Assembly (NCBI GenBank): GCA_951406725.2
Contig: OX597818.1
Coordinates: 89,714,001 to 89,778,000, forward strand
Direction: 5' to 3'
Origin: Octopus vulgaris
Lineage: Eukaryota
DNA: 64,000 nucleotides
Position 1 is the first letter of the stretch. Each line of letters begins with the position of its first letter. Position numbers and translations under genes: made by a program. The notes under the pieces are model-generated. The model was not told the DNA's origin, searched no databases, and saw only the letters and a program-made list of their open reading frames with translations. Positions 1 to 64,000 of the stretch are shown here, in pieces.

Positions 1-50
1 ATTTGTCCCCTCTGTATTCAGCCCTGTGTGGCTAATAAAAGAAAGAAAGA
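1..50 (+). mobile_element. 3' terminus of a Tx1/L1-like LINE
   Basis: Matches the 3' end at 1872-1915 (TTTGTCCC..TGT.TTCAG.CCTGTGTGGCTAATAAA); followed by (TATC)n. Confidence 0.55.
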
Positions 51-53
51 AAG

Positions 54-94
<41 letters not shown>

Positions 95-120
95 CATCCA
101 TCTATCTATCCATCCATCCG

Positions 121-460
121 GTGAGGGTTCCAGTTGATCCGATCAAGGGAACAGCCTGCTCTTGAATTTAACGTGCAAGTGGCTGAGTATTCCACAGACA
201 CGTGTAATCTTAATGTAGTTCTCGGAGAGATTCAGCGCGACACCACAGTGTGTGACAAGTACTACAGAAACAGGAAGAAAGAGTGAGAGAAAGTTGTGGT
301 GGAAGAATACAGCAGGGTTCGCCACCACCCCTGCCGGAGCCTCGTGGAGCTTTAGGTGTTTTCGCTCAATAAACACTCACAACGCCCGGTTGGGAATCGA
401 AACCGCGATCCTACGGCCACGAGTCCGCTGCCCTAACCACTGGGCCATTGCGCCTCCACA
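121..460 (-). mobile_element. tRNA-derived SINE, family A
   Basis: Minus head TGGAGGCGCAATGGCCCAGTGGTTAGG (A box) and GGTTTCGATTCCC (B box); also seen at 8118 and 63797, with a shared 3' body at 60090-60210. Confidence 0.85.
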
Positions 461-533
461 TATATGTATGGTGATATGAAAGGAAATAGAGATTTGGTTT
501 TCTGTGTATACATACATACATACAGACAGACAT

Positions 534-1060
534 ACATGGTGGCTGCCCCTCGTTGTCGAGTATGGCCATTGCACGAAGCTTAATCAATGTTGTTATCGTG
601 CAATGCCTGTGCAAGAAGATTTTTTTTTAAAGTGAAGAAAGGCTGTGCACTAAGTCAATCCCACTCACTAAGCAACAGCAGCCATAATCCGAAAAGAAGA
701 ACAAGTCAACATCATCGGTAACCACTGAGCCGCAGTTTTATGTCGGAGTTATCATAGTTACCTGAGTTACCTTCTCCTAGAAGGATGCCCTAACAAAGTC
801 TAGTAGTCCTTCACTCCCAATGGTTTAACCGCGCGATCGGGTATTCAGTCCGATTATTTCTATGTCTCTGCGCATGATACAGCCTTAAGACATTTATTAG
901 ATGGCCGTTGACTCTCAAGGGTTCCTCTGCCCTTTGACGGGTTTTGTTTTTCATCATGCAGGGTGTCCAATAAAAACACCCTCCTCACCAAGCAAGCTTG
1001 GTGGGGTTGCCGGTTTAGTCGCCGACGACCCGACCATGCAACAGATTGTACTGGGTTACA
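534..1060 (-). mobile_element. Non-autonomous RTE-type element (5'UTR joined to 3' end)
   Basis: RTE-like 5'UTR motifs GGCGACTAAACCGGCAACCCC and CTAGGAGAAGG, also present at 21800-21990; no RT ORF. Confidence 0.5.
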
Positions 1061-1104
1061 TGTTACCAGTAGCACTACATACATACATATATATGTATAA
1101 ACTT

Positions 1105-1295
1105 TATTATTTCTAAATCTCTCAACGAGAGAGGTACAGTAACAGTACTTTAAAGTAATGATTATTTGTCAGCATAATGTGGCAGTCCCGGTTGGGATGA
1201 ATATTATTGTTGTTTTAGCCCCAGGATACATCGTCTTCAGCTGGCTATTCCACACACATCTGTGTCTTTATATTTTAGAACAGGGGAGCTTAGCA
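1105..1295. mobile_element. Fragment of the hairpin-rich PLE-like terminal repeat family
   Basis: Same ordered motifs as 44989-45186 and 52038-52210 (e.g. TTTAGCCCCAGGATACATCG, CACACATCTGTGTC, AACAGGGGAG). Confidence 0.55.
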
Positions 1296-1348
1296 TTCCC
1301 ACTCAGTACAAAGTAATACCTATCCATTCATCCATCCATCTATCTATC

Positions 1349-1917
1349 TGACGGGAAGGAAGAGCTATTTTCATCACACTTGAGGCTATGGCGAAAGAAT
1401 GTATCTGGCGGACGCGTCTGAAAGGATTAGAGACAAACACTTTCCTCTCTGGTCAATCTCTCATCAACTTCTTCAAGTATCACTTGAAAAGGAAAGTGAG
1501 AGTAGAGAGGCAAGTTTTGTCTAGCGAATGTTTAAAAAAAAGATGGGTGAATGTAGCAAGGATGGCACGTATGAATGAAGCCACCTTGAGCATGATCCCA
1601 TGAATCCGGAAAAATTTAAAACAGAGAGTTAATTACTTGCAAATAAATGTGTTAACATGTGACATTACTGACCGAGGTTACCGTGGTCTTTTCCGTAGGC
1701 TTTTCTTTCCACAGACAAACCTTATCTGTTTCCCCCTTTATACTTTACGTCATGACATTTCTGTGATACATGATCCCTATTGATCGTTTTTTTTCTTTCC
1801 TTTTTACGATCCCTTTTGATCGAAAACCTACTCCACTTTTTTTTCTCCCCAAAAAGAAAAGCTCTACTTTGTAATTTGTCCCGTCAGTGTTCAGACCTGT
1901 GTGGCTAATAAAGAAAC
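1349..1917 (+). mobile_element. Tx1/L1-like LINE 3' fragment (ORF2 C-terminus and 3'UTR)
   Basis: MAKECIWRTRLKGL..LINFFKYHLKRKVRVER is homologous to the 37090-37329 ORF; pyrimidine-rich UTR ending in AATAAA. Confidence 0.75.
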
Positions 1918-2237
1918 ATATCTATCTGTCTGTCTGTCTGTCTGTCTGTAATATAAAAAAAAAAGAAGACACAGATTTATTTATACATTTTCTTCAACCG
2001 TTTCAAATTATTCACATGACTGTGTAGAATAAATTATTGAAATATATTTCTCTCCAACTTTTCAAATTTAAGTATATAGAGTCCACAACAGCAGCAAAAA
2101 AAAAAAAGGAAAAAAGAAAGGGAACATATTTACACATCTCAGAGGGAAGAAAAACGTGTAGAAGTATTTTAATAAGTTTCTTCAGAAATTGCAGGATTAA
2201 TACAAGTTATCTTTAACCTTCTTTTTTATTTTTTGTT

Positions 2238-2432
2238 GTTGTCCAAGGGAAAGGCAAAGGCCGATACAGCTTGGCACCTGTGACGTCACAACTCATTTCT
2301 TACAGATGAGTGAACAGGAGCAACGTGAAATAAAATGTCTTGCTCAAGAACACAACACACAACCCGGTCCAAGAATCGAACTCACTACCTCACGTTTGTA
2401 AGCCTGACACAAACCACTGAGCCATGCACCTT
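2238..2432 (-). mobile_element. tRNA/CORE-like SINE, family D (partial)
   Basis: Matches 24235-24437; tRNA-like head at the right end. Confidence 0.7.
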
Positions 2433-2755
2433 AACATACATATGTATGTACGTAATACATACATACATGCATGCATGCATGCATGCATGCGTACATACAG
2501 ACAATACGAGCTTCCACACAGTTTCCATTTGACAAATTCACTCACGAGGCATTAGTCAGTCCGAAACCTATACTCTTTTACACTTTTACTTGTTTGTAAT
2601 TTGACTGCGGCCATGTTGGAGCACCGCCTTTAGTCGAGCAAATCGACCCCAGGACTTATTCTTTGTAAGCCTAGTACTTATTTTATCGGTCTCTTTTGCC
2701 GAACCGCTAAGTGACGGGGACGTAAACACACCAGCATCGGTTGTCAAGCGATGTT

Positions 2756-2758
<3 letters not shown>

Positions 2759-2812
<54 letters not shown>

Positions 2813-4330
2813 TTACATACTCCTATACGCACATACATACACACAGACATACACACATACACACTCACACATACATACACACACATACTTACACACACAC
2901 TCGCCTGCACGCGCACACACATGCATGACAAACACCCATACACTCACACTCACATACACACACACCAACATATACACGCACACGCACACATACACGCACA
3001 CACACACACACACACGCCTACACACCTACATACACACACATGCATACACACACATACACGGACACACCCATACATACTTACATGCATACACCTATACACA
3101 CACGCCTACACACCTACATACACACACATGCATACACACACACACATGTACGCACATACACACACATATACGCACATACATATATACCTACATACATGCA
3201 CACACACACACACACACATACGCACACGCATGCATGCACGCACACGCGCACACCTACACGCATGTACGCATACATGCACACACACACACACACACGCACG
3301 TACACATACATACATACACACACACATACATACACCCATACACATACATGCATCCTACACACACAGACATACACATTCACACACACATACACACACACAC
3401 ACTCACTCACACACCTGCATGTACGCGCACACACATGCACATACACACACTTCCACACACACACACGTACATACATACACACTCATACACACACACACAC
3501 ACACACACACACGGACATACATCTATACACACACATATACACACACACATACTTACATACATTCATCGGACACACTGACACTCAGACTTACACACAGACA
3601 CACTCACACATCCACACACATACATACTCACACACGCAATCGCAGGCGCGCGCACATGCTCGCTTGTGCGCGTTCGCGCACGCATACACGCACGCTTGCA
3701 CCACGCTCTTGGTTGACCGACCGGATCTCCTGTCCGTATCTGGGGCTGGCGCGTTGTCTTTGGGTTCTCCCACGCCTGTCGCCGCGGGATCACTCTTCCA
3801 TCTTCCCCCTCATACACACACCCACTCACACACACACATTTGCATATATATACACATTACACTTACACACACACAACTTGCTTGCCACACACACAACTAC
3901 GCACGCTGGACATATACACACACTACCACTCAACACACACACTGGCACGTTACATACGCCCCCACCCTTTCCCGCCCCGCACGCACTAACATATACATAT
4001 TTTCTGTTTTTTATCACGCCTCACACACACATACACACACGCACATGCACAAACTCACACATACATACACACGCACACACACATACCTCCCTGTTTCTGA
4101 TCTGCCTTTCCGACTTGCTAGGGTACCCCCACACACACACATACACACACGCACACACTCACACATACATACACACGCACACACACATACTTCCCTGCTT
4201 CTGATCTGCCTTTCTGACTTGCTAGGGTACCCCCACACCACTCCTTTAATTCTACTACTGCTTGCTACTAGCCATTGTCCACCATACACACACATACACA
4301 CACACGTACACTCACACACACACACCGTCA
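2759..4330. repeat. Degenerate (CA)n tract with embedded GC-rich segments
   Basis: CA-rich throughout; a 46-bp unit CTCCCTGTTTCTGATCTGCC..GGGTACCCCCAC occurs at ~4086 and ~4189. Confidence 0.9.
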
Positions 4331-4399
4331 TCTCGCAACACCTTTTTTACCATTCCCTCATTGATTCAGCTCTCCTGTTTTTAAAAAAACATTTTCCTC

Positions 4400-4630
4400 C
4401 TTTTTTACTACTTCCGTCTTTTCAGTATGTGACCTCGTGAAGACGACCTGCAATTTTTTTTCCTCTGTCCTCCCGTCTCGGGATCTTTCTTTCTTTCTCT
4501 TATGTTTCCGACGAAGAGCTCCGCTCGAAACGTCATACCCTCCTTCTTCCATTTTCCTGAGCGCCTAATAATAATAATACTGTAATTGTTCCACGTGTTG
4601 TTGTTTTTTCTGTTTTCCCGTTTGGATTAA

Positions 4631-4632
<2 letters not shown>
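4400..4632 (+). mobile_element. PLE-like terminal repeat carrying a hammerhead
   Basis: Homologous to 52725-52910 and contains a hammerhead motif. Confidence 0.65.
4504..4538 (+). ncRNA. Minimal type I hammerhead ribozyme (one core mismatch)
   Basis: CCGACGA-A-GAGC(TCC)GCTC-GAA-ACGT-C; U4 is mutated to C in this copy. Confidence 0.65.
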
Positions 4633-4680
<48 letters not shown>

Positions 4681-5394
4681 TACATATACATATATACGAC
4701 GGGCTTCTTTCAGTTTCCGTCTACCAAATCCACTCACCAGGCTTTGGTCGGCCCGAGGCCATAATAGAAGACACTTGCCCAAGGTGCCACGCAGTGGGAC
4801 TGAACCCGGAACCATGTGGTTGGTAAGCAAGCTACTTACCACACAGCCACTCGAAGACACCCAAGGTTCGGTACAGTGCAGTAGGACTGAAACCGAAACT
4901 GCGTCGATCGCGTATGCACGCACCCTACCCCTTTACACTTGTATGAGTATGCGTATGTATTTATGTGTGTATACTCATATAGACGGATGAAGACTCCACA
5001 CGAGTTGTATAGATTAAGTATTTGTGTTTGTAACCTAATTGTGCTGCGTTACTCTAAGTCGTAGAGACTTATAAAGCACAGCTGTTCGTCATGTTGTTAT
5101 CGATCTGTAACGATCATCTAAGTTGAGCTCTTTATGTCAAACAAATTTAAATTAAAAAATGATGTTACATACACACACATCATATGCATATTCCCCCCAC
5201 CCCACACACACACATTCTTTAACATGTTTCAGTCATTTGACTGCAGTCATGCTGGAGCACCGCCTTAAAGGATGTTACTTGAAGAAATCGACACCAGGAC
5301 GTATTCTTTGTAAGCCTAGTACTTATTCTATCGGCCCTTTTTGCCGAACCGCTAAGTTACGAGGACATGACATAAACACAGCAGCATTCGTTGT

Positions 5395-5696
5395 CAGTGC
5401 GTAACTGGTACTTATTTAATCGACCCCGAAAGGATGAAAGGCAAAGTCGACCTCGGCTGAATTTGAACTCAGAACGTAGTAGCAGACGAAATACATATTT
5501 CTTTACTACCCACAAGGGGATAAACACAGAGAGGAGAAACAAGGACAGACAAAGGGATTAAGTCGATTATATCGACCCCGAAAGGATGAAAGGCAATGTC
5601 GACCTCGGCGGAATTTGAACTTAGAATGTAGCGGCAGACGAATACCGCTCAGTGTTTCGCCCGGCGTGCTAACGTTTTTGCCAGCTCGCCGCCTTC
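5395..5696 (-). mobile_element. SINE family C (Meta/MESC-like core), dimeric form
   Basis: Two copies of the core GCCTTTCATCCTTTCGGGGTCGAT separated by the Tx1-like tail. Confidence 0.8.
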
Positions 5697-5957
5697 TTAC
5701 CACACGACTATGCATGCTCCTATAGTATACCAAACACCGTGTGATCAATACAACGTGCGCTTTGGACTAGTTCCTAGGCGTTAAATACTCGTAAGGTTTA
5801 AATATAACGTTTGTAGAAAGCATAAATCCAGAGAAGATGCACATTCTTAGATGTAGAGTAATATATATTTTACTACAGAAGGCCGTTTTATGGGAAACCC
5901 AGTGTAATCCCCCATAAACCAGCCTTCCCAAGTAAAATATATATGTATATGTGTGTG

Positions 5958-5994
<37 letters not shown>

Positions 5995-5997
<3 letters not shown>

Positions 5998-6370
5998 ATA
6001 TAAACGGCAGTTTGTCTGTGCGTGTTTCTGTGTGTCTGTTTGCTTGTACCCTCACCCTGACCACGGCTTTCAACCGATTCTGATGAAACTTGACACACAC
6101 ATAGCCCAATGTCATAATTCAAAACTAACGCAGCGAAAATTTTGAAAAGTCCCCCCAGTTCTGAAAAAGATCGATAAATTCGACATGGGGTCGAGAATTA
6201 GACACAAACCGCAAACTGTCTAGGGGACGCAACTCCACCTTTTTTAACTAAAAAAAAAAATTTACCATCATTTTTTTCCATTTTTTTTGCTATTTTTTGG
6301 CTATAACTCTCTAAAAATGCTTTATAGTTATTTCCCTTACAAACCTGAGCAACGCCGGGCGATACTGCTA

Positions 6371-6371
<1 letters not shown>
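5995..6371 (+). mobile_element. Non-autonomous Helitron
   Basis: A|TC start, subterminal hairpin CCTGAGCAACGCCGGG, CTAG|T end. Confidence 0.8.
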
Positions 6372-6414
<43 letters not shown>

Positions 6415-6429
6415 TTGTTATTATGCAAA

Positions 6430-6950
6430 AGTCTCTTAAGTCCAAAACGTTGCTTTTTCAGAAAACAAAAAAATAGTTTCACCATTCCATAGCAAAACCG
6501 TTCTACTATACACTTTGATAACTTTTGATATCTTGGCATCTGAAGCAGCTGGAGATACAATAGTTAGACCAAAAGAATCACCTACTGCAAGCAAAAATAG
6601 ATACTGAAGAAACAAAAGCATTTGGCCAAATTTGGACATAGAACAGTTTAGCACAATAGCAACGATAGTAAATATAAGAGCAGTTATATCACCTTGTTTG
6701 ACACCACAACAAAACATGGGAGCATTTTCACCGATTTACAACCCGTGCTCTCATGTAATCACAAAGGGACGTGATAATAATGTGAATTTATCACAGGACA
6801 AGCAGTTTTTCTGACAATTGTAATTGTCCATACGGCACCTCGGATTACTGAAGGAAGGACCTTAAGGATGAGTGAAGCAAGGATGGAAGTTAAGTCTCTC
6901 CTCCATGCATTTTTCTTGCTGCCGAAGAACAGAAAATCCATGATGGACAG
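6430..6950 (-). pseudogene. Degenerate RTE LINE reverse transcriptase fragment
   Basis: GVKQGD, FGLTI and DAKISK..LWN motifs in the 6436-6717 ORF. Confidence 0.55.
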
Positions 6951-7436
6951 TGTCATATTACATGAGAGACAGAGAGGGAGGTGTTGTGATGGTGGGTAGA
7001 GAGAAGGTGGTGATGATAGAGAAGGGGTAAGGAGATAGAAAAGGGTGGTGAAGAGAGAGCAGTAGCAATGGAGAGGGAGCGGTGTGAGAGAAGGAGAGCG
7101 ACGTGGTGGTGTTGGAAATAGAGAAAACGAGAGAGAGAGAGAGTAAAGAAACGATGAGGGAGAGCGTCTGGAAGGGGGGGGAGAAAGATAGTTTTAGAGA
7201 GAAGGGTGGTAGAGAGAAAGACAGGGTAGTGGAAAAAATGTTGATGTAAATAAAGACAGAGAAAGAAAAAAAGAAAGAGAGAGATATGGGAAAGAGATAC
7301 AGAGGGTGAGAGAGAGAGAGAGAGAAAAAGAGAGAAAGAGAGAGAGAGAAAGAATGCGCAGTGAAACAATGAAAAACATGCGTACGGAATTTGTAACTGA
7401 TGTCGCTGTTAGGAAGTCATAGAACTGCATATATAC

Positions 7437-7954
7437 TTAAATATACATACATACAAACATATATATATATATATATATATACTTAGACATACACACATAT
7501 ATATATACTTTTACATATATATATACACACACATAATACATATAGATATATGTTATATATACATACATATATATAATAGATTCACACACACACACACATA
7601 TATATAATAGATTCACACATACACATATATATATAATAGATTCACACATACACATATATATATATTATACACACACACATACACACACATATATATATAT
7701 ATATTAGATTCACACACACACATATATATATATATTATACACACACACACACACATATATATTATACACACATACATATATATTATACACACACACATAC
7801 ATATTATACACACACACTCATACATATATATATATATATATAATAGATTCACACACACATATATATATATTATACACTCACACATACATACATATTATAC
7901 ACACACACATACATACATATTATACACACACACATACATACATATTATACACAC

Positions 7955-8000
<46 letters not shown>

Positions 8001-8100
8001 GATTCACACACACACATATATATATATTATACACACACACATACATACATACATATATATACACACACACTCAGATATATATACATGTATTCATACATAC
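7437..8100. repeat. Compound TA/CA micro- and minisatellite
   Basis: Recurring ATATAATAGATTCACAC and ATATTATACAC units. Confidence 0.9.
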
Positions 8101-8117
8101 TTGTATGTATATATGCT

Positions 8118-8300
8118 GTGTGGAGGCGCAATGGCCTAGTGGTTAGGGCAGCGGACTCGCGGTCCTAGGATCGCGGTTTCGATTCCCAGACCGGGCGTTG
8201 TGAGTGTTTATTAAACACCTAAAAAGCTCCACGAGGCTCCGGCAGGGGGTGGTGATCCCTGCTGTACTCTTTCACCACTCTTTCTCCCACTCTTTCTTCT
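8118..8300 (+). mobile_element. SINE family A, 5' part
   Basis: Matches the reverse complement of 265-460. Confidence 0.8.
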
Positions 8301-8435
8301 GTATGCATACATACATATGTACATACATATACACATATATACATACATACACTTGCATTTGTGTGAGTACATTCATGCAGTTTGATATATTTTATATGTA
8401 TATGTGTGAATGTGTGAATGCATATAACAGCATCA

Positions 8436-8550
8436 CGTGACCGACCAGTCCGTCAGATGTAGTTACACATCGCTGGTCACAATGCGTTCGCATTGTGTTA
8501 GCCTTCGAATGACGCCACCCCGCTGGCTAAGCGAGCAGGCCAACAGAAGA
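8436..8550 (+). mobile_element. SINE-like repeat fragment
   Basis: Similar to 54940-55045 (GGTCACAATGCG..CCTTCGAATGACGCC). Confidence 0.5.
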
Positions 8551-8555
8551 AATAT

Positions 8556-8679
<124 letters not shown>

Positions 8680-8813
8680 GTATATATATATATATACACA
8701 CACACATATATATATATATATATACACATAAATGTGAAACAAGGTGGAAAAATGAGTACTCAAATACCAGTGGTAGAGTAATATGCTTTATTTAAAGCAG
8801 CAGAAAATTCAAC

Positions 8814-8861
8814 AAAATCTGTTACTCTGAGTTTCTCGTTGCCGTTCATCAGACAGTTTTT
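8814..8861 (-). ncRNA. Type I hammerhead ribozyme in a PLE-like terminal fragment (8731-8868)
   Basis: Minus: AAAACTGT-CTGATGA-ACG(GCAA)CGA-GAA-ACTC(A)GAGT-A-ACAGATTTT; stems I and III pair, GUA cleavage triplet. Confidence 0.75.
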
Positions 8862-9087
8862 GCTAGAATATATATATATATATGCATTCTTTTCATATGT
8901 TAAAGGCCATGGTAATATTCATATATGAACAAATAGTGTGGAAGCGTGGTGTTATATAAAGTCGTTGACTCGAATTTGATGTTTGTTCTTTAATCAATGT
9001 TTTACACACACACACGCATATACATACATATATATGTATATATACATATATATATGTATATAAACTATTATTATTATTATTATTATT

Positions 9088-9139
<52 letters not shown>

Positions 9140-9412
9140 GAGTAGAAACAGCGCCCTTCCCTTCAGGTGGTGCCTCTTTCAATAAATGTAGTGATGTTAT
9201 GTATGCTGTAAGAAATATCACGTTTTATTCATCGTCTTACATAAAAGAATGACACTGACAAAAAGAACCTATTAAAGTTGTCAAAAGTCTGACCTTTATC
9301 TTATGAGGTATTTTATGGATTTCCTCCCCACGCTGCTCGTCATATGTTTTTCTTTTATTTTTACTCGTTATGTAAAAGAAAAGAAAATTATGTAACAAAA
9401 AAAAAAAAAGAA

Positions 9413-9619
9413 AGGAGTGGCTGAGTGGTAAGTAGCTTGCTTACCAACCACATGGTCTGTTTTTAGTCCCACTGCGTGGCACCTTGGGCAGCTGTTTTCT
9501 AATATAGCCTTGGGCCGCCCAAAGCCTTGTGAGTGGATTTGGGAGACGGAGACTGAAAGAGACCGATAGAATGAAAAAAAAAACCTGTCGTATATATGTA
9601 TATATATATATATATATAT

Positions 9620-9696
<77 letters not shown>

Positions 9697-9920
9697 ACGT
9701 TTGTGTATATGTTTGTGTGTCCGTGTTTGTCCCCCGAACATCGCTTGACAACCGATGCTGGTGTGTGTACGTCCCCGTAACTTAGCGGTTCGGTAAAAGA
9801 GAACGATAGAATAAGTACTAGGCTTACAAAGAATAAGTCCTGGGGTCGATTTGCTCGACTAAAGGCGGTGCTTCAGCATGGCCGCAGTCAAATGACTGAA
9901 ATAAGTCAGAGAGTAAAGAG
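9413..9920 (+). mobile_element. SINE family B, full length
   Basis: tRNA-like head, internal (TA)/(TG) tract, CR1-like tail. Confidence 0.85.
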
Positions 9921-10087
9921 TATAGAGTAAATAGATAGAAGAAAAAGATTTATCGGGGTTCGGAGGTACATACCACAGCAGTAAGCAGCAAAGGCATTCG
10001 TTCGGATTAGAATCACAAATTCAAAGTGGAAAAAAATTACCGTAAGCAATAGACATTGATATTTACGAAAAAAGAATGTAAGATATT

Positions 10088-10462
10088 CTTTTTTCTACTC
10101 TTGGCAGAAGGCCCGAAATTTTGGGGGAGGGGAGAAGTCGATTAAATTCACCCCAGTACACAAATAGTACTTAATTTATCGACGCTGAAGCGGCGGAATT
10201 TGAACTCGAAACGTAGACAGACGAAATACCTATTTCATTACTACCTACTAGGGATAAACATAGAGGGAACAAACAGGGACAGACAAACGGATTAAGTCGA
10301 TTACATCGACCCCAGTGCGTAACTGGTACTTAATTTATCGACCCCGAAAGGATGAAAGGCAAAGTCGACCTCGGCGGAATTTGAACTCAAAACGTAGCGG
10401 CAGACGAAATACCGCTAAGCATTTCGCCCGGCGTGCTAACGTTTCTGCCAGCTCGCCGCCTT
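10088..10462 (-). mobile_element. SINE family C, dimeric form
   Basis: Same junction as 5395-5696 (GACGAAATAC/TATTTC); degenerate TSD-like AAGAAT..AAG.TATT on both sides. Confidence 0.8.
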
Positions 10463-10904
10463 ATAAAAGAAGAATTTTAAGGTATTGAAATCTTTTATCT
10501 TTTACTTGTTTCAGCAATTGGGTTGCTGTCATGCTGGGCACCGCCTTGAAGAGTTTAGTCGACCAATCTTAGCACATATTTTAAGCCTACTACCTATTCT
10601 ATCGCTCTCTTTTGCCAAACTGTTAAGCTACCGGAACGGAAATACACCAATACCAACACAATATTTACGCGTGCGCGCGCATATACACACACACATGATA
10701 AGCTTCCTCCATTTGGTGGTTTTTGTCTACAAAATTCACTCAGGAGGTGTTGGGTGACCTAGGCTATAGGAGAAAACACTTGCTAAGGGGGCTGCGCAGT
10801 GGGACTGAATGCAAAACCATGTGGTTTCAAAGCAAGCTTCTTAACTTCGCAGCCATGTTGTTACTGTCGTCTTCGTTGTTGTTATTGCTGCCTTTGTAAT
10901 ATCT

Positions 10905-11957
10905 ACTGCATCTAGGACTTCAGTATCCAATGTATCCGTCTTGAGGGAGCTTTCCCGAGAACGTCGTCGCACTTTTCCTCCATTAACCCTCTATAGAACG
11001 CTAGAGTGGAACTACCACCGACCGCATTGCCCGACTGGCGAAGGGCTGTGTGCGCTTGACGGCACTCGAGGTACCAAGCTTCCCTCCCTGGTCTACGCCT
11101 AATCCAGGTTTGTAACTCAGTCAAAGAGACGAGATGTGGGAGAGTGAGTTTAACAAACGGTAACTACACGTGCTTACCGTCAAAGAAACGCTGGAGATGT
11201 CGCAACTTGAGCGCATGTCTGCGCATTAGCAACCACAGCATGCTCGGGCCCCTCATTCAGCGGCTGTGGACAGCAGATGGAGTGCCCTTACCAGCAGAAA
11301 GCGGGAGAGTATGCAGACCAGCTTGTTCAGCCAACATACGGGGCAAGGGACGACGGGCAAGCAGTAACGGATGACGGATGCGATGTACGCATTCGCCTCG
11401 GCTCGACCTTTCAGGGACAGCTTCTTCTCGGCCCATATCTGGGTGAGGTTGGTGAGGTTGGTCACCCTGTTCGTCACCTCGTCCCAGTTTTTCTCCACCT
11501 GGAGGTCTGGACCGAACAAATCTCGAGGGATTTAACTGGACCGTCTGTTCAGCTCCCCACAACGCTGTTGGACGGCATGGACTTGAAATTCTTTATTATG
11601 CCACCTTTGCTTGGGTCCTTTCTCAGCAGTGTCATCGCCCCTCGACAAATAAAAATGGAAATTCTTCCATTCTGTTGCCAGTTGCGGTAGACGTCTGTTA
11701 AGAAACCCGCAAACAAGTCTGGCATAGAAATATAAAGCTCGTAGGACAGACCATCCAAACCCGGCGGTCTGCCTCTCACGCAGCCCTTCATCGCCTCCTG
11801 TATTTCCGCGGCTGTTTTCGGTCTTTCGCAGTACTCCGCCTCGCTCGTCGACAGTCGCAGCAGACCGTCCAGATAGACACCAAAGTCTGCTCTGTTATCC
11901 GTCTTACCACTCATCACGGACAGTCAAGCAAAGTGCTGCTGAAAGGCTGCGCACATC
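10905..11957 (-). pseudogene. Tx1/L1-like ORF2 fragments (RT region)
   Basis: PGLDGLSYELY, GAMTLLRKD and KKLSLKGRA motifs; frameshifted and internally deleted. Confidence 0.8.
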
Positions 11958-12950
11958 TACTTGGTGGTGGTGATGGTGGTAGTCCCATGGATGCTGAGGC
12001 TTTTAGTGTTGATGTCTCAGTGACGACTGGAGGCAGCATTGTTGGTGGTGGTAATGGCGCCATTGCTGCCCTTGATGCATCGACCGCTCGTCCCTGCTGC
12101 TGCACCTGTTGTTGCTGTACCTGCGCTGGCGGTGGTACTGACACTGGTGTTGGTAGTATTGCTGGCCGTTCCTCCCTCCCTTTCTGAGGCAAGAGACCAT
12201 GAGGTGATTCTTGTCAGCACAGAGGTAACACCACGGCCTCCTGCACTCTACGGCCACGTGTAATTTTGTGTCGTCCGGAAGATTGATCAAATCGGAGATG
12301 AGATCTATGTTTGTTTTGTTTCACTTGGATTAAGAGCTCCATCCCCTCACCCGACCAATTTTGTAGGTGCAACTTGTGCACCTCCAGTATTGTGGCGGTG
12401 TCCTCTTTGTCTAGGAGGACTGCCGCCACCAGCCAGCATATATTTATTTCTGGGGGCACCTCCCCAATTTTTATTTTTGTTACGCACCAGCCAAGGTACG
12501 ACGGCACAAGAAAAAGGTCTTGACCTTTTAGTGGCACTGTGGAATAGTGTCTTGCTTCTTGCTTCGTTGCGAAACGCACCTTCACAGTGCCGAAACCTTT
12601 TCCTCTTTTTACATAAGTTTTTACATTCCATACTGGCTTAAGTATGAGGTCAAGTTGCTCTTGGGCTGCTTGTTCTATTCTTTTGTTGTGGTTACGCAAT
12701 TGTGAATTAGTGTTCTTTTGCTTGTGTCTCTTATTATATCATTTGGTGTATTAGTCCATTTGCGGTTTTAATTTCTTCTGTTGTGGCATTCAGTTTCTTT
12801 AATTTGCCTCGCTGCCGAGGCGAAACCGTTGACGCTTGGCTTGTTGCTCTTTGTTGTTCGTGTCTGTGGTGGTGGTGGCAGTGTCAGTGTCATTCTTATT
12901 CTCCTGCTTTCTTTCTTCTTTCCTCTCTTCCTCCTCCTGTGCCGGGCATG
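11958..12950 (-). pseudogene. Tx1-like ORF1 with a CCHC zinc knuckle
   Basis: CYLCADKNHLMVSC = CX2CX4HX4C in ORF 12003-12290, directly upstream of the ORF2 fragments. Confidence 0.65.
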
Positions 12951-12959
12951 GAAGTCTTT

Positions 12960-13245
12960 TGAGGACTAAATACACAACAATGGCGACTGAGCGAGGGCGT
13001 GAGAACGGGAGGTTGACCAGCCAGTTCAACGCAGACCTCCACGCCCTCAACACAACTATTGTTCCTGCACAGGAGAAGGAGGGAGAAGAAAGAAAGCAGG
13101 AGAGAAAGAATGACAGTGACCACAAACAATAACAAGACAACTGTTAACAGTTTCGCTTCGGCAACGAGGCAAATTAAAGAAAATCTGAATGTTACAATAG
13201 AAGACATTGAAACAGCAAAAGGACTAATTAAGAGTTATGAGTAAA
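12960..13245 (+). pseudogene. Inverted second copy of the Tx1 ORF1 5' end
   Basis: PAQEKEGEERKQERKND on plus versus PAQEEEERKEERKQENKND on minus. Confidence 0.6.
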
Positions 13246-13460
13246 CAAACTTGGTGTATGTGTATGTGTGGGGTCTCAATTTTGTAGTTATGCCGGGAAC
13301 CTACTTGAAGAAGCTGCTAAATCCTCCTCAAATCATATCTGTACTCTATATCTAAAAATGAAACAAGACGGTCAAGGCTTAAACGCTTTTGATCATAGAC
13401 CAGTATAAGTAGACCTGGGGGTTAAACAAGAATATTAAACACAAGAATATGCTGCGGGAC

Positions 13461-14073
13461 AGGCAAGACTTCCGCTCGTCCCCTACCCTAAAAAAAACCC
13501 ACCCTTAAAAAAATTTTTTTTCGGCTACAAGAAATACGAATCTGCAAAAAAGAAATTAGCAAAAATTGTCATTTCTAAATTACCACCCTACCCCCATTTC
13601 CTTCATTTTTCACTTTTTTCAGAAATTTTTTACCCCCAAAATATGCGGAAAAATACGGAGATTATAATTGTGGAAAAAAGTTCCAAAAATATTTGTAAAA
13701 TTTTTTTAAAGAATTTTTCCCCTAAATATGCGGAAAAATACGGACGTTATGATTCGGACAAAAATTTCAAAACATTTCTGTACTTACGGTTACAGTTAGG
13801 GTTTTAGGGTTAGGATTAGGGTTAGGGTTAGGGTTTTAGGGTTATGGTTAGGGCTTTAGAGTTAGGGATTTAGGGTTAGGGTTTGTGTTGGGGAAAAAAG
13901 TCAAAATTGAAGAAGTTGGGGGTGAATGGGGAGGGGGAAATTTCACAATTCTTATTTTTGGCAATTTTCTCGAACCTCCGTATTCGAAAACGGGGATTTT
14001 TTGAAAAAAAAAACAAACTAAAAAAACCTAACAAATTTGGGAGAAAATGGGTGGGGGGCGGGCGGAAGTCTTT
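13461..14073. mobile_element. MITE with an internal degenerate (TTAGGG)n tract
   Basis: TIR AAGACTTCCGC.CG.CCC.ACCC at both ends; flanks CTGCGGGAC/CTGCAGGAC; telomere-like tract at 13788-13882. Confidence 0.7.
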
Positions 14074-14557
14074 CTGCAGGACTTTATCACTCCCTCTTCT
14101 TTCTCTCTTGTTCATTTATTCTTTTATTGTTTTTCTTATTTCAGTCAATGGAACGTACCTGTGTTGGGGGTACCACCCTTGGCATGTTTAGTCGCACAAA
14201 CCGTCCTTAGTATTCATTTTAAAGTCTGCTACTTATCTATTGATAACTTTTTGTCGAACTGCTAAGTTACGGAGATGTATACCGGTTGTCAAACAGTGGT
14301 GGGGTAGCACAAATAATACACAAGCACGTGCGCGCGTACAGAGAGAAAGCGAGAGAGAGAGAGAGTGTGAGAGAAAGAGAAATAGAGAAAGGGAAAGAGA
14401 GAAAATGTCGAAGGCAAACTGACAGTAAGATGAGATTTGGCAGAGAGAGAGAGAGGGGGGAGAGAAAGAGAGGGAGATAAAGAGAGGGAGAGAGAGAGAG
14501 ATAGAGAAAGGGAGAGAGAGAAAATGTCGAAGGCAAACTGACAGTAAGATGAGATTT

Positions 14558-14612
<55 letters not shown>

Positions 14613-15047
14613 GGAGAGAAAGAGAGGGAGAGAAAGAGAGGGAGAGAGAGAGGGAGAGAGAGAGAAAATGATGATGGTGGTAGTGGTAGTAGTGGTGGTG
14701 GTGGTGGTGGTGAAAAAGAAAGCGAGATGTTGCAGTAAGAAAAGGAAGGTGGAGAAAGGACTGAAACTGTGAACGATCGAAGTAGAAAGAGAGATATACA
14801 AAGAGAGATAGAATGCGAGGGCGTGAAAATATAAATAACAATGAAAAAAGGGAGTGAAAGATAGGTAAATAAACACGGAGATAGAGAGAGGAGAGTGAAA
14901 GAGGTGAAGGAGTAAGAAAAAAGAGCGAGAGAGAAAGGGTAGATAGAAGTTTAGGAATAAACAAGAGAGTGAAAGTTATGTAAAGATAGAGAGAGAAAAA
15001 GAGAGAGAGAGGGACAGAGACTGGAAGAGAGAGGCATAAGAAAATTG

Positions 15048-15738
15048 GGATCTTTTCGGTTTGAACGGCAGTTTTTAAAAATAATTTCCACGTAAGGCGC
15101 AGGAGTGGCTTTGTGGTAAGTAGCTTGCTAACCAACCACATGGTTCCGGGTTCATTCCCACTGCGTGGCATCTTGGGCAAGTGTCTTCTGCTATAGCCCC
15201 GGGCCGACCAATGCCTTGTGAGTGGATTTGGTAGACGGAAACTGAAAGAAGCCTGTCGTATATATGTATATATATATAAGTGTGTGTGTATATGTTTGTG
15301 TGTCTGTGTTTGTCCCCCTAGCATTGCCTGACAACCGATGCTGGTGTGTTTACGTCGCCGTCACTTAGCGGTTCGGCAAAAGAGACCGATAGAATAAGTA
15401 CATCTTTTTCTCTTGGCTTTATTGAGAAAATTCTATAGTTTGTAAGATATTTGTTGTTTTTTTTCGTCAATTTCTGCAATTTCAACCAGTCAATGACGTC
15501 CATTGAGGTAAAAAACATTCTGTGTCGTATGAATATGTCCCTCGTTTAAGAAACAGATTGGGTTTATTTACATTTGTGAAGAAAAAAGATACCATACCCC
15601 TAACCCTAACCTTAACCGTAACTAACCCTAACCCTAAAACAGATTGAAATGCAATAGATCGATACTAGGGTTATAATTATGGGTGACAATTTCATATGAC
15701 ACCGCTAGAAAAAACTGCCGTTCAAACCGAAAAGATCC
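15048..15738. mobile_element. MITE with perfect 29-bp TIRs (possibly Merlin-like), nested SINE B at ~15095-15400
   Basis: GGATCTTTTCGGTTTGAACGGCAGTTTTT and its exact reverse complement at 15710-15738; (CCCTAA)-like tract at ~15597-15637. Confidence 0.85.
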
Positions 15739-15789
15739 AAACATATGTAAATAATATCCGAAAGATATGTAAATAATATCCGAAAGATA

Positions 15790-17441
15790 TGTAAATAAAC
15801 ACGGCGATAGAGAGAGGAGAGTGAAAGAGGTGAAGGAGTAAGAAAAAAGAGCGAGAGAGAAAGGGAAGATAGAAGTTTAGGAATAAACAAGAGAGTGAAA
15901 GTTATGTAAAGATAGCGAGAGAAAAAGAGAGAGAGGGACAGAGACTAGAAGAGAGAGGCATAAGAAAATTGTGGAAAAGAACACCAGAAAGCGAAAGAGG
16001 GAGAAAGTAAAATATGTGTAAAGAATACGGAGAGAAAGAGGCCTGGATAGAGAGGGTGGGAGGTAAAGAGAGAGAAAGGAAATACGGAAAGAGACAAGAA
16101 GAAAGAGGGATGTGAAATGTGTGTGTGAGACAGAGAGAGAAAGTGAAAGATATGTAGATAGAAGCAAAGACAAAGGGAGAGAAAAAGGAAGATAAAGCTA
16201 GAAAAAGATAAAGATAGAAAACTAAGGAACAGAGAGAGAGTGGGAGCGAGAATAAAATGACAGAGATATATAGAGAAACAGGCAGAGAGTGTGAGTGAAT
16301 GAAAGAAAAAAATACATGAAATGCTAAGCGGAAGTGAAAGAGCTGCTGCAGTAGGAAAGCAGTATTGAAGCAGTACGTTTGATCTGAGCAGTTGACCGCC
16401 TTTACTAAGTTATATTCTACAACAGCGACACCAGTTAGCTGGATGTTAACGAAGCTGTGGCGGACGACGAGTGTTGATTGGTGCTGCCACCAGATGACAC
16501 CTGGCGCCAATCACACTAATCAACCAATGGCGGCCGACGTATGCAGCGGGACTTTATCACTCCCTCTTCTTTCTCTCTTTCTTTTTCTTTCTCTCTTTTG
16601 CTGTCTTATCTTTCGTTTTCTCTTCCCTTTTTCTTTTCTCTTTTTTAATCCTATTCTTTTTTTTGCTTTCTTTCTCTCTTTTGCTGTCTTATCTTTCGTT
16701 TTCTCTTCCCTTTTTCTTTTCTCTTTTTTAATCATATTCTTTCTTTTGCTTTCTTTTTCTCTTTTTTTTTTCTTACTCTCTTTTGCTGTCTTATCTTTTT
16801 TATCATATTTTTTTCTTTTGCTTTCTTTCTCTTTATCTTGTACGGCTTCTTCCACGTTCTCTCTCTTTGTTTTTGTACCTTTTTTTCTCTATTTACTGTT
16901 TCTTCTTCGTTTTCATTTGTTTCTGTTATCTATTTTCATTCTGACCTTTCTGTTTCTTTTGCTTCCTTTCTCCCTCTCTTCTCGCTCATCTCTCTATTTC
17001 TTTCTACTTCTCCACCCAGTGTTTACTCCCTGTCTATCTCTTATTCTCTCTCTAACGCTTACTCTGTCTATCTCTTATCTCTTCTCCCTTCTCTTTCCTC
17101 TGTCTTCTCCTCTCCGGTCACTATTCCCCCCCCCACACAATGTTTACCCCTCTAATACCTCTTTTCCTCTCTCTTTCACTCTGTCTTCCCTCTCCGTCAT
17201 TCATTACGCCTCTACACAGTGTTCACTCCCTTTCTAACCAACTTCACTCTCACTTTTCGCTTATCTTTCTCTGTCACTCTTCTCCATACACTGCTTACTC
17301 CCTCTCTAATCTGTCTCACCCCCTATTTCCTCTCTAATTACTTAATATGTCTCTATTCAGCTGGTTACGCTCTCACCCGTTTTCTTCATCTTTACTTTCG
17401 CACGTATCGTCTGCTTTTACTTTCTGCCTCTCACCGCTCCT

Positions 17442-17486
<45 letters not shown>

Positions 17487-17820
17487 ACTACTACACACAC
17501 ACTTTATCGCTTCCTGTATCTTTTACTTTCTTTTTCATTCATACTGACTCTCAATCTCTCTCAATTTATTGTTATTTAATCTTTTTGTCTCTCTCGTTTC
17601 CTCTCTACACACATACACATATGTGCACTTTCTTTCTCTCCAATACATTCTTTATCTCTCTATTCATGTCGATTCCTTTCTCTCTTTCTTTCTTTCTTTG
17701 TTTCTCTCACACAATGTCTCTTTGCTTTCTCCCCTCCCAACGTTTCTCAACATTTTTGTCACCCCATTTCTTCTTCCCCCTTCTCCCCCTCTCATTCTTT
17801 CCGTTCACTTCTCTCTAACG
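15790..17820. repeat. GA-rich arm, GC-richer core (16325-16560), CT-rich arm
   Basis: Abrupt purine-to-pyrimidine strand switch around a unique core. Confidence 0.7.
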
Positions 17821-17981
17821 TTCGTCTTTTGTTTCTCTCAAAAAGAAGTTCACTTTTCGACCAAGAGGTTTTAGAATCAGTCTCACTGCACGGCATTTAA
17901 GGCAAGCGTCTATAACTTGGGGCCATCTAGTGCCCTGTGAGTGAATTTGTAGATGGAAGCTGGGTAGAAGCCCGTCGTCTG

Positions 17982-18069
<88 letters not shown>

Positions 18070-18193
18070 AATAATTGAGATTCAGATGAATAAGGTACTT
18101 AAGTTGAAGCACCAAAAATTAGTGCTGTATTATCCGTACAACTTCGAAATAAGGTGAACAAAATCAAAATAAGCAACAGGATATCCAGAGGTA

Positions 18194-18281
18194 ATGCAGT
18201 ACGGCCGTTTCAAGCGACTCCATTTAATTGAACAATGCAATCATTACATCAATTTAAATGTAGCGCTATCATCAGCTGCAT
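18194..18281 (-). ncRNA. Type I hammerhead ribozyme with a long stem II, in a PLE-like fragment (~18080-18295)
   Basis: Minus: ATGCAG-CTGATGA-[57-nt hairpin]-GAA-ACGGCCGT-A-CTGCAT; intact core, 6-bp stem I, palindromic stem III. Confidence 0.85.
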
Positions 18282-18424
18282 AAATAAATATATAGAATTA
18301 GCTATCTATCTATTTATCTGTCTGTCTGTCTGTTTCTCTCTCTCTCCACCCATACACACAAGATGCATTCCAAAAGTTTTGAGACTTTTTTTTAGTTAAT
18401 TTCAAAGAAATACAAAACTCTGAT

Positions 18425-18855
18425 CTTATTTTCCGTCCACTATTTCTGGGACAGTCTTGGGGTTAGGTTCCTCAGGTTCTTCCTTCATAGGATCTAATGA
18501 GAATCAACCATCATTATAATTTCCGGCTTGACTCCCAATTATGATCAACTGACACTATGGATATGATCCAACCATGTCGTTCTTGGTCTAACCCCAGTCA
18601 CTTGACGTTTGACTCAGCTTGAAGAATCCGTCCTGCGATCTTTTTCTGCGACATTCTAATCACATGTCCGTAGAACCAGAGCTGTGACCTCTCAATGCGA
18701 AGAAATAACGGCTCGAACTGGATAGATTTTCTGACCTCCAAGCTACGCCTCCTGTGAATAACATTACTCCAGATGCCATTCGGAGGAATCTCATTTAGAC
18801 GGCTGGTATTTGCACTCGTACTCATTCTGTCATTACCTAACATTCATGATCTTAC
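18425..18855 (-). pseudogene. RTE LINE 3' fragment
   Basis: EPLFLRIERSQLWFYGHVIRM..RPRTTWLD, typical of the RTE C-terminus. Confidence 0.75.
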
Positions 18856-19782
18856 GTGAAAAGCGTAATCAAATTTCCTTAGAAATCAAACTTTCAAGAT
18901 AGAAATAAATTTGCATTTTAGCAATAATTTTAACATACTTAAATAAGATGTGTTCAGCAGAATAGACAGGTCGTCAGCAAAATAAATAGCTTTCTACAAG
19001 AATGTACATACAAAAAGTAGCAACAATTTATTGGAGCATACATAGATGAATAAAACAGAATTCTGTAACTGAAATGTTGGGAATGTTCCGTATGTAGTGT
19101 CAAAACAAAACAGTGTGCATTATGAATAACTTGCAATGCAGTCCGGCGTTACCCGGGTGTTATGACCTTCAACCACATTGTATTAGTTGTTCCTTTCTTG
19201 TGGGCAGAATCGGCACAGGAAAAATACGAAGCAAACAACTTCTTCATAAACATGTTTTTCGGTTATTTTCTGACGAACAACGCTGCAGTTTCCGTCCACT
19301 GAATTCAGTCACAAGTCTGTGGTTGGCCTAGGACTTATAGTAGAAAACACTTGCCCAAGGTAGCATGCAGAGGGACTGAACAGGGAACCATGTGGTTGGG
19401 AAGCAAACTTCTCAACCACACAGTCATTCTTGCAACCTAATATGTGTGTATGTGTGTTTACATTTGTTGTTAAATCGAATATTGTGCTCCACTATGTCTC
19501 AAAGTTTGTAGTTCATCAAGCAGAGATCTATAAAATAAATGCCGTACTGAGGTCAGTATGGTCAATTAAATTTTTGAAAGTGATACCCCATCGAGGCGAC
19601 AGTCGAAAGACTAAACCCAGAAAAATAATATTTAAAGATTTTATGGCTTCAAATTTAAGGTAACAAGATAATGAGTTCAAAACTTTATATTGAACTTCCA
19701 CTCTATATGATAACAGTATATATACATTTCAGTTATTCTGAGAAAAAATACTTTTTTCACCACAGCAATGCACACACACACA

Positions 19783-19852
<70 letters not shown>

Positions 19853-21103
19853 AGTCTGTGGTAACAACGAATATCAGCCAAATCTCTCTTAAATCACACC
19901 CTTTCATCAAAAGAAAGACACAGATTTACAGTATTTCAGGAAGAAAAAACAAAACGAAAAAACGTAGCAATGGGTCTGCTACATCAGAGGCAACTCTGGG
20001 CTAAACAAAACACAGGCATTAAAATATTATCTACTAAATAATACTAATAAAGTTGACGGTGTATCTATCTGCCGTGTATTTTAAACATTTTCTCATTATG
20101 CTCTATGGAAGACATATTGTTCAGGCACAGTTGCCTCCTTTAGCTAAAGACCTCAAAAATGCGCGATACGACCTCGTTTTCGAGGTTATTTTTGTACTAT
20201 AAAAGAGTTGTGCAAAAAACATACTTTATTTGGTAACCGAAAGATTACTGAATTTTTTGATACCTCATACGTCAAAATCGGCAACTCAGTTTTCGAATCC
20301 ATAGGAACATACACACACAACTCTATTTTATATATTAAGAAAATACAAGCGAAAGAAAATATTATACGAGGAAAAAAATTCAAGAACAAAAGATTTTAAA
20401 CAACAAACATGTGCAAGTTCTGAGAATTATTTGTTGATCGACGGATATTACACCGACAATGATAACGATTCTATTAATAGGTGAATCACCTCTGTTTATA
20501 TGACATCAACTGGTGAAGAACGTGCTAAAAATCAAGCTGCAGTACAAAAACTGAATATTAATTGATGAAAATAAAAGGTATTAGGCGCAGTCATGTAATA
20601 TACAGAACTGGACAGGTCGTTATGAGCCGATCTTGTGTGCAATTTTGAGAATGAAATGAAAGTCCGTTTGGTCACGTAATATGCAAAACAGATCAGGATT
20701 ATGAGTCATGTTTTGTGTTAGATTTTTCAAATTACAAATGTTTACAATCTAAAAGCAACAAGTAAAGATCATTTAGTTGATATCTTTTCGACAATATTGG
20801 CAATGGAAATTATTGTTGTTTTGAGGGAGCTTTAACTTAGAAGTATTTCTTATCTTACAAGGAATTAAGTTGTAAGGTTAGATATAAATTTTATTCATGC
20901 AGTCTGTAAGTAACAATAATTTAGAATGATCGAATTATCTTTGTAAATCTAGACAAAGTTTTAACCTACCACTTTCTAGGATATTACCAGCTGATCCAAG
21001 TTTTACCACCTACTTGTGTTACATATGTAAGATTCTATCTTATCATCCTAAGTAGAACGATTCTACTCATTTGGCAAAGGAATGATCGGTGCGCGTGCAC
21101 GCA

Positions 21104-21193
<90 letters not shown>

Positions 21194-21249
21194 CACACTC
21201 ACACACATCGTATGCTTTTATCGACACCCTCGTTACCAAGCAGGCCTGG

Positions 21250-21990
21250 TGAAGACGTCGGCGACTAAATATTTGACGACACAGATAATTGCACGTCCCT
21301 ATACCTCACTGGTCAAAATATGCTTCCATTCTGTCCTTGATTATTGTACCCTTCTCTTCTATTCAGGCTCAAATTGTTTACCTATGTCGTCTTTCCATCA
21401 ACTTGGAAGTCTTCCGAGTGTTGCCGCCAAGATATTGTACTCTTAAACATCTGCAGTTCAGAAGTGGCCTTTCAGTTCTGTTAAGGACTTATACCCCTTT
21501 GTACAAATGTGGCAAAGACCGGTGCATCTTGAAGTAGGTGCTCACAGAGTCACCAGCTATGCTGACACGTACCTTCATTCCATCATGGAATATTTCAATG
21601 ACTGTTTTGCCTTTTTCGGCTGCAGCTAGCCATAATATGCAACACATAATAGAGATATTAAAAATCACGCGGTGCCTCGAAATTTTTAAAAATCAGGCAA
21701 GACCTTCCACAGGACATATCACCCTCTATAAACAGCGTATGAATTTGCCCAAAAAGAATAACTAGTTTAGATCACTGGATACAAACGAAGTCACAAATGT
21801 TGCATCAGTTTTCCTTCTCCTATGTCTAAACAAAGACCAGGTGTCTCTAATTCCCACCTTTTGGGTGGCTGTTGACTCTACTGCAGGGCGAAAATCACCT
21901 TCTTTACCAAGCAGCCTGGTCTAGCTGTCGGCAACTAAACCGGCAGTCCTACCAGGCCTGCTTAGAAAGGAGGGATTGTTTGCGTTGGAC
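21250..21990 (-). mobile_element. Degenerate RTE-type element, 5'UTR with a local foldback
   Basis: Shares 5'UTR motifs with 770-1040; the coding part is barely recognisable. Confidence 0.4.
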
Positions 21991-22266
21991 ATACATACAT
22001 ACATACATACATACATACATACATACATACATACATACATACATACATACATACATACAAACATACATACATACATACATACATACAGATATGTGTGAAT
22101 GAGTATGTTGGGACGCTTATTATGAATATTAGCAATACATGGTTGAAAAATACTCTGGGGGAAGCGTTCTGCGCATGCAAACTAAAAATACATTTAGATC
22201 CCAATTATGTAAAACAGTGAATTGATCAAAACAAGGGAGATAAGTCTAATAATATCAGATAATCCA

Positions 22267-22313
<47 letters not shown>

Positions 22314-22329
22314 GTTAGGATGTGAGGTT

Positions 22330-22570
22330 CACGTACGTAAGGTTGTGGTTTCGACAGAATTGCATAGAAATGGTTTTCCCAATTCAAGGAGAGGGAATTC
22401 GACTATCTACTTTCTGACCGACTGTTTCAATTGACTGATGAACGATTCAACGAGTTTCTCCACGAGGTTCCGCACCAATCCCCAGGGAACTGGCTTAGTA
22501 GAAGGTGCTCTCATGATACCGTCGCCCGCAGCCTTCATTCCATGCGTAAGGTCCAAAAACTTGCTCATGA
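22330..22570 (+). pseudogene. Mariner transposase N-terminal (HTH) fragment
   Basis: KWFSQFKEREFD..DERFNEFLHEVPHQS..CSHDTVARSLHSMRKVQKL. Confidence 0.7.
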
Positions 22571-22975
22571 AAAGTAAAGATGAAATTAAATGCGGAAAAC
22601 CCCCGAATCTGTTTAACTGACAACTCAATACATAATATACATACATATACACACATAAAGCCCAAGGTGTCACTCAGTGGGATTGAACTTGCAACCATTT
22701 GGTTGGGAAACAGATTCTTACAACAAAGTCACGCTTGTGGAGTATTGTGATCTCAGACACTTGTATGCCACTGGAACCGAGTTAAGTTCACGACCTTACG
22801 ACCTCTAGTGCTCATCACAGACAAATCTTGTATTGATCTACAACTGTTTAAGCCGAACCACAATCACGCGTGCATTATCATATTGGCTTCAAAAGTTATT
22901 GTCCTTCTTCTATTCCTCCTACTCCTCCTTTGACTAGCCTTAAAAAATAAAAAGGCTTTTGTTACACTATATATA

Positions 22976-23380
22976 GGCGTAGGAGTGGCTATGTGGTAAG
23001 TAGCTTGCTTACAAAACGCATGGTTCCGGATTCAGTCCCACAGCATGGCACCATGGGCAAGTGTCTTCTACTATAGCCTCGGGCTGACCAAAGCCTTGTG
23101 ACTGAATTTGGTAGACGGAAACTGAAAGAAGCCCGTCGTATATATGTATATGTATGTGTGTGTATATGTTTGTGTGTCTGTGTTTGTCTCCCCACCATCG
23201 CTTCACAACTGATGCTGGTATGTTTACGTCCCCGTAACTTAGTGGTTCGGCCAAAGAGACCGATAGAATAAGTACTAGGCTTACAAAGAATAAGTCCTGG
23301 GGTCGATTTGCACGACTAAAGGCGGTGCTCCAGCATGGCCACAGTCACATGACTGAAACAAGTAAAACAGTAAAAGAGAA
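22976..23380 (+). mobile_element. SINE family B, full length
   Basis: A box TGGCTATGTGG, B box GGATTCAGTCCC, CR1-like tail. Confidence 0.9.
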
Positions 23381-23388
23381 AAAAAGTG

Positions 23389-23466
<78 letters not shown>

Positions 23467-23475
23467 CGGCGTATA

Positions 23476-23706
23476 CAGGGTTGGCCAAATGTCACCCGAC
23501 AGTACATCAAAATTCCATTAATACTATCTGGTATTCTGTATTGACTCGAATGGAAAAAATTTGTCGCTCAAGGACTTCAGTTTGAACAATTTTCATGATG
23601 TTTCATATTTACATGCTTTTATTAAATTCATTCAGTTGCTAAACATAAATAAATCTTGGAATTAAATGGTTTTGATTTACTGTCAGGTGACTTTTAGCCA
23701 GCGTTG
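23476..23706. mobile_element. Tc1/mariner MITE
   Basis: TA|CAGGGTTGGCCAAATGTCACCCGACAGTA ... TACTGTCAGGTGACTTTTAGCCAGCGTTG|TA. Confidence 0.8.
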
Positions 23707-23854
23707 TATGTGTGCTAAAGTTACAATGAAAATAAGGTGTAACTGAAGAAGTTGAATGACTGAAACAGATTATGACACCACAGGCAGGTTTTGGAGCTGG
23801 TGAGTCATCAGAACGACAGATACGTTATTTCTAAAGTAAAGGGTATGCGTAAGT

Positions 23855-24437
23855 ACCCACTTCGGGCATGAATGGCCATGGGATTGCAGCTAGAAAATTT
23901 CCCGTCCGAGGCACAAGTCAGAGCTAAGTTGTTTATGGAAGACCAGTAGTCGCCCATGCATACCTATTTCTTTACTACCCACAAGGGGCTAAACACAGAG
24001 AGGACAAACAAGGACAGACAAACGGATTAAATCGATTATATCGACCCCAGTGCGTAACTGGTACTTATTTAATCGACCCCGAAAGGATGAAAGGCAAAGT
24101 TGACCTCGGCGGAATTTGAACTCAGAATGTAGCGGCAGACGAAATACTGCTAAGCATTTCACCCGGCGTGCTAACGATTCTGCCAGCTCGCTGCCTTTCG
24201 CCCATGCATACCAGCCTTCCACTCTCCACGTCACCGATGTTATCCAAAAAGAAAGGCAAAAGCTGATACGGCTTGACACCAGTGACGTCACAACTCATTT
24301 CTACAGTTAAGCGAACTGGAGAAAAAAATGAAATAAAGTGATTGGTCAAGAACACGACACACGGCGCGGTCCGGGAATCGAACTCAACTTCACAATTGTA
24401 AGCCTGATGCTCTACCCACTGAGCCATGCGCCTTCAC
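23855..24437 (-). mobile_element. SINE family D with nested SINE C (23965-24197)
   Basis: Perfect 15-bp TSD TCGCCCATGCATACC at 23950-23964 and 24198-24212. Confidence 0.85.
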
Positions 24438-24765
24438 TATATCTAATGTAAATGTTAAAATAAACAATAAAAATAGACAAGTTTATTCTTTCTGTTCTTT
24501 TCAATGGTCTGTGTGTATGTCCGTGATAAATGATACGTGTGAAGACTTTTTATGTAATACCGGATATCACCTCTGTTAAGAGAGATATCATTTGCTTGTC
24601 TTAATAACCATTATTACAGATTTTATTTCTTGTTTAAAAAAATCTAATATATTGGGTTTCTAACAAAAGCTAATATCCTGTAAATACCTATGCACATTTA
24701 CGGGTATTATTACTATCGACTAGCTCCTTCTTCAAAATTTCAGGCTTTGTACCTACAGTAGAAAA

Positions 24766-24796
<31 letters not shown>

Positions 24797-24809
24797 ATTA
24801 TTGTTATTA

Positions 24810-25280
24810 TTGAGTGAGAGAGCAGTGCATGCCATCAAAGTGACACTAGGGTAAAATATACGAAGTCCAGTATACCCATCTGATAAGGGTACCCGTCTGA
24901 TAAGGGTACACCAGGTACAATGCATCATAACCATATGTGCACGATATGGTGATCTCATAAACAGCACATGACCTTGCTGGTGGGGCCCAGTTAGAATTTT
25001 CTTCTGGTCGAGTAGCCCATCCCGCGAGAGCCCATCCCGCTCAAAAGGTCACTGAAGAAGGATTGTTTATGGATATTGAACGAACTACCCATGTTTCCAA
25101 AGGTGAATTATCCAAACCTCCAATAATTCCTTTCAACACATGGCTCTGATGCTCCTCCACTACTTCTACTCATGATCAGAGATGCACATATCGTCAGCCA
25201 CTAAGGGTCATGCTCAACTGGTTAAAGTCAAACAACTGACAAGCAAATCTGTGGTATTGAGCAGAATATTTGCTGTAGCA
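24810..25280. repeat. Unclassified interspersed repeat
   Basis: 25090-25280 matches the reverse complement of ~47825-47995. Confidence 0.6.
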
Positions 25281-25281
25281 C

Positions 25282-25326
<45 letters not shown>

Positions 25327-25329
25327 CTT

Positions 25330-25486
25330 TACGGTGACGAGCTGGCACAATCGTTACCACGCCGGGCGATATGCTTAGCAGTATTTCGTCTGCCGCTACG
25401 TTCTGGGTTCAGATTCCGCCGATGTCGATGTAATCAACTTAATCCTTTCCTTCAAATTTGAGACCTTGTGCTTCCAGGTAGAAAGA

Positions 25487-25518
<32 letters not shown>

Positions 25519-25694
25519 GGCGACGTGCTGGCAGAATCGGTAGCACGCTTCAGGAAATGCATAGGGGCATTTCGCCCGTCCTTACGTTCTGTGTTCAAAT
25601 TATGCCGAGGATCGATAAATTAAGTACTAGTCAAGTACTGGGGTCGATGTGATCTTCCCCTTAAATTCCAGACCTTGTGCCTATAGTAGAAAGG

Positions 25695-25726
<32 letters not shown>

Positions 25727-25954
25727 TATTATTATTATTAAGGCGATGAGCTGGCAGAATCGGTAGCACGCTTCACGAAATGCTTAGCGGCATTTCGTCT
25801 GCCGTTACGTTCTGAGTTCAAATTCCGCCGAGGTCGACTTTGTTTTTTATCCTTTCGGGGGTCGGTAAAATAAGTACCAGTTACGCACTGGGATCGACGT
25901 AATCGACTAGCTACTCCCTCCAAAATTTCAGGCCTTGTGCCTATAGTAGAACAG

Positions 25955-25992
<38 letters not shown>

Positions 25993-26455
25993 AAAGGCGA
26001 TGAGCTGGCAGAATTGTTAGCACGCTGGGCGAAATGCTTACCTGCATTTCGTCCGTCTATACGTTCTGAGGTCGAATTCCGCCGAGGTCGACTTTACCTT
26101 TCATCCTTTCAAGGTCGATAAAATAAGTAAGAATTTGAGCACTGAGGTCAATGTACTCGACTTACCCCCCCCCTGAAATTGCTGGCCTTGTGTCAAAATT
26201 TGAAAGCTGTATAAATGATATGATACGATAATATAAAGCGGCAAGTTGGCAGAATCGTTACCGCACTGGAAAAAAAATGCTTAGCAGCTTTTTTTCCCCT
26301 CTTTACGTTCTCAGTTCGAATTCCGCTGAGGTCGGTCGACTTTACTTTTTATCCCTTTCGGGGTTGATTAAATAAATACCAGTCAATATAATTAACTACC
26401 CTTTCCCCCAACCTCTTCTGTAGTTTCAGGCCTTGTGCCTGTAATAGGAAAGATA
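25330..26455 (+). mobile_element. Cluster of five head-to-tail SINE C copies
   Basis: Heads GGCGA.GAGCTGGCAGAA at ~25332, 25519, 25742, 25996 and 26238, mostly separated by (TTA)n. Confidence 0.85.
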
Positions 26456-26467
26456 TATATGATACGC

Positions 26468-26695
26468 TGTGGAGGCGCGTGGCTTACTGGTTAGAGTGTC
26501 AGCATCATGATCGTAAGATTGTGGTTTCGATCCCTGGACCGGGCGACGCGTTGTGTTCTTCAGCAAAACACTTCATTTGCAAAAATGAATTACGCTGCGA
26601 TGGACTAGCGTCCCGTCCAGCTGGGAAACACATACACCACGGAAACCGGGAAACCGGGCCCATGAGCCTGGCTAGGCTTTAAAAAGGACACATTT
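26468..26695 (+). mobile_element. tRNA-derived SINE with a V-domain-like segment
   Basis: tRNA head followed by CTGCGATGGACTAGCGTCCCGTCCAG. Confidence 0.65.
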
Positions 26696-27459
26696 ATTAT
26701 ATTTTATTTATATGATACGCTAATATACGCAGAGATACAAACGTCTAAATAAGAACGCGAAAGATAAAAATATATATATATATATAAAACAAGATCTTCA
26801 TAAAAAATGTATATCAATACAAACACTTAATACAGAGCTAATGGCAATTTAAGGAGCATAATTTTGGGTTATTAAAATCTTGTGGAAGTTATTAAAGGGT
26901 GGAGTGAGAAACCAAAAACAAAACGTTAAACCATTGTTAAGAATAGAGTAAATAAGTTGTAAAAATATATATAGAACCGTAAATATAGCACTGACGAATT
27001 TATAATAAATAAAATTAATAGACTAACTAATCTGGTTAAATGGAATTTGTAGAGTCATAAAAATAACAGAGGTTTGTAATGTTGGGTATTTTCTGTGTTG
27101 AAGTGATTAAGGGTGGAGGAAAGGGTATTGTTCTTCAGGAGCGACAAAGGAAATGGTGAAATTAACTGTGGGTAAGTGCTTTGACTGTTGTTGTAATAAA
27201 GAAATTTTATTAGAGAGTGAGGGTGTTGGGTTGATGATGGCGGTTGTTGTTGTTGTTGTTGTTGTTGTTGTTGACGTGTTTTAAACCTGTTTCTCAGCCG
27301 TTTTTTGTCCCACGCACCACAGCGATTTTTATGTAAAATTACATAGGAATAAAACAGAGTGCATTGCACCATGACCGGACTAAGTGTATAACGCACTGAA
27401 ACACACACACACACACACACACACACACGTATACATTCAAAACCGTTTTTATTAAATTA

Positions 27460-27758
27460 CTAGCAGTATCACCCGGAGTTGCTCGGGTTTGTAAGGGAAA
27501 TAACTACATAAGCATTTTTAGAGAGTTATAGCCCCCAAATAGCAAAAAAATGCATTAAAAATGGAAAAAAAATGATGGTAATTTAAAAAAAAAAAATCGT
27601 AGACTCATCGTAGACGCGCGCTAATACCCAGAAGGGCTCGATATGAATCACGACTGTAGGATACCCGGTTTTGGTTAAACTGCACCGCAAAATGTGGGAG
27701 TAGTTAGGAATCTAAATCGTAGGAGACAGACACACAACCTTACTTTTATATATAAAGA
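27460..27758 (-). mobile_element. Non-autonomous Helitron
   Basis: Minus A|TC start and CTAG|T end with hairpin; last ~130 bp shared with 5995-6371. Confidence 0.8.
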
Positions 27759-27991
27759 TTATTGCAAATTTTATTCATTTGTTACATATATTCGATTCCG
27801 AAGTGAAGTAATGCGCCCCGCCGCTGGTGAATGTGCTTCGTTATGAGAAACTCTGTGACGCAATGCAAATTTTTGTATTTCGAACTGTTTTCTTCTCTTT
27901 CTGTTGCCCTGTCCCTTTTAAGAGAGTCCACTTCATGTATGGGATCACCACATTCAGGTGGCAAATATACTTCACAATTCCGTGCTGCAAC

Positions 27992-28226
27992 TCTCTTTTA
28001 CTCGTTTCAGTCATTTGATTGCGGCCATGCTGGAGCACCGCCTTTAGTCGAGCAAATCGACCCCAGGCTTATTCTTTGTAAGCCTAGTAATTCTTTGTAA
28101 TTCTATCGGTCACTTTTGCCAAACCGCTAAGTAACGGGGACGTAAACACACCAGCATCGGTTGTCAAGTGACGTTGGGCGGGGGGACAAACACACACACA
28201 TATAAGCAATAATAAATCTCTGAACG

Positions 28227-28273
<47 letters not shown>

Positions 28274-28440
28274 TACGACAGGCTTCTTTTCAGTTTCCGT
28301 CTACCAAATCCACTCACAAGTCTTTGGTCGGTCCGAGGCTATAGTAGAAGACACTTACCCAAGGTGCCACCCAGTGGGACTGAACCCGGAACCATGTGGC
28401 TGGTAAGCAAGCTACTTACCACACAGCCACTCCTGCGCCT
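27992..28440 (-). mobile_element. SINE family B, full length
   Basis: Reverse complement of the 22976 copy. Confidence 0.9.
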
Positions 28441-28594
28441 TACTTCTTGATTAGAAATTTGATATTGCTTGATTCTCCTTTTTCTAGATCAGCGACAGTT
28501 TGTCACTAGAAAAAAGCATATGGTATTTTGCGTTTGGAATGAGATCTCATCGCTAGCTGGTGATCAACATGCAATGATAACGGGTTACGCAAAT

Positions 28595-28716
28595 ACTAAT
28601 CAGACACAGACAGTGTGTCGTTAGCCAGCTGGTGGAGATGTCCTCCTGGGGCTATAAACAACAGTAGCATCGTCCCCTATGGGACCGCCACATTTAGATG
28701 GCAAATATACTTCACG
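28595..28716. mobile_element. Fragment of the hairpin-rich PLE-like family (opposite orientation)
   Basis: Reverse complement reads GCCATCTAAATGTGGC, TCCCATAGGGGA, TAGCCCCAGG, GACACACTGTCTGTGTC. Confidence 0.55.
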
Positions 28717-29026
28717 ATATATATATTCTTTCGTCCTGTTATTCTTATATTTCTTTCAGTCATTTGATTGTAGCCATGCTGGAGCACCGCCTTTGAGGGT
28801 TTTTGAACAGTCTCAAGTGTAACACGCCGAAACTGTAATGATAAATGGAAGCTTGATTGATGAACAGAGGTCCACGAATGATCCGCCTTGAGTTTTCCCT
28901 GTCAATCTTTCTGTCGTCTATCTGTCCGTATGCTTTTATTGTCGTCCGTTATGTTCTCATTCCATTTTTTATATTTATATATACAAATACGTACGTACAT
29001 TTTTTGCTTACCATATATATATATAT

Positions 29027-29440
29027 GCACGACGGGTTTCTTTCGGTTTCCGTCTACCAAATCCACTCACAAGGCTTTTGTTGGCCCAAGGCTATTGTAG
29101 AAGACACTTGCCCTAGGTGTCACGCAATGAGACTGAACCCGAACCATGTGGTTGTGAAGCAAGCTTCTTATTTCTTTACTGCCCGCAAGGGGCTACACAC
29201 AGAGGGGGCAAACAAGGACAGACAAAGGGATTAAGTCGATTATATCGACCTTAGTGCGTAAATGGTACTTATTTAATCGACCCCGAAAGGATGAAAGGCA
29301 AAGTCAACCTCGGCGGAATTTGAACTCAGAACGAAGCGGCAGACGAAATACTGCTATGCATTTCGTCCGGCGTGCTAACGTTTCTGCCAGCTCGCTGCCT
29401 TTTGAAGCAAGCTTCTTACCACACAGCCACGCTTGCGCCT
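29027..29440 (-). mobile_element. SINE B head interrupted by SINE C
   Basis: TSD TGAAGCAAGCTTCTTA flanks the SINE C at ~29171-29402. Confidence 0.8.
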
Positions 29441-29459
29441 ATTTAAAATGATATATTAT

Positions 29460-29523
<64 letters not shown>

Positions 29524-29689
29524 GCGTTCGAGATATTTTGACTATTTTTTTAATGTTTCCTTTTTTTCAGGAATATCTTGACGTATTGGTGAACAGCCAG
29601 CGACCTTAGAGAACTTAAAATTAAAGTTGTAGCTGAGAAAAAAATTAGCTGAATACTGGAAAATAGTTACTTGTATCATGATAATTCGC

Positions 29690-30290
29690 ATCGGGTATCA
29701 AAATGCCGACGTCGTGACTGCTACTCATTACTTTGTGAACACTGTAAAGGCTGTCAGACGTGATAGAGACTGCTGCAACGGAGACTACAAGGCCGTGGCT
29801 AGCAGGAAGTGAGACAACAGGCGTTCTGACTGCGTGTGAACACCAGAGTTCATCCCGACATCTTTGAACGGGGCCTTAGGGTCAGTTCAGGCGGTTGTGT
29901 GAAGCTGCAGGAGAGTATGGTTAAATCTTAGCTGGAGAGGGTTGTTGCAGAAAGGCCATACGTATGGCAGCAGGATTCGGCTCCAGATCATACTTCCGGA
30001 AAGAGTTAGAAGTAGTTGTCGAAGAATTCCAACGACTTCATTAGCCTCAGTTTCTGGCCTCCTAACCCCAACCCTCAATTGTAATCCTATGGATTGCTAT
30101 GTGTGGGGCTCGGTTGAAAAAGAGACGAACCACTCTGCCTGCAACATCAAGGCCGAACTGGTGACCAAGATCAAGGAGGTGTTCGAAGATCTTCCCAGGG
30201 ACACAGTGAGGAATGCTTGCACCAGGTCCTTGAGCTGTCTTGAGGACCTGGTGGAAGCTGAGGGCGGTACTTTGAGTAAACTTAACATTA
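29690..30290 (+). pseudogene. Tc1/mariner-superfamily (maT/DD37D-like) transposase remnant
   Basis: WQQDSAP and NPMDCYVWGSVEKETN..VRNAC..VEAEGG. Confidence 0.75.
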
Positions 30291-30371
30291 GACATATTCG
30301 GATACGAAACGTCGTAACAAATCAGTGCTGGTTATAATTTCGATGCAAAATCTGCAGAGATAACCTAAACA

Positions 30372-30802
30372 CAGGGCTGGATTAAGACCTGTCGAGGCCC
30401 TAAGCACTTAAAAGATTTTGGAGCCCCCATAAAAGATTATGTAATTCAAAATATAAACAACAAACAATAAAATAAATTTTTATTTTTCAAAACGAAACGA
30501 AACAAAACAGTAAAAGGGAAAATAATGTTTATTTTTGTATACTTCCACTTTATTTATATTTGAAAAATTTCTTCCTACTTTTTAAAATTACAAAGTCTTT
30601 GATCAGATCCTCAAAATTAATCTTAGATAACACATCTGCATCTGTACTTAGTAGAGATGAAGGCATCCCGAATATTATTTTAAACAGGTTTAAAGTGATT
30701 TTGTTTTGTGCCGTAAGCCATTTACCATTTCTGTGGTGCCCCCCTCCTTCCCTTGAAGCCCGAAGTACGTGCTTATTTTGCCTAAGGGTTAATCCAGCGC
30801 TG
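30372..30802. mobile_element. hAT MITE
   Basis: TIR CAGGGCTGGATTAA / TTAATCCAGCGCTG with a perfect 8-bp TSD CCTAAACA. Confidence 0.9.
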
Positions 30803-30904
30803 CCTAAACATGTGATTTGATAGCCTTGCTAACACAGTAGGACACAGTATGGACATATAAAGCATTTAATATACTTTGTAATATTATGGTTGCATAACGA
30901 AATA

Positions 30905-31151
30905 CGGTGTCCCTACAAGTCATTAAACTGCAGGTATATTGTGAATTGTCCGCAGGTGCACTATGAATAGTCGGCAGGTGTGTCGCGTATAGAGCGCAAG
31001 TGGTAGTATATAGTCCACACGTGTGTAACGAATAGTCTGCAGGTGTGTGCATATAGTTCATAGGTGTAACACATATAGTCTGCGGGGGTGACGCGAGTTT
31101 TTGAGGTGAGTTAGATAATGCTACGACTACATCCCGTTGCATTTAACACCG
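30905..31151. repeat. Degenerate ~21-22 bp tandem array, possibly a MITE
   Basis: About 8 units of ATAGTC.GCAGGTG; ends CGGTGT...ACACCG. Confidence 0.5.
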
Positions 31152-31459
31152 ACCTATTGTATCAATAATTTTGATTTCAAAAGGCGGAAGTGTCTGATTT
31201 AACGAAAGCTTAGCTAGTATTTCTAGTAGGTTGAGAGGCCACATAGAGGATCACTTGTTGACTTCTCCAACCTGTATGTCGCATAGTTTTGAGAGGGATA
31301 AGTTGAATTAAACTGATACCCTTAGTAGATCGGCGTTTCTCAAAGTGGAGATGGTAATATTTTTATGACGCTTGGGTGACTTCGGAATGGTGCGTGAGTA
31401 ATTAAGAAATGAATAAAATTTGTAATAAGATGTAAATTAAAAACTTCTTTTGAATACAT

Positions 31460-31845
31460 AAGTGGCTGTGTGGTAAGTAGCTTGCTTACCAACCACATGG
31501 TTCCGGGTTCAGTCCCACTGCGTGACACCTTGGGCGTCTTCTACTATAGCCTCGGGCTGACCAAAACCTTGTGAGTGGATTTGGTAGACGGAAACTGAAA
31601 GAAGCCCGTCGTATATATGTATATATATATGTATGTTTGTGTGTCTGTGTTTGTTCCCCCAATGTCGCTTGACAACCGATGCTGGTGTGTTTACGTCCCC
31701 GTAACTTAGCGGTTCGGCAAAAGAGACCGATAGAATAAGTACTAGGCTTACAAAGAATAAGTCCTGGGGTCGATTTGCTCGACTAAAGGCGGTGCTCCAG
31801 CATGGCCGCAGTCGAATGATTGAAACAAGTAAAAGAGTAAAAGAC
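31460..31845 (+). mobile_element. SINE family B
   Basis: Matches the 22976 copy. Confidence 0.9.
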
Positions 31846-33432
31846 ATGCTAACATACATAAACAAACACACACACACACGGTTTAATTGTTAGGGTGTTG
31901 TATTGACGATCCTGAGATCGTTGTTTCAGTTCTTAGACCGGGCAGTGCGTTGAGTTCTTGAACAAAATACTTCATTACGCGTTGCTCTGTGATCACTTCG
32001 ACATCGTTTTCTATGATTTTGTTTTTATGTTTTCGTTTCTTGTGTTCAACATTTTTCTTTTATGTCCTGTACCCATATATGCATGTATATATACATATAT
32101 TTGTAAGTATGTACATATATGTATGTATATATATATATATATATATCTCTATATATATATATTCTTTTATTTTTTTATTCTTTTACTTTTTCAGACATTT
32201 GACTGCTGGAGCACCGTCTTAACGGGTTATACTCGAAGAAATCGATCCCAGGACTTATTCTTTGTAAGCCTAGTACTTATTCTATCGATTTCTTTTCGCT
32301 AAGTTACGGGGGATATAAACACACCAGCATCGGTTATCAAGCGATGGAGGACACGCGCGCGCACACACACATTCTTTTATTCTTTTATTTGTTTCAGTCA
32401 TTTGACTGCAGCCATGTTGGAGCACCGCCTTTATATAAATATATGACGAGCTTCTTTCACTTTCTGCCTACCAAATCCACTCACTAGGCTTTGATCTGGC
32501 TGAGGCTACAGTCTGAGGTGCCACGCAGTGGGATTGAACCTGAAGCCATAGAGTTGGGGAAACAAGCTCCTTACCAAACTGCCTATATATGGGAAAATCT
32601 AACTAAGGTGTGGAGCAAAATCCGTTAAAGCCATCGTCCGAGATATTCCCTAGAAACATCCACTGTGATAAAGGATTTATCAACATTCGTAATCACCAGT
32701 ATCCATCAATGGGTGAATATTGCGAGTGTTTTCAGTGTAGAACCGATTAGAGGGAGTATTTGGAGGCAGGATGATTACATAGAAGTCGTGATGTTTTTTT
32801 TTATCGATGTACATCAAGCAAGCAGACAGAATCGAAACCGGATCGAGAATTCGGCATATTTGTAGATACCTACTGTTTTATCATGTTCACTGCGTCACAT
32901 AATTTCTTTTAGTTATTTCTTCCGTTTTACTATTGTGTGTGTATGTGTGTGTGCGTGTGCGTGTGTATAAATGTGTGTTTGTATGTATGGGTATATGTAT
33001 GAAAGTTTTTAAGTGTGTATGTATATATGTATGTATGTACGTGTATGTATGAATGAGTAAAAGAGAGAATAAATAAATATTGATTTCAAACTTTAGCACA
33101 TAGTCAGCAAGTTCTGGGTAAGTCGATTATATTGACCCCGGTGCTCAACTGGTATTTATTTAATCGACCCCGAAAGGATGAAAAGCATAATTGTAGTATA
33201 TATGTATGAATGAGTCTATGTATGTATGTATGTATGTATGTATGCATGTGTATGTGTGTATGTATGTATGTATGTATGCATGTCTGTGTGTATTTTGCAT
33301 ATATATGTAAGAATGAATGTGTTTATATTTGTATAAGTTGTGTATGCATGTATGTACGACTGCATATATATATATGTGTGTGTGTGTGTGTATATGAATG
33401 TGTGCATTATATCTATATCTATCTCTCTCTCT

Positions 33433-33474
<42 letters not shown>

Positions 33475-33901
33475 TATATATGTATGTATGTTTGTATATA
33501 TGTATATGTGTACGTATAATTGTATAATTGTTTTGTAGTGACGTACATAGATGTGTTTCCCCCTCTCCCACACATAGATGTATGTATAAACATTTATGTT
33601 TGTGTGTGTACATGTATGTATGTTTGTGTGTGTGTGTGTGTGTGTATGCGCCTGTGTATGACGTCTTTGAAGTCACCTTTAAAAATCAGAAAGGCGGCAG
33701 TGTTTGCATTTTCTAACGGTTGACCTCTTAGTTTCTTCAAGCTTTACATTGTTGTATTTCGGTCAACAACTACCTTTATATCATTTTATATTTATTTATT
33801 TATTCTAAAGCAGCGAGATGGCAGAATTGCTAGCGCGCTGGGCAAAAATGCTTAACGGCATTTCGTCCGTCTTTACGTACAAATTCTGTTGAGATTGATT
33901 A

Positions 33902-34333
33902 TGTAACAGGATGGGAGATTCCAGCACTGGATGGGTGCAGCTCGCACACTTTACATTAAATATTAAATGAAGAAAGAGTCAAGATTTCCGATTAGCTTCA
34001 ACAGAATAAATATTTATTCTTTGATTCGCAATAAAAAGCATTTCTTTCTTCTGGGCGAATCGACAACCTAGGAACTTATCGACAGTAGTCAAGAGGAGTG
34101 AGTCAATCCTGCCCGTTCAAGCATAGCGGAGATGCGCCACGAGGTCGCAGCTCGAGAGAGCTGATGGAGACACGTCTGTCTTGTTCAGCTGCTAGCGTCC
34201 AAGAGAGCGATACAAGAGAATTTCGCTGCTGCTAGTTTCCTGCGCATGCGCATGAGAGAACTTCCGAGAGGCCTTCCGGAAGACTCCAACCCTGCGCATG
34301 CGTGCTGGAGATTTCCAAGATGGCGTCACTACA
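33902..34333 (-). mobile_element. Solo LTR (Gypsy-like) inserted in a SINE C
   Basis: TGTA...TACA termini and 4-bp TSD ATTA; the SINE C sequence resumes on both sides; orientation inferred from motif order. Confidence 0.85.
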
Positions 34334-35550
34334 ATTATGCTTTTCATCCTTTCGGGGTCGATTAAATAAATACCAGTTGAGCACCGGGGTCAATATAATC
34401 GACTTACCCAGAACTTGCTGACTATGTGCTAAAGTTTGAAATCAATATTTATTTATTCTCTCTTTTACTCATTTCTCTGTCATCCGTTACATTAGGTCTC
34501 TTCTTTCTCTCTTCAAAATTTAAATACAACCTTGTCGTTGCTGATGTTGTTATTGTTGCGTAGCCCTAGATCAGTGCTGATCGACTGTGGCATGCATATA
34601 TGTGGTTTGGGTCGGCAAACGAAAACCCACCTATCCGTATTATACCACGCGCTTCCACCCAGCTGAATCCCTGCTCAGTAGATTTGTGTTTCTCAAAGTG
34701 GGGCTCATTCTCCAACGGTACGGCATGGTAATGTTTTGGATGGGGCTCGAGACTTCAGAATACGATGGGATGGATAAGATACAAATGATTTAAAAGTTTT
34801 AATTAAAAATTTATCGCAGGAAAATATAAACAGAAGGGAATTATAAAAACGAATTGACAGAATAAGGACCGGAGGTAAAAAAAAAAAAGTATTGGGGTTG
34901 ATTTGTTCGGCTTAAACCCTTCGAGACGATGCCCAAGCAAGGCCGTAGTTCAATGACTAAAAGATATCTGTTTGTGTTGTGATCGTAGTGGAGGCGTAAT
35001 ATGTTACCATTATAATTAAGGCGGCGAACTGGCAGAACCGTTAGCACGCCGGGCAAAATGTTCTGGGTTGAAATTCCGCCTAGATCGACTTTACCTTTGA
35101 GTACCGGGTCAATGTAATCGCCTTAGCTCCCTCCCCCACTTGAAATTGCTGGCCTTGTGTTAAAATTTAGAAAATCAATATTTAATCATTGTAGTTTTGT
35201 CTTCTCTGTGTAGGTATGAAAGCTCGTGGCCTAGTGATTAGGAGTGTTGTGTTCCTGATCGTAAAATCGCAGTTTCGATACCCAGACCAGGCTACGAGTT
35301 ATGTTCTTGAGCAAAGCACTTAATTTCACTTTGTCTCTGCCCGCTTAAATGTAAATGAGTTCCAGCAATAGCTAGGAAGTTAACCTTGAACGGAACCCTT
35401 GAACGGAACGCCGGTCCGTGCAGGGTTAACTTCCTGCAAGTTATGGATGATTCTTTTATGACTCCATTGCTTTCAAGTATGTTATGGATGCTAGAACTCA
35501 TAAAACCAAAGCTTAGCTCGTTTTCCATGATATATAATGTACTGAAAGCA

Positions 35551-36058
35551 AAATCCTCGAGTATAATCCGCATTTTTTCCTCAAATTTAAAGGTCAAAAT
35601 CCCTAGTGCGTATTATACACGAGGTTAAAAACGAAAATTATTTTCTAAGCAATGTTCAAGTCTCCATTTGCTGTCCGGCAATGTTTATTCAGACGCATTT
35701 TGTGATGTCAGGCGCGAAAATACCTTAAGCTAAGCTTGAAAGCAATGAAGTCATAAAAGAATCATCCATAATTTGCAGTAAGCAATATTTATTAAACATT
35801 ATTACTGTTATTTCTTTATTTTCTGCAAACAAAATGCACAAAAAAGCTACACGTTTGCATTACGTTAAATATACAATAATAATAAAGTACGTTACCGTAT
35901 ACATTTTTACAAACCAAGGACGTTATATGGATCTCCTTGACTCAAGTTAGAGAAGGGGGTGCGTATTATACACAAGGCTTAAGTTTTTCAGAGGTACAGC
36001 CCCCTAAAAATCCCCTGCGTATTATACTCAAGGGCGGACTATACTCGAGGATTTACGG
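35551..36058. mobile_element. pogo/Tigger-like MITE
   Basis: AAATCCTCGAGTATA ... TATACTCGAGGATTTACGG|TA; second copy in pieces at 41441-41611 and 42194-42333. Confidence 0.8.
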
Positions 36059-36584
36059 TACTTAAGTATGAGTGAACTATGCTATGTTTATGTTGCTGAG
36101 TGTCGTAATTGTCATTTTATAAAAAAATATTCTCTGGATTATTGTTTTGATGTAGTTGCGAAACCAGGATTTTAGCTGATGTAAACAGAGATAAAGAATT
36201 TGTACAGTAGAGGTTGAAGAACGGTAGAAGGATGTGCGTGTTGTGTGATGCATTGTGTATGAAACTATATCTACGTTCTTGCGGAGGTGTGTAAAGATTG
36301 TTTAGTTCTAGGTCGAAGAAAGTGGGTAGATGGGAGTGTACCCAGTTAAACATGCAACATAAAAGTGGCATTGTTTTCTTGTTCAAATATCAAATTGCCA
36401 AACAAGTGAATGAATAATTAAAAATGCAAGAAAACAGAGAACATACGACGGACTTACTTTCAAAGTAAAAGAATCTGCACACTATATCGTGTTTGTTCCG
36501 CATTTCAATATCTTACTGACAAAATATAAAATTACTTAGAAAATGACTACGTCGATGCTCATTGTAGTGGCGATGATAATAATG

Positions 36585-36626
<42 letters not shown>

Positions 36627-36789
36627 GCCTATTTTGTTTCATGAGAGGTGGACACCTGAGAGGTCAGAAGGGCAACATACAGAAATATTGTGGCTTCAGA
36701 TCAGGTAAGAATAACAATGGAAAGCCACAATACAAACATAAAATGATGATGATGATGATGATAATAATAATAATAATAATAATAATATT

Positions 36790-37900
36790 TTTTTTATTAG
36801 TAACAATGGCCGCACACAAAGGACGATACAAAATAAACTACAGTGGGATTTACATATAATGCGTGTAAAGAGCAAAAAAAAAAAAAAAGAAAAAGAAAAC
36901 AGTAACAATGAACAATAAAAATCCGAACAATAAAATTCCCCAAAAGTGGGGAAGCTCATCCCAGGGGCAGCCAAGGAACCCCATACATCCTGGGCACTCC
37001 AAACGCCAAGGATAACTCGGGCGAGCCACCCTCTCCTACAGGCGCATGCTCAGAGTAGGCCTATATACACAGACCATCCTCGCTACATTTTATCCACCTT
37101 TCAACAGTACTCTCCTCTCCACCTTTACTTTCCTTTTCAACTGTAACTTGAAAAAGTCGATGAGGATTTGTCCGAAGAGGTAAATATTTGTCTTCAGTCC
37201 TTTCAACTTCAACCACCACTCTACCTCTTTTGCCATAGCCACCTGACAGAGAAAACTACCTTGTTTTTTCCGGCCGAAAAATGCAGCGAAGCGATCCTCA
37301 CGATGGACTCGGCTGATAACCAGACCCATCCTACACGCGTCAGCAGCTGCTCGACAAAGCTCCCAAAGTCAGCAATGTACGGACATTGGACGAGTGCATG
37401 CAGAACGATTTCATCGCCCTGCGTACATTTCGGACATGTCCGACTGATAGCATTTCCGTGTTTGTAAAGTTTGTCCCGAACCGGCAGAGCTTCTCGGTAA
37501 AAATTGCCAAGCCATGAATTTCTGGAAATTATCCATTGGCCACGGCCCGAAAGTCCACCAGAAAAGACCAGCTAATTGATCCCTTCCGATGCCAGATTTT
37601 CCCTGAGGACGTCGTCGCTCTTGCCCTGCACAAATCCTCTAGAGAACACCAATGTGGAGCTTACACCGACCGCATTGCCCGACTGGCGGAATACTGTGAG
37701 AGCTTGTCGACACTCCAGATGCTAAGCGCCCTTTATTTGTTTACGCTTGATCCAGGACTGTAGCTCCGTCAGAGAGACGAGCTGCGGAAAATCCTGTCTG
37801 ACAAACGGTGACTAACCGTTAAGGAAACGCAGGAGCTGCCGCAGCCTCAGCGCATGTCTGCGCATCATTAGCCCGCACTTTTTGTAGCCTTATCAGCTTG
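36790..37900 (-). pseudogene. Tx1/L1-like ORF2 3' portion and UTR
   Basis: VAMAKEVEWW..LIDFFKLQLKRKVKVER; nucleotide similarity to 10970-11230. Confidence 0.75.
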
Positions 37901-38450
37901 GCCGTTTGGGCCAGACATATATTCATCTGTAGGATTCCCATTCTATATAGCTCTGTGCCTTTCGCAGCCTTTGCTGCGAACGTGTTATTCACAATGGAAA
38001 TGTTGCTGTTTAAGCTGACGAAGCCACTGCTGCTTTTGTTTTCTTCCTGGATCATGATTTTCGTGCTAGTCATTTTATTATTGACACTTTAGTTGATGTC
38101 TTAGTTGTCACCTATGCAATAGAAGTGGTTTTCACAAGCCTTTTGTGACAAAATAAACAACTTTTAGAGACACAGATTAAAAGATTAGATTTACGAGCAA
38201 AAAGACACGCATGCTTCCAGTATAAATAAAACAATGATTTCAAAATTTGGCAGAAGGCCAGTAATTCCGGAGAATGATGGTAAGTCGATTACATCGACAT
38301 CCGGTGTCCAGCTGGTACTTATTTATCGACTCTAAAAGGATGAAAGGTAAAGTAGACCTCAGTGGTATCTGGACTCAGAACATAAAGACAGACAAAATGT
38401 CACTAAGCATTTTACCACGTGCTAACGACTCTGTCAGTTCACTGCCTTAT

Positions 38451-38495
<45 letters not shown>

Positions 38496-40876
38496 ATAAT
38501 AATAATAATAATAATAAAGCCGTAGTTGCAATAATATCGCAGAGATTAAACATATGATAAAAGATAAAAGCAGAAGAGCAGAAAAGATGTTACAGAAAAC
38601 TAATAGCTATAAAAGATCAGCTATTAATCAACAAAGCTCGAAGACTATGGAAAGAGAAAGAGTTGTTTGAGAATGGTAAGGATTGATGGTTTTTTCCAGT
38701 TAAGATTGGTATAGGGCGGTGGATGATATATAGCTTCTCTGTGAGATAGAATTCTCATGGCTTTGATTAACGATGAAATGTTGTTGTCTTATCTAACAGG
38801 AATTACTGCTGCGTTGTCTTTCTATTCTCAAATATACTTTGAAAATGTTGTGTGGTTTTGTCCAGACGTTAATGACGGTGCATGCAATGTGAGTCTCTTA
38901 AAAGAATTTTCTTTAAGCCTCATGTGTTTAGTCTCTGCGATATTGCTGTCTCATTTTGGCAGTATTACTCACATGGATCTCGCAATTACTAATCATGAAT
39001 AAGGTAGCACTAGCAATAAGAGGATACATAAAAAGTTGTCATGAGTAAATGGTAAAAAAATAATCTTACAGATATTAATTAGGAGAGGAATATTCCAGAA
39101 AGATTCCCTTTCTCCGTTCGTTTTCTGTTTGAAATTGATAACTTTAAACGGATGCTTCTATGTATGTGTGCATGTAACGATGTGTTAAACATCTGAGTGG
39201 GCTCAGAAACAAAAATGAGGGCAAGGTATTCTACGATATTTTGTATATACATGACCCCCAAGTTACATTCTGCTAATGATAAATAACTAGAAACACTACT
39301 ACAGATATCTATAAATTTTTCAGAAAAATTGACAGATTCAGACTAGGAAATTATACCAAGACAATCTTGAAGGGTTGAAACTAAACTAAGAATATTAAGA
39401 TGCTAGATAAAGAAACTGAGATGAGAGAACTTTATCAAACACCGACATGCAAGCACTAAGGCAGAAATGAGCTAAATAGTGTATAACACATGCAAATGAT
39501 AGAAAAGATTAGGAAGGATTACAGATTAGATTACTTGCTAAAACGGAGCAAAGTACGAGGTATCCGCATTTTATCAACCCTCGTGATAAGTTAATATTTT
39601 GAGTTGGACGCTCAATGAACTAATAAGACTAGATATAAAAACAAGAAAAAGAGAGACTACATTTAGAACACATCACCTCAAAATCTGACATAGAAATCAG
39701 TGTTGTAGAGAGCGTATGTAACTAAAACACAAAGATAAAATATAACTGTAGGACTACGAATAAAGCTAGTAAAAAATCCATGGAAAATTAATATAAATAA
39801 CTACGAAATACGAACATGCTAACATATGTTCAAATTCTTCCTCAACAATTCAGCACGGAATTTTGTCAGTGAACAGGTCGCAGTCTCAAAACGACGAAAA
39901 TATTTTGACAAATTAAATGTAAATGTTGAAGTGAATCTAACAGATTTTGTATTTCTTAAATGGCTTATAGACACCTTCCACGCTGCAATTGTTTTCGTTC
40001 CAGCACACGATCTCAGATCTGGTCACTTGCTATGCAAGTACATCTCCGTAAAATTTTAAAGCCCTTCTTGATGCATGACAGATGGCAATAATCAACGCCC
40101 TTTGCAGCACCCAACGATCTCATTATTTTGAAACTCTCTGACGTGCACGGCCGTTTAATTCCTGTTTATCTTACATAAATTAATACACACACACACATAC
40201 ACACACATGCACACATTCACGCACTAATATACGTAGATGCTTGTCTTTGGTTAAGTATTAAAATAATTTGTATTTGTGCTAACCTTGTCACATTCTGTCA
40301 TCTTCATCATTATCATCATCATCACCGTTATGATTACCATCATCCAATAATCTTATTGTTATTGCGTGTTTTCAAAGGACTACTGAGTGAAACTCTGTGT
40401 GTCTTTGGTATCAGGTGTGTTTTATTGATTATGTTATAACGAGAGTAGTTTGTACCTTGGAGTTCAACTTGGAAAAGAAAGTAAGCATGGAGTGGAAAAT
40501 GCCGTTTTCTTGTGAATTTGTCAAAAATGTAAATGCCTAGGGCGACAATGCAACTGTTCTAAGCATAACCCAATAGATCGGGTATGAGAGACGGGAGATG
40601 GCACATGTTCTTGGTGTTCATGGTAATCGTGGATTTGATAGTCCCTTGGCCTTAATTGGAGGCGTTTCTGTGTCAGGGTGACTCTCTAATTATTCAAATA
40701 CTTTATTATTGAGGCGGCGATTAGGCAGAAACGTTAACATGCCGGGCGAAATGCGTAGCGTTATTTCATCCGTCTTTACGTTCTGAGATGAAATTACACC
40801 TGGTCAACTTTGTCATTCATCCTTTCGGAGTCGATAAAATAAACACCAGTTGTGCACTGGGGTCGATGTAATCGAC

Positions 40877-40915
<39 letters not shown>

Positions 40916-41724
40916 CTCTCTTTCTCTCTCTCAAAAATTCAGACCTTGTGTCTATAATAGAATGGATTATTGTTTTTATGGAGAAGTTCATAGCCGCTTC
41001 AACTATATCCTAAGGTACACTTCTGTGTTCCGAAGATGTGTGCAGCATTATGCTTTTGGGGGCTGTAGACCAGTTTTTACTTTGCTTTAGATCTTGGTTT
41101 GTTTTTGGTGTCATTTTAGCATTTCTTCTGGTGTTTAGATTATGCACCATGTCCATTGTGCAGTTTGCTTTGATTTTGAAAGCGTTTTATATGTGTTATG
41201 TAGTTATGCAATTGGCGTTATGTATTTCAGTGTCAGTCGGTTATGGCATATCACATGAAGTGTATGGTTTATATGAAAATCGATGCGTTGCAGCTGTTTA
41301 ACACGTGAGCTCTGTGTCTGTTTTCGTTATAGTGTCAAGTGTCAATTTTGTCTCATTTTGTTGGATGGTGTTAATGTATATTATCTGATCTATGCGTGGG
41401 CTGTGTTATGTTCCTGGGTGGTCATGGTGTGGGACATGTACCGTAAATCCTCGAGTATAATCTGCATTTTTTCCCCAAAATTTAAAGGTCAAAATCCCTA
41501 GTGCGTATTATACACGAGGTTAAAAATGAAAATTATTTTCTAAGCAATGTCCGAGTCTCTATTTGCAGTCCGGCAATGTTTATTTAGACGCATTTTATGA
41601 TGTTGGGCGCGTACTAGTCTTTAAGAATAAATACTGGTATCGATTTGTTCAAGTAAACCCTTCAATGGAGTGCTCCAGCATGGCCGCAGTCCAATGCATG
41701 AAACAAAGTAAAACATAAAAGATG

Positions 41725-42090
41725 TCTAGAGTTCCAGTTATTACTGGTACCGTTATTACCTTCCTGTCCCACAAACTGTTAATTTCAATTTCATGATGCT
41801 TGCATTTAGATAGTCTCACCAATTCTTTTCGTGCAATGCTTTGGTGAGAGGAAATCACAATGTGAAAAGAGCGCGAATGTATTTTCTTCCCAGTTCTTGA
41901 TTATTATATCTGGATAGTTCACATTGATTTTCGTTTCAATTTGGATAGACATGCACCAGATGATTGTAGCTAGGCCGTTGTTGTGAGTCGTATTCGGTTC
42001 ATGTTTATAGAATTTCTTGCCTGTTTTCATAGGGTAACCTTGAAATATAGCCATAATGACATAGCTACAGACTCAGCCATATATGTGGGA
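41725..42090 (-). pseudogene. R4/Dong LINE restriction-like endonuclease fragment
   Basis: YKHEP..IIW..NYPDIIIK..EIEINSLW..VPVITGTL. Confidence 0.7.
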
Positions 42091-42332
42091 TATATTTGGT
42101 CTATAGCCAGGACTGAAAATCCAAGATTACGTCGTCAACCATCTTATAAATGCACAGTACATATTTGATATTGGTACTATTTATATATTGATTTATAGTC
42201 CGCCCTTCTGTATAATACGCAGAGGATTTTTAGGGGGCTGTACCTCTGAAAAACCTAAGCCTTGTGTATAATACGCACCTCTTCTCTAACTTGAGTCAAG
42301 GAGGTCTATATAACGTCCTTGGTTTGTAAAAA

Positions 42333-42728
42333 TGCGTGGCTGTGTGGTAAGAAGCTTGCTTCGCAACCACATGATTTCGGATTGAGTGTTACTACGAGGC
42401 ACATCGAGTAAGTGTCTTCTTCTATAGCCTCAGGTCGACCAAACCCTTGTGAGTGGATTTGATAGACGGTAACTGTAAGAAGCCCGTCACACACACACAC
42501 ACATGTTTGTGTGTGTATGTCTGTGTTTGTCCCCCCACCATCGCTTGACAACCGATGCTGGTGTATTTACGTCCCCGAAACATAGCGGTTCGGCAAAAGA
42601 GAACGATAGAATAAGTACTTGGCTTACAAAGAATAAGTCCTGGGGTGGATTTCTTCGACTAGCACTCTTTAAGGCGGTTCTCCAGCATAACCGCAGTCAA
42701 ATGACTGAAACAAGTAAAAGAGTAAAAG
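42333..42728 (+). mobile_element. SINE family B
   Basis: Matches the family B head and tail. Confidence 0.85.
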
Positions 42729-42939
42729 AATTGTTTGTAACATGGAATTGATTAAGCCTTTTGTTTCTGTTTTTAGCCTCAAACTCTTGGCTATTGTTGG
42801 CTTTAATTGTAGTTTAATCCCTCTTAGTCGTGCATTGTGGGGGTATCGACTATGGAGTAGCTTTTCTCTTCATTTTCACCATCAGTGTTCATTGGAAATC
42901 CATTTTGATTTTGTTCTTTTTAGGGGCCATTGTCATCTA

Positions 42940-43880
42940 CTGTAGCCCGGTACTGATTAATGCCTTGTGAATCAATGTGGCTGTTGGAAAGTGAGTAGGA
43001 ACCCTACTGCCCAGGAGATGAAAAGCAGAAAGAAAATAGGGCGGTGGACGACATCGCAAGTAGTGGCAATAATGACAACACGATTCAGAGATTAAGATCA
43101 TCACTGCTGCTACAGTTGTTTCCAGAGCTCCATGATCGCAGCTCCTGGAAAGGGCAGAGCTGAAGTAAGAAAAAGTGCTTCCTCGCCATTTCCGCCAGTA
43201 CTTAAAACTGACGACGATAACTGAAACGGAACAGCGCCTCCTGTCATACAAGGACAGTCAAAGACTACCAGTAGCTCTACTGTTTCACTGTTTTATGGAG
43301 ATGCGGACATGGAGAATGGACAGGGTGAGAAACTTCTAAGAAAAGAAAAAAAAAAAAAAGAAAACTAGAGAAGCTAAATAAATGGTAAGACAAAAGCTCA
43401 AAGTCCATCATGGAGTACCTGAATTTTACTTACCTAATAGTGATTTTAAATTTTGGCACACGGCCAGTAATTTCGGGGGAGGGGTAAATCAATTACATCG
43501 ATCCCAGTGTTCAACTGGTACTTATTTTATCGACCCCGAAAGAATGAAAGGCAAAGTCGACCTCGGCGGAATTTAAACTCAGAAAGTAAAGGCGAACGAA
43601 ATTACTTACCTAATATTGACACCTAAAGAGAATCAAACTCTGTGTTGACTTTTTTCGAGAGGGAGGCAGAACACTGGTGCCTGGAGGAGGCAGACGAATG
43701 ACAGACACCACGTCAGTGATGTCTCAACAACTGAAGATTCATTAACCCGTACGTGTGGTGCTCGGACCCTTAATGGTTCGGTCACGAATGAAATTGCTCA
43801 GGTGTAACTTTGGCGGACTTCGTTGTCAGACGAGAAGAGGCGTTGGAGTCGTGGGGGTCCTACCCAAGTGGCGACTCACA
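42940..43880 (+). pseudogene. Possible highly decayed Tx1 ORF1/ORF2 junction
   Basis: MKLLRCNFGGLRCQTRR at ~43788 resembles the start of an APE endonuclease; interrupted by a SINE C. Confidence 0.3.
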
Positions 43881-44225
43881 TTGCTTTATGGGTAGGTTGC
43901 CTATATTTTATTGTCATTTGTGTTTGTTTTGAACACCAATTACTGTTTTATCTGCCATAATACATGAATACACACACACACATACACACACACACATACA
44001 CCCATGTATACACATACATACATACTCACACTAACATATAAGTCAAATATACATGAGTATGCATCTACATGATACACACATATATAGACAAACATATATA
44101 CATGCATATATGTATGCATGTATATAATATTTATATACACGTGTGTGTATGTGTGTGTGTGCGTGCGCGTATCTGTGTGTATCTATCTGTTCATCTCTCT
44201 CTCTCACTCTCTCTCTATATACGTG

Positions 44226-44269
<44 letters not shown>

Positions 44270-44306
44270 CACATATATATATAAATATTTATGTATATTT
44301 ATATTT

Positions 44307-44347
<41 letters not shown>

Positions 44348-44378
44348 CGTATATATACGTAAATGTATAAATATATAC

Positions 44379-44425
<47 letters not shown>

Positions 44426-44988
44426 CATACACACATACACACCTGTGCACGCATACATGTCTGTTTCGTAACCCAGTTTCTTTGACATGTTTCCTGAATG
44501 TGTCTATGAAACACTAGCAGTCAATAAAGACAGGATTGCCAGGTCGTTATTACTAATAATATTCAAGATTTGAGAGATGCCTCAAGAGTTTCTTTTATTA
44601 CATCAAAATGAATTATGTATATCTAGGAAGACATACTCACAAATGTTCAAGGTTAATGAATGATTTACGACAATGCTGTAACAACGTTTATAGCTCGCTT
44701 CTACGCGAAAATATTGTCCAGCATTAATTACTACGTTGGTTATTAACATATTTTTGTAAATTTTATTACGGAAAATGGTCATAATAATTACGTGCTATTT
44801 GGTAGTGTCTGAGTAGATGTGGAATCATGGTATTGTCGTTTGGAAAGACAAATAGAAATTTATACGCGTATCAGAGAAACATTTTTTAGTGAGTTGAAAT
44901 TGAGCGGTTGTATTATTATATATTATATATGATATATATATTATATTATGCATAATAAATATTATATTATATTATATTATATATAAAT

Positions 44989-45341
44989 TAGAAATATTAA
45001 ATTTCTAAATGTCTCAACAAAGAGACATTGAGCGGTGGTGGAGTGATAGAGTGGTTGTATACTGTCAACTTAACGTGACAGTCCCGTATGGGAATTACAC
45101 CACCGCTGTTTAGCCCTAGGAAGCATCGAACGCTTCCTGTCGGCTTTGACACATTTTCTGTGTCCTTATATTTGTGAAGGGGAGGCAAGCACCCCCACCA
45201 GCCTCCCCTTCACAAATATAAGGACACAGAAAATGTGTCAAAGCCGACAGGAAGCGTTCGATGCTTCCTAGGGCTAAACAGCGGTGGTGTAATTCCCATA
45301 CGGGACTGTCACGTTAAGTTGACAGTATACAACCACTCTAT
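44989..45341. mobile_element. PLE-like inverted terminal repeat (141-bp palindrome arms)
   Basis: 45046-45186 equals the reverse complement of 45201-45341; 14-nt loop. Confidence 0.8.
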
Positions 45342-45411
45342 ATATAAACGATATTATATATAATGTATATTACATTATATATGATATATATCATATTATA
45401 TATATTATATA

Positions 45412-47298
45412 TTGATTGATTGATTGATTGATTCTAGTTTCAGCTTATGAGCTGTGGCCATGCTGGGGCACCGCCATTTGGTGTTGCTACTTGGTTTCAC
45501 TTCATGGAGGCTTTCTAGCAACTGCTATTTGGTGCATGAGAGAGTTCGATGCAGCTGCCCTCATCTGCCCCTCCTGCCGTGAAGTTGGTTCATCTGGGAC
45601 ACCTGACAGGAAGAGATCCAGCTTCATTTTAAAGACATCTGTATCCACCCCATGCAGGTCTCTCAGGTTCTTCGGGAGGATATTGAAGAGCTGTGGGCCT
45701 CGGAAGCCCAGGCTATCACAGAATCTTGTCCTACATCTTGATGGCAGGTTTGGAGTCCTAGGCACCACGCAGTGGCGCCCAGTTCTGGCATTTGCGTAAC
45801 TCTCGATGCCAAAGTTCAGGACACTTCCCTCCAGGATCTTCCAGATGTATATTATGGCATATCTTTCCCGCCTACGCTCCAGGGAATATAATTTTAATCT
45901 CTTGAGTCTTTCCCAGTAGCTTACATTCTGCATAGAGGCTATCTTCTTTGTGTAGCTTCGTTGGATCGCCTCAAGTTCTGTGATCAACTTGACACTGGAT
46001 GGTGACCATAGCTGAGAGCAATAGTCAAAGTGACTTAGGACAAGTGTCTTCCAGAGGACCATCATGGTTTCTTGTTCTAAAGGTTCTAAGAATCCATCCA
46101 GCCAGCCGTCTGCATTTCATTGTCAGTTTAGCAACATGTACATGAAAGGTCGCGTCATCACTCATGTGAATACCCAGGTCACGCACTGATTGTGCCTCTG
46201 GGATTGCAATCCCTCCGGGTCCAGTGTATTCATTGGGTATTGCATTCAGTTTTGCATGCTGATAGTATAAAGCTTGAAACTTTCCAGCATTGAACTGCAT
46301 GCTATTCTTTTCAGCCCACTTGTATATTTCGTCCAGCTCATATTGCAGGTGCCTAGTGTCTTCAGGGTTCTGTATTGCCTGTGAAACTTTTGTATCATCT
46401 GCATAACTTGTGATCGTTGCTCTCTGCGTGGCTGAGGGCATGTCTGAGAGGGCCATTATGAACAGTAGTGGTCCCAGAACAGTGCCCTGCGGAACACCGC
46501 TCACTATTTGTGTGTTAAGGGAGGTGGCCCCATTGGCTACTACCACCTGACTTCTATCCTTCAGAAAGTCATGAAGCCATTCTCCCAGTTTTCCAACTAT
46601 GTTGAGATCACGCAATTTGTGACATATCATTCCATGATCGACTTTATCAAAGGCCTTTGCAAAGTCGAGATATATCACTTCCACATTTGAGTGGTTGAGC
46701 AGCCGTTTCAGCACCCAGTCATAGTGTTGTAGGAGCTGAGTTAAACAGCTTCTCCCTGGTCGGAAACCATGTTGGGTGTCGGGTAGCAAGTCATTCTCTT
46801 CAAGGAAGGTGATCAGCTTCCTTCTGACTATTCGTTCCATGACCTTGCTGATGTGTGAGGTCAGAGAGATAGGTCTATAGTTCTTGGCTTCCGCTCTGCT
46901 ACCTCCTTTATGAATGGGGCATATTTTACCTTCCTTCAGTTTTCCTGGAAGTTTGCCAGCTGCAAGGAAGCTCTGAAAGAGGAACTGCAGTGGTCTTGCT
47001 AGGACTCTCTTACATGCTTTTAGGAGGATTGCCGGGAATCCATCGGGGCCAGTAGCTGAGTCTGTTTTCATTTCATCTATAGCCTTGGTTACATCGTCTT
47101 CCTTTATATCGATGTAATCTATCGTCGCCGCCTCTGATTTTATATCTGCAGTGGTAAAAAAGTCAGTTGGATTGGTGATTTGGAGATGCCCAAGGGGTGG
47201 AGTGAAAACACTCTTGAATTGCTCATTCAGTATTTCACTTACCCTCATTGGTTTTCCTGTAAGTGTGCCATCCTTTTCGAGGAGTGGCCCTATTCTAC
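45412..47298 (-). mobile_element. 5'-truncated CR1-clade LINE, RT domain with one frameshift near 46070
   Basis: GPDG, NYRPISLTS, QHGFRPGRSC, YLDFAKAFD, SGVPQGTVLGP, YADD; stop at 45502; (CAAT)n tail. Confidence 0.95.
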
Positions 47299-48194
47299 AG
47301 TGCACTGTAGCTGTTTATTATTTATAATATATATTAAATATAATGTATATATATATATATATTTTGTTATATTATGGTGATGCCCCGGCATGCCCACAGC
47401 TCGTGAGCTGACAGAATCATTAGCACACCGGACAAAATGCTTTGCGGCATTTCGTCCGTCTTTACGTTCTCAGTTCATATTTCGCCGAGATAGACTTTGC
47501 CTTTCATCCTTTCAGGGTCGATAAAATCAGTACCGGTCAGGTACTTGGATCAATGTAATAGACTAGCCCTCTCTCCCCAAATTTCAGGCTTTGTGCCGAT
47601 AGTAGAAATTTTTATTACACTGTAACAGAATTTTAATTATTTTTTTTGCCTTAGGTCAATAAATGTTATTTCCTATTAGCTTCTATTTAGAAATCAAAGA
47701 AAATGACTACTATTGCCTTCAAACTTTGCTTTTGTAAGCTGGACATCAATGTTTTGAAACTGACCTCTTTTCCATTACATTTCAGACAGGTTCAGTGCTG
47801 AGTTGCTGAAGCAGAAATATCCTTATAGCAAACATACTGTTCAATACAACAGATTCGTTTTTCAGATGCTTGACCTTAACCACTTGAGCCTTCCCTTAGT
47901 GGCTGACAATATGTTCATCTCTGATCATGCGCAGGAGTAGTGGGGGAGTATCATAGTCACGTGTTGAGAAGGTTACTTTGAGGTTTGAATAAATATGAAC
48001 AAAAGCATTTTACATACTTTCTAGGAGTAAGCAAATAGGAAATAGCAGTTGCTATCCAAGGACAAAAATGGTGTTACACCGTGTTATATATAATATATTT
48101 AATTCCTTATTATTATTATTATCATTGCTGTATTTAATAAATCATCAGACATAATGCATTTAATGTATTATTGTATTTAACATATGATCATTAA

Positions 48195-48585
48195 CGTTGG
48201 GAAATAGCCGAAAGAGTACGATCGCAGATACAAGCGGCTGAAATGGAATTCGCCAGATGGCCTCTTGAGGAACGTTATTCGACAGGATGTGTAGCTCGGA
48301 GATTAGAGTGTCTCTCTAGGCCGAGTCGCTACTTCTCCGCATTGAAAAGGTAACAGTTCCGGTACTACGGACATGGGATTAGAATGTAACAGAAAAGAAA
48401 CGTAATATAGATTTTTCAAGCGGAGCCAACCGGCAGGAGCCTTAGGGGTAAAACAAGAACGAGGTGGTTGAATCACGTTTGGGAACCCAACCAGAAAGCT
48501 TCTGATAGAGCCCTAAAGGGAAAGTGCCTGAAGGATGTACCCCTGCGACCATCTCAAAAATAGTTGGCGAAGAAGATACATTGAT
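48195..48585 (+). pseudogene. RTE LINE 3' fragment
   Basis: RVRSQIQAAEMEF..LLLRIEK..YYGHGIRM..RTRWL; same family as 18425. Confidence 0.7.
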
Positions 48586-48597
48586 GGATGAATTATA

Positions 48598-48814
48598 CGA
48601 GGGGGTACTGAAAAGTTTTTGATTTTAAGGGTATCGCGAAAAGCCTGGTTAGAGGTCTAGACTTCCGAGTTATTTTACAGGGTTTAGGAAAACTGAAGGA
48701 CCACCGCAATAAGTGTTATAATCTGAGAGGGGAATATGCTGATTAAAATCATAATTAACTGATCCTCCTGTATTTTCTTTTACCTAAAGCCAGAAAATTT
48801 TCAACACCCCATCG
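48598..48814 (+). mobile_element. Mariner-derived MITE
   Basis: TA|CGAGGGGGTACTGAAAA ... TTTTCAACACCCCATCG|TA; remnant GLGKLKDHRNKCYNLRGEY. Confidence 0.8.
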
Positions 48815-49946
48815 TATATCACGTATTTAAAACATGATTATAAGCATTTATTTAACAAACATATTTCGTACATTATTATACAGAGCATTTAATACTCTAT
48901 CACACACTATCAGTACCCGTGGAAATTCCACGGCAAATAGGAAATTTTTTAGATAGTTGTAAGTTTATATAGAGCCATAAAAATCAGTGCTATTTTATAA
49001 ACTGTATATTCTGTATCATTTTCATTTAAAACACCTTTTAGTTCTTCTAGATAAGGCTGTAATTGAAGGAGCGTGACATTTCCGTTCGCTCAGCAGCTCA
49101 GAGGTTCAGTTACAAATCTAAGAGCTTCGCATTGATTACAGGGAATATTCATGTCACCACTGCAGTAACTTCGAACTATATGTTTACAGTTTCCTTTTTA
49201 CGTTCTCATTTTCATATTATAGTCTGTTTTAAGCACGTTCCCTTATCTTTTGTAAATACTTATTGTATACGCTTTGATTCATATTTTCCCTTCTACACAT
49301 TGATGCTCCTGTGCTTCTAGTGATTCGACTCTCTGCTTCTCTTTACATCATTTCTATACCGTTTCATTCTATTTCTTATTAGCTTACATCATCTGTCATC
49401 CATATTTTATATATAAATATCTATTTTCAACTGGGCAGATGACAAATACTTGCACTTATGCACATGCGTTACGTGATAGGCGATATAAAAGATCTGGTTC
49501 AATTAAGAAAAACATCTACATTTCTCACTATCCACTCACCCACTGCCACCTCGACCATCATCATCATGATCATTAGTAACAAAGCGCAGTCTAAATTGTT
49601 TGCTAAGCATGATTATTTCATTTCATTTGTTTGTTTTATCTACATTTCTTGCTGTCGGTATAAAGTTCGAATAAATAATTAAAAAAAAAATAATAACATC
49701 CATGGCTATTTTGCTAAGTCATTTCACTTTCATTGAAAAATTTATCTTTCTATTATAAGTTTATTATTTTTGTTATTATTATTATTATTATTATTCCTTC
49801 TTCAGGCCAATCATCGATGGATTTGTAAATGAGGATAGATAAATAGTTCGACAGATAGAAGATGTAAAAAAACTGAATATTAAAATGTTATTTTCTTGTT
49901 AGTCACAATAATAAATGTTTAGAATTTCTCTCTGCTACACACACAC

Positions 49947-50002
<56 letters not shown>

Positions 50003-50246
50003 TTAAACTTCAACAAACTTTTTAATCGTGTCATTCCCCTCTTCATGTCGTTATCATTTCTCTTCGCTTGTCACTTCCACTAATCACATGACAGCTTAAT
50101 TTATCGGCCGACAATAATGCCACTGCTCTCCTCTCTCTCTATTTTCCTTCTTTAATCTCACCATCAGAACATCACACCTCTGCTAAACATTGTATTTCTA
50201 ACTCTCTTTCTCTATATCACTCCCTTCAACTAACTTCTTAACCTCC

Positions 50247-50545
50247 CGTTTGCACCGTGAACAGGGATTAATCTTCTCTCTTCGCTCCTTTGCGCCACAT
50301 GGACTCAGCTCTCTTCCACTCTTCATCTAACCTCCTCCCCTCGCTTCTCTCCTCCTCACACCCACCTCTCCTCTCTTGCTCTGACTCCTACTTCTTGTCT
50401 TCACTCCTTCTCTCCACACTTACCCAAACTCTAATACATCTGTTTGTTGTCTACACCACCTGTCTTCGTCTTTTGGTTTTTTTTGTGAATTCTCCCCTAA
50501 TGAAGTTATCACCGATGCTATTAACGAGACAAATTATCTGGGACA
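50247..50545 (+). mobile_element. Penelope-like 3' fragment (GIY-YIG C-terminus and decayed hammerhead)
   Basis: RLHREQGLIFSLRSFAPHGL matches the R.REQ.LIF.L....P.GLN motif. Confidence 0.65.
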
Positions 50546-51784
50546 TATGCACCCATATGTTTTACGACTACGAAGAGTGTTCATATTTTGGTCTGTGTAA
50601 AATGTCGGTGTTACTGAATGTGAACGGCAACGAAGGCAAGACCTTCAGACTAATTGCTGTTTAAGGGATGCAAAACGATGAATATGATTGTCGCTTTTGT
50701 TAAGGCCAGGGTGAAGAACCCTCAGCTACTCAGCTCATCTCGTCGGACCTACTTGCACAGATTGAGAGCTAAATTTGACTTGGGAGTACCTGAAGTTCTC
50801 AGCAACAGTTGCTTTAACATCAGATACAGTGTTGGTCTTGGATGCATCCCAGCAGGTTGTTCTGTTAGAGTTCTCCATTCCCTGGAGGATTGTGTTAAGG
50901 GGTTAAATGAGAGGAAGAGAACGAAATGTTCTGAGCTTGTGAAGTTTTGCTGAAACAATGGGTGGCAAGCAAGATGTAATTCCATTGAAGTGGAATGCGG
51001 AGAGTTTGTAGGTCAGTCTCTATGTAGAGTTTTCAGCGTGCTGGGCATCACAAGAGCCAGTAGGGGGGAAGGCCAAGTTGTGTACGGAGCAGCCGAATTT
51101 CTCCAAGCCGAATTTCTAGTGATTCGACTCTCTGCTTCTCTTTACATCATTTCTATACCGTTTCATTCTATTTCTTATTAGCTTACATCATCTGTCATGA
51201 TACAGAATGGATCAGGAAATGTGACACGGCGGAAAAGATTGCTTAGCGGCATCGAGGAAGTCAACTTCGCCTTTCATTCTTTTAGGGTCGATAAAATATA
51301 GTACCAATCAAGTACTAGGGTCGATGTAATCGATTAGCCCTTGCCTCCTAAAATTGCTGGCTTTGTGCCAAAATGTGAAGCAATTGTTTAAATTTCTTTT
51401 TGCTACCCTCTCTACTGTTTTTCGGATCGTCTTTTGTTTTTAGTTCTTTTCTCTTCCTTCGTTTCTCTACCATTTTCTCATATGCTTTCCTTTCACTCTC
51501 CCGATTTGTCTATTTTCTTTATCTCGTTTCTCTTCTCTGTTTCCATCCATATTATTCCAATTCTCTCTCCCTACTAATAAATATTTTAATTATGAGTCCT
51601 ATTTGTTTACATGCCTGTTTTATTCCTTATACACAAAAACTCATAAAGTGAGTAACTGTAGTTTCTTCTAAAGAAACAGCAGCTGAGCTGAAACACAAAG
51701 GTTCATTTGTAAGGAAACCTCTAACTCACATTATTTTTAACATTAGCTTCCTTATAACTGTGGTTTTCTTAATTTGTATGATCG

Positions 51785-51822
<38 letters not shown>

Positions 51823-52006
51823 CCTGTGTCTGTCTCCCACACACAGGGCATACTGTTCAGTGAAGGTAAGATCAACAAAAATGTACTTCATCTGGTGAAA
51901 GACAAATATCGCTCAATGAACACAGCATATACTTTTATGAACTACCATTAGTAGCTGCTAATGGCATGAAACTATTAGTAACTCATACAAATATATACTG
52001 TGTTCA

Positions 52007-52037
<31 letters not shown>

Positions 52038-52042
<5 letters not shown>

Positions 52043-52678
52043 TTATCGCCATACTAATATGGCATTCTTATAAAAATAAGAATAAAGCTGACCGCTTATT
52101 AGCTCCATGAGGCCATCGCCTTAAGTTAGCTATTTGATACACAAACTGTATCCATATAACCTTTGAACAAGGGAGGTCAGTCGCTCCACACTACTTGGCC
52201 GGCAGCTACAGACGCGTTTCGGGGTATTGCCCCTTTTCAATGCAGCGTAGCCAAACCAGTAGGTGTCGCTTCCGACAATCTCTGTTCAAAGGTTTTATTT
52301 TCCTAGCTTCGGTGGAATACATCCACTTGTTTTCAATAATAGAAATATTAAAATTACTAAGTCTCTCTAAAAGAGAACAACGGCAGCGTTCCCGGAAAAT
52401 ATTAGTTATCGCCATACTAATATGGCATTCTTTTAAAAATAAGAATGTAGCTGCCGGGCCAAGTACTGTGGAGCGACTGACCTCCCTTGTTCAAAGGTTA
52501 TATGGATACAGTTTGTGTATCAAATAGCTAACTTAAGGCGATGGCCTCATGGAGCTAATAAGCGGTCAGCTTTATTCTTATTTTTATAAGAATGCCATAT
52601 TAGTATGGCGATAACTAATATTTTCCGGGAATGCTGCCGTTGTTCTCTTTTAGAGAGACTTAGTAATTTTAATATTTC

Positions 52679-52684
<6 letters not shown>
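52038..52684. mobile_element. PLE/retrozyme-like element: 363-nt tandem unit plus inverted arm
   Basis: Direct repeat at 52038 and 52401; 52446-52684 is the reverse complement of 52336-52400 plus 52038-52210. Confidence 0.85.
52205..52246 (-). ncRNA. Type I hammerhead ribozyme, U3-A8 core variant
   Basis: Minus: GCTGCA-TTGAAAA-GGGG(CAATA)CCCC-GAA-ACGCGT-C-TGTAGC. Confidence 0.85.
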
Positions 52685-52715
<31 letters not shown>

Positions 52716-52789
52716 TACATTTCAATATGTGACCGCGTGTGTATCGTTGGCAATTTTCTTTTTCCTTGGACTTTTTCTTTTTTTTCTGT

Positions 52790-52824
52790 ATTTCTGACGA
52801 AGAGCTCCGCTCGTAACGTTAAAT
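52790..52824 (+). ncRNA. Minimal hammerhead ribozyme (one core mismatch) in a PLE-like fragment (52725-52910)
   Basis: ATTT-CTGACGA-A-GAGC(TCC)GCTC-GTA-ACGT-T-AAAT; A13 is mutated to U. Confidence 0.65.
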
Positions 52825-52964
52825 CCTCCTTTCTTTCCTTCCTTGAGCATCCAATAACACTATACTTGTTCCACGTCCTCGCGTTTTCTCTTTGTTCATG
52901 TTTGGATTATCTGTGTATGTGTGTGTGTGTGTGTGTATGTGTGTGTGTGTGTGTGCGTGTGTGT

Positions 52965-53485
52965 GATTATTCAGTTTAATTCAAGATTTCTTGTCTATAG
53001 AGAAAGAGTCGGTTTCTAATCTAAGGCTCCTTCATTGGAATTTCAACAACAGGGTATTTTGTATGTACGTACATGTGCAGATTTGTATGTTTTGCTTTAT
53101 GTATGTATTCTCACGTATGTAGTTGCATATCTAGACATGCTCATATATATTCTTAAATGATAAACGTTTGGAAAGTTTTACAGATTTTTACAGTTCCAGT
53201 GATGGATTGGATCTGTAGTCTTCGAATCAGCTTTCTCCTACCTGGTTTTGAGAAGCTTAATTTCTCATGACTTTAGGCAATGGGATACATATCCCAGTGC
53301 CCCAATAATTACAGGTATAAACCTGAACTTGTAATATGTATAGAGTAACTTCAAATTTCTCAATACTCCAGCGTAGGTATTTTCTTTTTCGCTGATCTTC
53401 AACTTTATGTTAACATCCTCTGGACAGCTAATTTCCACAACTGTATACAGTTTCTCTTCTCGTTTGTAAATTGCTATGTCATGTA
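52965..53485 (-). pseudogene. R4/Dong LINE 3' fragment (RLE domain and UTR)
   Basis: VVEISCPEDVN..EKENTY..LKLLY..FIPVIIGALG. Confidence 0.8.
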
Positions 53486-53762
53486 TATTATGTTTACATT
53501 GTATGTATGTATCTATGTCTGTATGAAAGACGTTAAAGATATCTATCCCGATATACACTAACCGTGTAGAGTGCATTTTTACGTTGGTGTATAGATCAGT
53601 GCTCTGTCATCTTTTTACACTTGTAGTACACTTCTATTCTTTCCAAAACTCGGCGGCACACCTGAACTAAAAATATGACACCTAGCATTGTCTAGTGGAA
53701 CACCAGTGTGCCGCAGCATACCGATTGCAGAGCACTGGTATAAATAGCACACACACGCACAC

Positions 53763-53812
<50 letters not shown>

Positions 53813-54240
53813 ACGCGTTATAAATATCTAATGTTAATTGTTCTACTTTCCAATTTTGTTGGAGTCGAGTTCTCTCAAGACAGATAATGAGCCATCTTAA
53901 GATAGTTTAATGATTTTATTGCTTGAGTTAAATCTAGTCTACGGTGACATTGCAATTCAACGCTCCGAGCGTTAACGGAGTCACCTAGAAAATTACAGAT
54001 TACGTAGTTCAGATCTATTCAGCGTACCTGTTTAATTTTTTCTGTCTTAAACTGGTTTATATAATATTTTATGCTACTTTAATTATACAGTGTGAAGGTG
54101 AGTGGCCTAATAATTAGGGCGTTACACTCGCGATCAAGCAATTATGGTTTCAACTCTCAGGCCTAGAGGTTCGTTATGCTCTCGAGCAAAATAAAAACGA
54201 ATTGATATTGAAAAAGTCGGAAAATACTGCAGGTTCTTAT

Positions 54241-54393
54241 TCGCCAGACAGCGTAGTAAATCCAATTGAGGAATTTAGTTATAAACCAGAAGGGATTACC
54301 TTCTCTGCTTATTTATAAAGATACGAAGAAATCTTCAAAAAAGAATGTAAAAATTGGACGGACGAGGAAAAAGTACGGCTACTTTTAAGAAAG
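54241..54393 (+). pseudogene. Gypsy-type gag remnant
   Basis: IEEFSYKPEGITFSAYL*RYEEIFKKECKNWTDEEKVRLLLRK. Confidence 0.6.
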
Positions 54394-55889
54394 TCACTCC
54401 TCCACTGCTTCTTAAATTATATATCTGTAGCGAATCTTGCATGCATGAAGTGGATTCGATCCACCACAGCGAAATTTAAATTAACACTGCAACAGAACTT
54501 TTCCCACGGTGGAATAATGGTTTGTCTCTGACAGCAGTTTTACATTTTCTAGATGCCTTTAGCTAGGCCGAAATAATGTTTTCACCACTTGACCCTTTCT
54601 AACCTCTTCTACTTCACCAAAAGCTGGAGTAGAGATAACAAGACCACCAACTAAATCTATTGTTCTCAATGATATGTCTATCCTTCTGGATCTTTATATA
54701 AGCAAGCACACTCCAAACAAAAATCAGTTAGTCACTGCAGTGACAACTCAGTGAGAACGAAGTCTGGCTGACCAGCTAGAACATTGGTCAGAGGGAGAAA
54801 TGAAGACCAAGTAAAAACCGTTACATATCCAACGCCAGGATATATAAACGGGGCCCAGCAATAAATGGGAATAGCTGGGAAGTTAAACGTTCAACGGAAC
54901 TGCCTCCCATTCTCAATTTTCAATCACTTAACGGTATAGACCAGAATACCGGACGTTATACGTCGTTGGTCACAATGCGCTTCGTATTGCTTTTAACTTT
55001 CGAATAACGCCCCACCCTGCTGACAAAGCGCGCAAGGCAACATTCTCCGCTGATCGGAAGGGCTTTTCCGTCACAGGGTTACCCTTTTACAGCCGAGTGG
55101 ACTGAAACAATGCTAAATGAAGTGTTTTGCACCTTCTGTTTCGTGAGTACTTCATTCCAACAGAACAGCTAACGTTAGGTTTTATAACATATGTGCGTGC
55201 GTGAGTGCATGCTTGTATAGTGTCTATACACGTAGGTAAAAACAAACTCTCTACAGTTACAAGCGTATATCGGAGGAGGTTTCTTCAACTTCCTCTCACG
55301 TAAGGAAATTTGACTGACTGATTGATTGATACATACATACATACGTACATAAATACATACACACATAAATACATACGTATATACATACATACAACCTATA
55401 TACACACATACAGGTATACATACACACAAATACATACATAGATGTATATATGTATACATACATGTATGTATACACACACATACACACACATATGTATGTA
55501 TGTATATTCACTAGTATGTTTATGTGCGTGCTCATGCGACACGCTTCTGCACAGTTTCCGTTTACCATTTCATTCACAAAGCATAGATCACCCCACTGTC
55601 ATAGCAATGACACCAGAATCCGTTGTGGAGGAGCTAACTTTTTACTCATGTAGCCATACCTGCACCTCTTCCCACAGCCACGCCCCTTTTATTATTCTGT
55701 GTTCATTTCAAGTTGAGATCGGTTTTGTGCTTCAGCCTCTCGGCTTCGATAAATTTGAGATAAAATTCAAGATGTCAAGATGTCAACCAACCAACCAGCC
55801 AACTAACGTACACCGTACATCCATCCATGACAGTTGTCTACTCCTTATGCAGAGTCTGACAACCTCTTGCATTTACAGCTCAGATCTAT

Positions 55890-56376
55890 CATGGCATCTG
55901 ATGTGGCTATCCGGTTTTCATTGCGTCTAATGTGGTTACTCGGTTTCCATGGCGTTTGGTGCGGTTACCCGGTTTCCATGACGTCTGGTGTGGCTACCCA
56001 ATTTCCATGGCGTCTGATATAGCTACTTGGTTTCTATGGCGTCAGATGTGGATACCCGATTTCCATGGCGTCTGATGTGGCCACCTAGTTTTCATGACGT
56101 TTGATGTGGCTACCCGGTTTTCATGACGTTTGATGTGGCTACCCGGTTTTTATTGCGTCTGATGTGGCTACTTGGTTTCCTTGGCGTCTGATGTGGCTAC
56201 CCGGATTCCATGGCATCTAATGTGGCTACTCGATTTCCATGGCGTCTGATGTGGTTCTCCGGTTTCCATTGCGTCTGATGTGGTTCCCCGGTTTCCATTG
56301 CGTCTGATGTGGCCACCCGGCTTCCATTGCGCCTGATGTGGCCACCCGGCTTCCATTGCGCCTGATGTGGCTACCC
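55890..56376. repeat. 29-bp minisatellite, about 17 copies
   Basis: Unit GCGTCTGATGTGGCTACCCGGTTTCCATG, contiguous with no spacers. Confidence 0.95.
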
Positions 56377-56713
56377 ACAGGTTTACTCGTTTGCAGCTGA
56401 GTGAACTGGAGCAAGATGAAAGGAAGTGTTTTTGCCCTAAAACGCAACGCACCGTCTGCGCCTTTACAAATTTTTAAGAGAGACATAATTGATTTCAAAA
56501 TTTGCCAGCAAGTTCGGTGAAGGGGGAAAAGTCGACTACATCGACCCCAGTGATCAACTAGTACTTATTTTATCGAATCCCAAAGTCAACCTGGGCGGAA
56601 TTTGACGGACGAAGTGCTGCTAAACATTTTGCCCGGCGTAATAACGAGAGACATGATTAACACTGCTATATTACTATATGGCAACACTTTTATTGATACA
56701 GGTTATAGGATAC

Positions 56714-56868
56714 CAGAGGCGGATTGAGCTGTCGGTCAATCGGACACTGCTCAAGGGCCCGGAACTGTGAGGGGCCCGCATTCTACATATTAACTCTACC
56801 TTTATATCAGTGCTACGGGACCCGGTAAACAGTTATGCCGAAGGCCCTTAATACTCAGTCCGCCCTCG
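56714..56868. mobile_element. hAT MITE
   Basis: TIR CAGAGGCGGATTGAG / CTCAGTCCGCCCTCG; TSD TAGGATAC / TAGGGTAC. Confidence 0.75.
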
Positions 56869-57264
56869 TAGGGTACTGAATCGACTCCACCTCAGTATCT
56901 GACTGGTGCATATTACATCGAATCCCGTGGTGACGTAGTTCGAGTATGTGCTGTCCCCAAGAACAACCCTTGCATATGCCTCACACCTGCTCCCTATGCA
57001 GGCTTATTCAGCAGACAGGATTTGCTGTCCCTCCACCCCATAAAAGCGTTGTGTCATGTTATGCAACTGCCCTGGAGAAAAAGTGAGTAATACAAAATTT
57101 GATATCGACTAGATTGGTATTCAGAAATTAAAGGGACATAACTGAAACGCAACCTTTTATCGGTATTCCGCTGCTATTCACAGCTCTGACGGTAGAATGG
57201 AATTATAATATTTTGGTGATGTCTGTATAAGCTGATCCAGTTTGTTGCTTGAACACGATTAGTT

Positions 57265-57722
57265 GGTACTTTTTGGTTATCGCACTCCCATTAAAAAATT
57301 GGGTTATCTCCCCAAGTTTTATGAGAAATATCGGTACTTTTGGTTATCTATCTCTTCTTAAAAAAATGTTTAACCCTAAAAAAATCGGAAAAGCGAAAGT
57401 GAAACGATGAAACATCCTATTGAATCTGATAATATTTTTATAACAAATCATAAAAAAAAAACTGAAAAGATTAATAAACATAAAAACTGAAAAAATTAGT
57501 CATCTTATTGAATCTAATAACACTTTCATAACAAACCATACCATGCCTAGTGAGAAGGCAAAACGTCACCAATGTGTTGAAGTACTGAATCAAAAGGATC
57601 TAATCCTTTTAATCCAATCTCTTGTCGCCACATTAACTCAACTTTTTAGAGGGGAGATAACCTGGTTTTTTAATGGTAATTTTTTAATGGGTGGGGGTGG
57701 GGGGAGATAACCAAAAAGTACC
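57265..57722. mobile_element. MITE, possibly Merlin-like
   Basis: Perfect 17-bp TIR GGTACTTTTTGGTTATC; flanks GATTAGTT / GTTCAGTT. Confidence 0.75.
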
Positions 57723-58072
57723 GTTCAGTTTATTAATTTCTCGTTCCTTGAAAGGGTAAAAGTAAACAGTTTCAATTAGGTTTGAATTCAGGCTGTAGAG
57801 ATATGCAACTCTATAGTAGAAATAGGTTCTGACTGACACAGACCATATATTAAAATGGAATTATTTACAATTAATTGTAGTACTTTACTGGTACTTTTAA
57901 AAAATTATTTTTTATATAAAATACGGAATAATAAAAAGGGAACTCACTCCGCCCCTTCTGGCGCGATTTGAACTCAGAACTTAAAGGGAGGGAACTATAT
58001 TCACAAACCAAACAATACATCACGTCGACCGCTCTACTAGAGCTGCTACTTACGATACAACACAGCCTTAAT

Positions 58073-58184
<112 letters not shown>

Positions 58185-58635
58185 GGATGGATGGAGGTAG
58201 GGGCTATACTGTTAGTTCATCCCCCGGAAGGAAAGGAGGACCAATTAGATCCCTGGCGGGGGATTTCAACTAAGGACGGGAAGGAAATAATCTCGTCCGG
58301 TACTTTTACTTGCAGCTCTTATCTTTCACTTGATTTAGCCACTAAACTGCGGCCATGCTGGAGTTCCTCCTCAAAAAGTTTTAGTTAAACAAGAATATAA
58401 TATGATTTTTTTAAGCATTGAATGGCTGTATGAGTCCTTCCGAGTAAAGTTGTAATCAAAAGGGCCCAGAAGCAAAACAATGGTTGAGGAACATGGTATA
58501 GACAAAAGGTAGACAAATCGACCAGATTTTTTTTTCTTCTTTTTAAAGTCTAGTATTCATTTTATCGGTATCTTTAGCCAAAATGCTAAGCTACTGAAAC
58601 AATCCCACAACGGTTGTCTAGCGGTAAGAGGGGAC

Positions 58636-58686
<51 letters not shown>

Positions 58687-58875
58687 CGAGCTTCCACACA
58701 ATTTCCATTTATCAAATTCATTCAGATGACATTGGTCGGCTCGGGGGCTATAATAGAAGACAATTGCCCAAGGTACCGTACAGTGGGATAGAACGCAAAA
58801 TCACGTGGTTATAAGATGCACACAATCTCTATATAATAAATATTTCTTTTAAAAATAAATTTTATAATTTATATA

Positions 58876-59023
58876 GGCGTACGAGTGGCTGTGTAGTAAG
58901 TAGCTTGCTTATCCAACCACATGGTTCCGGGTTCAGTCCCTCTGCGTGGCACCTTGGGCAAGTGTCTTCTACTATAGCATCGGGCCGACCAAAGCCTTGT
59001 GAAAGAACCCCGAAGTATATATG

Positions 59024-59056
<33 letters not shown>

Positions 59057-59265
59057 TCCCCCAACATCGCTTGACAACCGATGCTGGTGTGTTTAGGTCG
59101 CCGTAACTTAGCGGTTCGGCGAAAGAGACCGATAGAATAAGTACGAGGCCTACAAAGAATAAGTCCTGGAGTCGATTTGCTCGACTAAAGGCGGTGCTCC
59201 AGCATGGCCACACTCATATAACTGAGTAAAACATATAAACATATAAACAAGTAAAAGAGTAAAAA
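58876..59265 (+). mobile_element. SINE family B
   Basis: Family B head and tail with a small internal deletion. Confidence 0.85.
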
Positions 59266-59534
59266 GAGAGTAAGTGTTTGGTACAGAACAACAAAAACAA
59301 TAACGAAATTCTTAATTTGTATTTATTTTTACTGACCCTGAAAGAGTAAAAGATGATGTCAACCCCGTACGGGATTTGAACTAAGAGTAGAAACCACAAG
59401 TCATTTTGTCTATACCATATTCTTCAACCATTGTTTTACTTCTGGGCATTTTTGATTCCAATTTTAGTTGGAAGGACCCTTACAGCCAGTCAATGTTTAC
59501 AAAAATCATATATTCTTATAATGAAATATTACCG

Positions 59535-59901
59535 TTTTACTTGTTTCAGTCATATGACTGTGGCCATGCTGGAGCACCGCCTTTATCGAGCAAATCGACC
59601 CCAGCACTTATTCTTTGTAAGCATAGAACTTATTCTCTCGATGTCTTTTGCCGAATCGCTAAGTTACGGGGACGTAAACACACAAGCATCGGTTGTCAAG
59701 CGATGTTGGGGACACACACAAACACACATGTATATATATATATATATATACATATATATGACGGGCTTCTTTCAGTTTCCGTCTACCAAATCCACTCTCA
59801 AGGCTTTGGTCGGTTCGAGTCGATGGTAGAAGACAATTGCCCATGGTGCCACGTAGTGGGACTGAACCCGGAACCATGTGGTTGGTAAGCAAGCTACTTA
59901 C
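59535..59901 (-). mobile_element. SINE family B
   Basis: Reverse-oriented copy. Confidence 0.85.
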
Positions 59902-59925
59902 TGTAAAAAATTGTTAAAGTATCAG

Positions 59926-60230
59926 TGAAGGCACGTGGCTTACTGGTTAGGGTATTCGGCTCACGGCCGTAAGGTCATTTGTTCAATTCCCGGCGACGCG
60001 TTGTGTCCTTCAGCAAGATATTTCATTTCACATTGTTGCGGTCCACTCGGCTGGCAAAAATGAGTAGTACCTGTATTTCAAAGAGCCGGTATTGTCACAT
60101 TCTGTGTCAAGCTGAATCTTCCTGAGAACTACTTTAAGGGTACATGTGTCTGTGGAGTACTCAGCCACTTGCACGTTAATTTCCGTTGACCGGATCAATT
60201 GGAACCCTTATCGTCGTAACCGACAAAGTA
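59926..60230 (+). mobile_element. tRNA/CORE-like SINE sharing the family A 3' body
   Basis: tRNA head, then GTCTGTGGAGTACTCAGCCACTTGCACGTTAA as in 121-260. Confidence 0.75.
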
Positions 60231-61374
60231 CCAAAATATTAAAATATTGCAGATGAATTTTAACAAAAAAAATTTATGTGGACCTCTAAGGGTCATATGG
60301 ACGCCGGTTGAGAACTACTGAACTATATCAAGTATACCTCTGATTGGCCCTTGTACTGAAATGGGAGGAATATTTCGGACATTGGCTCAAGGCCAAAATT
60401 TAATAGGATGGAGTTAGATTCATAGTTTTGTTTGTTCTTTTGTTTCGATGTTTTCTTTGCGAACGCCATAAAGCCAACGGGTCCTTATTGGGGGTCTTTT
60501 TTCCAGTTCCTATGCCCATAGATCTTATGTTCTGCAGGCGTACTTCGTTCGGTAACTGACGGGTTCACCCTACGGGTTGTTGTCGGTGACCTCAGTATAT
60601 CGACTCCAGATGCTTATTTTATTTATCTGTGAGTGTGTGTGTGTGTGTTTTGTGTGTCTTTCTGCGTGTTTATATTTACGATGACAACACTTCAAAACCT
60701 GTGCTCCGTTGTTTGTGTCTAGCAACTTAACTGCTCAACCAAGAGAAAACGATAAGCCAAGCATCAGACTTTTTTCTTCTTTTTTAAAAATAAAAACATG
60801 TACGAGATGTCGGTCGGTATGAACGCGGCCCAACAATTAAAATGACTAAAACATGTTGAAATATTTAAAAATGAGATGACCCCGGATGCAGAAAGACAAT
60901 AAGGCATCCGAACAAAATCTGAACTCAGAACGCAATGTGTAAAAGTCAGAAAACTAATATATACCATTCCACAAAACATTATTGCTCAACGATTTATCGA
61001 TTCTGTTAAGTCATACGACTTTTAAATGTTAAAGCTGACTCACATATACAAAATCCATAGATGAAAGTTATAATACAACCACCAGCAACATTTGAACGCA
61101 TAAAAAACACATTTATTGAAATGATGTAATAGAAAGAAAGAATATGATGTAAAGATAAAGAAACCCAGAATGGAACCAACTTACCGTTTTTAAACAAAGA
61201 TTTCCCCATTTTGGTACGGTAAATGAATCCTTTGGTAAATAAATTCTTCGGTATATAAACTTAGAATTACAGGTTCTTGTTCGTCTTCTTGTTGCTCGTT
61301 TTTAGTGTTGTCGACACGCTGGTTATTTTGTTTATGTACTTCTACATACTGTCGTAGTTATGTTCGTAAAAGTG

Positions 61375-61434
61375 ATAATAGTAGTTGTAGTAGTTGTAGT
61401 ATCAGTACCGCTGTGGTTGCGGTGGTAGTGGTGA

Positions 61435-61469
<35 letters not shown>

Positions 61470-61885
61470 ATAGTAGTAGTAGTAGTAGTTGTGGTAGTAG
61501 AAGCAGCAGCAGTAACAGCAGAGGAAGCGATAGTAATAATAAAAGTAGCAGCAGTAGATAGATGTAGTACCAGCTGTAGTAGTAGTAGTAGTAGTAGCCG
61601 GTGTAGTTGTAAATTAGCTGTAGTAGTGGTAGTGGTGGTGGTAGAAATATCAACTGTAGTGATAGTACTTATTAATATTAATTGTCGTCATTATAGTACA
61701 ATACTAGTTACAGCAATAGGAGTAAAAGTAGGAGTGGTGGTGGTAGAGAAGGTGAAAAAATATCAGCTGTAGTAGTATTAAAACTAGTAGTAGTAGTAGT
61801 AGGAAGGACGATGCATGTTACAGGTGGTCGTGCTAAGAAGACAGGAGTGTGCGATTGTTATGTAGTAGTAGTAGTAGTAGTAGTC
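61375..61885. repeat. Degenerate (TAG)n tract
   Basis: Visible directly in the sequence. Confidence 0.9.
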
Positions 61886-62273
61886 ACGGTAATGTTGTTA
61901 CTGTTTATTATAACTGTAAATCAAGGCGCTGCAGCCGTGACTATACCGTCTATTTCCAATGTGTAAGGAAAATCAGTGTCACATTAAGACAGTTAAGATG
62001 TTAAATAAGGGAAGATTTGGTTGTTGTTTTTAGCAGGATGCGAAATCACATGCAGGGTCCGACCTCATTTTTATTGGTGACTGATCCATAGCAGAAGAAA
62101 TAATCGAATGCTGATCGATTCCTTATTCGAACATATGTACATGCATAAACTAACTTAAATACCTGTACGCATAAAAACGTCATACATGTACATTCATACG
62201 TAAAACAACACATACATACATACATACATACATACATACATACATACGCATTCCTATATTCCTGTACACGCAA

Positions 62274-62357
<84 letters not shown>

Positions 62358-62447
62358 ATATGTACACACACACGATTATTCTTTTATTCTTTTATTTGTT
62401 TCAGTCATTTGACTGAGGCCATGCTGGAACACCGCCTTTAATATATA

Positions 62448-63706
62448 CAGGGGTGGACAAAATAATGGAAACACCTTAAAATTTCAAACAAATATGGGGT
62501 AGGACCACCTTTAGCAGTAATTACAGCTTAAATTCTACGTGGTATGGACTCGTACAAAGGTTGAATTGTTTCCAAAGGAATTTTTGTCCATTCTTCAGCT
62601 AAAACACTTTCCAGTTCTTGTAGGGATGATGGTGGAGGATATCGACTTTTTACTTGTTTTTCTAAAATGCACCATAAATATTCAATAATATTGAGATCTG
62701 GGGACTGTGATGGCCAGATAAGATGTTCAACTTCACTAGAATGTTCCTCGTGCCATTCAGTAACAGTTTTAGCTGTGTGATTTGGTGCATTATCATCCTG
62801 AAAGATTGCGTTTTCCCCAGAAACAGTTCCGCAACCATAGGATGAATTTGATCAGATAAAATGCTTAAATAGTCTTGACTATCAATTCTTCCATGAAGGG
62901 AAACCATTGGGTTGGCGGATTTCCAAGATATACCCCCCAGATCATCACAAATCCTCCTATACATTTAACAGTTGGAAGAAGGCAGTTTGGGTCAAATGCT
63001 TCTTTTGGCTGTCTCCATACGTATACTCGGCTGGTGGTCGGAAATAAGGTAAAGGATGACTCGTCTGAGAAAATAAAATTCTTCCACTGCTCTAGAGACC
63101 AATTCTGTAGGCTTTTACTACACTCTAAACGCTTTGCAACGTTTGTTTTTGAAAGTAATGGTTTTCTGGTTGCAGCCCTCCTGTGAAATCCGGCTTTGTG
63201 CAGCTCCCGGTGAACAGTTTTTGTGGAAATTGGGTTCCCGAGGTGGTCATAAAGCTCTGCAGTAATTTTGGAAACTGTACTTTTGTGATCCTTTCTAACA
63301 AAACGCGTAAGAGTCCGGCGGTCCCTATCTGAAAGTTTTGGTTTTCACCAGAGTTTTGTTCCCACGAGGAGGTTTTTCCCTCTTTATCAAAGGCTGTCAT
63401 TATTTTCGAGACAATACTTCTTGATACACCAAACATTTCGACTGTTTTCGTTACGCTAGCGCCTGCCATACAAGACCCAACAATTTGACCTCTTTGAAAG
63501 TCCGATAGCTCTGTCATTTTAATGAATTTTAATTACTTTTTTCTGATGATATCTGAAAAGAAACAGCAATTTTAGCAAAACGTATGAAGCAACACTAATA
63601 GTAAATAAAAAAAAAACATAAAAATAAACAAGCTTTTGACGGTTTTATAGATATTTCAAAATTATGATGTTATGATGCTAGGTGTTTCCATTATTTTGTC
63701 CAGCCT

Positions 63707-63708
<2 letters not shown>
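62448..63708 (-). mobile_element. Full-length Tc1 transposon with a frameshifted transposase (start 63517)
   Basis: 29-bp TIRs (GGACAAAATAATGGAAACACCT); MTELSDFQRGQIVG, IFSDESSF, FQDDNAP, SPDLNIIE. Confidence 0.92.
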
Positions 63709-63796
<88 letters not shown>

Positions 63797-64000
63797 TGTG
63801 GACGCACAATGGCCCAGTGGTTAGGGCAGTGGACTCGCGGTTTCGATTCTCAGACCGGGCGTAGTGAGTGTCTATTGAGCGACAACACCGAAAGCTCCAC
63901 GAGGCTCCGGCAGGCGTTGGTGGTGGACCCTGCTGTACGCTTTCGCCATAACTTTCTCTCACTCTTTCTTCCTGTTTCTGTTGTACCTGTATTTCAAAGG
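63797..64000 (+). mobile_element. SINE family A, cut by the window end
   Basis: Matches 8118-8300 and the reverse complement of 255-460. Confidence 0.8.

Follow-up and report, generated by a model that had tools for sequence, protein, structure and literature searches.

The window, a stretch of 64,000 nucleotides from Octopus vulgaris (contig OX597818.1, positions 89,714,001 to 89,778,000), contains an insertion of a young, non-coding hammerhead repeat that carries the two-armed signature of Penelope-like elements (PLEs). The explanation we prefer, at a probability of roughly 0.6, is that a PLE protein likely primes two cDNAs at (TA)n targets and probably does so on a self-cleaved, circularised monomer of the repeat. 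An earlier note on this DNA had described the unit as retrozyme/PLE-like, and this identity was supported by tandem hammerhead units and by insertion ends of the PLE type.

Architecture of the insertion in the window

Positions within the repeat are numbered from the first base 3' of the predicted cleavage site (u1), with a unit of 363 nt. The window copy (L001) and its surroundings comprise the following features.

52010-52035, no strand: (TA)n target, left flank, from the sequence
52036-52445, minus strand: arm B of the window copy, u129-363 then u1-175, with its 3' end at the 'short' start site u175
52205-52246, minus strand: type I hammerhead motif, the only one in the window copy, from sequence, conservation, covariation and dimer fold
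52446-52684, plus strand: arm A, u1-238, head-to-head with arm B, with its 5' end at the cleavage site and its 3' end at the 'long' site u238
52622-52684, plus strand: 63-nt 'tail' (u176-238) between the two fixed 3' start sites, on the end of one arm only
52446-52453, no strand: head-to-head arm junction, 1 nt of exact overlap and imperfect microhomology of 6/8 nt
52685-52717, no strand: (TA)n target, right flank, from the sequence

Arm A starts at 52446 on the plus strand and reads TGTAGCTGCC. At the junction 6 of 8 nt agree with the continuation of the other arm, and the exact overlap of 1 nt leaves an uncertainty of 1 nt in the arm start; the claim that this start lies exactly at the predicted cleavage site was borne out at that precision. 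The 363-nt period proposed for the unit was confirmed in tandem copies elsewhere, whereas within the window just 55 nt are directly repeated at this spacing (52036-52090 and 52399-52453). The 408-nt arm was highly structured (z of -7.49 against shuffles, 0/100 folding as well), and the 81-nt hammerhead region alone showed a modest folding excess (z of -1.59, with 13/200 shuffles folding equally well). As it carries a single hammerhead, the window locus is predicted to be unable to release a monomer in cis, and the window copy is likely a dead end as a source.

Size and content of the repeat family

The assembly (2.80 Gb, 227 contigs) was searched with a 29-mer of the unit, which gave 2214 exact matches; the first 100 listed fall in 43 loci, suggesting a family of about 950 loci, or roughly a thousand copies. 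The nearest copies were 98-99% identical to the window copy and older lineages 93-97%, and a sister subfamily with the same architecture and at least 753 matches to its motif was about 83-87% identical. Units were 363 nt long (also 362 nt), arranged in tandem with one hammerhead motif each, and had a GC content of 0.41 (41%). Inside the units of one array (L010) there was no sense-strand ATG ORF of 40 aa and only a 77-aa antisense frame, no tRNA was found in 3 loci, and an RT plus GIY-YIG ORF was absent from the unit and from 30 sister loci. The suggestion that other copies might adjoin an RT/GIY-YIG ORF was not upheld, none belonging to any copy examined. Two hammerheads in tandem were present in about 12 of 42 unbiased loci, which could act as new sources.

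A 393-nt contig (363+30) occurred in two read sets, X2 (guessed to be RNA) and X16 (kind unknown); this is the length expected from a closed cycle, but it was not counted as evidence for a circle because tandem DNA or multimers give the same length. Alignment of the subfamilies (A1) also showed a conserved stretch at about u239-280, between the u238 site and the long stem, which is a possible internal promoter or protein-binding site.

The U3-A8 hammerhead

On the minus strand, stem I is formed by GCTGCA (52246-52241) on the 5' side and TGTAGC (52210-52205) on the 3' side (GCUGCA/UGUAGC in RNA), around a core of TTGAAAA (52240-52234; UUGAAAA in RNA, with U3 and A8), a stem II (52233-52221 with its loop) of GGGG/CCCC closed by CAATA and followed by GAA, and a palindromic stem III, ACGCGT (52217-52212; ACGCGU), with C17 at 52211. 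Cleavage is predicted after GUC, between 52211 and 52210. The minus-strand hammerhead with a U3-A8 pair and stems I-III that had been described earlier was thereby verified in the sequence, and U3-A8 proved to be the state of the family: a 35-mer of the hammerhead had 763 genome matches, UUGAAAA was present in 100/100 of those listed, and 130 hammerhead regions comprised 121 with UUGAAAA, 2 with UUGACAA, 7 damaged or unparsed and 0 with C3-G8. Core position 7 varied, and U3 and A8 were invariant.

Covariation was assessed in 16 distinct copies from both subfamilies, in which 96.4% of cells were paired as compared with 21-54% in slid controls, and 5 of 14 stem pairs changed on both sides. The covariation score was reached by 0/500 shuffles, a figure not to be read as a probability, since the 16 rows share ancestry and the shuffle takes no account of it. 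Stem III occurred as ACGCGU, ACAUGU and ACUAGU, a palindrome in every case, and stem II as GGGG/CCCC, AGGG/CCCU and GAGG/CCUC. The ribozyme motif thus looks to be under selection, and the covariation together with palindrome retention would imply selection for a ribozyme that works as a dimer. The minimum-energy fold of a natural tandem (L004) was a domain-swapped double hammerhead with a 6-bp stem III (-166.5 kcal/mol), and the fold with two monomer hammerheads (-147.0 kcal/mol) lay 19.5 kcal/mol above it. This predicted fold agrees with the proposal that the minimal hammerhead acts as a dimer; a double hammerhead of this kind would release exactly one 363-nt unit, its activity being a prediction.

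A U3-A8 core has already been described in Schistosoma PLE hammerheads, and minimal hammerheads of the PLE type cleave weakly in vitro (both PMC4209133); for Xenopus retrozyme dimers, 8 of 9 are reported not to cleave (10.64898/2026.07.22.740005). A cleavage rate for a U3-A8 hammerhead was not found in the portions of the literature searched. An Rfam scan of 49000-56000 returned no hammerhead family at E<=10, so model-based searches do miss the U3-A8 variant, in line with the earlier expectation that it would escape detection. A permissive search of the window for TGANRA gave 332 matches against 381 expected and was uninformative. Separately, a hammerhead motif with a canonical core was seen in an unrelated repeat (L295:251, plus strand), with CUGACGA, GAGG/CCUC and the palindromic ACUCGAGU.

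Paired 3' ends at (TA)n targets

To describe the insertion ends we compiled censuses in which overlapping duplicate loci were dropped and the duplication at L092 was counted once. In 73 loci, 122 of 134 arms ended at u167-178 or u234-239 (60 at about u175 and 62 at about u238), and 112 of these 122 fixed 3' ends run into TA repeats. The arms of two-armed loci were all head-to-head, with tail-to-tail arrangements occurring solely between duplicated blocks. The 73 loci gave 45 distinct mixed pairs of ends and 1 same-end pair, and 75 further loci gave 53 and 0. This amounts to 98 u175+u238 pairs and 1 u238+u238 pair in 148 loci (98/99 classifiable pairs mixed), where independent choice of ends is expected to give about half same-end pairs; the rest comprised 16 two-armed loci with a non-standard end, 2 cut by an edge, 2 unclassified double blocks and 29 that were single-armed or irregular. 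The sister subfamily showed 10 mixed and 0 same-end pairs. The pairing of 3' ends at u175 and u238 is the main signature of these insertions, and both it and the targeting of (TA)n had been overlooked in the earlier reading. At a non-TA site (L048) a target duplication of 10 bp was seen, 1 in 8 loci inspected, most targets being (TA)n in which a duplication is unreadable. Where the two arms meet, the overlap was 2 nt or more in 25/49 cases against 17% expected, a conservative figure because negative overlaps partly reflect haplotype differences from the yardstick unit.

These insertions show three marks of PLE mobilisation, a head-to-head 5'-truncated arm, a tail at one end and a (TA)n target. 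PLEs carry an inverted 5'-truncated copy and a tail of 30-40 bp, often at one end only (PMC8557442, PMC3846280), and a purified PLE protein, modelled as a dimer, cuts both strands of AT-rich DNA and starts reverse transcription at two internal sites that bound the tail (PMC11167929). Self-priming on an antisense template has been proposed for head-to-head repeats (PMC3846280); two primed cDNAs would better fit the scattered junctions with short overlaps. Twin priming of the L1 type was rejected because both arms span the same sequence and not adjacent parts of it. Two loci show neighbouring insertions: in L281 main-family and sister-family copies lie side by side in one TA tract, and in L181 (L181/L151) a sister copy lies tail-to-tail with a PLE across one TA-rich tract.

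A candidate helper element

A GIY-YIG search revealed many PLE copies in the genome, among them a young family, mostly 97-99% identical, with intact RT plus GIY-YIG frames of 781 codons (P0001). The P0001 protein has a CX4CX2C motif before the endonuclease, a feature described for Neptune/Nematis (PMC8557442). Its hammerhead has a UUGAUAA core, again with U3-A8, and an ACAUGU stem III, both as in the sister subfamily. P0001 elements have 3' ends at two positions separated by 39 nt, each running into (TA)n, and a short end is paired with a tailed end in 3/3 head-to-head loci. By these likenesses the P0001 family is a candidate helper.

No homology between P0001 and the 363-nt unit was found by blastn, the few bases CTATTAT and AATAT being common to the start sites, and tblastn of P0001 against the window gave no match. 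In the partner search 150 of 6136 GIY-YIG candidates were scored; an autonomous PLE homologous to the unit was not found among 30+30 PLE loci (10 in both sets), matches of other PLE families to the unit stayed at chance level (up to 26 nt), and the 5' flanks of single-armed copies held no PLE-derived second arm. The sister motif was tried as a lead to an autonomous partner and led to the related retrozyme subfamily instead. The P0001-type loci (L163-L182; for example L173, oriented 2378-6382) also have a repeat-rich region with a recurring GATGACGTC after the ORF.

5' ends and the cleavage site

The earlier note had proposed testing whether 5' ends pile up at TGTAGCTGCC. Across the genome, exact read-through of the cleavage site was seen in 1395 copies, and 55 matches had another base at -1. 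Some 97% of the copies spanning this site thus continue through it, and stops at u1-3 make up about 3% of passes. Among the 31 of these 55 matches that were inspected, 24 were true ends, which scales to about 43 at u1-3; two control windows of the same construction gave about 21 and 22, an excess of about twofold (scaled from 31/55, 30/42 and 30/31 inspected matches). A pile-up at the cleavage site was consequently rejected as the main pattern. Possible sources of the twofold excess are a share of cleaved templates, pausing where the RNA had been ligated, and TA/AGCT microhomology. 5' ends were most frequent at u30-56 (19/66 arms, in a hazard table covering 66 of 78 arms with 12 minor or non-standard arm fragments excluded), and the window junction is a minority case. 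The earlier conclusion that the insertion was copied from self-cleaved RNA, and that the ribozyme was therefore active, may hold for the window copy; a single junction proves no activity, and the conclusion does not extend to the family in general.

The template of reverse transcription

Perfect tandem units within arms numbered up to 5.5 (L091) and about 7-7.5 (L287). All parts of a locus share a haplotype: the mismatch at 27 informative sites rose from 3.8% inside an arm to 4.6% between arms and to 28.8% when loci were compared, although much of this contrast reflects subfamily structure; within the young subfamily opposite arms were no closer than different loci (0.71% each). In 162 loci, variants in two-armed multi-copy insertions were present in all copies of both arms (8), in all but one (6), in inner copies only (8), in the first-copied pass of both arms only (2; L274 and L279) or in a mixed pattern (1), and 180 of the 205 variants were single-copy and uninformative. 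In a minor lineage, two variants recur in both arms of four loci, one of which has an additional variant in all four units covering the site. Variants shared by all units of both arms favour a bottleneck of one unit, as a circle would give, and on this pattern we would favour a circular template over the alternatives by about two to one. The prevalent read-through at the cleavage site and the arms of 5.5 and about 7.5 units also count in favour of a circle. The variants restricted to inner copies or to first passes point to multimeric templates, conversion or later tandem duplication occurring as well.

In the mechanism that we propose, the transcript of an array with two hammerheads is predicted to fold as a domain-swapped double hammerhead and to free one 363-nt monomer, which would then stay uncut because no stable stem III is predicted to form in it alone, and which a host ligase would close. 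A PLE RT-endonuclease, likely a dimer, would bind near u130-240 and make a staggered double-strand cut in (TA)n DNA. Both target 3' ends would then prime, one cDNA starting from u175 and the other from u238, and each reverse transcription would proceed for a variable distance, completing laps of the circle when it continues long enough; the cDNAs would then pair through a few bases at their 3' ends and be filled in. In its most specific form, with the subunits of a PLE dimer starting at u175 and u238 and running round one viroid-like 363-nt circle excised by a U3-A8 double hammerhead before the cDNAs join head-to-head, we put this forward only tentatively. If it is true, each of the roughly one thousand copies in the genome is a fossil record of reverse transcription that was target-primed at two ends and followed a rolling circle, carried out by a PLE that shares no detectable sequence with its parasite.

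A point against this scheme is that PLE insertion in vitro did not require cleavage (PMC11167929). A rival that we regard as rather unlikely retains the two-ended PLE insertion but takes as template a linear transcript that reads through a tandem array and is for the most part uncleaved; the hammerhead would be slow or act rarely, and unequal exchange would lengthen the arrays once inserted. Uncleaved RNA and circles account equally well for read-through at the cleavage site, the RNA used for PLE insertion in vitro was unprocessed (PMC11167929), and the 2 variants confined to first-copied passes and the 8 confined to adjacent inner copies favour such a template. However, the 8 variants found in all units of both arms, plus L272/L273, would need a one-unit bottleneck, the four-copy arm of L272 exceeds every other array with that variant in the assembly, and the stem covariation and palindromes described above speak for a dimer ribozyme kept working by selection.

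A template consisting of the linear self-cleaved monomer, as inferred earlier, would require RT to build tandems by jumping, on reaching the 5' end of a monomer, to the 3' end of a second one. We consider this improbable: the window arm does begin at the cleavage site and true ends at u1-3 are more numerous than in the controls, but with 1395 exact read-throughs against 55 other matches the jumps would need near-constant precision, a hot spot of similar strength exists at u30-56, and the excess at u1-3 may stem from the TA and AGCT microhomology at u3-7. Still more remote is a satellite or foldback element whose spread at the DNA level depended on recombination or a DNA transposase and whose hammerhead is a relic. 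DNA transposons have terminal inverted repeats, whereas the outer ends here are two different fixed positions and the inner 5' ends are scattered; the loci are dispersed and short, and an RT-encoding PLE of this genome has the same end pattern. The inverted arms, the tandem units and some local tandem duplication would suit a DNA-level origin, which the end census has already largely refuted.

Comparison with known mobile elements

Metazoan non-LTR retrozymes (Cervera and de la Pena 2020, PMC7229834; 10.64898/2026.07.22.740005) share with the octopus family a non-coding tandem unit of 150-450 nt with a GC content below 50%, one type I hammerhead per unit with a dimer-type stem III, a strongly self-paired predicted circle and co-occurrence with PLEs; mussel retrozyme units are 350-390 bp long (PMC7229834). 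The canonical retrozyme core is CUGANGA (C3-G8), whereas that of the octopus family is U3-A8, so descriptors built on CUGANGA would miss it. The fixed pair of 3' ends, the tail and the head-to-head arms of the octopus family are not described for retrozymes in the available portions of PMC7229834 and 10.64898/2026.07.22.740005. Cleavage and circles have been shown for published retrozymes, while the octopus family is known from sequence and predicted folds. Where retrozymes have a target duplication it is longer than 4 bp; of 8 octopus loci inspected, L048 alone showed a readable one, of 10 bp, most targets being (TA)n. PLE-derived retrozymes (Li et al. 2026, 10.64898/2026.07.22.740005) are homologous to the pLTR of an autonomous PLE, a homology that was not found here in the 30+30 PLE loci sampled, with 150 of 6136 candidates scored. 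Being tandem, non-coding and of fitting size, the repeat would appear to work like a non-LTR retrozyme, its core departing from the canonical one.

EN+ PLEs of the Neptune/Nematis type likewise have an inverted 5'-truncated head-to-head arm and a tail at one end (PMC8557442, PMC3846280, PMC11167929), two internal starts of reverse transcription, a (TA)n target and a hammerhead with palindromic stem III, which is U3-A8 in Schistosoma (PMC11167929, PMC4209133). They differ from the octopus repeat in that the latter lacks an RT/GIY-YIG ORF and consists wholly of a 363-nt cyclic unit, repeated up to about 7 times in an arm, with a tail of 63 nt as compared with 30-40 nt; the repeat is not an autonomous PLE. 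The P0001 element, which is also young, resembles the repeat in its two 3' ends, (TA)n flanks and short/tail pairing and differs in its shorter tail (39 nt in place of 63 nt) and in lacking a blastn match to the unit. Non-autonomous Chlamys PLEs such as MRC1 are also PLE passengers with multicopy head-to-tail insertions; the 3' ends of these passengers resemble that of their autonomous partner, and hammerheads are absent from most Chlamys (PMC8557442), whereas no homologous partner of the octopus repeat was found in the PLE loci sampled.

The single components, namely the U3-A8 core, the tail, the inverted arm and the retrozyme, are each already known, and mobilisation of animal retrozymes by PLEs and circular RNA as template for reverse transcription are published hypotheses that rest on co-occurrence, shared hammerheads and pLTR homology (PMC7229834; 10.64898/2026.07.22.740005). 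The available portions of the literature searched held no report of this octopus family or of two-armed retrozyme insertions. Here the ends of the insertions themselves bear the PLE signature. That a short end is almost always joined with a tailed one (98 to 1) constrains the origin of the inverted repeats and tails of PLEs, which PMC8557442 calls undefined. As one genome supplies both a 363-nt substrate whose two start sites are mapped and an intact candidate enzyme, the system lends itself to in vitro tests, and surveys based on CUGANGA can miss entire retrozyme families.

Other features of the window

An imperfect inverted repeat at 51906-52017 (47-nt arms, 77%) adjoins the left (TA)n flank and was unmatched in the other fetched loci. 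To the right of the insertion, a repeat at about 52720-52910 contains a second, unrelated hammerhead-like motif (52795-52830, plus strand) with CUGACGA, the stem AGAGC/GCUC and GUAA replacing GAAA. This repeat was matched in 21 of 271 fetched loci, other copies keeping GAAA, and the motif probably represents a degraded piece of the pLTR of a different PLE family. At 49315-49399 and 51114-51198, 1799 nt apart, lie the two copies of an exact direct repeat of 85 nt, which possibly mark the ends of another mobile element. The window also contains a 29-nt minisatellite of about 17 copies at 55890-56376 and a degenerate TTAGGG tract at 13784-13894.
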